Source: Camelus dromedarius (lineage: Eukaryota). From it: a stretch of DNA of 64,000 nucleotides. The position numbers and the translations under genes are program-made. Location: the NCBI RefSeq assembly GCF_036321535.1, contig NC_087436.1, positions 62,188,001 to 62,252,000 on the forward strand. Direction: 5' to 3'. The notes under the pieces are model-generated. The model did not search any database. It saw only the letters and a list, made by a program, of their open reading frames with translations, and had not been told where the DNA came from. This document shows, piece after piece, positions 1-64,000 of the stretch. The stretch's first letter is position 1, and every line of letters starts with the position of its first letter.

Positions 1-1622
1 TTTCTATACACTAGATACTGCTCAGTGAGACTAGCTGAGTGTAATGCCCAAAGTCCCTATTTAGTTAACTTTTGTCCATCTAGTCAGAGACTTTAAATTG
101 CAGATGACAACTGGAAAGATACAGAAAGACAGGATGATATTATCATAGTTGCTGTGAAAGAAATATCTTTCTACAAATCCCTGCAAGAGGAAGAGGTGGA
201 AGATAAAAAGACCTGGGAGATGTGTATATCAGGGATTCAAGATTTTCACTTATGATATTACCATGAATTATAAGATTTCTTGCAGTTAATGGTAGCACAA
301 AGAAATTGTGACTGAAAAGAAGGTAAAATCTTGTGAGAAATGAGATTTGGAGTAAGAATTCAATCTACACAAGTACTTTATAGCCAAAACAAACAAATAA
401 GCAAGAAAAGAAGCAAACATTAAAAATGGACAGATAAGCAGTTGACTGACTCTGTTAACTTACTGAATCACTGGCTGGACAGATGTAGCCTAATTATAAC
501 ACAAGGAAGTATAACTATGACAACATAAAATATATGGATGACACAAGTGAGGACTTGCCCCCACACATATTCACATATTAACACCACATACATACAATCA
601 CACATGATAGACCTGAATATTTGGGAGTAAAAATAACTTTTCATATTATTAACTTTTTGAAACATTTTAAGATAAATATTATTAGGACATTAAAAGAGAC
701 TAAAATGCTTTCTAAAATATCTCAGAAAATAAAAGCTATGGAAATATAATCTATACAACAGAGAGAGAATAAAACAGAATTAAGGAAAAAAAACCAGATA
801 TTTTCTATTACAACAACCAATATAAATAAAAACCTATGAAAAGTCAAAGCTTCTTAGACTAGGACAAAAACTAAAATAAATTTTAAACAGAGTCAAATAA
901 TAAAAGCTGCTCATGTAATTATTATAGCTAAGACACATTTGGATGCCAAAATTAAAAACCTGCATGTGAAACTAACTAGCTAATGCATTTGGAGTCTAGA
1001 AAACCAAGAAAAAGCTAGAAAAGCCATGTTAAGGAAGGAAGGACATTTGAATGTCAAAATCAGATGTTTGAAACATCTACTTTATTGGCCACATTATCAT
1101 ACATGAAACATTTTCCATCATTTCTGTATCTCAATTCATATTTTCATGGAAGAGAATCTTATTAACAGCTCATGGTAGCCATTTTGTGGGTAAATGTTAT
1201 CCCATATGTACAATCAGCTATTTCAGGGAATTTGGAAAAGTGAGCAGATTCTAAAAAATGAGTGAGGACAAGACAGCTAATACCACCATCTTTGGTATAT
1301 GAAAGTGATATACAAAACAAAATTACACAAAAGTTTGAGAGAAAAAACAGAGAACACTATACACTAAACAAATACACACATGAAATGCAGTAGTCCAGAA
1401 AGAAAAACATAGCAAAGAGAGTTTAAGACAAAAGTATTAGTATTTGTAAAATTCAGTATTAAATTTCTAGCTATATGAATACATATAAAGACAACTGTGA
1501 TGAGTCACTCTAAATCACACCACAAAAATAATTAATAATAACATTTGGGAATGATCGGTACAGACATCTTCTATGCCCGTGATAAATCTGCATATGTATA
1601 CATAAACAGAGAAGGATAAATT

Positions 1623-2147
1623 TATAACACAGAAGAACAAATCTGACTTCATATTAGATCTGTTTCTTTAGCTCTAACCCTGTGCTGTTTCCTGTGCTTA
1701 GTCATACTGGTTCTGTATCTTTTGTAAAAGCATGTTGCCTGTAGCCTGAAATACACAGGATAGGTCATTCTCAAGGCTCTGACCTTTAAGGGTATAACAC
1801 TTTCCCATTCATATAGAGATAAAAAGTTGCAGAACAGAGAATAACATTTGTCCTGTTGGAGGTTTACAGGAACACCATGACCTGACCTATATAAACAGCT
1901 GCAAGAACAAAGGATTCTGACACCAAGAAATTTGCAACAACCAACCCCCCCCCCCCCCCCCCCCCGCTTCTTAGTATAAGAGGAGCCAGAATTCTACTTG
2001 GGTAAGATTGTTCTCCAGGACATTAGTCTGCCATCTTCTCAGTCTGTTGGCTTTCTGAATAAAGTCATTATTCTCTGCCTCAACACTTTGTCTCCAGATT
2101 TACAGGCCTATCTTACAGCAAGCAGAAAGAGTTTGGATTCAGTAACA
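1623..2147 (+). mobile_element. ERV1-class solo LTR (~525 bp)
   Basis: Starts TATAACA (decayed TG) and ends ...GGATTCAGTAACA. Flanked by a 4-bp direct repeat AATT (1619-1622 / 2148-2151). Has an internal TATA-like TATAAG (~1975) followed by AATAAA (~2058). A 4-bp TSD is typical of ERV1. Confidence 0.85.
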
Positions 2148-5100
2148 AATTGACCAACCAATCTACAGGAATACTTTCATGTTATTGGAAACATACTGCA
2201 AATACCATATAATATATATTAATTTGTTTAAGGTAAAATATATTTTTTCTAGAAAACACTTATTACCAGAATTAAAAAAAAAAACTGAAAGAACAAACTC
2301 TCAAAATATATTTATTCCTAAAATTACATCTAAAACCACAAGTCAGATGGCAATGAGAATAAGAAAGCTTTCTGACTATTCATTAGTTCTCATGTGTTCA
2401 CAAATTCTGAAATAAGTATTTTTTTTTAAAGTATTTTAGCCATTCTGCCCTCATTTAGCTTATATAATTGTTGTATAGAACCATTCAGATTTTACCTGAA
2501 AGACATTTCCACTGGGGCATTAACATTACATAATAATTTAGACTAGCTTATAGAGAGCATTTCTGTAACTAATATATATCAGTAGCATAAATATGTTTTT
2601 CATATTATGAATAATGACTTATGTACATATGCTTTTTAGATGTCTTATAGTGAGATCAGAAATTTAAAAACCTTATCCTTAGAGATATTAGGTTGACTTG
2701 AAATTCTCTAAGAGACATTCTTCCATATGTCTTCTTTCTTCATCTGCGAAAATATGTCATATGGGCACTTAACTTCAGGATCAAGAATGCTTTATTTCAA
2801 TTTGTTAGTTTTAGAAGAAACACACCTAAAATAGTAAAAGAAAACTCTCTGCAAGACCCCAGGATTTTAAGGTTGTTAGTCTGTAAGTGAATTTAAAAGC
2901 ATCTTGTACCTACATTTTTATTTTCAGCTAAAGAGTAGTTTGGCAGGTAACAATCGGAAAACAATTCCCTAGATAATTTCATATGAAAATCATCTTACAC
3001 GGTTTGAAATATGATACAAAGTTGGAGCTTTAGTAAAGCTATTGGTGAGTTATATTATACTGATACTACCTGAAAACGTGATGAGAATGTTAGCAATCGA
3101 TGATGTTAACTTTGCACCTATGAAACAAAATTCCTCTGTAGACATTAACGTATTTTACAATGGCTCTCAAAAAGCTTTAGATTAGATTTAATCTAATCCT
3201 GAGGTTGCATCATGTTTATCAGGGTGTTTAGTAAATATGAAATAAGTAGGATGAATACTAATTATTGAATAATATTTCATATTCCATTTACAATAATACA
3301 GTCAACCAGTAAATGGGATAACTGTCTTCAAACATTTGTAAAATAAAAATATTTAAAATTAAACAGATTCCTGAATTCTTTCTTCTAGGTTATCAGCTGG
3401 GTTCTGAGTATCATAAAGGAAAATGGTTTTTCGAAGTTATTATATTTAATTTGCATATCAAATATTAATAGCAAGGAAAATAATTCTCTATAAGAAAGAT
3501 ATCTTCTATGTGTGTAATCAAATAGAAGGGCAAATTGATAATTTTATCATTAGATTACTTTTATGAAAATGTAAAATTATTATGATACATATGTTATATA
3601 TATATATTTTAAATTCACATATAAAGACTTGGAATATAGGCTTATGTGGAGAGCAGGATACAGATAAAATGATTTCTAACTTTACCTCAGATTTATGTTT
3701 AGTATAACATATTAAATATAATATGTAATTTATTATATATGCATATATACACACATACTAAAGTCAAATATAACTGTAAATGTTACTTTGAATTGGGGCT
3801 TGGGGCTTGTTAAGGTATCAAATCCCTCTTCAACTTCAGCTGGGGCAATGTTATATTATCAAATACAGTTTCAATAGTGTGTGCTTTCAACTATGACTAT
3901 TAACAGCATTGATTGTGAAAATCACTTATAATCAAAGTGCAAATATAAATAACATTATTACGAAGTGTAAGTATAAATACATAGTCTCAAAATTCTGCTC
4001 ATAGAAATTTATTTTAGGAACTCAAATTGTCAACAACATGGTTTCTACAAGAAAGCTCTAATGGAGCTCAGAGGGTAAAAAGAGATTTAAAAGAACTATG
4101 ATTTTGAGCAAAATTTAGAAAGGGGAGTGCTTTTTATTACTGGGCCCTAAACCAAGAGGCATCTTTTTAGTTCAAACTTTACCTTTTAAACTTATTCTCT
4201 AAAGAAATGAAGGGCAAAGAGAATTCTGATTTTCTTTTTACTGTGACCAAAACCTAACCAGGAGCTTTCAAGCTGTTTCCTTTTCTCCAGTGTTATTTAT
4301 TTGAATCCCTAGGATTTATTTTTCTGCATTGCAAGTACATTTGCCTTGATTCCTCACATTTCATCATTGTCAAGTTGATACATTTTTTCTTTGTAGTCAA
4401 AACCAAAAAAAAAAATCTTATAAATATTTGTCTATTCTAATGACTAATTTTTAACTCAATCAACTTCAAAAAATGCACAATTTTTTCAGGGATTAGTAGA
4501 AACTCTCTGCATTAGTAATATGGAACTTCAAACATAAACAGAGTATTTCATTCGGTTTCCCAATTCTCCATTACAGTCTTGCTGTGTACAAGGTACTGTA
4601 TGATATGCAAAGTGGTTTTAGTTCTAAAGAGCAGCCTTGAAGTCATTTATCCTGGAGGATATGTATATTAACATAAAACTGAAACATCTTATGTTGATAA
4701 CTATGAATTAACTCTTTATTGTGCTACATGGATTCTGACCTCCTTTCACTGACTGAAATCCTATTAATGCAATTGATAGCAATTTCAAGGCTTGAACTGA
4801 GACAGTGAAAGTGTTTGAAATATAGAGAAATCTCTTCAAAGAGACTTGAAAGAATGACATGGAATATTTATTTTACAGACAGTTTTCAAGATGGAGGAAA
4901 ATCATTTTCAAATTGATATAAATACGTATCTAAATTTATTGATAAGCACATGTTTTTAAAGTAAAACTGAATCTGGATAGGTTCAAAGGATCAAAGTTGC
5001 TCGCAGATTAGAATTCCTATGAGCAGGAACTAGCCTGCGCAAAAGTCTAGCTATGAGGATAGTAGTTCAATGTTTAAAGGACATGAGGGTACTTTTTTAC

Positions 5101-5269
5101 TCAATCGTTACTCTGGTTGGGATAAGCTAATACAAAGCACAGAAATATAGTCATTACATAAAAGTAGTTTGTTTTTGGTTGTTAAATCAGGCTTTTAGCA
5201 CTTATTGTACATTTACTGTCCCCAGGGTCTTTTTAGGTGGGAGTTAGGCGTTGGATTGGGTGATAACTT

Positions 5270-6520
5270 GTTCATTGCTTTACTGTTGGTCTTTTAACAC
5301 TTCAATAAATCTCCAAATTAAAAGATCATGCACTACCATAAGCTTTTGAAATTTGCTATGCCCACCATTCGCTACATCAATCATTCCGTGATCATGTTCA
5401 GTACTGATATATAAAGAATCCAAGTTTCTGGTGGAAATCTTGGAGTTACTGGTCTTGTTTTGTCTCTGCCATGCCTTCCACAGAGACACATTCTCTCAGC
5501 ATAATTTAGTAGGTCATCTAATTTTTCTGCACTCTCCACAATGTACTCAAGCTTCATTTACATCTTCCAAAGGCACAAATGGAAGTCTCAACGTGGGTGC
5601 ACACTTACAAGTGTTCCTTTCCATCGTCATATACTCGCAGGTTAGATCCAAAGAAGATATTTTTCACCATAGTGATAGTGAAAAGTTAAAAAAAAAAAGC
5701 ATCCTTTTACTTGTGCATTTGCATTTGGTAGGAGTGTTTAAGTCATGTTCACATATGCAATCTTGAAATCATCAGGCACAATGAAGGGTTACTGTCAAGA
5801 TTTCTTTCCCATGCAAATACAAGTACTTTCTCATCTATGTATCTATATATATATATATATGTCTTATTGCTTTTTCATTGTTAGTGCATAAATCAATGGT
5901 ATAGTATAACCCATACTATTCCGTGCACAGTAAATGAGTGAACTGCACTGGTGCCAGCTTGAAGGTGCCATTATTGAATAATGTGGTACTGACACTTAAA
6001 TATTGAATACTGCCATAGTTGGGTAACTTATCATTTTTGTCATCTTCAGCAATGGAATCTTGTATAAGAAGTGGTTCTACAAGTCTGGACACTGTATACT
6101 TCTCTGGAATTTCAATTCCATGCAATGATGTTGGATTTGGAAGTCGATATTTATTTTGAATCCTATTTACTTTGCCTCTTTAATGACTTTCTTTCTGATA
6201 GCATTAACAGGACCTCTTTATCATGAATATTATGGAGTGTTCTTGCAAGTACCTGTGATAGTGTTGCATTTGGACCTTCTTCTGTATGTATATTTTGGCC
6301 TACTCAGGATTTTCCTTACTTTCCCTTCAACACCAAATTGTGCTTATGTTTTCCTGTCTTACCTTGAATGATTTTGTAATGTTATCCAAATCCTGACTAG
6401 TTGTACATTGGGCACTGCAGATTCTCCTCTCATCACAGCACCAGTACCTTTCACATCTATCTCTGTTAAAGGAAAGGAAATGGTAACAAAAACCACTATA
6501 CTGTAGCACTGGCATTTTTG
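5270..6520 (-). mobile_element. Decayed Mutator-like (MULE/MuDR) DNA transposon transposase with N-terminal FLYWCH-like domain; multiple frameshifts and stops
   Basis: Minus-strand translation across frames gives ordered MULE motifs: LQYSGFCY..YWCCDERRICSAQCTT (6327-6515); LPNPTSLHGIEIPEKY..EPLLIQDS; NGTFKLAPVQF (5961-5972 = NGTF); PLIYAL (5882-5899); DDFKIA (5756-5773); VKGCFF (5693-5710); LPFVPLEDV (5559-5585); PRFPPETW (5420-5443); GGHSKFQKLMVVHDLLIWRFIEVLKDQQ (to 5280). Confidence 0.9.
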
Positions 6521-7864
6521 CCTGTGTGAGTATACTATTTATGCCACATTCTGCTGAGAATTTTCAAAAAAAAGATGTCTTTTTTTTTTTTTTTTTTTGT
6601 AGTTGACTGACCAATGGTCACTGTTTCACTGGTTGGGGAAAACTTATTAATGTCTTATGGATTAGACAGCTGGTTCAATATGGCTGGATCAAGCACTGGG
6701 CTGGTAGGCACCAGCCAATGGTGTGATGGTACAAACTGATTGGTAGGTAAGTGTGGGAGTCACACCCATTAAAACCTCTTCAAATAGTGGCAGACATTTC
6801 TTGCAATCTACCATAATTGTACCTCTGTAGGAAATCCATTCAGGGAAAACATCACCATTAACCATGGGTGATAGGATAGTTATAGAGGGGTTGATGCACA
6901 ATGTTCTCCTTGTGGGGACTCTGACACCCAGCCACTATGTGGTAGGAGAGCTACACCCATCTCACTCCTCCAGAACAAGCAAGATACTCTGTAAAGTGTT
7001 ATGTCAACATGTTTGCACTTGACCAAGCTACTCCTTTCAGACTCTGCCCTTATTGAACACAACCACATCCAACCATATGCCCAATGGGATATTAACACAC
7101 CATGCATCATGATATCCCATCCTCCACTTGTCCTCTGTGCATTTCTCTATCTGAAGGACTCTTCCTCCATATGTATATTAAATATAAATTCCACTCTTCT
7201 GCAAGATTCAAATCCTAATCCATCTACCTAACCCCAAATGCCATTACCAGCTAGGCTACCAAGGCTAGAAGGGTTATTATTGAATTTTAGGACAGGTTAA
7301 GCAGAGAGATGCAAAATGAATGTTTTTAATTAGTGCCATTTGCAACTGACCCTCAGTTGCATCAGCTGTGCTAAGTCAGGAAAGAAGTCATGACCTAGGG
7401 GAACAAACCACTGTATTTTTATAATTATTTTGGGTAGGAATTGCATTGTTTATGAATTTCAGAACAAATAGATTATTTATCTTATTAGCTATGCCTCATA
7501 AAGGAATGGAGAGCCTCCTGGATTCCCTATTGAGTTGCTTGGTGCCACCCAACACGAAGCAACTCTATCATTCTTAACGTCTATGAATTTTTCCTGTCTA
7601 TGCTTCTGCTTTGTCTCATATGACCTGTTGAAATTGAAAAGATAATTAAGGGCTTAGGTGTCAAATATCTCCTGAAAGTGGAAACTAAAAAACGAATCTC
7701 TGAATTATTTTTTTTTCGGATCTGCTTGACTTTCTACTGTCTGCAGAAAAAGATCATTTTTGCTTATGTAATGAAGTGTCATTTTCCTAGCATCTCTAAA
7801 AAGAAATAAGGATGAAGATGAGGAGCAAATTGGTCTTCAGGAAGTGTTAATTAGGGTACAGACT

Positions 7865-8265
7865 AAAGTATTCATAGAAACATCCATACTAGCCACAACT
7901 AGAAACTACTCAAATGCCCATCAATAGTAAAATGGATAAATTGTGGAAATTCATTCAATGCAATACAATACAGCACAACACACACAATGTTCATGAACTG
8001 AACAAACACTGTTGAACAAAAAAAGCCAGTCACAAAGCATATTGTATGATATACTCCCTAAAAACAATAGTGGCCACCCCGGGGGTTGTACTGACTACAA
8101 GGGAGCATGGATAATAATCTGGATCACTCCTTATGTTATGTTTCTTGATCTGAGTTCCAGTTACATGGATGTGTAAAAGCTCAGTTTATAAACGTCTATT
8201 GAGTTGTATCTTTGGGATGTTGTGGTTTTTTTCTGTATGCATATTGTTCCTCAATTTAATAAAAG
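7865..8265 (+). mobile_element. Old L1 (L1ME-like) 3' fragment
   Basis: Contains CTAGAAACTACTCAAATGCCCATCAATAGTAAAATGGATAAATTGTGG, typical of the L1 ORF2 end/3'UTR, and terminates in an A-rich end. Confidence 0.7.
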
Positions 8266-8639
8266 AGGTTAAAAATAGAGGAAATAAGTATATTAACATA
8301 GAAGGTGAAAGTATAGCAAGGCGCCCTTTCTCCAGCTGCAAGTGGATGATTCTTTTTGTGAAAAAAAGTAAGCGAAATCTATCATATGTTTCCCTTTACA
8401 TATTTAATTTACTAATCAATTGATATCAGTTTATCAATTGCTTAATCTACATCAAAGAAAGGGGGTTGTCCTTTATTAACATAACACAGATTTTATACTA
8501 TATACTATTCTTAACCTTGATAATTATCCAGAGAAGTTGTTTAGTAATGAACAAAATGTGTGCAAAATATTGTATGTGGCTGGACCTTAAAAAATGAGTA
8601 GGAATTTTTTAGTTCAAAATTATAACTTAATTAAAATTT

Positions 8640-9272
8640 TAATTTTTAATTGGAATTTTAAAAAGTATTTCAATAGCAGATTCACACACAGTTTTAAGAA
8701 ATAACAGAGAGGCCTTGTACAATTGCCCAATTTCTGGAACGGTAATATTGACATTGATACAGTCTAATTCTATTCAGATTTTCAAGTATTAGTTAGTTGT
8801 TTGTGTATGTGTATGCATGTGTGTGAAGTTCTATGTAATTTTATCACCTATGTAGGCTGCTATATCCACCACCAAAGTCAAGGTACTGAACAGCTCAAAC
8901 ATAATGGGTCCCCTGTTTTACTTTTTTATAACCATATCCCAACTCCTCTCCTTCCCTCTCCCCACAACTTTCTCTGCTTGTTTCCAACCCCTGGCAACCA
9001 CTAATTTGTCTTCCATTTCTAAAATTTTCTCACATCAAAAATATTATATAAATAGAATTGTACACTATGTAACTTTTGGACTTTCTACCACTCAGTATAA
9101 CTCCTTGATGATTCATCCAAGTTGTTGCATATATCAATATGTTCTTTTTCACTACTGAGTAGTATTCAATGGTATGGATGTGCCACAGTTTATTTAACCA
9201 TTCATCTGTTGAAGGACATCTGGGCTGGTTTCAGTTTTTGGCTGCTACAAGTCAAGCTGCTTCATGAACATA
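8640..9272 (-). mobile_element. L1MC-like 3' fragment
   Basis: Antisense L1 3' signature: TATGGATGTGCCACAGTTTATTTAACCATTCATCTGTTGAAGGACATCTGGGCTGGTTTCAGTTTTTGGC. Confidence 0.75.
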
Positions 9273-9485
9273 GATCTGCCTCAGGGAAAACAAATGTGGG
9301 AGATATATGTGGAAATATTATTAGGCATTAGGTCCTTAGGGACATGGTTAAAAAAAAGATAGGCTTTAACAAACAGGTATTTTTGCCCTATTACTATAGC
9401 AAATTAAGGATCACTCTTGGTTCCTTAGTTGGTGAGAGTTCTGATGTGATAACTCTTGGTGACAATACTGAAAAGAAATCAGATG

Positions 9486-9651
9486 CAGTAGCTCTCAGCC
9501 ATGGCTGAATATTAGACTCATATGGGGAGCTTTTAAAAACCCTAACGCCTGGTCTGTACCACAGACCAACTAAACATTATGCTCTTTGAATGGACCTTGG
9601 ATAGCCACATTTTTCAAAGTTTCCCAGGCTAAACCCTGGTGGGGCACCACT
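9486..9651. mobile_element. MER5-like hAT-Charlie MITE
   Basis: CAGTAGCTCTCA...ATTAGACTCATATGGGGAGCTTTTAAAAA...CACCACTG has the MER5 terminal and internal pattern. Confidence 0.65.
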
Positions 9652-12227
9652 GGACCTATGGCAGGTAATACAATCATGAGGTGGTGCCTATAATTCTGGG
9701 GCAAAATGAAAAGGAATTTAGTCACAGGGAAAAAAATAAACTGGATGGTTTGAAGGGAGAAATGTCAGTGTTCAATGATAAAGAAGACGCGGGGAAGAAA
9801 GAGAATAGATCAAGAGTTTCCCAAGGTTCTAGACTAAATTGTGAAGTTGCAGAATATTCCTCCCCATAGGGAGATGTTTGGGAAGTCTTTGATGGTGATG
9901 ATTTATCTGATTCGGTGGTAATGCACTCAGGTAAAGATTTCTTAGAGGTGGCCAACATTTTTCATACTCAAAATTATTCATCCATTACCCCCATAGAAGT
10001 CAAAATTCCATTTTTATGTTAAAAACAACACTTTAGCCATCTTAGCAGACACTAATGCTTTGTTAAATGCTTCCATTAGCAGTATACTGAGGTGATCATA
10101 TTGCTTGTCTTCTGCAATGAACAAGTTTCAAATCTGGATACTTGCTGCCATAAACTGAAATGAAATCACACCTTCATAATATTTGAAATTAGTTATAGCT
10201 CTGCTGTGGGTCTGGAAATCAGGTATTCAATACTTGGCAAGAGCAAAGAAGAGCCAAGTGGCTTTCACAATGTATTTTTAAATGAAAGTCATAAAGAAAA
10301 CTCCATTTCATTAAGTGCTTGAAGAGAGCTTCTTGAAAATATTTTCAGTTAGAGAAGCCTGGCTCCCAGGTGAGTCTTGTCACTCCACAGCAGGTGAGTT
10401 CATTTTCCACGGTGGCTGAGTTTGGTGCTATTGAGTTGTTTTCCTTGTCACCTTAGGCAAGCTTGATGGTTAATGAGATCGCTAATAGGATATACAGCCA
10501 GTTACAGAATTCTAAACTAGCCTGGATTAGCTATGACTAAAAATCAATTACCACAGTCCATTGGTCCACAGAAATCAGGGGTCATCTCATTTCTGTTCCT
10601 AGTGAACAGCTGTACTGAGTCCCCAAGAGGAGAAAAATATTACTAGCAAAATTGATGTTAATTAGCACCCATGTTGGCAGTCTGAATAGAGATACTGAGA
10701 AGAAAATTTGCAAAATGAGACTGGTTAAGGGCAGTAAAAATTTGTGTCACTAAAATTAGCCAAGTGTAATAAATGACTTTCCAGTGATTTTCTGAAGTCC
10801 CATATTCTTAATCAACACATTAAAAGACAATTTTATGACTGATGTGACATAGGTTGTACATTCCATTATTTATTCAACTATTTTACTTAAAAATATCCAA
10901 TATTAGTAAATTTTCATGCAATCACCAAATGTTATTGGCTTGTTGTATATGTTTGCTATGACCAACACTCTCTAGCAGATTAACATTGGCAAGTTCTAGC
11001 CAGTCAACAAAGATTGGGTTTTTGCTCAGCATAGTAGATAATAATTCTATTGGTTGTCCCTTAAAATTCCACCTTTAGATAGTCTTTTATTTAGTTTAAT
11101 ACTTTAAGCTTAAAAAAATCAATAGAAACAACATAGTTTTTCAATAATTTACAACTTAATGTGAGTGAATTTTAGACAATTACCTGAGTGCAGGCTGAGG
11201 GAAAAAGGCTAGAAGAATATAAGAACCAAAGAAAGAGTTTCAAAAATTAGGAAACATTTTTAGTAGACATTTCCATGCTTAAGGCATAATTTAGATATTA
11301 GCTGAATTTAATTAGTACTTTTTATCTTATTTCTTATGGCATCATTTTCTAAGATGAAATATAACTTGTAAAAAGATGGTGTTTTAGTCCAGCAAAATCA
11401 ATTCTGAGGTGGACATTTTTATTGAAAACTGAAGTTATTTTGGAAAATTCATACAATTTAGCTTCTGCAATTTATAACTGACATGCTAGGAAGGATTGAT
11501 ATCTAAATTCAATCAAATATTTGTTATCATTTTCCTTTGAAGATGGAATTGTCAATGGAGTAATACTGGATTAGGCAGCTGGTGTGATAGCAAGCATTTC
11601 ATGGGAATCACTGATTGTGGTGATGTCTTTTATTGACAAGCCTGAGCTTTCCTATTAAACAGCAGCGTAAAGGGTAAGATGCTGGCAGGGATTAAGAGGT
11701 GGTTTAAACTGGCTGATTAAACTTTCCTAGTAACTTTACTAGCACATATTCATACACAAGTAATCTTTATACACAAGACAATATTCTTACTCCTACTCTG
11801 ATCAATGGGATCCTAAGCACTCTTTTCCTTCTCCAAGAATGAGTTCTGTACCATTTATAAACATTCCTCATACCTATACATAAAGGCAAAAAACAAACAA
11901 AAACTGCATCTGCTTCTGATAATATTACATCCATCCTAGAAGAACATGACAATACTTCTATAATTGTAGAGAACTTCAGAGTTTATAAGAAGTTTTCATA
12001 AATATCTTGTTATATAATCAAAACAGATATCATGATCTTAGAACTAAGTGAAGATAGATAAATCTGGATATTTAGCAAAAGTATGGGACTGGAATCAGAC
12101 ACTGGTTTTTGACTGTTAATGGTGGCAAAGGTCTAGGGTCTCTTTTATATTTGAGTTTCATGAGTGCCTGTAGACATAAAATTCCTATATAGAAGTATCA
12201 TATGTGCATTTAACATAGTCAAATTTA

Positions 12228-12314
12228 TTTGTTTTTATTGAAGTATTGTCAGTTTGCAATATTGTGTCAGTTTCTGGTGTACCACATAGTGATTCAGTTT
12301 TATATATATACATA

Positions 12315-12346
<32 letters not shown>

Positions 12347-12419
12347 TATTCCTTTTCATATTCTTTTTCATTATAGGCTATATTTCAATGTATTTCCCTG
12401 TGCTGTACAGTAGGATCTT
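12228..12419 (-). mobile_element. Short 5'-truncated L1 3' end (artiodactyl-type) with (CA)n
   Basis: Begins TTTTATTGAAGTATTGTCAGTTTGCAATATTGTGTCAGTTTCTGGTGTAC. Flanked by imperfect direct repeat CATAGTCAAATTTA (12214-12227) / CATAGGCAAATTTA (12420-12433). Confidence 0.85.
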
Positions 12420-13689
12420 CATAGGCAAATTTAATTTAACTCTTAGTATAAACAAACAAATGTATAAATGAATAAGAGAAAAGGAAAGAGCTGTAAGAAT
12501 GCATGCAATGCATGGTATTCTGCCTTACTTTATTTGCTTATCCTCCAATAAATCTAAGAGCATAGATATGAACTGCTCTTTCCTCAGTCAGTCTCAATCC
12601 CCATGTAGTTTTCATCACATGAAAATCTCACTATACTGAATAAAAAAGATACTTATTTTTCACACTGATTGACCATCACATTTAAGCCATTCTTGTGTCC
12701 AACTGAAGAAACAGTTAATGATAAAGAAAAAACTCTCTGCATCCTTAGTGAAGAATTCATATTAAATTTGAAAATGATATCAACTATAAATTTTTTGAAA
12801 TTGTTCATTTATTTGGTTTTGACCCAAGTTGCTAAATTTAGAACATAAAAGTCAATTGTAAACCCAATTCTAGCATGAGTATCTCATCTCTTGACTTTCA
12901 TCTGTTAAAATATTTTTGATTTGGTAATATTGAAGCATGTGATTTTATGTATGTATATCTACTACCTTGCACATGGCAGATGCTAAATAAATCACTGCTT
13001 AGGATAAAGGCTAAGTGTACACATAAAAGCTAGTTAGTGTGATACCTAATACTGGAATTTAGGATCTTAGTTGGGTCACAGTGATGGTAACAAAGAAAAT
13101 GGAGCAGTTTCAGCAGATAAAGGAATTGTGAGCTTTTATTTCTGAAAGTTGTAGCAGGAACTCTGCAAAGTGTGGTACATGGAGATTGATTTTCAAGGAA
13201 GGGACTCTAAGCAAAGGAAGATGGAAGAGATAAACTGAAGGTTATAAGGTCAGCAAGAAATAGATTAGGAAATGTCAGGTTATAACTGCGTCCTGGAAAG
13301 AACACATAGAAGAGAGAGAAACTGAATTTGCAGATTTTCAGGTTGGGAAAGTGTTTACCAAGAGGGGATATGAATAAAATTCTTAAGGAGTTTATGTAAA
13401 TATGGATGTATTCTCCAAATTATTCCATAGTAATACTTAAAATTAATAAATGATTAATTGCAACTGAATTACATCTCTACAAAACAGGAAGGATATTTAC
13501 AGGATTCAAAACACCAAAGGATCACCTTAGAGTAAGTAAGTTTTAGATGGCTTTAGACTAATTAAGTGAAGAAAATCAGACCCTTAATTGGTTTCTGAAA
13601 GCTATTTGTAAAATGGAAATATATTCTTCACAAAGTTGTTGGGAAGTGAGAGATAAAGTTACTGCATAGATTTAAATCTTAAGACCTTG

Positions 13690-13855
13690 ATTTTACAAGC
13701 TTGAGCGTAGGCAAGTTACTAAATTCCTCTAAATGTCAGTTCACTAGTCTAAAAATAGATGTATTTATTTTTGTTTTGTAATTTTGTTGTACAGTATGAA
13801 TTATTAAATCTAAAGTCTCGCTTAACACCTGGTGCATATTCAGTGCTCTAAATAT
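13690..13855 (+). mobile_element. MIR SINE fragment
   Basis: GGCAAGTTACTAAATTCCTCTAAATGTCAGTTCACTAGTCTAAAAATAG resembles the MIR core. Confidence 0.55.
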
Positions 13856-14129
13856 GACCAGCAGTGGTCACAGTTAAAATATTACCATGGACCCAAAATA
13901 GTTCCTGAGCATTGACCAGGTTCTAACTGATTTCCATTTTAGCACTACATTCTCTCCTTCACTAGGGGATTTCTGCCATGTGAGAACAATATTCCCCCAA
14001 TGGCTTTTCTGAGAACTTCTACAGAAGGACCACAGAGGTGACAGCTCTCCTTTTAGTTTTATTACCATTAATTTGAATATGTTCTTAATTCTGCCTAGCA
14101 ATAATAATACATTTCTCTCATCCACACAC

Positions 14130-15732
14130 CCTCTAGAGCTATTACATGGCTTATCCTCTTTCAAACTTCAACATCTGTCACTCATCCTTACTCTCAGCTG
14201 TTGAATTTGCTTTTTACTTGTCTAAAGAATATAAAGCAAATCAAAACATGCCCACCAATTTCCACATTCACATTTATTTTCCTGTATCATCTGTATCTAT
14301 TAACTCAGTTTTTTATCCTGATAATAGTAAATGAACTCTCCTTGCTTCAGTCTCCAGCTAATCCTTCAATTGTGCAATAGTTTGTCTACTCTAGTCAACT
14401 CAAGGTCAGCCCTTCAGCAATTGCTCTCCTTTTTAGGATCATCGTTTCTTTGGTCTCTTCTGGATCAACTTTATTAACAGAGAAACATTCTACCTTTTTG
14501 CCCATCTTAAAAAATTTTATCTTCATTTGCATTCCTCCTCTAGTTATTTCTTTACATTTATGCTCACACTTACAGCAAAATTCTTTGAAAGAGTTGATTA
14601 TACTTACTGTCCTAATTTTTTCCTCCTAATCTCTTTTAAACCCATGCAAATTAGTCATCTGTCCCCTTTTCAAACCCATCTTGTCGATTTGACCAGTGAC
14701 TTCCATGCTGATAGATATAAAGTCATTTCTTGGTCCTCATCTTAATAGAAAACCCATGGCATGTTGGTTGATTACTCTCCCTTCTTTTCTTCTCCTGTAT
14801 TTCAGGTTTTTCTAACTTCTTCAATTTATTTCTTCTCATACTCTTTTTTTCTGGTTTTCCCTGCCTGATCCTTTCATGACAGTGATTCAGGACTCTCTCT
14901 TTAGTCTCCTTGTACACTGATTTATACTTACTCCTTTGTTAATTTCATCCCCCTATAATGGGTGTACATATTGTATGCTTATTCTCAAATGTTCACCTCC
15001 AGGGTATACCATTCTCCTGAAATACAGGCTAATATCAGTCTGCCTACTTTGGCACCTCTACCCAGATGTCTGTAACAGACATCTCAGACACAGCATGTCC
15101 AATACTGAACTATACTCCACCACTCAAAACTCTGCTTCTCCCACAAACTTTTTCATCAGTGTTGATGAGAATGCCATCTTTCCAGAGGTTCAGAACAGTA
15201 ATTCCTCCACGGCTTCTTCTTTCACACTCAGTCATAGCCAAAGTTCATGTGGCATTTTAGAAGGCACTATATGATCTGACCTCTTCAATCCTGCCTTCTC
15301 TTTAACTCCTCTTGTTTACTGACTCTGTGCCTATCAAACTGACTTCATTACTATCTAGCAAACATCTCATATAAGGTCTTCCCTTTCCCCCTCTTCCTGA
15401 AATTGCTTTCTACCTTTCCACCTGTCTCAACTTTTCAAACTGACATGTCATTTTCTTCAGTGAGGCCTGCCTGTTTTGACTATCCACCTCATCTCCAACA
15501 TTCCCTATACCTCTTATTCTGCACCAATTTCTTTTATATTATAGAATCTATTTCTTTCTAATACACTGTAGAACTTACCTATTCATTACACTTAATTGTT
15601 TTTTCTTTTTCTACCTCTTTCAACTAGAATATAGATGCTATAAGGATTTTTGTCTCTTTTATTCTGACACCTAGAACAGTGCTTGGAACATAGGAGGTGA
15701 TCAATAAGAAGTCATTGAACAAATGAATGAAT
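14130..15732 (+). mobile_element. L2 LINE, long 3' portion
   Basis: Pyrimidine-rich L2 body ending in the canonical tail CCTAGAACAGTGCTTGGAACATAGGAGGTGATCAATAAG...TGAACAAATGAATGAA. Confidence 0.8.
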
Positions 15733-15777
15733 TACTTGCTCAGAAAGATAATTCTTAATGTTATTAAAAACTAAATA

Positions 15778-16458
15778 TAGTCTGAAGTCAGGCAGCATGA
15801 TTCCTCCAGCTCTGTTCTTCTTTCCCAAGATTGTTTTGGTTCTTCAGGGTCTTTTGTGTTTCCATACAAATTTTAAGATTATTTGTTCCAGTTCTGTGAA
15901 AAATGCCATTGATATTTTGATAGGGATTACATTGAATCTGTAGAGTGCCTTCGGTGGTATAACCATTTAAACAATACTAATTCTTTCAATCCAGGAAAAC
16001 AATATAGCTTTCCATCTGCTTGTGTTGCTTCAATTTCTTTCATAAGTGTCTTAGCATTTCTGGAGAACAGATCTTTTACTTCCTTAGGTAGGTTTATTCT
16101 GAGGTTTCTTATTCTTTTTGATGCGTTGGTAAATGGGATTGTTTCATTAATTTCTCTTTCTGATAGTTCATTGCTGTTGTATAGAAATGTAACAGTTTTC
16201 TGTATAGTAATTTTGTGTCCTGCAATTTTACTGAATTAATTGATGAGCTCTAGTAGTTTTCTGGTAGTGCCTTTAGGATTTTCTATGTATAGCATCATGT
16301 CATCTGCAAACAGTGAGTTTTACTTCCTCCTTTCCAATTTGGATTCCTTTTGTGTCCTTTTCTTCTCTGATTGCTGTGGCTAGGACTTCCAATACTATAT
16401 TAAATAAAAGTAGTGAGAGTGAGCCTCCTTGTCCTAGATTCCTGATTTTAGAGGAAAA
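15778..16458 (-). mobile_element. L1 ORF2 reverse-transcriptase segment (inverted 5' part of a 5'-inverted L1)
   Basis: Minus-strand translation gives [35 protein letters not shown], then [13 protein letters not shown] (FADD at 16299-16310), through GGIMLPDFRL. Confidence 0.92.
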
Positions 16459-17095
16459 AGCACTAATTCAAAAATATTCATGCACCCCAATACTCATAGC
16501 AGCATTATTTACAATTGCCAAGATATGGAAGGAACCTAAGTGTCCACCAACAGATGAATGGATGAAGAAGATGTGATATGTATAATATATATAAGTATAA
16601 TAGCCTCTAAGTATTTTTTGTGTGTGTGTGTGTGTGTGTATATACCCACACACATAATGGAATACTACTCAGCCATAAAGAGGAATGAAATTTTGCCATT
16701 TACAACAGCATGAATGGACTTGGTGGCTATTATGCTAAGTGAAATAAGTCAGGCAGAGAAAGACAAATATTGTATGATATAAATCATATGTAGAATCTAA
16801 AATATACAACAAACTAGTGAATATAACAAAAAAGAAACAGACTCACAGATATAGAGAACAAACTAGTGGTTACCAGTGAGGGCAGGGAAGGGGGAGGGGC
16901 AGTGTTGGGGTAGGGTATTAGAAGGTACAAACTATTATGTATAAACTAAGCTATAAGGAAATATTGTACAACACAAGGAATACTGCCAATATTCTACAAT
17001 AACTATAAATGGAGTATAACCATTTAAAAACTGTGAATCATATTGTACACCAATAACACATAATATCATACATCAACTATACTTCAATAAAAAAA
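16459..17095 (+). mobile_element. L1 ORF2 C-terminus, 3'UTR and A tail (sense part of the same insertion)
   Basis: Translates CTPILIAALFTIAKIWKEPKCPPTDEWMKKM. The 3'UTR ends CAACTATACTTCAATAAAAAAAG. Contains an internal (TG)n. Confidence 0.92.
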
Positions 17096-17851
17096 GCAAA
17101 TAATAGTGGAACAGAAAGCAATGGTATACTGCCTATGAGTCTGTATGCATTGAAGAGCTGAAGGTTTTAAGATTGTGTAGAGAGGAATTAGTACAAAATC
17201 CCATTTCATCATAGCATCTAATAGTTGTAAAATGTAACTTCTGGGAACATCATATACTTACTGACATGTTTTCTGACTTAAAATAATTTTTATCTCATGA
17301 TTTTAAATATGCCAACAAATATTTATTCTTAAAGCCCCTTTTAATCATGAAATTTAAAGAATTTCATTTGGATTAAAATTTTAATTCAAATGTTACTATG
17401 ATCTCAAAAGAGCAAATTCTAATTTCTAATTCTACATGTTATCTAAGACTGAATATCAGCACACTGGAAACCACTCCTAGAAAAATGTTAAATACCATAA
17501 GCCATTAAATTCAGATTCTATAACCTACCTATCCATTTGAACATTTTAAATATATTACACTGCATTTAAAAAATGATTAAAATATGTCACAGACAAGTGA
17601 TAGTTTTGTTTTTAAGATGACAGATCACTTAGGCAGAGAAATGGAAATTCCAAATCCCAAAATACACATCTGAGATTTTAAAAAACAGCCTAGCAGTAGT
17701 GGAATTTTAAGTGAAAAAAGTATGTTCTCACATACCACTAAAAGAGCATGGACATTGTCACTGGGAGAGGCAAATGCTGGGATTCAGCTAGCAGTTTTAA
17801 ACTATTTTATCTAATAAATTATTTCCAAAAATATTAATAGAAAAAAATTGA

Positions 17852-17975
17852 GGGGAGGGTATAGCTTAGTGGTAGAGTGCATGCTTAACATGCACGAGGT
17901 CCTGGTTTGATCCCAATACCTCTATTAAAACAAACAAACAAATAAACTTAATTACCACCCCCCCCAATTTTTTTA
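17852..17975 (+). mobile_element. Camelid-type tRNA-derived SINE (Vic-1-like)
   Basis: GGGGAGGGTATAGCTTAGTGGTAGAGTGCATGCTTAACATGCACGAGGTCCTGGTTTGATCCC carries A/B boxes, followed by an AAAC/AAAT stretch and TAATTACCACCCCCC. Confidence 0.85.
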
Positions 17976-19159
17976 ATGTTAAACCCTAGCTAAAAGTAAT
18001 GCTTTTAATGGCAAGTGATTGATCTCTGCTATCCAGGTATCATATAAACTATATAATGATATACTTAATAATAATAATTTTATTATTATTTAACTTTTAG
18101 TGAACATATACTTTGTGATAGACACTTTTCTGGGAGCTTATATTAAAGCTCTTCAATTTGAAAATTAACTTCTTTCTCAGAACATTTAGTACGTTCAGTA
18201 CTTTCTTATTGCATTTTTATGTTGCTTTGTGTGTCTTTTCCTCATCATACTGTAACTCCTCATGTACTTGTATAATCTATAAGTCACAGTTGCATCCATG
18301 TAGCTTGACACCTAATAAACAGTCAACTAGTATTTATGTATTTTAACTAAACTCTCGACATTTAACACCTTAACTGGAAATAAAATCGGGAGGAATTTGG
18401 AGAATCTATTTCAATTTCTGGAAAGGAGAGGCAGGAGTTTACTTGGGGAAATGCCTGGGTACGAGAGCAATGTCAAGAGACAGCTAGATATGAACTAATG
18501 ACCATATAATTATGGCAGTTGCCTCTTCCACTACATTTTTACTCTCTCTCAAACCACGAGGCAGAGTTATTATAAAATTTGGTTGTTTGGTAGCTACTGC
18601 AACTTGACAGCTAAATACATTATGTGGACCAGAGTATATAAGTAATATAAGGTGAATCGATAAAGTTCAAATAAAGTCATTGACAATGCTGATCCACCTA
18701 ACAATTATATGACATCACACTACGCTTCCCTGACAGGCTTATGCTTTTATATCCCATTAAAGCATGGGAAGTAACTCTAAAAGTACTTTCAAATAAACTG
18801 CAAAATAGAGTATGCCAGATATACTGAGCACTTTTTTACAGAGCACCAGTTTAATGGTCCATTTTCTACTTTTGACTGTGAGAATATAACATTATATGGA
18901 TGACCCCTCAAACATGTAAGAGTGTTGTAGGTTTTTGAATGTCATATATTTCCTGTGGTATAACTCTTATCTTAGTTCTTAATTTCCCCTGCCTTAAAAA
19001 TCTAGAAAGAACCCTTTCACACCTTGCATACAAAAATGTTGAATAAAAATGCACATTCCAGTCACATGCTTTGGTTTTCTTTGGAAACAAGGATGAGAAA
19101 ATGTCTTTATTTGGCTGATAGAGGTTTTTTTTTTTTTTTGCCATGTTGTATTCTAATTT

Positions 19160-19350
19160 ATTTTTAAATAGACTTGATTTTTTAGAGCAGTTTTAGGTTG
19201 ACAGCAAAATTAGGAGGAAGGTACGGAGATTTTCAGTGTCTTCCCTGCTCCCACACACACATACCTCCCCCAGTATCAGCACTCCCACCAGAGTGGCACA
19301 TTTGTTACAATCAGTGAACCTAACGAGACACATCATCACCCCAAATCCAT
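19160..19350 (-). mobile_element. L1MB-like extreme 3' end
   Basis: TTTTTTAGAGCAGTTTTAGGTTGACAGCAAAATTAGGAGGAAGGTACGGAGATTT...CATTTGTTACAATCAGTGAACC. Confidence 0.8.
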
Positions 19351-19639
19351 GCTAGAGTATTAGTATAAGTATTAGCCAACTAAAGAGGTGGAAGTGAGTC
19401 AATAAAAACGAAGTCATATGTATAAAAAAGACGCATTTAATATTTAAATATAATCTTTTGTTGGTTAATGTTTAGAGTTTTTTTCTTCTTTTTGATGATT
19501 CTATTTTACAAATGTCTCTGGGTTGTATGAAAATTAAGAAGTCGTCAGACATTTTGGTTATATCTTGCCAATAAGGTGCTTGGGAAGGCATCCAATCTTT
19601 CCTTGGAAGTCCTTAATCCAATCCCTGGTGGGTTGTCAG

Positions 19640-20030
19640 ATGTCTGAAAGCAGCAGGTGGCACGATCCTGTAGTCTGAATGTGTCATGACACCAAATTGT
19701 AAGGCTGTCTAATTCTCTGTTGATTTTATTATTTTTAGATGCACTGTGTATCTCTTCCCGTAACACGAATCAGACTCCTTCAGGTGCCAGGTTTTGAGAA
19801 TTTGCAACCTGACAAACTAGACCTGTCATAACAGTTCCTTAAATAAAGAAGATGCCGCACACCCCAGTTCCCAAACATGCCAGATACCACGGCCTTGGGG
19901 TCACGCCGGCCGCCGCCGCATGTGAGACTTGGCCAGCGTGGAGGTGTGCAGGTAGCACAGCTACGCTGCCTCGCTCCAGGTGTGAAAAGGAAAAAAAAAA
20001 AAATCAGGTTTTCATCAAAGTGCCTTTGAA
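19640..20030. promoter_or_regulatory. Candidate cis-regulatory element (orphan CpG-rich patch with CTCF-like and TCF/LEF-like motifs)
   Basis: 10 CpGs in 19851-19980 against a CpG-poor background. GCAGCAGGTGGCAC at 19650-19663. CATCAAAG (20013-20020) lies next to CCTTTGAA (20023-20030). No repeat recognised here. Confidence 0.4.
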
Positions 20031-21174
20031 TATTGTTCCTCCTGAGAAGGCTGCCAGCTACTGTCCTTTCATGCTTACCCTTTATACTGAACCGCACTCA
20101 AAAGCCTTTAAAACTCATTGATGATTCAACGTGCTGCTCAGTCACAGTACTTCCTGTAGCTGGCATCCCAGCTTGAGACTAAGTTACATTCACCCTAAGA
20201 TTTAGGTGAAGGAACAAGGTGCCTTGAGAGAAAGAACTCACACTAAGAACACTGTGATAGAGTTTTGTTTCAAGGATAGTGAGTCAGGATCAGAGAAAAA
20301 GGGTCATAGCTCTCTCTTAGTTAATCTCTCCACCCAGCTGCCAGGGACACATATACCTCAGTCCTTAGGCAAGACCATGGGAAGGAAAGAAGAGTTTCAA
20401 ATAAAAGTTCCCTTTGTTCTTTCCAGCATTATCTACTCAAGAAATTGAACACATATACTTCAGGTATGTCATTGTCAGAAACTTCTACAACATTGGGGAA
20501 AAACAAGACAAAACAGAACAACACAACACTGATTTCAGCAAGAAAACAAGACAAACGTCAGCACTCTCAATATTGGGCATTAGCAGCTCCATTATGATAA
20601 TCGATGGAAACAACTCTCTGGCAGAAGCCTTGGGGATCAGTGCTCTGGCAACCACCACAGGTACAGGAGTGTCTCCTTTGATGGAGTCCAATGACAGAGC
20701 CCTTGTCACTCTTGGAAGACTCCATTAGATTAGTGGCATCACTGCCCCTGCTTTTGTCATTAAGAGTAACAAGCTACACTAGTATCACAGAGACCTGGAG
20801 TTAGAGGGAGATGGGCTCAAATAATTGGTTCATGAAACATATTTGCAACATAACCCTGGAGGTTTAGAAAATTACTGGCAGGAAGCTGAATACATCTTAT
20901 CTTTTGTATTATGGAGAGGAGAAATGTGTGATTTTAATTATTGTGATGCTATTCCCACTGTCTGCCGGAAAGGCTGGGGTATATGAGCAATATTCACATG
21001 GTTATTTAAAATAATTTAAGGCAAAAGCTAAATTGGATTTAGAACTAGTGACTCAGTAGGAGTATGAATTGAGTTTAGAATACAGGATTGGGATGGGTCC
21101 TTAAATAGAAAAAAATCGACACCCTCAGGGATCCTCGTTGCTCATTTCTTAGATAAAACTAAGTGTATTTGGGC

Positions 21175-21395
21175 CAAGTGTGGGGACAAAAGGGAACAAA
21201 GTGAAGCCTCTACTCTCAGGAAGTTCATATTCTAGTGCAAGAAAGACAGCAAAGAGATAAGCAACTTAAAAAATAAATTAAAAATCATATCTTGATAAAT
21301 ATTATGAAGAATAATAAGAATGAGTTACCAGAAAATGACAGGTAATGCTACTTTAAAGATGGTGGTCAGGGAAAGCCTCTCTGAGTAGGTGATCA
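21175..21395 (-). mobile_element. L2 fragment
   Basis: CTCTACTCTCAGGAAGTTCATATTCTAG...GGTGGTCAGGGAAAGCCTCTCTGAGTAGGTGA matches antisense L2. Confidence 0.65.
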
Positions 21396-22169
21396 TAGTA
21401 ATTTCTTGTGTGATTTAATAATTCTTGCTGTTCAAAAAGTCAGTAACCTTGCTGTAATGATTTTATATGTCTCTTCCTAATTTCCAAGGCATATGCATAT
21501 TTAGAAAATTGAGTGCTGTTTCACAATGGAATACATAAAACTATTGATTTTCCTTTTGAATGCATGTGGTTCCTCTCAGGTCTTCAGATGGTGGGGTTTT
21601 ATTCTACTTAGAAACACAGGTCTTTATTCTTCATAACTGTGCTTATGCATTGACTCCAAGCCTATTTTATAATTTTTAAATTTATTTATAACTGTTCACA
21701 CCTACACGTATTTTTCTGTTGATACACTTGTGGTCTAAGTTGATATAGAAACAAAGGTATACTGCTTTACATACAGATAAAGAGAGAGACACACATAGAT
21801 AGAGATCAACTACTATAGTTTTCTATTAAGGTCTTTGGCCTCAGATGTGGTCTTGCATGATGAAAACATGTCTTATTCTGGGACAAGTCCCAAAATGCAG
21901 TTTCATCTCTACACAGTTGAACAGAGACTAACTTCTAGGAGGTATGTGGATCACGCTGTCATTTCAAAAAGTCCAGAGCAAATGCAGCTGGTGTTTATTC
22001 TGAAGCCTGGGTCAAAACAGAGCAAGTACGCTTTACCAAGAGTAGCACTTCCTCTCTAGTGGGTGTCCATAGACACAGATTTTGAAGTTTCTCAAAGAGA
22101 GCATAATTCTTTATTTTTAAAATTTACTTTCACTATAATAGAATCAAAATATGTTACTTACTAAATTTT

Positions 22170-22610
22170 CATGCCTTAGACAAAAATATTTCAAGTAGAC
22201 AGGGCTCTTTGTGCACATGTTAAAGAACCCAAACTGGAACACTGTCCCAGTTCTCTGAAGCTTAATATCCTCTTGTGGATACAAGACATACAGCAAGAAA
22301 AATAATGAAAATACAAGAAATAAATGTAAATGCAAGAACCATGTTGACATCATAGATCAAGATAGTGGAGGAAGCACTAACTGAATATTACCAGTATGGA
22401 CTGTGCCTACAATGACCACAAGGTGTAGTTAAGAAAGCTTTTATGAAGAACTGAGAACTTGAGCTAAAATCTTAAGGGAGTTTATCTTGGGAGATATGGA
22501 AAAATCATTGAGGGTGTTGACTGGAGGAAATGGGACAACAGGAATGTTTCAGAAAGTAATATTATGTTGTAGAATGGAGAATAGATTAGAGGAGGGAGAG
22601 ATGATCAGAT
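22170..22610 (-). mobile_element. L2 fragments
   Basis: GTCCCAGTTCTCTGAAGCTTA... and AAGAAAGCTTTTATGAAGAACTGAGAACTTGAGCTAAAATCTTAAGGG resemble antisense L2. Confidence 0.5.
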
Positions 22611-24379
22611 AAACATTATACTTAAACATTATACTGACATGAAATTAGTTAATTTGGCAAGATGTTATATATTTAGGTTTCACCAGGCAGAAATTGGTGT
22701 TTATAATAATGCACTTATTTTCTAACAACACTATGATATTACTGCAATTCTTTTGGATTCTCAGTTGCATAAATTAAATGCATAAATTAATTCCCTTCAA
22801 GAACGAGGAGAGTGCTTTGGAAATTAGATACATGGTGCCAATGGGGAATAAAAGCAAATGTACAGACGAGGTCCACAGGGAGGGAAAAATAGTTAGATAA
22901 TGGAGTAAGGACAAGTTGGCAATCTTAGCAAAAATGAAACAACAGATGGGATATAATTTTTGTGAGTCCTCACACAGATGGTTCACCAGATGGATTCTGT
23001 TGGGTTCAAACAGCTTATGTGTGTTTTTCAGCTGCTTATCATGATAGGCAAGGCCACTTCTGTGTAGGCAAAATCTTTGCTTGGTTCAGTTTATTGAAAT
23101 ATAACACTGAAATAAATTGGTAGTTGGTGGCATAATATAAAGAATTTTTATTAACTGCCATTTCTAATTAGACAGAGATCTGCAGATAATGTTATTTTGA
23201 AGACATTGGAATTCAGAAAAAACTCATAGGTCATAGTTTACAAAATGTAATTCAGTGACTTTATGTAGGTTAGAAGATTTGGGGTCTTTAATTTGGATTT
23301 CAGCTATTAATTGACCATCATCTTTTGAAACTTTACTTTTAAAAATAACTTCCAGTTAAATAACACAAAAAAATAGGATTTAATAAGATTGTAACTGAAG
23401 AATGATTTAAATATATCAAGAAAAAATTTCCATATAAATTAAACCCACTCTATATTGGTACTCAATATAATATAATATAGTGCATTTTGGTTGATAATTA
23501 TACTAGTAAATGTCTATTAAATATTATCTTAATAAATGGTGTAAGTCATTATCTTTAACAAACTGCTATTCTGTATGTATGTGTGTGAGCTAATTCTGAA
23601 ATATTCAGTACCATTCAGAACTATTTTCCTTCTTAGAAGGAACATCCCTTAGGTAAAAGGGAAAATCAAGAATAAAACATTCAAACATTATGTGTCTTCA
23701 ATTAATTACCTCTTATTAAAATATAGTTATATAGATTTGTGGCACAAACAGGGCTCTACTTTGATTTGGAGGCTGCCCTTTCCACTGTTAACAATATAAG
23801 ATCTTAATTTGTGTGGTTTTAAATTCTTGCAGGAGGAATTTTTCTTATTGTAGCAATTGTAAGGCATCAATTTGTAACATCAAAGATCTGATATGTCTGG
23901 AGACACAAATAGCTCCAGTATGTTTCAGATATAGTTCTCTTTAAAGACAAATACATCAGTGGCAGAATATTTTAAAACATATACAGACTTGTATTGCTTT
24001 CCTAAATATTTTTATATTTGTTACTTCATTTGGATTGTATGACAGTTATTTGAGGTCAGCATGGCAAAGATAACCAACCCCATTTTACAAAAGAGGAATG
24101 TGGGCTTGAGAAAAAGTAATGACTAACTAAGCTTGCACACTTAGTTGATGTAAGCTTGAACTCTGGCTTACTGCTATCTAACCATTCTTACTGAGAGCCT
24201 GCTGTACCAAGTGCACATGGGCTGAGCCCTGACATGAAGTATGCAACACAAGGACCCTAGAGATGGTATCTATTCATAAGGAAACCAAACCACATTGATG
24301 ATTTTATTTATTCTCTCAACAAATAGTTTTATGCTTTATGATTATACCACTTTTTTTTTTAGCTGAGACTTAATGATTC

Positions 24380-25380
24380 TTGGAAAGAAAGAAGCCACTT
24401 TTACTATCATAGAACTTACAGTTATATTACAACATAATATAATCACACTTATGTGGTAGGTGCTTTGGAAACAGAAAAAAGAAAGAGTGCCTAAGTCCAC
24501 CTGAGCATGTTTAAGAAGGCAAAAACTGACGTTTCTTATAATTTTGAAGAAGCTGAAACACTCTAGTCAGAAGAGGGGCAAGGTTCTTCAAGAGAGTAGA
24601 ACACACAAATTACGTGCACACACTAGTACGCAAACATTTCAATATTGCTCAAGTATAAATTCTAAGCCATAGAGTGACAAAAGATGAGAATTGGCACAGT
24701 TGTAGCAGACAATTAATGACCACAAGACTGAGTAAAGAGATTAAGGTTTCTATTCTCCAAGTAACATAAAGCTACTAGAAGTTTTGAATAGAGGTCAAGC
24801 TGGTGAAGTGTTATTAAAAATGATCATACTGCAGTAGTTAAGAAAGATTTCTGCAAAAAATACAGTGAGGGAAATAAGAGACTCTGAACTAGGCTAAAAT
24901 AAGTGGAAATAAAAAAATAACCATAGAAATATTAAAGTGTTTGAGCTGTGAGAACTTAAGTTGTTAGTTGCATTTGAAAGGGAAAAATTGAAGGGCTGAA
25001 GAAAGATGAAAGGCTGTAAAATGACTCAGATTTCTAACTTGAACCATTTGATGTATAATGATGCCATTCATCACGGTAAGAATTAAAGAAGAAAGATCAG
25101 ATTTGGTTGTTGGTGATGGGTTGAGGGGAATCAGGGGGTACAGAAATTAAGCAGATTAAAGATTTAATTTCATTTGTAAGAGGCTAAATTTGAATTCCCT
25201 AAGGGATAGCGATATTTGTAATTTGGGTACAGATTTAGTAGAAAGCACCCTACATTTAGGTGTTAAAGCCTTTCCTGAATGACACTCCCTAGGAATAAGT
25301 GTACGAAGTAAGAAAAAAAGACTATCAAAGGAAGGGAACACTGATATATAAGGTGCAGGAAAAGGAAAAGAAGTCTCTAA
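24380..25380 (-). mobile_element. L2 fragment, highly diverged
   Basis: Purine-rich antisense L2 motifs, e.g. AATGACTCAGATTTCTAACTTGAACC...ATGATGCCATTCATC. Confidence 0.6.
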
Positions 25381-27102
25381 AACGTTATATCACCAACTGT
25401 TCTTAAGCTTTTTTGTAATAATTTGTTTTCTCCTTATCCATCACAAGAAAAGAAGGATGAATTCCATATTTAATTTATTATTTCATATTTTAGTTATCAT
25501 TGTATCCTTAGTGCCTATAATAACATAATAGATACTAGTAACATTCTACTGTATGCATGGATGAATGATATTCAAGCAACATTCAGGAAAGCCTATTGGA
25601 GAAAAAAAGGAAAAGTTCAAAGAGATTGTCAAATATGAGGGAGAATAAAAATATATTCTCAAGAATTTGAACACTTTAAGTCACACATTCTGGATAATAT
25701 CTCTAGTTTTTCCTCCTGGAACTAAAATGCCATGCTTTTTTAAGGACAGAATGGAAGAAATATAATAGAAGTATGACTCTACCTAGGAAAATATCTTATT
25801 TAAAATTCATCCATCATTTATGTAATCCTAATTTTCCATATGGACATGGATAAATAATATCAAATTCAACCACAACTAAAGCCCAGATTTTGTGGCTTGT
25901 TCAACATTAATGCTCAATCAATCCATTTATATCACAAAAATTGATTCATTAAATAGAAATATATGAAAGCCAGCAGTTCTACAATTTTTGCGTCTATCTG
26001 CATGTAGATTCTGTTTCTTTATCTTATACTGTGAAAAAGCAATCACAGATATAATCAATCTGTTTGACTTTAAAGCATTTATGTTGCTGAAAAACACTGT
26101 ATTGGTCATCTTAACTAGTGTTTTCATTACTTTGATACAGCCTAAGTCATAAATCATCTGCCACTTCAACAAACTGTTTGAAGGTTCAAGTTCTCATTTT
26201 CAAATAAATGTATAATTACTTTTGTTAATTAAAAAAGTATCATTAAGGTCATTATTATAAGATTTTCTATTTTATTTCTTGGAATTACTATGCCTTACTG
26301 GAAAAATTGTATGTGTATTATATGTATATAACATAAATACTTATTATATAAATATAATATTCATATTTAAGTATTATTTGTGAGATACTGATTGTCTAGA
26401 ATATCCACTAGTACATACCATGCTCTCTTTTAAGTGTTTACACATACAGTTCTCATTCTAGACTGTAATCACTTTCAAGAAAAAAAGAAAGCAGCATATA
26501 TTTTGTTCTGGACTTTCTGTAACTTCTTACAGAATCTTATCTGTATACTGCTTGCTGCCAAAGAGATTTTTAATAAATATAATTCTTATCTTTTTGAATT
26601 CCCTACCTAAAACTTCACTGGTTCTGTAAATAACTAAAGGATAAACCTAAACCCCTCAGTGTATCCTACAAGTTTCTCCATAATTTGGCTCCTGCCTAAG
26701 CTCTGGATTTATCTCTTGCTTCCTCCCAGGTTGCTTCTTGCCTCAATGCCTTTGATCATGTTGATCCCAAGGCTTGCTATGTTCTCTCATCAGCCCATAG
26801 TCCTCTTTCTCCCCATTCTACCATTACTTTTTGGCTATCTGTTTTAAAAATTCAGTTCTTGTCATTTTCTGTGTGAATATATCCTGTGTCCATTCACCCA
26901 GGTGGAAATGACAACTTGTATTGTCTGCATTTTTGCAGACATATCTGCATATTTTGCATATCAGAGTCAAACTTCTATCACTCCACACTTCACATCTGGT
27001 TTTGCATTGTTATTATCATCTCAATCTTTACCTCTATAACTCTATCTGTAACTCTAATTTCACCTCTACCTCCACCTTTATCTTTTCACGTATATCCATA
27101 TG

Positions 27103-27350
27103 TAGATATATCTTACATATCTACATATAAGTATCCATATCATATCATCTATATCTATATCTACATCTGTCTATAGCATCCATATATAATCTATATGGAT
27201 GGAATATGTTAGGATGTTATATATATATCTGACATCTATATATAGATATATCTTACATATCTTTATACAGGTATCCATATGATATCATCTATATCTACAT
27301 CTATCTATAGCATTTATATGTAATCTATAATGAGTATGTTAGGATATTAT
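27103..27350. repeat. Two-copy diverged tandem duplication (period ~140 bp) in TA/TCTA-rich sequence
   Basis: TAGATATATCTTACATATCT...GTATCCATAT...TATGTTAGGAT occurs starting at 27103 and again at 27243. Confidence 0.85.
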
Positions 27351-27559
27351 TTAAAACTGAGGACAATGTTTTACTATCTCAGAATCTAAGAATGTATTTG
27401 GCTCATACAAGTATTTATAGACATTGCTAGTTGAATGAGTGAATTGATGAATACAAACACTATCATTTCAGTGAAAAAAAAAAGCAGATGAGACAGACAA
27501 GAAGACATTGATTTGGTAGTATGTAATGAATAAGGATATGTGTACTGGGGTCAGGACAC

Positions 27560-28140
27560 CTTGTCAGTTCTAACTTCAAAATATGTCCAAAATCCTACCA
27601 CTTTTCACCATCCACCTCCATAGCTATGGCCCTTAGTCTGAGCCATCATCCTCTCTTGCCTTGATTCTTGTAAGAACTTCCAAACTGTTCCTCCATGCTT
27701 CTACCTTTGACCTCTACATTGTATTTTAACGCAGTAGCCAGAAAAATGAAAATGTAAATCAGATCATTTTACTCATTTGTCCTAGCCTCCTGGTCCCTTC
27801 ATCTAGAGTAAAAGCTGAAATCTTACTATGGTGTACAAGGTCCTTTATGATCTGTCATTATATCCTTCAGCAGTCTCTCTCCTACCACCTTTGCTCCAGC
27901 CATACTGATACCCTTGTTGCTTGTGGATCTTGCTGGGGACATTTTGTACTCAGGGGTTTTAACCTGAGGATTTCTCTGTCTACGAGTGTTCTTTCCCTAC
28001 TTGGCAAACACCATTCCTGTTTTGAATCTTTGCTCAGATATCAGTTTCTTCAATGAATCCTATTCTGACCAACCTTTTTTTAACACTGAGATCAACATAG
28101 TCATCCTCGCTCCACTCCCAGATAACTTCATCACCACCTC
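27560..28140 (+). mobile_element. L2 fragment (appears to resume at ~29460-29640)
   Basis: TTCAAAATATGTCCAAAATCCTACCACTTTTCACC...CCATCATCCTCTCTTGCC is L2-like. The L2 tail (TATTTATTGAATGAATGAATGA) appears at ~29617-29638. Confidence 0.7.
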
Positions 28141-28149
28141 CTTAAAGTT

Positions 28150-28605
28150 TTGGCCATGAAAATGCACTGCTCAGATCTCTTGCAGATCAGCACATAATTG
28201 ACTAATGTTTACATTGCTGCCCTTTTCTAGCAACGTCTGACAATACTTCTGGCCTCCTGTTCTCTCCCTATGTCTCTTCAGCTCCCAGCCAACAAACGAG
28301 CATCATCAGAGTTTTAATAGAGGCCCATTCCTAGAAGGCCCCTTTAATGGAAGATTTTGGTTCAACAACTCTCCATCAGACTAGCCAAACCTTTCCAAGA
28401 ACTGAGTCACAGTGGGGACTCTTCCTACTCAATTCTCCCTCCTTCCATCTCCCCTTAGCAAGAGTCAGATCTGCATTACAGTTTGAAGGCTCTTCTTGCC
28501 TTCTCTGGCTTCCTCCTCTTTCTCCTTCACAGAAGCTTTCCCAATTAATTTCTTGTGCATCTATTCCTGACTTAGTATCACCTTTTTGGAGGATTCAAAC
28601 AGAAG
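28150..28605 (+). mobile_element. ERVL LTR, LTR16-like
   Basis: GCCATGAAAATGCACTGCTCAGATCTC...GAGTCAGATCTGCATTACAGTTTGAAGGCTCT...TTCTTGTGCATCTATTCC resembles the LTR16 family. Confidence 0.65.
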
Positions 28606-28639
28606 TATTTACTATACTTTTTCTTTTCTCCAAGGCATT

Positions 28640-29145
28640 GATTTATATCAGGGTTTGATTTATATTGGTGGTTGAGTTATGACACACAGAAACCAATGAC
28701 ATTAAAGAAGATTTTTGTTACTTACAGTTCCTGAGAGAAAAGGTTATGCTACACTATGCAGGGTCATAGGGAAAACACCAAGTTCAGTTAGGAGGCAGAA
28801 AAAGGGTGAAAGGAAAACGTGGCTCAGAGCCTTCAATTAATTTTCTGCAGGAAACAGCAGGGGAAACTGTGTAGGTTTGGCTAATTTGAATAATGTCAGC
28901 AGGCTTGGGGTATAGAGATAGTCTCTAGTGTGTCTGGAACAAGCCCGGATTTACAGCAGGGGAAATGTTGGTTTGGTGTGTGTGAGTTAGATAAAGAAAG
29001 TGGTTGGGTGTATGGACTCAAGATTGGTGAGAGGGTTTGTAATGTGATTTTCACTTGCCCATGAAAGCTGGATTATAGGGGTTATGTAAACAACTTTGGT
29101 TGTTATTTTGGTCCAGTGATTAATTGATGTGATTATTAGATTCTA
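28640..29145. mobile_element. Old LTR (ERVL MER68/MER77-like)
   Basis: TTACTTACAGTTCCTGAGAG...TAGGTTTGGCTAATTTGAATAATGTCAGCAGGCT pattern. The family assignment is tentative. Confidence 0.5.
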
Positions 29146-29231
29146 GAGAAATATCCAATCTAAAGACACATACACACACAGACACACAAAGACAAAAAAT
29201 CCACAAAACAATAATGTATTATTTTCTAGCA

Positions 29232-29452
29232 CAAGGCTTGCCAAACTACAGCCTATGGGACAAATCCAGCTCTTCACTTGTTTTGCAAATTAAGTTTTAT
29301 TGGAACACAGCCATGCTCATCTTTTTACATATTATCTATAGCTAATTTCACACTACAATGGCAGAGTTCAGCAGTTACAACAGAGACCTTATTTCCAGCA
29401 ATCCCTGAAATATTTACTATCTGGCCTTTTCGAAAACGTTTGCCAACACCTG
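29232..29452. mobile_element. MER58A-like hAT-Charlie MITE
   Basis: Termini CAAGGCTTGCCAAAC / GTTTGCCAACACCTG. Internal GTTTTATTGGAACACAGCCATGCTCAT. Imperfect 8-bp TSD TTCTAGCA (29224-29231) / TTCTAGTC (29453-29460). Confidence 0.9.
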
Positions 29453-29649
29453 TTCTAGTCTACTGCCTTATTTATTTATTTAATGTTTATTGTTTGCAGT
29501 CTGATTTTCCCCAACAGAAAGTAAGTGGCACAATGAAAGAGATATTTCTTGGCTGTATTCATTAATACATCTCAGGAATTCACATTGGTGCTTAGCATAT
29601 AATGGGAAGGAATCAGTATTTATTGAATGAATGAATGAGTTCAGATAAA

Positions 29650-29840
29650 TTTGGATTCCTAATTCATATCCTTTATTTAGTAATTATGTGAAATGAATGA
29701 GTTCCCTGAGCTTTCCAAGTCTGAATTTTGTCCTTTAATAATAGAACCCATCACATAGAGTTGGTTTGAGGATTAACTAATAAAATGCATAAAAATGCTT
29801 GATGTATGCTTGAATATAGTAAGCATTTAATAAATGTTAG
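29650..29840 (+). mobile_element. MIR SINE
   Basis: CATCACATAGAGTTGGTTTGAGGATTAACTAATAAAATGCATAAAAATGCTT...TAGTAAGCATTTAATAAATGTTAG. Confidence 0.7.
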
Positions 29841-30469
29841 ATATTTTATAGGTGGAGAATGTACTGCTTTTCACTTAACTGTCTAATTTAGAAAAATTCA
29901 GCTTACTAAGGGTTAACCCATGTATGTACACTATAGATATGTTTGGAAAACAATTTACAGATTTTATTTAAGCCAAAGTTAATAATATTTTCTATCTGTC
30001 CCATAAGATACAGGAAGGACAGATGAAATTATATTTATAACAATATTGAAAACTTAATGAAAGACGCAATATGAATTTAGATGTTTCTTAGTCTTCTAAC
30101 TTTAGATGAAAGCAATCATAAAATAATAGAACAATCTTGTGTTTTGCTTTTCCTATATACAGTGTAGATATGAGTAATTGAATTTGACATACTTATTGAG
30201 GCATTTGAGCTATTTATCAACTTTACCATGATATTTGAATTTAAAAAAAAAAAACCTCATTTGTAAATGTTAGGCTCTTATTTATATTTCAAGGGAGTCT
30301 GAATCGCCATTAGCAGACATATAACAGATCTAAGTACATAAAATATCTTAGCTTAAGCAGCATTGGGAAAAGTGTGTTTTCCACACAATACCAGCGTAAG
30401 TCTTGGTAAGCTACCTATTGTTTATGTGGTGTTTGCATTCTGATTAGTACAGCTGCTTTCTCTTATTCA

Positions 30470-31190
30470 ACTCCCATTTCTTGTCACTATGTTCTCAATC
30501 ACTTTCAGTCTAGCCATTCCTCCAATACTGTGTTTGTCAAGATCACTGATTATATTTGGACCCCATATTGATGATACTGCTCAATCTATACCTTATTTCA
30601 TCTCTCAGAAGCATTAGAAATAGACAAGTATTCCCATCTTTGCCTTTTCTTTGAAATCACCTTCTCTTTGTTTCAGTCCTATTTATTTGGTCACTGGTTC
30701 TCAGTCTCCTTTAGTGCTCTCTTTTCTCTGCCCACCTCACAACCTTCTTCCTTCCTGTTCTAAACCCCCTACTTTTTATTTATCCCTATGGTTTTAGTTA
30801 CCATCAATGTTCTTTCAAAATCTGTTGCTCCTTTTGAGACTTATTTCCTGGCTTCAAGCACTTATTTAAATATTTATGTAGAAGTAGATGAGCATTTCCA
30901 CTTGAAACTCAACATTTCTAAAATCTTCCCACTCACGGCTGCCCCTCCTCCTATATTTTTATCTCAGTAAATGACACCGAGCAACTTGGAAGGCACCTTA
31001 GACAACTCTCTCTCACTCTATAACTACTTAGAATGAATCATAAAGTACTGTTGAGTCATTTTATGCAGCTGCTCCTTAAAGCTATCTACTTACCTCCCTC
31101 TTCATCATTACTAGTCTGGTCTATACTATCATCATCTCTCCTTTGGATTATTGAAATTCTTCTTTGTTATTGCAACTTCCAGGTTTGGTC
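30470..31190 (+). mobile_element. L2 fragment
   Basis: Pyrimidine-rich, with L2 motifs (CTTGAAACTCAACATTTCTAAAAT, TCTCAGTAAATGACACC, CATCATCTCTCCTTTGGATTATTG). Confidence 0.65.
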
Positions 31191-33044
31191 TCTGCCATGT
31201 ACAGAAATGTAGGCTAACTGGGGGGCAGATATTAGGTGAATATTATAATCATTCAACCTTGTAAACTCTCTGTCCTTATAATTTTGTCACAGAGACTATT
31301 TTATAAAGTCATATATTCAGGAATTGAGATTCAACAACAATTTTTTCAAGAACTTTCTTAAATGGAAAAGTTACTTTATTTACCATGAGCGTGTGGCAAT
31401 GTCAACTACAATGAACGCTCACGAGGAGCCACTGCACAAAGGCACCAGCAGTTTTACCCACTATTACTTTAACACCATCAGTGCAAATGTCACACAGTGA
31501 AAAGTCAAATGAGTTTCAGTATTATTATGAACATGATTTAGACCTTATGGACAATACTCTGAGAACTATTGGACTAACGTTTTCTTGTAACTATCAGTGT
31601 TTGGACTATTACATGTTTATGAATTAAAAGAACATTCATCACTTCAGAAAATGTAAGCAACATCAAGTAAACAATGAAAATATATGAAGAGATAAATAAA
31701 ACAACATCAGGAAATATTTCCCAAAACTAACTACCTTATCTCCAACATTTGTATTTACATGCACTTATATATATATATATATATTTTTTTTTTAAGAAAA
31801 CTTAATAGATGATGTGTTTTTCTTCCTTTTATTCCCATAGAACCTCAGCCATTTGATTTGTTATAACAGTGCATTAAGATTATGAGGTACTTAAAAAAGA
31901 ATGCTGGATATTTTTAAAGTTGTAGACCAAGGAACCTATAGCCAGTTCTAGTATTTGATATATTCATTACATAGTCTAGTCTGTCCTGGGGAGAAGGGAA
32001 AGGAGGCACTGGTTGATGTGAGTAAAACATAATACATTGTTGAGAAACTTAAAGAAGAGAAGGCTAAATAGAATGGGAAAAAAATACCTGTTAAGAACTA
32101 TAATTAAAGCAACTCTTTTATATAGATAACTCAAATCAAAATAATTAAAACAAAATGGATTCATCAAAATAATTCAAAACATAGAAATCAAACAGTATGG
32201 TAATTACAGTAACATTCATTTCAAGACAATTTCTATACACAATAGTGTTTCTAGTATTCATTCTATTACTTTGATTATTCATCTCTTCAAAATCATTCTT
32301 GATGTTGAAACTGGTAGGATGGAATTGATCTTTTCAAAACAAAGGATAAGGCCTCAAATGAATCTTTTTCCTAAAGCCAAAAGAGACTTGATCATGATAA
32401 GCATTCTTACATTTTCTAGGTTACTGACAAAAATTGAGCATATGGTGCTTGTGTTATGGACTGTATTTATGATGTAGTGTTATTTTTAAAAGGTCAGAAA
32501 ACACTTGTTTCTTAGCCATTTAATGTTTTCTGCTCCTCTGTTACCCATAATAGGAAATCCAAAAATGTATGACAAAATTAGCAGTGAGAAAACATTTTTG
32601 TGGATCTAATCTTTAAAGAGAAAAAAAAAAAGGGTAAAACTCAATCAGTGACCACCTTGTAGAGATAATTACATTTGCAAAAACCTTGAAGTACTGAATG
32701 TCAGAATTCCTTTGCCCTTTCATAACTGATTGCACAGAATCTAGCTTACAGATTTACTTAACTCACAATGTTTTCATACTAATGGTTACATAGTCAGAAT
32801 ACTGGTTTTCTAGACAAATATACTTTCTCCAGTGGAAGTGATCTGGTGTCCTATAATTATAAACTTACCCTAACTGATTCCACCTTTATAGTAGAGTGTT
32901 TCAGAACCATACATTACTTTTCTGATTGGTTCCAGAAAAAGAAGTAACTTCAAGTGATTTAGAATTCTAACTTTCAAATTATACTTTTCTCAAGATTGGC
33001 CACCTTCATTTGCTTTATTTCAACTTAATGGACATGTCCTCCTC

Positions 33045-33155
33045 TAGGATGATCAACTGTCTTATTTTCTCTGAGATGTGGGGATTCCCTGGATGCAGTA
33101 CTTTTGAAAGCTAGAACTGCTAAGGCCATGTGAACCAGAATAACTCTTCACTCAA
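33045..33155. mobile_element. MER81/MER94-like hAT-Blackjack MITE
   Basis: TAGGATGATCAACTGTC...GGGATTCCCTGGATGCAGTACTTTT pattern. Confidence 0.5.
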
Positions 33156-33194
33156 TCCTTATCCCTCATCTACATACAGCAGTGATGTCATCAC

Positions 33195-33360
33195 TTTTTA
33201 CCTCTGATCTTAGTACGTTAGTTAGCCCCTTTGAGAATTCATTCTTATCTGTAAAATGGAAGTTAATAATCTTACTCTCACAGAGTTGTTGCAAGAAATA
33301 AAAATAGTAACTTTAAAGATTCTAGCACAGTTCTTGGCCCATAATAGACAATAAATGATA
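33195..33360 (+). mobile_element. MIR SINE
   Basis: TCTTATCTGTAAAATGGAAGTTAATAATCTTACTCTCACAGAGTTGTTG matches the MIR core. Confidence 0.75.
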
Positions 33361-33589
33361 ATTATTTGATTGTTTGTCTTATTCTTGGGAAATAGAAATA
33401 ATTGCTTGATCCATGTAATATATAAATGTTCTCCAAAATTTAAAAAAAATACTCAGTCAAAAAACATATGTGATAAAAATGAAGCATTAGTTCTCAGAAG
33501 GAGTATAAATCATAGCCCAAGTATATAAACTAGTAGTAAGACTTCAGCAATTATAATAATACATATGGTAGAGAAAACAAATTTCATTT

Positions 33590-34240
33590 CTAGTTGACCA
33601 AGAAAAACATATCAAATGACCAATAAAAATAATGCTATTATGTCATATCAGTAAGAGTATCAGAAATCAATATATTCATATACTTGGATAGAAATACAAA
33701 GTATATAGCATTTATAAAGGCTAATAGACACTGTGTAACAAAATGTCAAATATTTCATTTGGCCAATAATTCTACTACTAATGCTCTATCCTACAAAAGC
33801 TTTTGCACATGTAGCCAAAGATGTATGATCAGCGATGGCCACTGAAGCATACCTTTTATGAGGAAAAGTTGTAAATAATCCAAAAAGTGAATATATCATG
33901 ATGAATGTAGCCACTATAATATGAAATATTATAAAACCATTATAAACAGTGATACAAATTAATAAGTACTGACACAGAAATAACTCCATAATGTAGTGTA
34001 GTTAAATAAACCTGGGAAGAAAAATATACAGATAGAAAAATAATATTTCTTCTGAAAAATTATGTGTGTATGAGAGAGATGACAGAGAAGGAGACTGAGA
34101 TCTCAGAGAGAGAAACACCTAGAAATATACACCAAAGCATTTAAAGCTACTTTCCACTGAAGAGAGACTTAAATGCTTGTATATTTGAATTTTTACCCTA
34201 TGCACATATTACTATTGCATTTGAAAGCAATAAATAATGT
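33590..34240 (+). mobile_element. Old L1 (L1ME-like) fragment
   Basis: TCTATCCTACAAAAGCTTTTGCACATGTAGCCAAAGATGTATG resembles the L1 ORF2 end. Confidence 0.55.
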
Positions 34241-36944
34241 CTTTTTAAAAAGGAGAACTTTAAATGTGATTTGTCAGCAATTTATCATGCTATAATATAA
34301 AGTCCATGGTTTCTGGATATATATCTATCTTGCTCCTCTCAGAATCCTGATCCTTTATCATAGTGCTGAGCATGAGTTGGTCCTCAAATAATGATATTTC
34401 TTTATACCCATTTATTGTTAGTTATTATCCATGGAGCTAAGTTATACAACTGCCTGGATAGATTGTCATTAGTATTCCTTAAAAGTGGTACTCACTAGTC
34501 TGCCATGAAGCCTTATTATGTTTTTTGGAAAAAATGAGATTTTTCAAATTAAAAAACAGTAAAAACTAGAGCAGAGCTTTAAAGAACAATTAAGTTTGAA
34601 AACACGAGAGTGAGCTTGGGAGGGTGAGTATAGTAATGAGACTGGCAGTAAAGAGTGTTTGGGGACAAAGCCAGGACAGGGTCATCAGAGGAGGGTGGGA
34701 CCTTCAGTCACATGGGCATAAAGAAAGTGACATGAGAGGGCACAAAAGTCAACATATGTTTCGGACTATTTTTCCTAGAGAAAAGCCAATTTGTATCCAT
34801 TTTTTTCCAGTAGTTCATTTAAAAATTTTTTCATTTTAACTTTGAAAATAGAATGCATCGTTCAGCCAGTGGTGTTTTCAGCTGTGTCAGTCAGCCAGGT
34901 GGCAGTTGTGTGAAAAATTATCCTTGACCCTTTCTGCTATGATCAAGGAAACTCCAGCTTCAAAGACTCTTTAAACTAATTTATGAATTAAGTACTTCCG
35001 ATTTTATCCAAATAGTCATTCTAAGAATAATCTTTGAGGAGTTCTCTCGTTTTAAACACGAATATAAGAGAGTGCATTTTATATTAAGGCTGTACAAAAT
35101 ACTAATGATGAAACAAGTGTTTCAGTATTAGCAGCATGTAAGCTATTAATTATTCAGCCAATGTTAATTCAAACATCTGCTTTGAGGTCGGCATTGGGGT
35201 AGGCTGTGGACCTATAAGGAAGATGAAGACAAAGGGCTTGACCTAAAGGTACTGATTGGGTTATTTCCACTCATACAAAATAGGCTTGTGGAAGGCCACA
35301 AAAGAAATGAACTAGCCCTTATCCTAGTCAGTCATAGACAGATACATACACATTTTCTGATGTGTGCTTCTTACATGCAGAGGTGGAGTTACAGACAGGA
35401 AAGAGTACATTACCTGCTAAATTGCAGCTTCCTTACCATCTACGAAAAAAAATATACCATCAAGTTCAAACTGGGTCAGGAATTAATAAACTGCTCTGCA
35501 CTCTCCACAATCACCTTCAAGTTAGTTAACTTGGTAACTTCCTAACACTCTCAAGTCTTGTTTGAAAGACAGTTTTTGCATGTAAGACAGAATCACAGTG
35601 ACCCCCTAGTGATCATCTTTTATTAGAAAGGCATTTTTACGTTGTGTACGCTATCTGCAAATTTTATATGCTGTTTCTTTATTATGAGTCTAAATTAAAT
35701 AACATTTGCAACTCTGAGGTATAAAACCTAGCTCTGTATTTACAGAGTGATTTTAGCAAATGTCTCATTCTATGGGAAAGGGTAATATGTGGCAAAACAC
35801 CTTTTCTTTGGAAATAGAACACTCTGGTGGATACATAGTAATTTGTAAATACCTGAGCGATGTTAAAATGTCCCCTTCAAATTATATGCAAATTGAAGAA
35901 CTAAAACTGTTGACTCTGTTGCAGTGTTACAGTAGCACAATGTGTCATAGCTATTTTTTTGGGTTTAGAGTTACTAGGAGAAAACAAAATTCAAATTGGC
36001 TTTAAATTTATAATATTCTGTATTCAATATATGTACTAAAGCCTCCTATATGTTATCAGTCTATCAAGGCATTCATTCATGTTTATTATGTTCTTTCTAG
36101 AATCATTTAGTCATGCTCTAGTCTTTCCTAAAAAAAGAAAAAGAAAGAAAGAAAAGGAAAAAAAGAAGAAAAAGAAAGATTTTGATAACCCTAGAAAAGT
36201 TCAGAACCATGGAGTTGTTGAGAAATCAAATATTCTCAGACATCCAAGATTCAGAAAAATTGGTTATGTCTACACACTAAAAAAAGCATCCAAATATATA
36301 AACACCTGCCTCTGAACTGAATATATTATTAAATTGTTGGTACAATAACTAATGAGCATATCATGAAAAGAAATATATTAAGTTCACTGCTGAAGAAAAA
36401 TCACATGAAAAAAATCAGGAGGCTTTTCCCTGTCCACCTCCTCAATTCCTTATTATTCACTGACACTGTCATAATATTGAACGTGAGAAGACAGGCTATA
36501 ATCATTATTGTCCCTAACATTTTTATTTAATCATTACATATTATTTAAGTTTATACTGTCAATTGTATGTCTGCCTAACTTACTTAAGTGATGTTGAACA
36601 GTTTGCAATTCTTAAGATATATTGCTCTTAATTTTCTATTTAATTCTATAGTATAAACACTAAGTAAATTATGTGGCAACATATTTTTGAAGCATAGTGA
36701 ACACACAGAAATGTTTAAGTACCCACAAATGAACAGCTCAATGAATTCTTATAAACTATCATAACTATAAAACCAACACCTAGATTAAATAAGAGACTAT
36801 TACCAGTACCATACAAGTCCAGATTTCCAGATCCTACAAGGGAATCATTATCCTACCTTCAAAGCATAGAATAGTTATGTCTTCTTTTTTCATGTTGTGT
36901 ATAAATTGAATCATGCCATAGGTACTCTTTTTTAGTAAACTTTT

Positions 36945-37072
36945 TTAAAAAATGTTTTTTTAGAAGGGGGAATAATTAGGCTTATTTATTTATTTTTAGA
37001 GGAGGTACTGGGGATTGAACCCAGGACCTTGTGCATGCTAAGCATATACTCTACCATGCATATACCCTCCCC
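36945..37072 (-). mobile_element. Camelid-type tRNA-derived SINE (Vic-1-like), second copy
   Basis: Antisense GGAGGTACTGGGGATTGAACCCAGGACCTTGTGCATGCTAAGCATATACTCTACC...TATACCCTCCCC. Flanks AGTAAACTTTT / AGCAAACTTTT resemble a TSD. Confidence 0.87.
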
Positions 37073-37332
37073 TAAAGCAAACTTTTAAGAAAATATAATT
37101 CTTTTACTCCTAATCATGTTTGCAATATCTATATTGTTGCATTAAATTATAGATTTTCATTCTCATTGCTATATTATATTCTTTTGTTTACATATGTAAA
37201 ATTTATTGCTGTATATTTTTATTGTTTTTAGCATATACACATGGACAAACACACAAGACATCTATCGAGACAGAGAGACAAGGAGACAAGAAAATTTTTC
37301 TAGAAGTCTGCTTTCTTTCAGTTTCCTAAAAA

Positions 37333-37408
37333 TATATATGTGTATGTATATATATATATATATATATATATGCATATGTGTGTGTGTGTATATATATATG
37401 TATATATA
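37333..37408. repeat. (TA)n/(TG)n compound microsatellite
   Basis: Directly visible. Confidence 0.9.
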
Positions 37409-37654
37409 GCTTGTAACTACGCAAAACATGAAAACTATTTATTTAAAGCACATTACATGCAAGGAACAAATGCCAAGATCTAATATCACTCATTTCTTTT
37501 TATACTAAATTTTGCCTTAATATACACATATATAATATATGTTACTAATGTATATTATAAGTTCATTATTATATATAAACACCACTAACCAATGCAAAAT
37601 AATAAACTGAAAACTATTACTCAGTTTCTGACAAGGCTATCTGTGTTCATTAGA

Positions 37655-38330
37655 TTTTTTTTAAATAATAATTTTATTGAGATAAATTCATAAAGCAGAA
37701 AATTCTCCCTTTAAAGTGTATAATTCAGTGTTTTTATTATATTCACAGAGATGTACAGCCATCACACTACCTAATTCCAGAGTACATCAGACCACTATCG
37801 AAAGAAAACTCATATCCATTGGAAGTCAATTCTCATTACCTCATCTCCCAAACTCCTGGAATCAAGAATCTACTTTTTATATGTATTTGTGTATTCTGGA
37901 ATTTCACACAATGGAACTGTACAATAGTTTTCTTTTGTAGTTGGCCTTGTTAATTTAGCATAGTATTTTCAAAGTTCATCCATGATGTAACATATATTAG
38001 TACTTCATTTTTATTGTCAAATAATATTCCATTGTATGGATATACTGCTTTGTATATCTGGCTATCCATTCATCAGTTGATGGATATTTGGGTTGTATCT
38101 TCTTTTGTACCATTATGAACAGTGATGCTATGAACAACCATGTAAAAGTTGTTATGTGGGCATGCCCTCTAATTTCTCTTGGATTTACACCTAAGAGTAG
38201 AATTACTGGGTCATGTAGTAATGCTATGCTTAACATTGTGAAGAACTGCCAAACTTTTCCAATATAGCTGTATCATTTTATAATCCAATTAACAATTTTA
38301 AAGGTTCTGATTTCTCTACTTCCTCAACAA
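37655..38330 (-). mobile_element. L1MB-like 3' fragment
   Basis: TTTTATTGAGATAAATTCA...; ORF 37997..38236 translates ITTFTWLFIASLFIMVQKKIQPKYPSTDEWI, the L1 ORF2 C-terminus. Confidence 0.85.
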
Positions 38331-38379
38331 AGTTTCTTCATCATTTCTTTCTGTTCCTCACACTGGCTATCACAACCGA

Positions 38380-40135
38380 CTTACCTCCAACTTTGCCAGT
38401 TCTTTATTTTTGGAAGCTCAAATCATTTCGGTTATTGTAATTTTCAATTCCAGAATTTTTCTGCTTCTTTTTAAACAATTTTTTATCTCTTTACTAATAT
38501 TCTTTATTTGTGAGACATCATTCCCATACTTTTCACTTATTCTTTAAATAGAGTTTTCTTGGTTCTTTGGACATATTTATAATAACTGCCTTAAACTCTT
38601 CATCCAGTTAATCCAAAATGTGGGCTTCTTCTGGGACACTTTCTATAGACTTAATATTTATTCCTTTTGTATTGACAATACATTTTTGTTTCCTTGCATA
38701 CTTCAAGTATTTTTCAACTGGATATTTTGAATAAAGAGAATACAATGATGCTAGAAACCATATCCTCTCCCTTCCCTCTAGGGCTTGTTTTCTTTGTTAT
38801 TTGTTTGTTTAGTGACTTTCCTATACTAGTCTCTATTGTCTTTTGAGACCACTGAAGTCAATTTTCTGTGGCTGTAGTAGTCAGCTGATAATTATTTTCT
38901 TAATACATTTTATAAATTAGTCTTCTACCCATTGCTGAGGGGCTCCTTGTATTGGGCAAGACTTCAAAACACCTACAATTAACAATTTTGCCTTAACCTT
39001 CATTTTCTGCTTACATGGAGGCTCAAGGTCAGAAAAATGTGAGACATTAAAGCCTCAGGTCTTCCCTTAGCATACATACAGCCCTGTACATGCACATGGT
39101 CTCTACATTTCCAGGAATAGGTTAGAACTTTTCCAGATCCCTTAGAGCCATCACAGTCCTAAGATTTCCCTTTTAAGTCTTCCGCCACCCTCTTATTTTC
39201 CTCAACTGGTATCACTACTTTGATGAAAATCCTAAGACAAGAGCTTCCCTAACTGAGCAAAATCTCAGTATTTATAACAGCTATTTACAATAGCCAAGAC
39301 ATGGAAACAACCTAAATGTCCATTGACAGATGACTGGATGAAGAAGTTGTGGCACATTTATACAATGGAATGCTACTCAGCCATAAACAAAAATAAAATA
39401 ATGCATTTGCAGCAACATGGATGGACCTGGAGATTGTCATTGTAAGTGAAGCAAGCCAGAAAAAGAAAGAAAAATACCATATGATATCACTCATATGTGG
39501 AATCTAATTAAAAAAAGACACAAATGAACTTATTTACAAAATAGAAACAGACTCAAAGACATAGAAAATAAACTTATGGTTACCAGGGGGAAAGGTGACG
39601 GGAAGGGATAAATTGGGAGTTCAAGATTTGTAGATAACCAACTACTATATATAAAATAGATATACAAGTTTCTTCTGTATAGCACATGGAACTATATTCA
39701 GCATCTTGTAGTAACCTATAATGAAAAAATAGTATGAAAACGAAAAAAAAAAAAAAAAACTTAGGTCAATTAAAGACAAGTCCCATGAATGGGGCTTGTC
39801 CACAGAGTTGCCAAACAGATAATATAGTTAAAATCCTATGAAGGTGGGACTTTTTAGGAAGCTCCAGGTTTGTGTCACTAGGTGACACATTTCAAAGCTA
39901 CCATGGAACTGGGGAGAGGATGACAGAAATAAGCAAATGGAAACTCCATAAAAATCACTGTTCTTACCATGATTCAGGCATTTTTCTTGAATAAATGCCC
40001 TTCAGATTGTTACCAACCTTTGGTTGATTTCCAGAATTTGGGAAAATGTTGATTTTGATCATTTTTGCCAATATCCTCATTGCTTTTGCAAAGGAACACC
40101 TTTATTAGGCCTTTACCATGTCATTCCAGGTGCTT
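38380..40135 (-). mobile_element. Old L1M 5'-region fragments, interrupted by a younger L1
   Basis: Antisense L1M-like text (CATATTTATAATAACTGCCTTAAACTCTT..., GGTTGATTTCCAGAATTTGGGAAAATGTTGATTTTGA) lies on both sides of the 39269-39759 insert. Confidence 0.5.
39269..39759 (+). mobile_element. Younger 5'-truncated L1 3' end with poly(A)
   Basis: CTATTTACAATAGCCAAGACATGGAAACAACCTAAATGTCCATTGACAGATGACTGGATG...; pure A tract at 39743-39759; possible degenerate TSD AAAATCTCAG / AAAAACTTAG. Confidence 0.9.
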
Positions 40136-41414
40136 CCTCTTTCATTGGGATTTTTATGTCTTTGATATTCTCATTTACTACTTGGGATTTCTGGGACACT
40201 TTAAATCTTGGACTCAATGTGTTTTTCCAGGCTTGTCTCCATCTTGTCTCTGGTAAATACTTCATAATACAATAACACTGAACAATTAATTTATTTTCTC
40301 TTTATTATATTCTAGCTTTGCTTTTGCTATTTCCTCTGCCTAGTTCAGGTTTGCTCACCTTGGTTTTGAATAACTCAATACAGTACATTTAAAAAATAGT
40401 AATTATGCTAAAAATTATAATGGTAGCAGCTAACATTTCTTGATATTCATCATCAGACAGACTCTATTTTAAACACTTTGCATTATCTCAATTAATCCTT
40501 ACAAAAATCTATGATGCAGAAATAATCTAAAGAAGTAATTTTAGTAGACTATTACTCAGATGAAACAAGACTTGTTTAGAGTCTTAATGCACATTTAGAG
40601 ATAGGGAGGAGCATAGATCACTAGCATTATTTTAAATTTGAATTACTAGGTTGAAGTTACCTGATATAGAAGAGGGATGAAGAATGAGTTCTAAAGGCAA
40701 CTCTGAAGAGCTGCTTTTTGAATATGCTGAGTTTGTGAGATGCCCAAGTGAAGAAATTCAGCAACTAATTGGATGTATGAACTTGCAAGGCATGAGAGAG
40801 GTCAATCTTGAAGATACGGGTTAGGAATTATGAACACATAGGTTGTATTTCAAATATATCAGTGGGAAAGCTTGCCAAAATAGCCAATACAATGTAACTG
40901 AAGTCTGGTGATGAAACTTTGAAGATACTCAAAATTCTAGGAAAAGCAAATTGGGGAGAAAAAAAGAGTGGAGAGAGCATGTAATGTGTGAAGAATACAG
41001 ATAATCTGGATTAGCATTAGCTAATACATATAATCTTAATAGTCTCTTCCAGTCTTCATATACTGGAAGGAAAGAAAGAAATGACAAATACAAAGGTGCA
41101 GAGGCTTATGAGTAGACAAGAGGAGATTAAAGTGAGTAGAGAGAAAGAAGTTGGGTGGAAGACCTAAAGAAAATAATGAAGATTTGTAAACATTATCTAC
41201 AGAGAAAGGAAAAGATTGTTGGAAAAGGGTCACCATGTTGTATGTGGTCTATCTAAAGTGATTGCTCATAACTGGATAGTGGTACTAGACTCTTGGTTAT
41301 ATGATTAAATACGCCAGGGTTCTGAACTACAGAAACACAGCAAAGAGCAGATTGAAGTTCTGATTTCAAGATCAAAGAGTGTTCCTTTCTCCACAGTGTC
41401 ATATTTCACTGCAA

Positions 41415-41451
41415 GTGCTCTCTTCCGCAGCACGTGTACTAAAATTGAAAC
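41415..41451 (+). pseudogene. 3'-truncated (tailless) U6 snRNA retropseudogene
   Basis: GTGCTCTCTTCCGCAGCACGTGTACTAAAATTGAAAC matches U6 nt 1-37 (GTGCTCGCTTCGGCAGCACATATACTAAAATTGGAAC) at 32/37. Flanked by CATATTTCACTGCAA (41400-41414) / CACATTTCACTGAAA (41451-41465). Confidence 0.92.
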
Positions 41452-42518
41452 ACATTTCACTGAAAAAACCTTTTAAAAAAAGGAAATAAGAAAGTAAAAC
41501 TCAAAACTATTTAGTACAAAAATATTTCTTGGAGCACTGTATGTTTTTACTAGTCTAAATATTTATTATAGAAAAAAGGAATCAAATCTAGTCAGAAAGA
41601 TGCTTTTTTTTAAAATTACCACTCTTTTTCATGTAATATGAATTCAATTTTTTTATGAGGCCTAAAATATATATATATATATAAATATAAATTTATATAT
41701 ATATATATAAATGATATTTTAACTTGGATAAAAATTAAGATAGCCACATATTAGTTAATTTGCTTTTATTATCAATCAAAGAAAAAATATAAGGCACTTT
41801 TGAATCTATATTATCAGCCACTTGATAACCAAAATTCTAAAATAATATTTTTTCCTTTTTTATTCTATTATTCTATTAAGATTATTTTAAAAATTTGTAT
41901 CCAGAATTTTATTTATTGAAAAAAATACATTATACCAAGAATAGAATTCTTGGTATAGAATTCTTGGCATAGAATTCTAAAGGCTACATAAAATACTATT
42001 CTCTAAATCTTCTTTTCTATGGAAGTCATCAATATTATGATAATCTGAAACTTGAATATGGAGTTAGGCAATAAGGCAGCAGTTATGTTTAATATAGAAA
42101 GACAACTTTATTTTTACAGACATCAATATCAGTTTCTACATAAATATTAACTCAGTTATTTTGCCAATATACATAGTGGCCAGCAGAATGGGTTAATTAA
42201 TGTTTCACAGTCTTTATTAAAATTAAGTTATTTCTTAATGCTGTAAATTTCACAAAGCCATACTAAAACTTGCATATATATGTATTGCCTTTTTAAATTT
42301 TGAATTTAACTGTATTTTTAAGAAATGCAGAAGTCAATCTTTGAGAAATCAAATTTATATTAAATAGTCATAATTAGATTTAAAATACTAACTCTCTTTG
42401 GGAATGTATAAATAACTAATTTAATATTTTGCCTACACACCATATACATTTTTTTTAATTTAAAATAATTCCGAAAACAGAAATGTTAGGATCTAGATAA
42501 AATATTTCTAAGAAGAAA

Positions 42519-42994
42519 TGTATTCATTTCCCAGAAGTTCTGCAACAGATTCCTATAAGGTTGGTGACTCAAAACGACAGAAATTTATTTTCTCATAGTT
42601 TTAGAGGCTAAAATTCTGAAATCAAGGTGTTGGGAAGGCCACATTTGCTCTGGAGTCTCCAAAGAAGAACCTGTTCTTGATTTTCCCTGATTCTAGTGGC
42701 TGTCAGCATTGCTTTTTCATGGACTGTGGCCTTATTATTCCAGTTTCTAACCCTGTCTTCACATTGCCTTCTCCTCTTTGTGTCTTATCCTCTTCTGTCT
42801 CTTGTAAGGACACTTGCCATTGGATTTAAGGCCCACTTGAATATTCTCCTCCTCTCAAAATCCTTAACTTAATCACATTTTGCTGTATAATGCAGTATAA
42901 TATTTACTCTTTTCCCATAGAACACAATATTCACTTGATCCAGTAATCTGGAAATTAATACATTTGGGAGGAGGCATTTTTTCTATTTACCACA
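42519..42994 (-). mobile_element. MaLR solo LTR (MLT1-like)
   Basis: TG...CA termini. AAAACGACAGAAATTTATTTTCTCATAGTTTTAGAGGCTA signature. 5-bp TSD AGAAA / GGAAA. Confidence 0.88.
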
Positions 42995-43499
42995 GGAAAG
43001 AACACAAAACTAATTCCCACTTGATGCATTTTAGTTCTGAGTATTTTGTTCAAATTAACTATCATCTTTTGCCATACAAAATGTTATTATAAACAGTAAC
43101 AGCTATATTTACATCCCACTAATTGAATAATTCAATTAATTGAATAATTAAAAAATTACAAATTATCAATTACCATCTTTAAATTGCTTACAGCTAAGTA
43201 TCAACTGCTGCTATACTTAGCTTCCTGTCTTCAGTTCTCCCAAAATAGAGTTCATTTGAATTTGTTCTTCAACCAATTCATTCTTTATTCAAATTATTCA
43301 TGTAGCTTACTAAGAAATGTAAAAATGTGGGATAACTTACTGAGAGTGTACTGTGCATATGTTTTTCACGTGTTTGTATGTTTGCAAGTCCAAAATATAA
43401 ATTTTATGTTAAAACTCAATGTCTGGATTCATCAAAATACTATCAAGATTAAAACTAAAATAATAGTTAGGAATAAGTTGAATAAAAGAAGCTCATGAC

Positions 43500-43915
43500 T
43501 TGTTGTCTGAAAAATTCAAAATGTTTATGACAAGAATGGAAAAAATTCCTATTTATGGATAAAAAGATGTAATATTATTAAGATGGCATACTCTTAGATT
43601 GACCTACAGATTCAAAAAAATTCCTATTAATTTTTCAGCTTTGTTTTTTGCAGAAATTGACAAACTGATTCTCAAATTTATATGGGAATGGAAGGAACAC
43701 AGAAAAGTCAAAATAATTGTGAAAGACAGGACAAATTTGGAGGACTCAATATTTCCTGAAATCAAAATGTACTGCAAAACTATAGTACTTATGTAAGTGT
43801 AATACTTAGCACATCGGCAGGTATCTACATCAATGAAAAAAAATTTGAAAGTTCAAAAATAAACTTTTATTTTGTGGTCAATTAATTTTTGAAAAGGTGT
43901 CAAGAAAATTCATAT
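43500..43915 (+). mobile_element. L1M ORF2 fragment
   Basis: ORF 43599..43796 translates YRFKKIPINFSALFFAEIDKLILKFIW, a classic L1 ORF2 segment. Confidence 0.85.
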
Positions 43916-44997
43916 CCATATATGTACATAGATATATATATAGAGAGAGAGAACAAGATAGTTTGAAGAAACAGACGTCCATCTTTAGTTTGTATTTTAG
44001 ATCATCTCTGTAAATGACTTTATATTCAAAATCATCTCCTAAGAAATTTTCTTTCAGTTTTTAAATTTTTACAGTGGCTTATTTTAAAAGTATTAAGATT
44101 TGGTTTATATATCATATCAATTATTCCTTTCCAAGCAAGGGAGATATTTTTTACAAATAAAAAGAAAAAGCAAGACTTTCCTACAGAAATCTGTTACATA
44201 GAAAGCATTTTTTAAAATGTATGTTTGAAAATGTTTCCATTGTTAGGTAATTTATACTTAAAATTATGTTTAAATTCAAAAATAAGAAAAGTTGTGTTGA
44301 ATGGGTGAAAAAAGGCAGAAAACTTGAAGAGAAGTATTCTATTCTATGTAAAAATCTTCCAAATGAAGAGTTGCAGTTGGTTTTGTTAACTGTGGTAAAT
44401 GTAAAAGTCAACATGTTTGAGAGAAACTTTTGCAAAACAGGATTTAAGACTGAAAAAGAAGACCCATGATGTTGTGAGCACAGAAAATGATATTGTTCTT
44501 CCAATTGGGTATATGCAACTTTTTATATACCTTTTCCATTTATGGTCACCAGTATAACCAGACATGGACATAAACAAAATTTGGATATTAGAACTTCAAA
44601 TGCTATACACAAACTCGTTATATCAAAATTTTAATAAATTATGATACATAATATAGCATATTCAATCACAGACTAAGAACTACATGGAGTTTATATATAG
44701 CATTAATAAATATTACTTAATACATAATCCAGCTGTATCTTATCCATTAAATGTTTCTGTATGTCTGAGATATCCATAATATATTAGTATAGAAGTATTA
44801 ATGTTTATAATTGATGCATATAAAAATATAAAACTGAGTGTGATAGACTACATTTATTATTGCCAAATATTTACCACCCCTCCCAGAAGGAATTTTATAT
44901 CTATGCCCATTGATATCAATCTTTTCCATGCAATTTTGAATAATGAAATATGAGTGGAGTTACACATAAAGAAATGTTAAAAATTCAGTAATACAAG

Positions 44998-45434
44998 TAT
45001 ATTAGTTTCCTGGAGTCACCATAATAAATTGCCATCAACTGGTAGCTTAAAACAAGAGGCATTTATTCTCTCACAACTCTAAAAATAGAAGTTTAAAATC
45101 AAGGTATCAGCAGGGTTGGTTCCTTCTGAGGGCCCTGAAGGAAAAACTGTCCTGTGCCTCTCTCTTCGATTCTGGTAGTTGTTGACAACCCTTTCCATCA
45201 ATCTAATTTCTGCTTCCCTCTTCATGCAGCCTCGTCACAATGTGTCACTGTCTTCTCTTACCATAAAGACACCAGTCATTGGATTTAAAAGGGCTACATC
45301 TAAATCCAGGATGATTTCATTTTGAGATCCTAAGCTAATCACATCTGCAAAGACTCTATTTCCAAATAAAGTCACATTCTGAGTTTCTCGGTGGATATTC
45401 ATTTTTGGAAGGGGCTCTATCTAACCTAAAAATA
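44998..45434 (-). mobile_element. MaLR solo LTR (MLT1C/D-like)
   Basis: TATATTAGTTTCCTGGAGTCACCATAATAAATTGCC...ACATCTGCAAAGACTCTATTTCCAAATAAAGTCACATTC. TSD ACAAG (44993-44997) / GCAAG (45435-45439). Confidence 0.88.
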
Positions 45435-45444
45435 GCAAGTAACC

Positions 45445-45827
45445 TGTATTAGTTTGCTAGGGCTGCCATAACACAATAATACGACTGGTTGGCTTAAATA
45501 ACAGAAATACCTCACAATTCTGCAGGCTTGAAGTACAAGATCAAGGTGTCTGCAGGTTTGGTTTATTTTATGGTCTCTTTGGCTTGCAGATGGCTGCCTT
45601 CTCACTGTGTCAATCACATGGTCATGCTTATGTCTGCACTTCTGTTCTAACCTCTTTTTATAAGAATATCAGTCATATGAGGTTAGAACCAACCTTTGTA
45701 ACTTCATTTAACCTTAATTAAAGGTTTTTAAAGACCCAAAGAACATACATACTCACATTCTGTGATGCTGGAGGGTTAAGACTTCAACATACGCATTTGT
45801 GGAGAGGCCACAATTCAGCTCATGACA
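45445..45827 (-). mobile_element. MaLR solo LTR (MLT1A-like)
   Basis: TGTATTAGTTTGCTAGGGCTGCCATAACA...CACAATTCAGCTCATGACA. Perfect 5-bp TSD TAACC (45440-45444 / 45828-45832). Confidence 0.92.
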
Positions 45828-45839
45828 TAACCCAAGAAA

Positions 45840-46915
45840 AATGAACAGAGACTGAACAGACGCTTGAAGAAATGAAGATATACTAGTAGCCAATAAACAT
45901 TAAAAAAAATGTCCAATATCAGTACTTATTAGAGAAATGTCTATTAAACCTAAATAATGGGGATGTACTGTTTTGGGCCAACATATACAAAGCTTGGGGA
46001 AATGTTTCTCCATTGTTATAACAAGAAAAAGTTGAACAATTGGAAAATCAACTTTTCTTGGACACACTGTAGAACTGAGGTTGTAGGGCAAATCACCATT
46101 AGGAAATATTGAGAGATGGGTGAATCCAAATAGGCACAGCTGAGATTGGTTTACGTGAAACAGAAGTTGGTAGACCCATGAACTGATAGAAAGACACAAA
46201 TGGTAATTTTGATGGATTGATGAAGTTGAATGTAGACTAGAATAAGCATGGGAAACTGCTAAACGCCTCATTCCTAGAGGTGGGCCCCAACATTTATGGA
46301 TTTTGCATCTAGTAACCCCATCAGGATTTTACACTGAAGATCCTGAAAAAAGATCCTCTCATTTAATGCTCTGGCAGAGGGGGGAAGAGTAATCATTGTG
46401 AAAAACCTGCTACTTTTTCTCCATAAACAGTTCTTACTCTCCAGGGGGAAAAGATTTTACAAAGGCCTTAGATCCTCCTTAGTTGGAGGAAGGGATCTCT
46501 ACTAACTCAAGTCTCCCAATGCCTGCTTGTCTCACCTAAGGATGAGGGGGAAAAAAAAAGACAAAAAGCACTGGAAAAATAAGTGAGAATGTCAGAGAAC
46601 AGAGAAACGCTCACTACAAGGTTGAGATTTCATTATAAAATTCTGGAAAGCTTCCCCTTCCCCTCATCTTACTACCACACCAATAGGGCTCCAGTACAAC
46701 AGCAGTTGATTACAGCTGACAATGTTGTAAGATGCAGACTCTACCTGAGTAGGTCTTAGGGAAACCTAACAACAGAGACAAACAAGGGCACTAGAGGAAT
46801 TTGAAGCCTGTTCCCATCACAGTAACCATGAAGCACAGTCCGAGTCCTAGTCAGATTAATATATATCCTCACACTAAAGGATGTTTACATTCCTCAAATC
46901 CTATTATCTGATGCA
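45840..46915 (+). mobile_element. Old L1 fragments (short ORF2 piece, then L1M 5'-region)
   Basis: ATGAACAGAGACTGAACAGACGCTTGAAGAAATGAAGATATAC is ORF2-like. The following ~900 bp resemble L1M 5' sequence. Confidence 0.5.
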
Positions 46916-47799
46916 ACAGTATATAATTTCTAATTAGACATTTAATGACAAGGTGAATTATACTGAACGACTCTCCGGATCTCGATACTATAAACGTTAC
47001 CCTTTGAGTATCCAAGAATCACAGACTTGGAAATGTGGAAAGGCCATGCATATTATCTGCACCACATTGAACTGAATACCCTGATTCTACTTCAATTTTC
47101 TGACCTCATTCATTCAGATGATAAATGGTCCCTGTTTTTCTGTATGTTTACTGTACTTCAACAAGCTATGTTAATTTTCCAACATTCATGTCGTTTTTAA
47201 CACAATGATGAAAGAATGTCTTTTTAATTGGTAGACCATCTTCATTATTTGTTGGGTTTTTTGTTTGTTTGCTTGTTTGGTAATAGAAATTATAATATTT
47301 GATAAATATTTCCTAAAACTGCTACTGTTGGTTTTCTTATGTATGTCATTCTCCCCTTGTAGTTACAAGTCTACCATTTCAAATGTGTATTAAGCTGTGT
47401 TCACTTTCTTATCCAGTAAATTTCTCCTCAAAGCATGCAAATCTTTGTATATCTCAGAAAATGATAGGAGCCAATTATGACTAAACCACTTGCAAAACTG
47501 ATGCCTCAACTTAGATGACAGTAAATAGTCTACAGTTGAATGCAATCATAAACCCTTAGCCTTAGCAAGAGAAATAAGTGAAAGGTTCTCCCAGAGAGCT
47601 ATAGAACCTCCTCCTGACACACCCCTTCTCATTACATGTACTCATGACTGACCCAAATGTCACCATCAAATCTTTTCAGATCCTGCTTCTGTAGATGGGA
47701 GTATCATTTGAATCTAGAAACCTTATTCCCCCAAGTATATGATGGCTCATTTCTACCAGTGGACAGCAGAAAAGGACAGGAGGCTCAGAGGGTACGCTA

Positions 47800-48010
47800 T
47801 CAAAAGTCAAGTATATTTTACATTGAGAAGGATTTTAAATGTTGCAGCTTTTGTCAGCGCTTTTCCATATTTCATTTTAAAACTCCAAATTCCTGGTTCT
47901 TACACTAGGAATCCAAATCCCCAAACATCATCAGCTCAAAGGGAAAGATCTTATATTTTTAAAGGCATCCAGGGTATACTAATGTAGCCTGTTATTGGAC
48001 TGGCACTCAG
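47800..48010. mobile_element. MER5-like hAT-Charlie MITE fragment
   Basis: CAAATTCCTGGTTCTTACACTAG...TATTTTTAAAGGCATCCAGGGTATACTAATGTAGCC. Confidence 0.5.
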
Positions 48011-48659
48011 AATCCCTGCTCTGTATCTACCACAGCAGTGCCTCATTATCAGAAGGCACTTTCCCCAATCATGGGACTGGAAATCTATGATATAGTGACT
48101 TTCCTCTCGGTAGATAGTCAATTCCCTCACTCTACTCTCTGATCTTTTGTAAATTATGTATCCGTGAGATTATTTTATCATGTATGAGTTTCTGATTTTT
48201 ACTTATGCAGTTATGACAACTTTGCCCTGAATAAATGTGTATAGCACTCATAACATTTCTTTTTACTAGATAATTGGGCCAAATACAAATGTAACTAAAT
48301 TTCAAAAAATCTCTATGGGGAAAAGTAGTTACATGCAGTCTTTTTTACATCTAGAACAGTACCAAAATATCATAGTGCAAAATAAAAGGAGAAATTTAGA
48401 AGAAATAAAAAGCATTTAAGTTTAGCTAGATGTTTTGCCTATGGTCTAGGGAAATAATAATGTGTTTGAAATTAAACAGACTTTTAATCCTGTATTTTTT
48501 GTTTTTACTTTTACTTACAAGAGAGAATTTATTTGAGATTATAATCTTTTACACTTACATAGCATATTCCACTTTTCAAAGTGCTTCCTCTTGAATGATT
48601 TAATTTCCCAGAGGTCAGGATACATCCTGTCTGTATTGAACTTTGTTGTCCAAATGCTC

Positions 48660-49060
48660 TTCAGAGGCTTCAGGGCTTGAGTCTTTGCCCCTGCTGTTTC
48701 CAATTTTTGGAATGTTTTTTACTTCTCTGCACTTTTCTAGGTCTGGTTAGCTCTTACTCTTCCTTTAGTTCCTAACCTATCAATTGTCCCTTCAAGAAAG
48801 TCTTTTCCCACTCCTGCATCTGGTTAAGAACCTTTTGTATTTCGTCCTATAGAATGGTGAATTAGACCTTTATTACCCTGTTTTTATGCAACGCAATTTT
48901 CCAGTCACTGGTCAATCTTTACCAATGAACCATAATAAGATTTTTATAAACTGAGGCTGAGATCTGTTCACCATCTATCCCAGCATTATGTCAGGCATTT
49001 AAAAGGTATTCTATAAAAGGTATTCTATAAAAATCTGCTGAATAAATAAATTCATAAATA
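48660..49060 (+). mobile_element. L2 3' fragment
   Basis: CAGGGCTTGAGTCTTTGCCCCTGCTGTTTCC...TCTGTTCACC...TGCTGAATAAATAAAT. Confidence 0.65.
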
Positions 49061-49434
49061 TAAGTCACAAATCTGAGTGAAGTAAAGGTGTAAGATACTA
49101 ACTATAGCAAGCATACAGCTCAAACAGAAATTCCCTAAAGGAGTCTTCCAAAACACAGGCAGGGAATGCTGCCACATTAAATTGTATCTGAGGGCACCGA
49201 GGGAGAGGAAGAACACATGTTATCATGTCAATTTTGCAAAAAGTAGACACAGTGACAAGGGACATCAATTGACTGGTTGAAGTATTTTGGTATAGGTTTT
49301 CCAAAGCCAAACCTGAGACAAAGTTTAGGTATAGGTGGTAAGAAATCCTAGGGATTATCTGCACAATTTTGCATGTGGTCCCCTGAGAACCTGATATAGC
49401 TTGTTTAACATTTTCCTTTTATGTAACAAAAATA

Positions 49435-50015
49435 ACAATCATGTTACATAACACTGATCAAGCACTTTTTACATGCCAGCTACTGTGTGAGGCCATTTTA
49501 ATGGTTTATCTCATTCAATTTCACAATAACCTTATAGGGTATTTAATATTATTATCCTCATTTTATAGAAGAAAAAAAACTAAAGCTTAGAGAGTTGGTT
49601 TGTGATAGAGAGTATGTAGTCTACAATCTAACAATTTGATACAATTCCTATTTTTACATCTGCTAAGTGTGTGATTTAGTAAGCCTCAGCTTTCAGATCT
49701 ATAAAAAGGTAGTAAGCATCACACAGGTTTGTTTTCATGATTAAATATCATAATGTATGTAACATGTGGCTGGCATATATTATGTTCCATTAATAAGGGC
49801 TCTTATCTCTGATTTTTTTCTCCAGATTAAAAGGTCCATGAAGGCAAGTGTTATACCTGCTTTGTGTATTTTTTTCTCAGTGAACTGAAAACTCTTAAAT
49901 ATGTATTAAATAGCTGAATGATTGAAGTTTCTTATCTAAAATCATTTAGTATGTATTGGAATCAAAACTTAGACAAGTCTCAGGCCAGAATTCATGCCCT
50001 AAAATCATTTGGCTC
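49435..50015. mobile_element. Nested MIR and short L2 fragments
   Basis: Antisense MIR (ATTATTATCCTCATTTTATAGAAGAAAAAAAACTAAAGCTTAGAGAG) is interrupted by a sense MIR (AAGCCTCAGCTTTCAGATCTATAAAA) and an L2 tail. Confidence 0.6.
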
Positions 50016-52789
50016 CATGGTCATTAAAATAACATTTGCCAATTAAACATATAATTTGTAATCATATACGAGTTAAATAATTGATGAAAGATTTAACACT
50101 GGTTCATAGAAAATTGTCTTGACAGTTCTAACCTGGGATGCTTGGTACATTTGTCCCTTAAGAACAGTTCTAAATCCCAAGACATTCCTGTGATATCCAT
50201 ATTCTTTCTTTTCTTTCTCCTTCCTTACTTCCCCCTCTCCTCAAAACAACACATAAAAAATGATTTTTCCACTGTAATTGTTTGTTTTTATCTCTTTTTC
50301 CTGACTCTTTAAAGAACAAAACACAAGTCTACATAATTTTCTTATTTTCCTCAATATGAGACATTCATGCTGCATTATTTTTAGTTCTAAGGTTTAACTG
50401 GAAGAGGTGGTCAAAGTAGGGCAAGGGATTTATATATTACATGGGGAAACTCTATGGCGATGAAAATTCTCCTCCTAAGGCCATGTCTACTTATACCAGT
50501 ATGGAAAAAAGCAAAGTTGCAAATAGATACTCATGACACACACACACACACACACAAAATCCAGGCACATTTCAAGGTAAAATCAGTTCCAGACTCTACT
50601 GGGCAATTTATAATAGCAACAGGCCTCCATAGAAGCTCTGGAATGAAGAGAAGGATGGAGTTTGGGAGAGGATGAGTAGGATGAAGATGAGGCAGAGGCT
50701 GGAGCTGTGACAACGACTTAGGCTGGTAAATCTCTCAGTTCTACCAGGCCAGATCAATACTGAGGGAGTACAAAGAACAGGTTTAGCCAATCCTCGCCAA
50801 GCCAATCATGTGGCTAAAGGCAGAAGGACAGAAAATCTTACATGACAAGAGCAGAAGAGAAGCAAAAGTCATTTACATATTGCATCTTTCCAATGAAGTA
50901 GTTGTTATTTGCTGGTGACAGTGTACTTTATGCAGTTGTATATGAGACAGCAACCTTCAATATAGATATTGATGGACAGAACATTTTTTCAAACTAGTAC
51001 AAGTTTTAGAGAGCCATAGTTATGAAAGCTCATCTTAGTATTAGCAACAAAACCTTTATGATCTACAAAATTGTTTCATGATTTTGATTTGTGATCTTAA
51101 AAATAATAAAGTAAATTTCTTATACTGTGCAATCAATATAATCTTGCCCCACTGTTTTGCAACTGGGTAGGTACAGTTTTAACACAAACTATGGTGTACT
51201 CCAGCTACCTCTGAAACTCTTTTATTTTCTGTATATAATTAACTGAATAATGAAGCTAAACAAATAGAGAGAGAAGAAATTTCCCCTTTTGCTTAGAAAA
51301 TTCCCAGCAGGCTTGGCAATATAAACCTTGTAATTCAAGGCCTTAAGCAGGAAGAGTGAGGAAGACATGGGACACGTGTGTTGTGTCTTTTTTACCAAAA
51401 ATCTAACAAATAATTTTAAGTGTTATTTCCGTAATCTAGCAATGGCTGGTTTAAAAGGAGTTTTCCTAGTAGAACTGTGTCATTTTTTGTGTTATATCAA
51501 ACAAAAATTGGAAACGCAATTGCTAGTATATTAAAAGGAAGATAAAAATATGTGTGCTGCAATGAAATGCTGGTCTAACTGCTCATTTGAGTAGCTGGTA
51601 CTTTTGGCAATAACCTTTATAAAGCATTCAGATCTCATCAGTAAATGAATTTACCCACTGAAGTAGATATAACTGAAATGTTAAATATGACAATTAGATA
51701 AAAGGAAGTAGCAATCATTGGAGTCTGGTTTTTGGATATGTGACTCAGAGCATGACAAAGCTGTTCATTACTCACAGGATATGTGAGGCAGAACAGTCAA
51801 ACAACTCTTCATTATTCAGGGAATACCATCTTTGGCCTTGCGGTTTGACTTTTCTACCTTTTAACCCAAACTGCACTGAGGGCCTGCATAGTCAATTCCT
51901 AAAGTCATCCTTCAGTGATAGCAGGCCGACTGTGATACAATTTCATGGGTCCCATGGTACTTCAGTGATACATGTGCAAATAGCCTTTTGTATTTTTGTG
52001 GCACCATTCCCCCATGGAGCTCAAAGGACTCAGAGCTCCTAAATCCTCCCAACATTACCTTTGAGGTGGGAGTAGAGATCCCTGGTAACATAATTCACAT
52101 GCAGGTAAATATACTGCAGGGTAAGTCCTATCTCTTATAAAGAAATTAGATATAATAAAAAGCCTCTTAAAATAGTATTGACCATTAATATAGGTACTGT
52201 TAGAGTTGCTCAATTTGTTCAATAACTATCTATTAAAAAGCTACCTGTGAAATACTGTGTTTGATGTACTTAATTATTATGCTCTGACACTATAACAATA
52301 GCTGCCACTTACTGAGTGTCTATCATGAGTGATTTTTTGGGCTAAACACTTTTTATGCATTCCTTGTCATTCCTCCGAATAAAAATTCAAGATAAATTTA
52401 TGTGTGAGAAACCAGTTTTTCTGATAGTAGGCTGCCCAAATTCACATTGCTAGAGTGTTGTTGGTGCTGGCGATCAAACTCAATTATACCTGATTCTAGA
52501 ACTGTTATTTTATCCTATGTCAGGTAGTTTCCTATTAATGGAAAAAATCACCTAACCCCAATTAAGATTATCCTTTCAGCTGAAAAAAACAATTTTCTGT
52601 AAGTTCTTTAGCAAATAATAATAAGCAAATCATAGAACTTTAGAGCTGGAAAATATACTAGGATCATTTAATTCTCTCAGAAATGATATTAAAAAGACTT
52701 TAACAAAGTAAATCAAAAGTATTACCTCCTTCATAACTGATACCATACTTATAGATTGATCGATTGATTGATAGATCGATAGATCTTTA

Positions 52790-53690
52790 CACTATCTTGC
52801 TTCTTAAGGTATTTAGCAATTGAAATAAAACTCAGGTTTACCTGTCTTTTTTTATATATCTATATGAATATTATCTATTTATCAATCTATTTATCTACTT
52901 AGATTAATTAGAGGTTGTTGTTGTTTGTGCAGGCACTTTGAACATAGGCTTACTCACTTTAAAGTGTACAATGGCAGTCATAACAGGTTGGTATCCTTTC
53001 ATGACTTTGGTATCAGTGAATTGGAGTTTATGATTGTGACTTTAGTATCCCCAGTGATACACACAAAGACAATAGAAGTTACCAGTCTTCCTTTAAGTCA
53101 CTATTAATAAATATCATAAAGATCTTTGACTATTCCCTCTAAATTTAGTTTACTTTCATACCATCCTAATGCAGGTAGAGTGAAGCCTGGATTTAGCTAA
53201 CATCAAATAAATTTAAAGATCCCAGCCAAGTAAATATTTTTCAATCAGTATTGGACACGGTTTTTGTAGGTAAATATTCACAATTACGTACATGCTACAT
53301 AAATATAATATCATATACACAATAAATATAAGTTTTTAAACCACCTGGTTATACTTAGTGGCTTAAGAAACTTCAGAATACAAATGCTATCTAAACAGAG
53401 TTTATGATGATAATTGAATGTGAGACCCATCTTTGCAATACAAGAGGGCCCTCAACAGGCTTACTAACTCTAAGTACTGTTACTCTATTCGAAACAATGG
53501 GGTAAAATACAAAACTGGTGCCCTGACTAACATCATGAAATACTAATAACTATGCAATATGGTAACTAGACAAATATTAGACTATACCATCTTGCTTCTT
53601 AAATTACTTGACAATTGAAATAAAACTTAGGTTCACCTGTGTTTTTCATATACCTATATGAATATCTAGCCATCTAATCTTTCTATCCTG
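52790..53690 (+). repeat. Dispersed ~80-bp direct repeat, two copies 795 bp apart
   Basis: ATCTTGCTTCTTAA...CAATTGAAATAAAACT(C/T)AGGTT(T/C)ACCTGT...CTATATGAATAT starts at 52794 and again at 53589. Confidence 0.85.
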
Positions 53691-54742
53691 TTTTAAAATG
53701 CTGCTAAATGTGAGAATTTTTTTTTTTACATATGAGTTTAACATTTATCTTATAGTACTGAATTTTTTCCCTAGCATTGGTTGTATCTTTGCTATAATTG
53801 GTATGGCGATTATAATATCCATAATGAGATGTGAAAAATATAAAAGAAGTATATTGTTCTATAAATTAATTCTATTTATAATACATTGGCAATTTAATGA
53901 CAGAAAATATAATCTTTGTGAATTTCATATAATCTCTCCAAATTCAGGATTCTTCCCCCTTTCTTTTCCCCTGGGGTAGCGTCTAAGTTTCAGGAAATAA
54001 GGCATTAGGTATGGAGTCATCTGCTATTGGTTGATGTCAGTCTATATTGGTATTTGTTAAAAATTACATTACCTATCTAGTTCACGGTTAGCCTCAAACT
54101 TTACCATTGGCATCCATTCAGATCTCCATGTTTCCAGCTGTATGGTCCACACTGTTTCATACTGCAGCAAACTCTCATCACAATCATTGGATATTTTTGA
54201 TTCCCCTTTTCTTCTCAATAAACTTGTAACTATTCATCAGAGAAACAGAAGAGTTTAGCTGCCTTTTAGGACTAGGGGTTCCAGAAAATACTTGGTGGGA
54301 TGCCTCAGATGCAACTTATAACCATGCCTAATCTTCTGCCAATATATCATGTTGGGTGGTTCTGTGTATGATGTTTATTTAATTTTATGTCAACTTGACT
54401 AACCTAAAGAATGCCCAGATAACTGGTAAAACATTATTTCTGAATGTATCTGTGTAGATGTTTCTGGAAGATACTAGCATTTGATTCAGTAGTGTGAGTA
54501 GAGAGAGGTTCACTCTTCCCAATGTGGGAAGCTATTATCCAATCCATTAGGGGCTCACATAGATCAAATGCACTAAGGAAGAGTAAAATTTTCCATCTTT
54601 TTTAGCTGAGACATTTATCCTCCCTTGCTTTTGGACATGAAACATTCTGATTCTCATGCTTTCAGACTCTGAGATTTGAACTAGTAGCCCTCTGGTTCTC
54701 AGGCCTTTGACCTCAGATAAGGAGTCATACCACTGGCTCCCT

Positions 54743-54792
54743 TTGGACTTGGATTGGACTTGGATTGGACTTGGATTGGACTTGGATTGGAT
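54743..54792. repeat. 11-bp minisatellite (TTGGACTTGGA) x ~4.5
   Basis: Directly visible. Confidence 0.9.
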
Positions 54793-54904
54793 TATACCAC
54801 CAGCTTTTCTGGTTGGTTCTCCAGCTTCCAAATGGCCGATCCTTGGACTTCTCAGACTCCCTAACCACATGAACCAATCCCTATAATAAATCTCTTCTTA
54901 TGTT

Positions 54905-54949
54905 ATCTATATCTATATCTATTCTGTGTCATCTATATCTATATCTTTA

Positions 54950-55003
<54 letters not shown>

Positions 55004-55098
55004 CCTATCTATCTACCTATCTACCTATCTATCTACCTACCTACCTACCTACCTACCTACCTACCTACCTATCTATCCATCCTTCCATCTGTCTATAT
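54905..55098. repeat. Compound (TCTA)n/(CCTA)n microsatellite
   Basis: Directly visible. It generates the LSIY/LPTY pseudo-ORFs. Confidence 0.95.
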
Positions 55099-56899
55099 CT
55101 TATTGGTGCTTATTCTCTGGAGAACCCTGACTAATACAGTGGGGATCTGAAATTCTATTGTTTACCAAATATAAGATTAGAAATAAGGCACAGGCTTGTT
55201 CAGTTTCTTGGTACCAAAAACTATCTATAGTTTTATTACCACCACCTTCAAAGTTTAGTCTGAGAGAAGGGTGTTGAGATTGTTCTGAGGATCACCTCAA
55301 GAATAAAGTCTTCAAATTTATTTCTGATTATATCCTTTCCCAACCCACAGTTGAAGATAAGAAAATCAACAGACAAGAATTTATTTACTCAAACTGCTAT
55401 TTATGGGAAGCCCCTGACTTTGAAAGTTGGAATACCACAACATGATTTCTTTGTTTGTTTTCGGTTTTGCATTTGAGCTATGGTCTAACTTCTCTGGAGA
55501 ACAGAAGCCAAGTTATAGTTTGAATGGTTGAAGACTGAAAGGTTAAATGAAGGGAAAACAAAAGATAACACAGCCAAGAAAACACATAGATCCACATTGG
55601 TTAATGCTGCAAAATTTTATCTCACCACATAATCCTTGAGTTAACATACTTTTAAAAACCATAATAATATATTCCATTTCTCACAATAACTCTGTGAGAA
55701 ATACAAGACATGATCAATTTGACCCATTTTATTTCTAAGGAAAATTTTGCTCTTGTAGTTTGCGTGTCGTGTATATTCATTTAGCTAGAATTTACACTTG
55801 AGAACAAATGCTATTTTAACATTCTAAGCTTCAAGAGAAATAATAAAATTAGACATAACAACTACTTGATAAGCAACTAAATAGTTTAAAATGTCCATAA
55901 TCATAACTAATTACTTGTATTAATGTTATTAAATACCAATTCGATGTTTATACCCCATTATATAAAAAATGGTATATATAAAAAAAGAGAAACAAGATTT
56001 ATCATTACTGGCTTTATTATATAGTTTTCTGATTCAACTGAAAAAAATGTTTAAATTCAATTTTTTAACTTTATTAATAGTGTTCCAATTGCTACAAAAA
56101 ATAACATTTAATTGTATTAAAGTTTATCAGTGTGATACTTTTCATGGCTCAAATTTATTTTTTGACTTTCACTTATATTTATGTATATGAAATATATCCT
56201 AATGTTTAGAGAAATTATATAATATTTTACCTACTTAAACTTTAAGTCTTGCCACAGACATTTAAGCTGGTGACATATTTTACCAAAATTCAAATAAAAT
56301 TCTTTCACATTATTTCAATCAGTTTAGAGTCAGTGGCTTAGAATTTAATAATCATAATATTTGAGTGAACACTGTGGGAATCCATCCAAATTGTCCTTGG
56401 AAAAACTTACGTCACAGAGTTACTTAAGGTCATTATTACAAGAAGCCTCTCCAAATTCATTCTACTCAAAATTACAGATTGATTGAATATGTGAGTGAAT
56501 CATTAATAATCTCAAAGCACATTAACAACTATAGAGAAAAAAATTTAACCTATTTTGAGCACATGTACTTGGCTAACTTTCGAGAGCACTATGAATTAGT
56601 TGTACCATGCTGTTGTATTCAGACTTGTTACATTACTGTCTCCTGATATCTCCTCTACTATATTTCCTTCATTTTCTGAATAAACAATTTACACACATTC
56701 CATTAATGTGCAAATAGAATTAACATAATTGGACAGTCCACTCCCTTTCTCATTCCTCAAAACAAAATTTTACTGTGACAAAATAAAAAATAAATGACTT
56801 TTACAAATAAGTTTTAAAATTCAATCATTTGTTGAACATAGAGATATCTTCTTCCCAGATGATACAGTCCCATTCAATGGCTTTAACTATGAGTGAGTT

Positions 56900-58470
56900 T
56901 ATAAAATCAACTGACTTTAGTCAATTGGATTCCTATATACCAGCAGTGAACAAGAAAATTCTTAAATAAAAAATATAATAGGCCTAAATAAATAAAATAT
57001 AAATAAAACAAAATAAGTATAAAGCTAACAAAATAAATGCATAATTTGTGTGCTGAAAATGACAACACACTGATGAAAGAAATAAAAGATGATCTAAATA
57101 AATTGGGAGATATATCTTGCTAATGCACTGGAAAATTCAACATTGTTAAGATTTCAATACCCTTTTATTTAAAGAGTCAATGTAATCCCAGTGAAAATTC
57201 TGCCATTGGTTTTTGGAAATATGAAGTTGATTCCAAAATTTACATGGAAAAGCCAAAGGTACTTAATAGCCAAATCAATTCTGAAAAAAGAACAGTCAGA
57301 AGACTCACATTGCCTGGCATTAAGAACTACCATGAATCTATAGTAACCAAGCAGGTATTGGTGGAAGGATAGACACGGATGAATGGAATAGGATAGAGAG
57401 CCTAGAAACAAACTCACACCAATACAGCCAATTGTATTTTGACAAAGATGCAAAATCATTTCAATGGAGAAATAACTGCCACTTCAAAAAAATCAAAAAT
57501 TGATGCTGGAACAATTGTACATATCTATATGCAAACAACAACAATAACAAACTTCAAGAAAACGAATCTAAAATTTATCTCCCTGAGAGTAAGATGTCAG
57601 ACACAAAGGGCTACATACTATAGGAATTCATTCATATGACACTCATGAAAAAGCAAAATTATATGGCTGGGAAACAAATCAGTGGTTACCAGGGGTTGGA
57701 GAATTGGGAGTAGCTGAGTAAAACAGAACACATAGGATAATTTTTAGGGTCATTAAAGTTCTCTCTATGGTTTTGAGGTGGTAGACCCATGACTCCATAC
57801 ATTTTGCAAAATCTATAGAACTGTACGTTGCAAATAATTAATTTTAATGTATACAACTTTAAAAAATCAACCAGGAGTTCAGGGATCACAGGATGTAAAG
57901 CAAACTGTTACAAAAGACAGTAATTGTATTATAAATATAGAGCATAACCTCCCTGAAGAGGGCAGGTAAAAATGATAATTGATTTAAGTAACTGAAAAAT
58001 GGTGTTTTCACTGGAAATCAAAATGTTTCTCACAAAGGAATGGGTTAACAATTCTCAAACTCTTTTTCACATATACTGGAGTTGAATAAGCAAGTAAACG
58101 GATGGTAGATGGTGAACGGTTGGAGACAGGTTTCTCAGTGTTGGACGGGGAAGTTACAGATAAGCAAAGAAGACTGGAATGAACCATGTTCTGCTGCATT
58201 AGAATTGGAGACATCAGTATGGACTTTTTTTAGCTTAATATATAATGAAATAATCATAGATGTGTGTCTATACATTGGTTAGAAGATATATATTTCCTAA
58301 CTTTGTCCACATAGAGGGCCCAGAATTAGTGATACCCCAACAGCCACGAGCCGGCCCAACACTTGGTTTCTAATACCATTCTCCAATAAAAGGAACAAAG
58401 ATTCCTTTGGAGGAATGGCTGATTTAGGAGTGAGACAGAGAAACTAAACGATGAGCTTGGAGCTCATAAG
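56900..58470 (+). mobile_element. L1M ORF2 fragment joined to L1MC/MD-like 3'UTR
   Basis: AACACACTGATGAAAGAAATAAAAGATGATCTAAATAAATTGGGAGATATATC...GTTGATTCCAAAATTTACATGGAAA, then 3'UTR motifs (AAACAAATCAGTGGTTACCAGGGGTT, TAATACCATTCTCCAATAAAAGGAAC). Confidence 0.85.
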
Positions 58471-59799
58471 AATTAAGAATTCTTCTTTACACTTATCTGA
58501 GATTTTGAGTTCATACCTTAAACAATTTTCAAATTTGTTAATTGGGCATTTGAAGTCCATTCATTTTTCCCTAGAAACTGACACAATTGATAACCCTAAA
58601 TTGATTCATGGTTTGGTTCTTTGTTTTTACTCTGATAATAAAGAGTTTAGCATCAGGACCATAATGTTGTACACAGGAATATTAACTATACAGATAATAG
58701 TTTATTTAGCTATTTTTTCTTATCTATTAGATATCACTTTAGATTATGTCTTAGAGAATAAGATCATGTAAATTTAGCAAAAAATGTCTTTATTTGCTTT
58801 TATAGCACCTTGTATTTCAGCTATGTAACTGACCACTCTGTACTGTAACTGATGTATCTCCTTCAACAGAGTGCAAATTTTGTTACAGGGAAAGGATCCA
58901 CGTTTGTCAATTAATTCCTAATGGTTGACTCAGTTCCCCATAGCTTATAACTCAAAAAATGTTTCGTTTGTTAATTCAAAAATATGTATATGTGTTTATA
59001 TCCAGAAGAATATGACACTATTTATTTTGATTACCCTTAGATAGCAAACTAATTAATTTCCCATGTGAAGTGAACTAAATTAAAACTATATTAATGGAAA
59101 ACACTTCAATTCCACAAAATTATTACCTGTAGATGTCCTTTAGAACATTTCTATAAATAGGGTCCCATATGGTCTTCAATTATAAGGCCTTCTCTAAGAA
59201 CACAAGCCATATTACAGCAACAAGGTTCCCTTCTGTGCTACTAAGTCAGGGACATGAACATGCTTCTTAGGAAGTCCTCCCATATGACAGGAATCCAGAA
59301 ATTTTTTTTTTCCTTGGAAAAAAAATTTTTCCCAGGTACACTGAAAAATGCATTGTATTCCTCCAATTGAATATTTGTGGGTTTATTACCAAGATTAAAG
59401 TTATCAGTGGGAAAAACGTAATGGTGGGAAACCATCTAAGTAGTGGAAGTCTCAAAACCGATGAAGGTATAACTGATAATATTTTAGACATAGCTGCTTT
59501 TAAGTTTGAATCACAAATGATTCTTTCAAGTGTTGTCAGCAAAAAATAGAAAAATGCACGTCTGGAGCTTCAGAAAAACAATGGCGCTTCAGAGGTATTC
59601 ACAATAATGACTACTAGTAATAGCATCCACAGCAATAATAGCCACTTAATATCTGTAATGAATGCACCATGTATGCCAGAAACTGTGCAATAAACATTAC
59701 CTACAGAGTTCCCTCTAACAGATGTTACTTCTCTGAGTTATGGATAACTGCACTTATTTTATGGTTGAGATTGCCAAGGGAGAGAATGCCAGGAAAGAA

Positions 59800-60560
59800 A
59801 ACTCAAGACTGTGGATAGAACTTTGGGAATGTGTTAGGGAATGATAATGAGAAAAGAAAGTATAAAATGACACAGAAAGTTCAGCTTCTCAGAAATTATG
59901 AGAACAGATTCATGAAGTATCAAGTGGTACCAAGAAGTGGAAGAGGATACGAGGAGGTGGTAATTAAGGACAATGTACCAAACAGAAGAATGGCAGTAGC
60001 ATGTGGCAAGTTCAGATGGCTAAAGGTGATAGTAATGGGGATGAGATGCTCTCTGAAGCAGTTACCTAACGGGATGAAGGAAGGATATTTTGTTCTTTAG
60101 GAAGTGGAAGTAAGAAGGGAAAGTATTTCAGACTGTGGCAAGGATTCACGAGTGTGATATTTAAGAGTCATGGGCAAAAAAAAAAGTTTAATTTGTGAAA
60201 GAAGGAGGCTCCTTGTATTTGGATCTGACTCATAGTAGTTTGTCAGTAATTATTTGTCAAATAAAAACTTACGTGAAAATTAATTTAGCAAGATCCCTGG
60301 AAAGAAACAAAAGATAGGATCAAGAAAATATGTGAGGAGGCACACCTTGGAAAAATGTAGAAGCTCTTCTTTCTATAATTCGTGTCAAAAAATCCGCTCA
60401 GAGCTAGTGGAAATAGTCACTTGGAGAGGAAAAGGAACAAGGGGAGCTGAGGAAGTTCATTACTGATAGTCCTTACACCTCGGGAGAGTAGAGAGCTAGG
60501 ACATCTGAAGAAAGTGAGAGCCACAGCAGCAGGATAAGAGCTTGAAAAGAATGAAAAATT
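59800..60560 (-). mobile_element. Highly diverged L2-like fragment
   Basis: Purine-rich antisense L2-like text. Weak match. Confidence 0.4.
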
Positions 60561-60769
60561 GGTCATAGGTATACACTGGCACTCTGGAAAACTGAACTGT
60601 CAAGCAATAAGAGGTGAGATATTTATGAAAATTACACAGCATTAAGAAATATCTTAAGCAAATTTAACAACAGGAATTAGCAAGCACTCTAAATACCAGA
60701 TGAAGACCTGGGGGAAGGGGGCTTGAGGGTGGGGAATCAAGCCTATGTGTGATGCTCTATCTAGTCTAG

Positions 60770-60950
60770 GACATATTTTCCTAAAATATCATCGGTGCTA
60801 ACTGGATTGCAATCAACTTAGGGGCTTGTTAAAAATGCAAATTCTTGGGCCATAAAATAGTTCTTCTAAATCAGAAACTCTGTAGGTGGGCCCTGTCATC
60901 TGTAATTTAACAACTCCTAGGGTAAAATTTATGCATAGTAAAGTGATACA
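60770..60950. mobile_element. MER5-like hAT-Charlie MITE
   Basis: AATCAACTTAGGGGCTTGTTAAAAATGCAAATTCTTGGGCC...AAATCAGAAACTCTGTAGGTGGGCCC...CTGTAATTTAACAAC. Confidence 0.8.
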
Positions 60951-62829
60951 TGACACAAGGAGAGAAGAGAGGGAGGGAGAGGAAGCTACGGCATGAGAGA
61001 TGTTATAAAGGCACGGGTGGCTGCCAATAGGTAGGTCACCACAATGGGGAGGGTAGAAGAATCTTCTACCTTTCTTACCCATTGTGGTGGCTGAGAGACA
61101 AAAGTTAGGAGCACAGGTCTAATTTTGTTGCATCTAGGGGAATCTACAATTTTCACAACATCTGTGTAATAGGGGGTTTTTAAGAAACTCTCCCTCCATA
61201 GAGAGTTGAAACTTCTTAGTAGTGTACGCAAGTTTTTTTTCTCATGGAAACACAATGATTAGTGAAATTGTAATTATTATTTCTAAGCAAGGCATCACAG
61301 GTATCACTTTTCCCTTGTTCTGTAAGCTGCTCCATGTCTTTATTTTTGCACTGAGGAATTTTGAATGTACATATTTCAACATTCTTCCTTTTGTTCTTTT
61401 GTTCAGAATACTGTAGCTTTATACTATTAAATATACATAATCTGTTTATGAAATGGTTGGTATTTTTGCTACACGTGGGGCATTGCCCATTGCTAGTACT
61501 AATAGGATTCCTCCCTGGGGCTGGGAAGAATTTATTATCAGAAAATCATCACCTTCTCCCTTAGCCTCAGGAAATTCTGCATATAGGATGGTAACATTAC
61601 CTATAATTCTTGTGGAGTATGGCCTATCAATAGGCTGCAGCTATTTCAAACTCTTTATCTTCATTATTTGCCACCAATATTAACACAAAGGATGATTTCC
61701 ATTTGGAATCAGAGGGTTAAAAGCAACACAGATGATTGATAATGTTGTTGGAAATTAGTTTAAATATGGAAAAAAATGGCATGGAGAACCCTTTGACTTC
61801 TGTCTCTTGATTTCCTAAAATTCCCCACTCACTGAAATTAAAATAATTGAATTATGAGCTAGCCCAATATGGGAATCACCCGGAATTCAGGTAGACCACA
61901 AGACAGAGAGACATTAAATATTAAGTTGTAACAACAGCAATTCATGGTCATTTAAGTCAATATATACTAATATATATACAAAAAATACTACAATTTTTAC
62001 ATATACTATGTAAAAATTTCAGGGCTAATAGAAATAATCATAAATGAAACAATTTAAAAATGCCACCAATATTTTTCAGAATGGTATCTTTAATCCTCAA
62101 ATTCAGCCTAAAAGGAGTTTTCAGATTCTTTGTACCTAGAATCATCCAGAAGAGACTGAGGGGAAGAGAATGATGACAAAGTAGCATCAGCAGATGTATT
62201 CAGAGTCTAGTGCTGAAGCAGGAGGGGCCGGAGAAAGAAGGGTTGTAGTTAGACCTATAATGTCTAATTCAAAGGTGAAGGACTCTTACTTCTTAAGTTT
62301 AAAATTTTTTAAGTTCCTTATAATTTTAGAGAAATTATATTTATATCTACACACGATATCACATATATACAATTATAATTAGTATTTAATATTTACTTTT
62401 TCAAGTTTTATTCAAAATTTTAGAGAAAAATCTATAATTACGTCATTTAAAAATTTTTATAATACTCTTTCATTTTTTGTAATATTAGGCAATATTAGAA
62501 AATGGCAAAAAAGTACAGCCATGTCCTTGAAGTTACGTGTAATACTTGGTAGCTTTCACGCCTATCATCCAGTTATCTACTAAACAGGAGTCAGAGAAAT
62601 AATTTTGGTGGAAAAAACAAGACTAAAAATATATATAATAGCATGAATTCTTTTCTTAAAACATTTTTTGTTGTTCTGATGAAATTGTTTTTAAAAGCAG
62701 AATTTGTGTTTCCTGTCATTTTCCAAACATCTGTTTTGTAAATATATCTAGCATCTCAGTATGAACCAACTGAATGCCAATCTAAGTTGTCCATGCTGTT
62801 ACTCTTTATAAAGAAATATTTTTAGAATA

Positions 62830-63030
62830 TTAATTATAAGCCAGGTCACAAGCTAGGCACTGCACGTACATCTAACCCTCACAACAATCCCATAAGCCTT
62901 TCCCTATTTCACATATGGGGCTTCACAGGCACAGAAACAGTGGTAGTAATTAAGAATTCAGAAAGCTGGTTTGGAACCACAGATTCATCTCGCTTTAGAG
63001 AACAGATTCTTCACCCATATACTACAGTGC
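62830..63030 (-). mobile_element. MIR SINE
   Basis: TAACCCTCACAACAATCCCATAAG...CCCTATTTCACATATGGGG matches antisense MIR. Confidence 0.65.
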
Positions 63031-63419
63031 ATCATGACTCATCATAACTCAGAATATGTGATAGAAATAGTAAATTATAGCTTTGATAAAAAATTAAGAA
63101 AAAGATAAGGAATTGTAAACAGCTCACTTATCAAGTAATCTAGACTTGAAAATGCATAAAAATTCACCATGGATACAATCTTGATAATCATGTGCACCAA
63201 AACTCCAGGCGGAAGAAAAGCAATTAGATATTTATAATGATAACGAGGAAACACTGTTAGTTTTAGGATTGAATTAAATAAATCAACCACTGGAACATTA
63301 CTAGAATTTATGTAATTATGTTATTTTTAAAATGCAGATTAATAATTCACAATAGGGTGATTATAACTCACTGATGATTATTATGCTGTCTACAAGAGAG
63401 AAGTAAGGTAATAATTTAC

Positions 63420-64000
63420 TGACCGTTTTGAGTCTGGCCCCAATGAGGATCCTCCCGCGCAGTGTCCTTCAAGCCAATAGAACTAGACTGAGTTCGGTTC
63501 AGAAGCAAAGGGAGGTTTTATTCTTGGATCAAAGAATGGAGAGGCGTGAGCTCCCGCTTTAGAGTCCACGCGCTCCCGACAGGCTGCGGGCCGGGCTGCT
63601 TTCTACCGTTCTCCTCAGCGGGGGGCGAGCGAGCGGCTGAGTTATTGGCTCCAGATGGCAGCGCGGGAGCGGCGTCTCCGCACATGCCCACTGCCCCCGC
63701 CGCCATCTTGGATTGAGGCGTCGCGCGCAGGTGCACGCAGCCCGCTGCACTGAGGTGGCGGCTGCCGCTGGCTCAGGCTAGGACCTCTGGTCTGAAGAGC
63801 CTGGTGGGAGGCCTCTGCATGCGTCCTATGAGCAAGTGAAACTAGACCAAGCACAAAGGAAAAGGAAGAAAAAGGTTAGAGTTTATTTTATTATCCAGAT
63901 GCTATTTTTATTTCCTGGGAATTGTTAATGTGCTTTGTATGTGATAAGTCCCTCCTCTGCCTTCTGCCTTTTGTCCTGCTCCTCATTCCTGAAGGGGCAC
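63420..64000 (-). mobile_element. CpG-rich endogenous retrovirus LTR (ERV1/gamma-like layout), truncated by the window edge
   Basis: On the minus strand, in order: YY1-type CAAGATGGCGGC (63699-63710), CCAAT (63644-63648), TATA-like TAGAAA (63600-63605), AATAAA (63517-63522), U5 ending ...AAACGGTCA at 63420. There is an abrupt switch to AT-rich host DNA and no TGG primer-binding site follows. Confidence 0.75.

Follow-up and report, generated by a model that had tools for sequence, protein, structure and literature searches.

Whether Mutator-like elements (MULEs) are truly missing from vertebrates has been listed as an open question by Dupeyron et al. (PMC6446971), and the locus studied here puts that question in a concrete form: what is the decayed transposase gene lying on the minus strand of a 64-kb stretch of the Camelus dromedarius genome (the window, by which we mean that whole stretch at its full length), and how did it come to be in a mammal? 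An earlier note on this DNA had read positions 5270..6520 as a near full-length MULE transposase fossil with a FLYWCH-like finger, apparently of a family other than Ricksha. We have found that the window copy is a doubly truncated copy of a 2.5-2.8-kb FLYWCH-MULE DNA transposon of the Phantom type of Mutator elements, the clade being assigned by features. The mammalian family very probably originated by horizontal transfer, and the reading that we prefer, to which we give a probability of roughly 0.6, is that the element passed from the whipworm (Trichuris) lineage to a mammalian ancestor, amplified briefly and then decayed. This link to whipworms goes beyond the reading of the earlier note.

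The element remnant in the window occupies 5257..7282 on the minus strand (2.0 kb; family positions ~281-2346 of ~2790). It is 81% identical to the majority sequence of the family over 2101 columns, and 67-77% identical at the DNA level to the other copies. Since the match to the family stops abruptly at 7282 and 5257, where other copies extend ~280 and ~450 bases further, the window copy comprises family positions 281-2346 without the ends; the inverted ends and the target duplication have both been lost, probably at a later time and through flanking deletions. The loss of the ends also accounts for the lack of real inverted repeats around the copy. The flanks are single-copy on both sides, no second piece of the element was found elsewhere in the 64-kb window, and the surroundings are AT-rich with no further long frame of note. 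L1-like sequences and a SINE derived from tRNA-Ala point to a placental mammal, probably a camelid. Neither junction shows a target duplication or a poly(A) tract, and an origin as a processed pseudogene was ruled out on these grounds. The extent given earlier needs correction, as the element continues upstream to 7282, and the copy, with codons 1-427 present, lacks its two inverted ends and the final 64 codons.

The transposase pseudogene (5257..6547, minus) corresponds to codons 1-427 of a 491-codon family transposase; it has GTG in place of a start codon at 6547, and carries 18 indels (14 of them frameshifting) and 5 in-frame stops. The raw sequence of positions 5253-6530 (62193253-62194530 of the contig) matches an intact MULE protein of Trichuris suis, P0014, with an E-value of 1.9e-48, well above chance, and the peptides from which a single collinear protein of about 400 codons had been pieced together do lie in minus-strand frames, at the places and in the order claimed, collinear with the family transposase. 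A FLYWCH zinc finger relic is located at 6340..6527 (minus), where the N-terminal frame matches the Pfam profile PF04500 with an E-value of 2.6e-4 and 21.5 bits, below the cut-off of 23.6 (one relevant match from seven frames). Of this DNA-binding domain, the codons for C37, C43, H66 and H68 are retained, but a frameshift splits them. The relic of the MULE catalytic core (5685..5972, minus) has N instead of the first D at 5972, a second D at 5770 that adjoins a 1-base deletion, and N instead of the CxxH His at 5687; in the segment holding W372 and the position of the catalytic E390 (5361..5422, minus), the W is found at 5422 and the E has become N at 5369. The suspected loss of the first D and of the E is thus confirmed, and that of the CxxH His is added to it. 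The remaining part of the element, 6548..7282 (minus), is its 5' non-coding part, common to the family copies. The window copy has no present function and is inert, and ranks among the poorer copies of the family. Microsatellite or homopolymer expansions are seen at 5836-5860, 5688-5699 and 6579-6597, and a TA tract within the transposase frame differs in length in nearly every copy.

The identity of the gene had been staked on a match to the MULE profile. This profile is silent on the window pieces alone (none of seven frames and neither of two further pieces), but the same stretch as the window's catalytic core passes PF10551 in a sister copy (L011/L031, 30.9 and 30.7 bits against a cut-off of 27.6), and the nearest intact relative scores 50.6 bits. 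The FLYWCH scores of the raw copies range from 17.5 to 22.8 bits, all below the cut-off, and a T. suis protein 71% identical to the family protein scores 45.5 bits, the C-C-H-H pattern being retained in the family. With a family frame that carries the motifs, a sister copy that passes PF10551 and a window copy that is decayed, the description of a dead FLYWCH-type MULE transposase was right.

A DNA search of the 2.3-Gb genome with window positions 5000-7250 returned 41 matches at ~30 places (30 of 30 candidates scored), the long ones at 68-77% identity. A search with a deleted copy, in which 40 of 146 candidates were scored, added one long locus, and one with the left end, in which 40 of 110 candidates were scored, brought in many short derivatives; the copy counts of this family are lower bounds. 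Full copies measure 2.5-2.8 kb, or up to 3.05 kb including insertions, and internally deleted derivatives 190-1500 bp. The majority sequence of 36 segments, in which 83 CpG sites were corrected, a TA tract was shortened and a stop was rendered as X, encodes a single frame of 491 codons, in which we recognise C37, C43, H66, H68, D192, D258, C279-H282, W372 and E390. These residues are retained in most copy segments: D192 in 12 of 15, D258 in 14 of 18, C279 in 18 of 22, H282 in 16 of 21 and E390 in 17 of 21.

In copies that keep their ends, the element terminates in inverted arrays of ~150 bp made up of 14-31-bp subrepeats, and its tips are unlike in the outer 8 bases, reading G[A/G]TTAGCAG on the left and, read inward, CCTTGCAGG on the right. 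Long and short copies alike (e.g. L105, L114, L121 and L124) have these unlike tips; the right tip is nearly palindromic, a property shared by the terminal motif of Muta1. Both ends could be analysed in 28 elements, i.e. 16 of the 20 short loci fetched together with 12 longer ones. A target duplication of 8 or 9 bp (at least two-thirds identity) flanks 17 of the 28, against 14 of 756 non-self pairings; ten are 8 bp and seven 9 bp long, and other lengths are at background. An earlier test on the 12 longer elements alone, in which 28 settings were tried, had given p ~0.005 for a length of 9 bp. The family thus presents PF10551, a DDE triad, CxxH after the second D where the superfamily has (C/D)xxH, a W before the E, duplications of 8-9 bp, within the 8-11 bp of the superfamily, and long inverted ends. 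Several copies (loci L017 [L063:489-587], L016, L028, L018, L007, L015 and L004) have received later insertions. These comprise two tRNA-Ala SINEs, an LTR-like sequence, 450 bp of unique-looking DNA that has a target duplication, and what we take to be a U6-like copy, the 3' end of an L1 and an element resembling Tigger2 which in turn contains an L1 end. Such insertions are of use for relative dating.

The Phantom group of MULEs, which includes Muta1 of Aedes and Tm1 of Meloidogyne, is treated in PMC3169594 and corresponds to group 20 of PMC6446971. Phantom elements, Muta1 (PMC5499845) and Tm1 share with the present family one transposase of ~490-500 amino acids with an N-terminal FLYWCH domain followed by a MULE domain, DDE, CxxH and W; the likeness further extends to long inverted ends of subterminal repeats, mixed 8-9-bp duplications and internally deleted derivatives (PMC5499845). 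Unlike the Phantom group, to which it is likened by features, the family here resides in a placental mammal, and all copies seen are dead; furthermore, the ends of Aedes Muta1 are near-symmetric (PMC5499845), in contrast to the unlike outer 8 bases here. On the model of Muta1 (PMC5499845), the FLYWCH finger and the enzyme would have bound to motifs at the ends and to the subterminal repeats. The transposase would then have excised the element and inserted it at a target cut with a stagger of 8-9 bases, and would also have mobilised the short derivatives in trans. The mechanism is that of an ordinary Phantom/Muta1 element, and as a system the family offers nothing new in kind.

Three explanations that dispense with a transfer have to be weighed at this point, namely that the family is the autonomous form of Ricksha, that it is an ancient vertebrate MULE passed on by vertical descent, or that it is a contamination artefact on either side; even taken together, we consider them very improbable. 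Ricksha is, like the present family, a Mutator-class fossil in placental genomes, and Repbase lists no other MuDR family for human (PMC5753468), which lends the first of them some weight, all the more as Ricksha enters the comparison by its published description. According to its published description, Ricksha has inverted repeats of 79 bp, one form with a captured ERVL/MLT2B piece (PMC1431705), as against the ~150-bp compound ends and the full transposase frame found here. The end motif that the earlier note ascribed to it agrees with the family termini at 5-7 of 19 bases, and a genome search with this motif gave one match, unrelated, against one control match, so that no copy of Ricksha was obtained for comparison. 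In addition, Dupeyron et al. detected no MULE transposase match in placental Repbase entries (PMC6446971), whereas a raw copy here passes PF10551. The view that this is not Ricksha is therefore supported indirectly, by published description.

As to the history of the family within the mammal, dN/dS is 1.24 over 29 segments (9,509 codons with 193 stops; 1.11 for transitions, 1.47 for transversions). Non-synonymous changes thus stand at 1.24 times the synonymous expectation, which argues that purifying selection was absent after insertion. Divergence from the majority sequence at non-CpG sites is 0.10-0.22, with a median of 0.136 (27 segments) and a value of 0.124 for the window copy. At an assumed neutral rate of 1.5-3 x 10^-9 per year, 0.136 substitutions per site would place a brief amplification at ~45-90 million years ago, followed by neutral decay. 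The ~30 long loci, their neutral decay and their star-like divergence agree with the separate, low-copy invasion that had been proposed for this locus.

The closest relatives of the family protein are found in whipworms. It is identical to T. suis P0014 (KFD61048.1) at 343 of 486 positions (71%; 84% similar, 8 gaps), and to other T. suis MULE proteins at 66-68%; a diverged pair from T. suis and T. trichiura gives 54% and 48%. The best full-length protein from outside Trichuris (P0003) reaches 48%, with the same ranking among 268 proteins, and a cockroach piece of 106 residues 52%. This link does not depend on the majority sequence, since the best match among the 268 proteins is P0014 for 24 of 25 raw loci (the 25th being without a match) and since the majority sequence without CpG correction is 69% and 63% identical to P0014 in its two halves. 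An alignment of 11 raw C-terminal pieces likewise retrieved Trichuris suis proteins first (8,000 candidates scored). The Trichuris proteins, T. suis KFD61048.1/M514_08442, KFD66287.1 and KHJ48013.1 and T. trichiura CDW58273.1, are collinear with the family protein over their full length and form a 100/100 clade with it; the main family, 66-71% identical to the mammalian one, has its catalytic residues intact. Unlike the mammalian copies they are intact frames, annotated as hypothetical and known here as proteins, and P0002 and P0022 differ in being 48-54% identical and in lacking the CxxH His. Among themselves, the Trichuris family members show 68-93% identity, with D-D-CxxH-W-E intact. Three word-index searches, in which parts of the candidates were scored, and a HMMER search of 1.84 billion representatives found no intact protein closer than those of Trichuris.

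The phylogenetic analysis points the same way. A tree was built from 48 of 131 rows, each with 300 or more aligned residues (the 34 best-scoring ones and 13 named ones of lower rank, two near-duplicates being dropped). In it, mammal and Trichuris group together with 100/100 support on a stem of 0.33, and the named outgroups are all invertebrates. With 17 rows, forcing the mammal out of the group of Trichuris and the nearest outsider was rejected (p-AU 0.0003). The path from the mammalian sequence to P0014 measures 0.37 changes per site and is shorter than the 0.44 that separates T. suis from T. trichiura in a pair of proteins which appear to be orthologues. The 71% identity, these path lengths and the rejected exclusion are the grounds on which we infer horizontal transfer. 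No named vertebrate protein appeared among the relatives found in the protein searches, which weighs somewhat against vertical descent. An enzyme far closer to whipworm genes than to anything else found makes a jump between parasite and host likely. The parasite as the donor is in turn favoured by the diversified intact family in Trichuris, the diverged two-species pair and the invertebrate outgroups, as well as by the single neutral burst which is all that the mammal shows; a Trichuris-lineage element would thus have entered an ancestral mammal by horizontal transfer rather than descent.

The branching order itself is less favourable to this reading. The best 17-row tree places the mammal sister to six Trichuris rows (87/79, not starred), at 0.13 from the shared node, and a placement of the mammal inside the Trichuris rows was neither recovered nor rejected (p-AU 0.23). 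Moreover, sampling is uneven and only part of the candidates were scored, so that a closer donor may exist. The same branching could reflect a third carrier, such as an arthropod, another parasite or a virus, which gave the same element to the mammal and to the whipworm separately; it would sit well with a closest outside relative of only 48% (P0003) and with the report of Phantom elements in insect viruses (PMC6446971). We nonetheless regard this as rather unlikely, as nothing nearer than Trichuris emerged from the word-index and HMMER searches and as the viral contigs contained no relative by protein or by end pattern; metagenome contigs yielded two distant loci (28-34%). The reverse route, in which an invertebrate element entered the mammal and the whipworm acquired it from its host and radiated it, draws on the mammalian sequence branching ahead of all Trichuris rows at so short a distance from the shared node, and rapid evolution in nematodes over 60-90 million years could conceivably account for the divergence within Trichuris. 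However, it needs two transfers, the one short neutral burst in the mammal would leave a brief window for donation, and the branching order on which it leans is weakly supported (87/79), and we judge it less probable still. Transfer from the whipworm lineage to the mammal remains the reading that we prefer.

Contamination was considered on both sides. The window stretch is present in 20 of 24 sequencing runs from two organisms, at 0.98-0.99 of its words (14 of the runs are possibly the source), and in 4 of 4 runs contigs continue across the 3' junction into unique flank. The reads leave the 5' junction and positions 6592-7155 uncovered, gaps from which nothing follows; on this evidence the mammalian copy is not contamination. 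The T. suis genes, for their part, have intact frames, lie on contigs of 112-2,787 kb and recur in more than one assembly; in this they are unlike the decayed host copies, which speaks against host contamination. Further copies probably exist, in decayed form, in the genomes of other mammals: public assemblies contributed 51 short proteins, of which 31 share 65% identity or more with the family protein across 40 or more residues, and 30 of these 31 are nearer to it than to P0014; only one is nearly identical (96%) to a locus here. When the short fragments were compared with single loci, they gave mostly a paralogue background, with a top share of 0.13-0.28 in the controls; those standing out are P0313 with L003 (8/13), P0302 with L002 (7/12), P0296 with L007 (7/18) and P0272 with L014 (6/18), but these fragments are short and provide no date.

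As the family shows every MULE hallmark in a mammal, it settles the question of vertebrate MULEs in one lineage at the least. Dupeyron et al. (PMC6446971) mention a MULE of the horse, published in 2010 with no more than a FLYWCH alignment, and this horse Phantom element may be the family described here; the family may also already be in Dfam or Repbase. Transfers into mammals are rare, mammals and birds together accounting for 24 of 975 transfer events (PMC7070016). The few known cases between nematodes and vertebrates comprise RTE1_Sar (shrew and strongylids), AviRTE (birds and filariae) and bandit (hookworm and human) (PMC6542046). Like the present case, they involve a transposon common to a parasitic nematode and a vertebrate host group, with horizontal transfer as the best explanation, but they concern RTE retrotransposons or another DNA transposon and other nematodes, whereas here an old MULE and whipworms are involved. 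If true, the whipworm link would extend these cases to a further class of transposon and a further group of nematodes, and would provide a minimum age for a host-parasite association. No report of a whipworm-mammal MULE transfer was found in the open-access literature searched: the relevant terms are absent from PMC10162687, MULE terms from PMC7070016, and three supplements of PMC6446971 mention neither Trichuris, Equus nor Ricksha, and PMC13359780 and PMC10027918 add nothing on mammalian MULE transposons. Joined into one account, these lines would say that at about the end of the Cretaceous an early placental received a Mutator transposon from a whipworm. This would have left a bona fide vertebrate MULE whose transposase is complete and readable, as well as a dated record of trichurids already parasitising placentals, and the genome would have undergone two or more MULE invasions, independent of each other and of Ricksha, of which this is one; we put this whole forward tentatively, at somewhat less than even odds.

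Several observations stand beside this argument. Within the 5' region of the element, a tRNA-like A-box/B-box pair is located at 7205..7258 (minus). It is weak, common to the family, and was found in 1 of 2000 Markov resamples for a pattern picked post hoc; it could be a donor-derived SINE/tRNA relic or an internal Pol III promoter. ARAGORN called no tRNA in the window (with relaxed thresholds, it called 4-10 spurious tRNA genes in the family sequence), and Rfam over six loci returned no tRNA and no match at gathering score, with three matches at chance level. The PDB contains no solved relative. In the whipworms, the pair formed by P0002/P0012 (T. suis) and P0022 (T. trichiura) is 69% identical and lacks the CxxH His in both species; P0002 retains D, D and E, and P0022 has lost the E as well. 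The common loss of the His and a long shared branch point to orthology, and the pair is a candidate for a domesticated whipworm gene.

The genome also harbours another MULE family (L068, L069, L070, L085-L104, L125 and L126), which is unrelated to the first and outnumbers it, mostly in the form of deleted copies of 800-1200 bp with inverted ends of ~100 bp. The genome search with the Ricksha end motif given in the earlier note found no match in it; its transposase relics are 25-40% identical to the protein of the FLYWCH-MULE family, with no DNA similarity. Finally, five intact, clustered FLYWCH domains are found at L033-L037 (C24:9.27 Mb), which presumably represent the host gene FLYWCH1.
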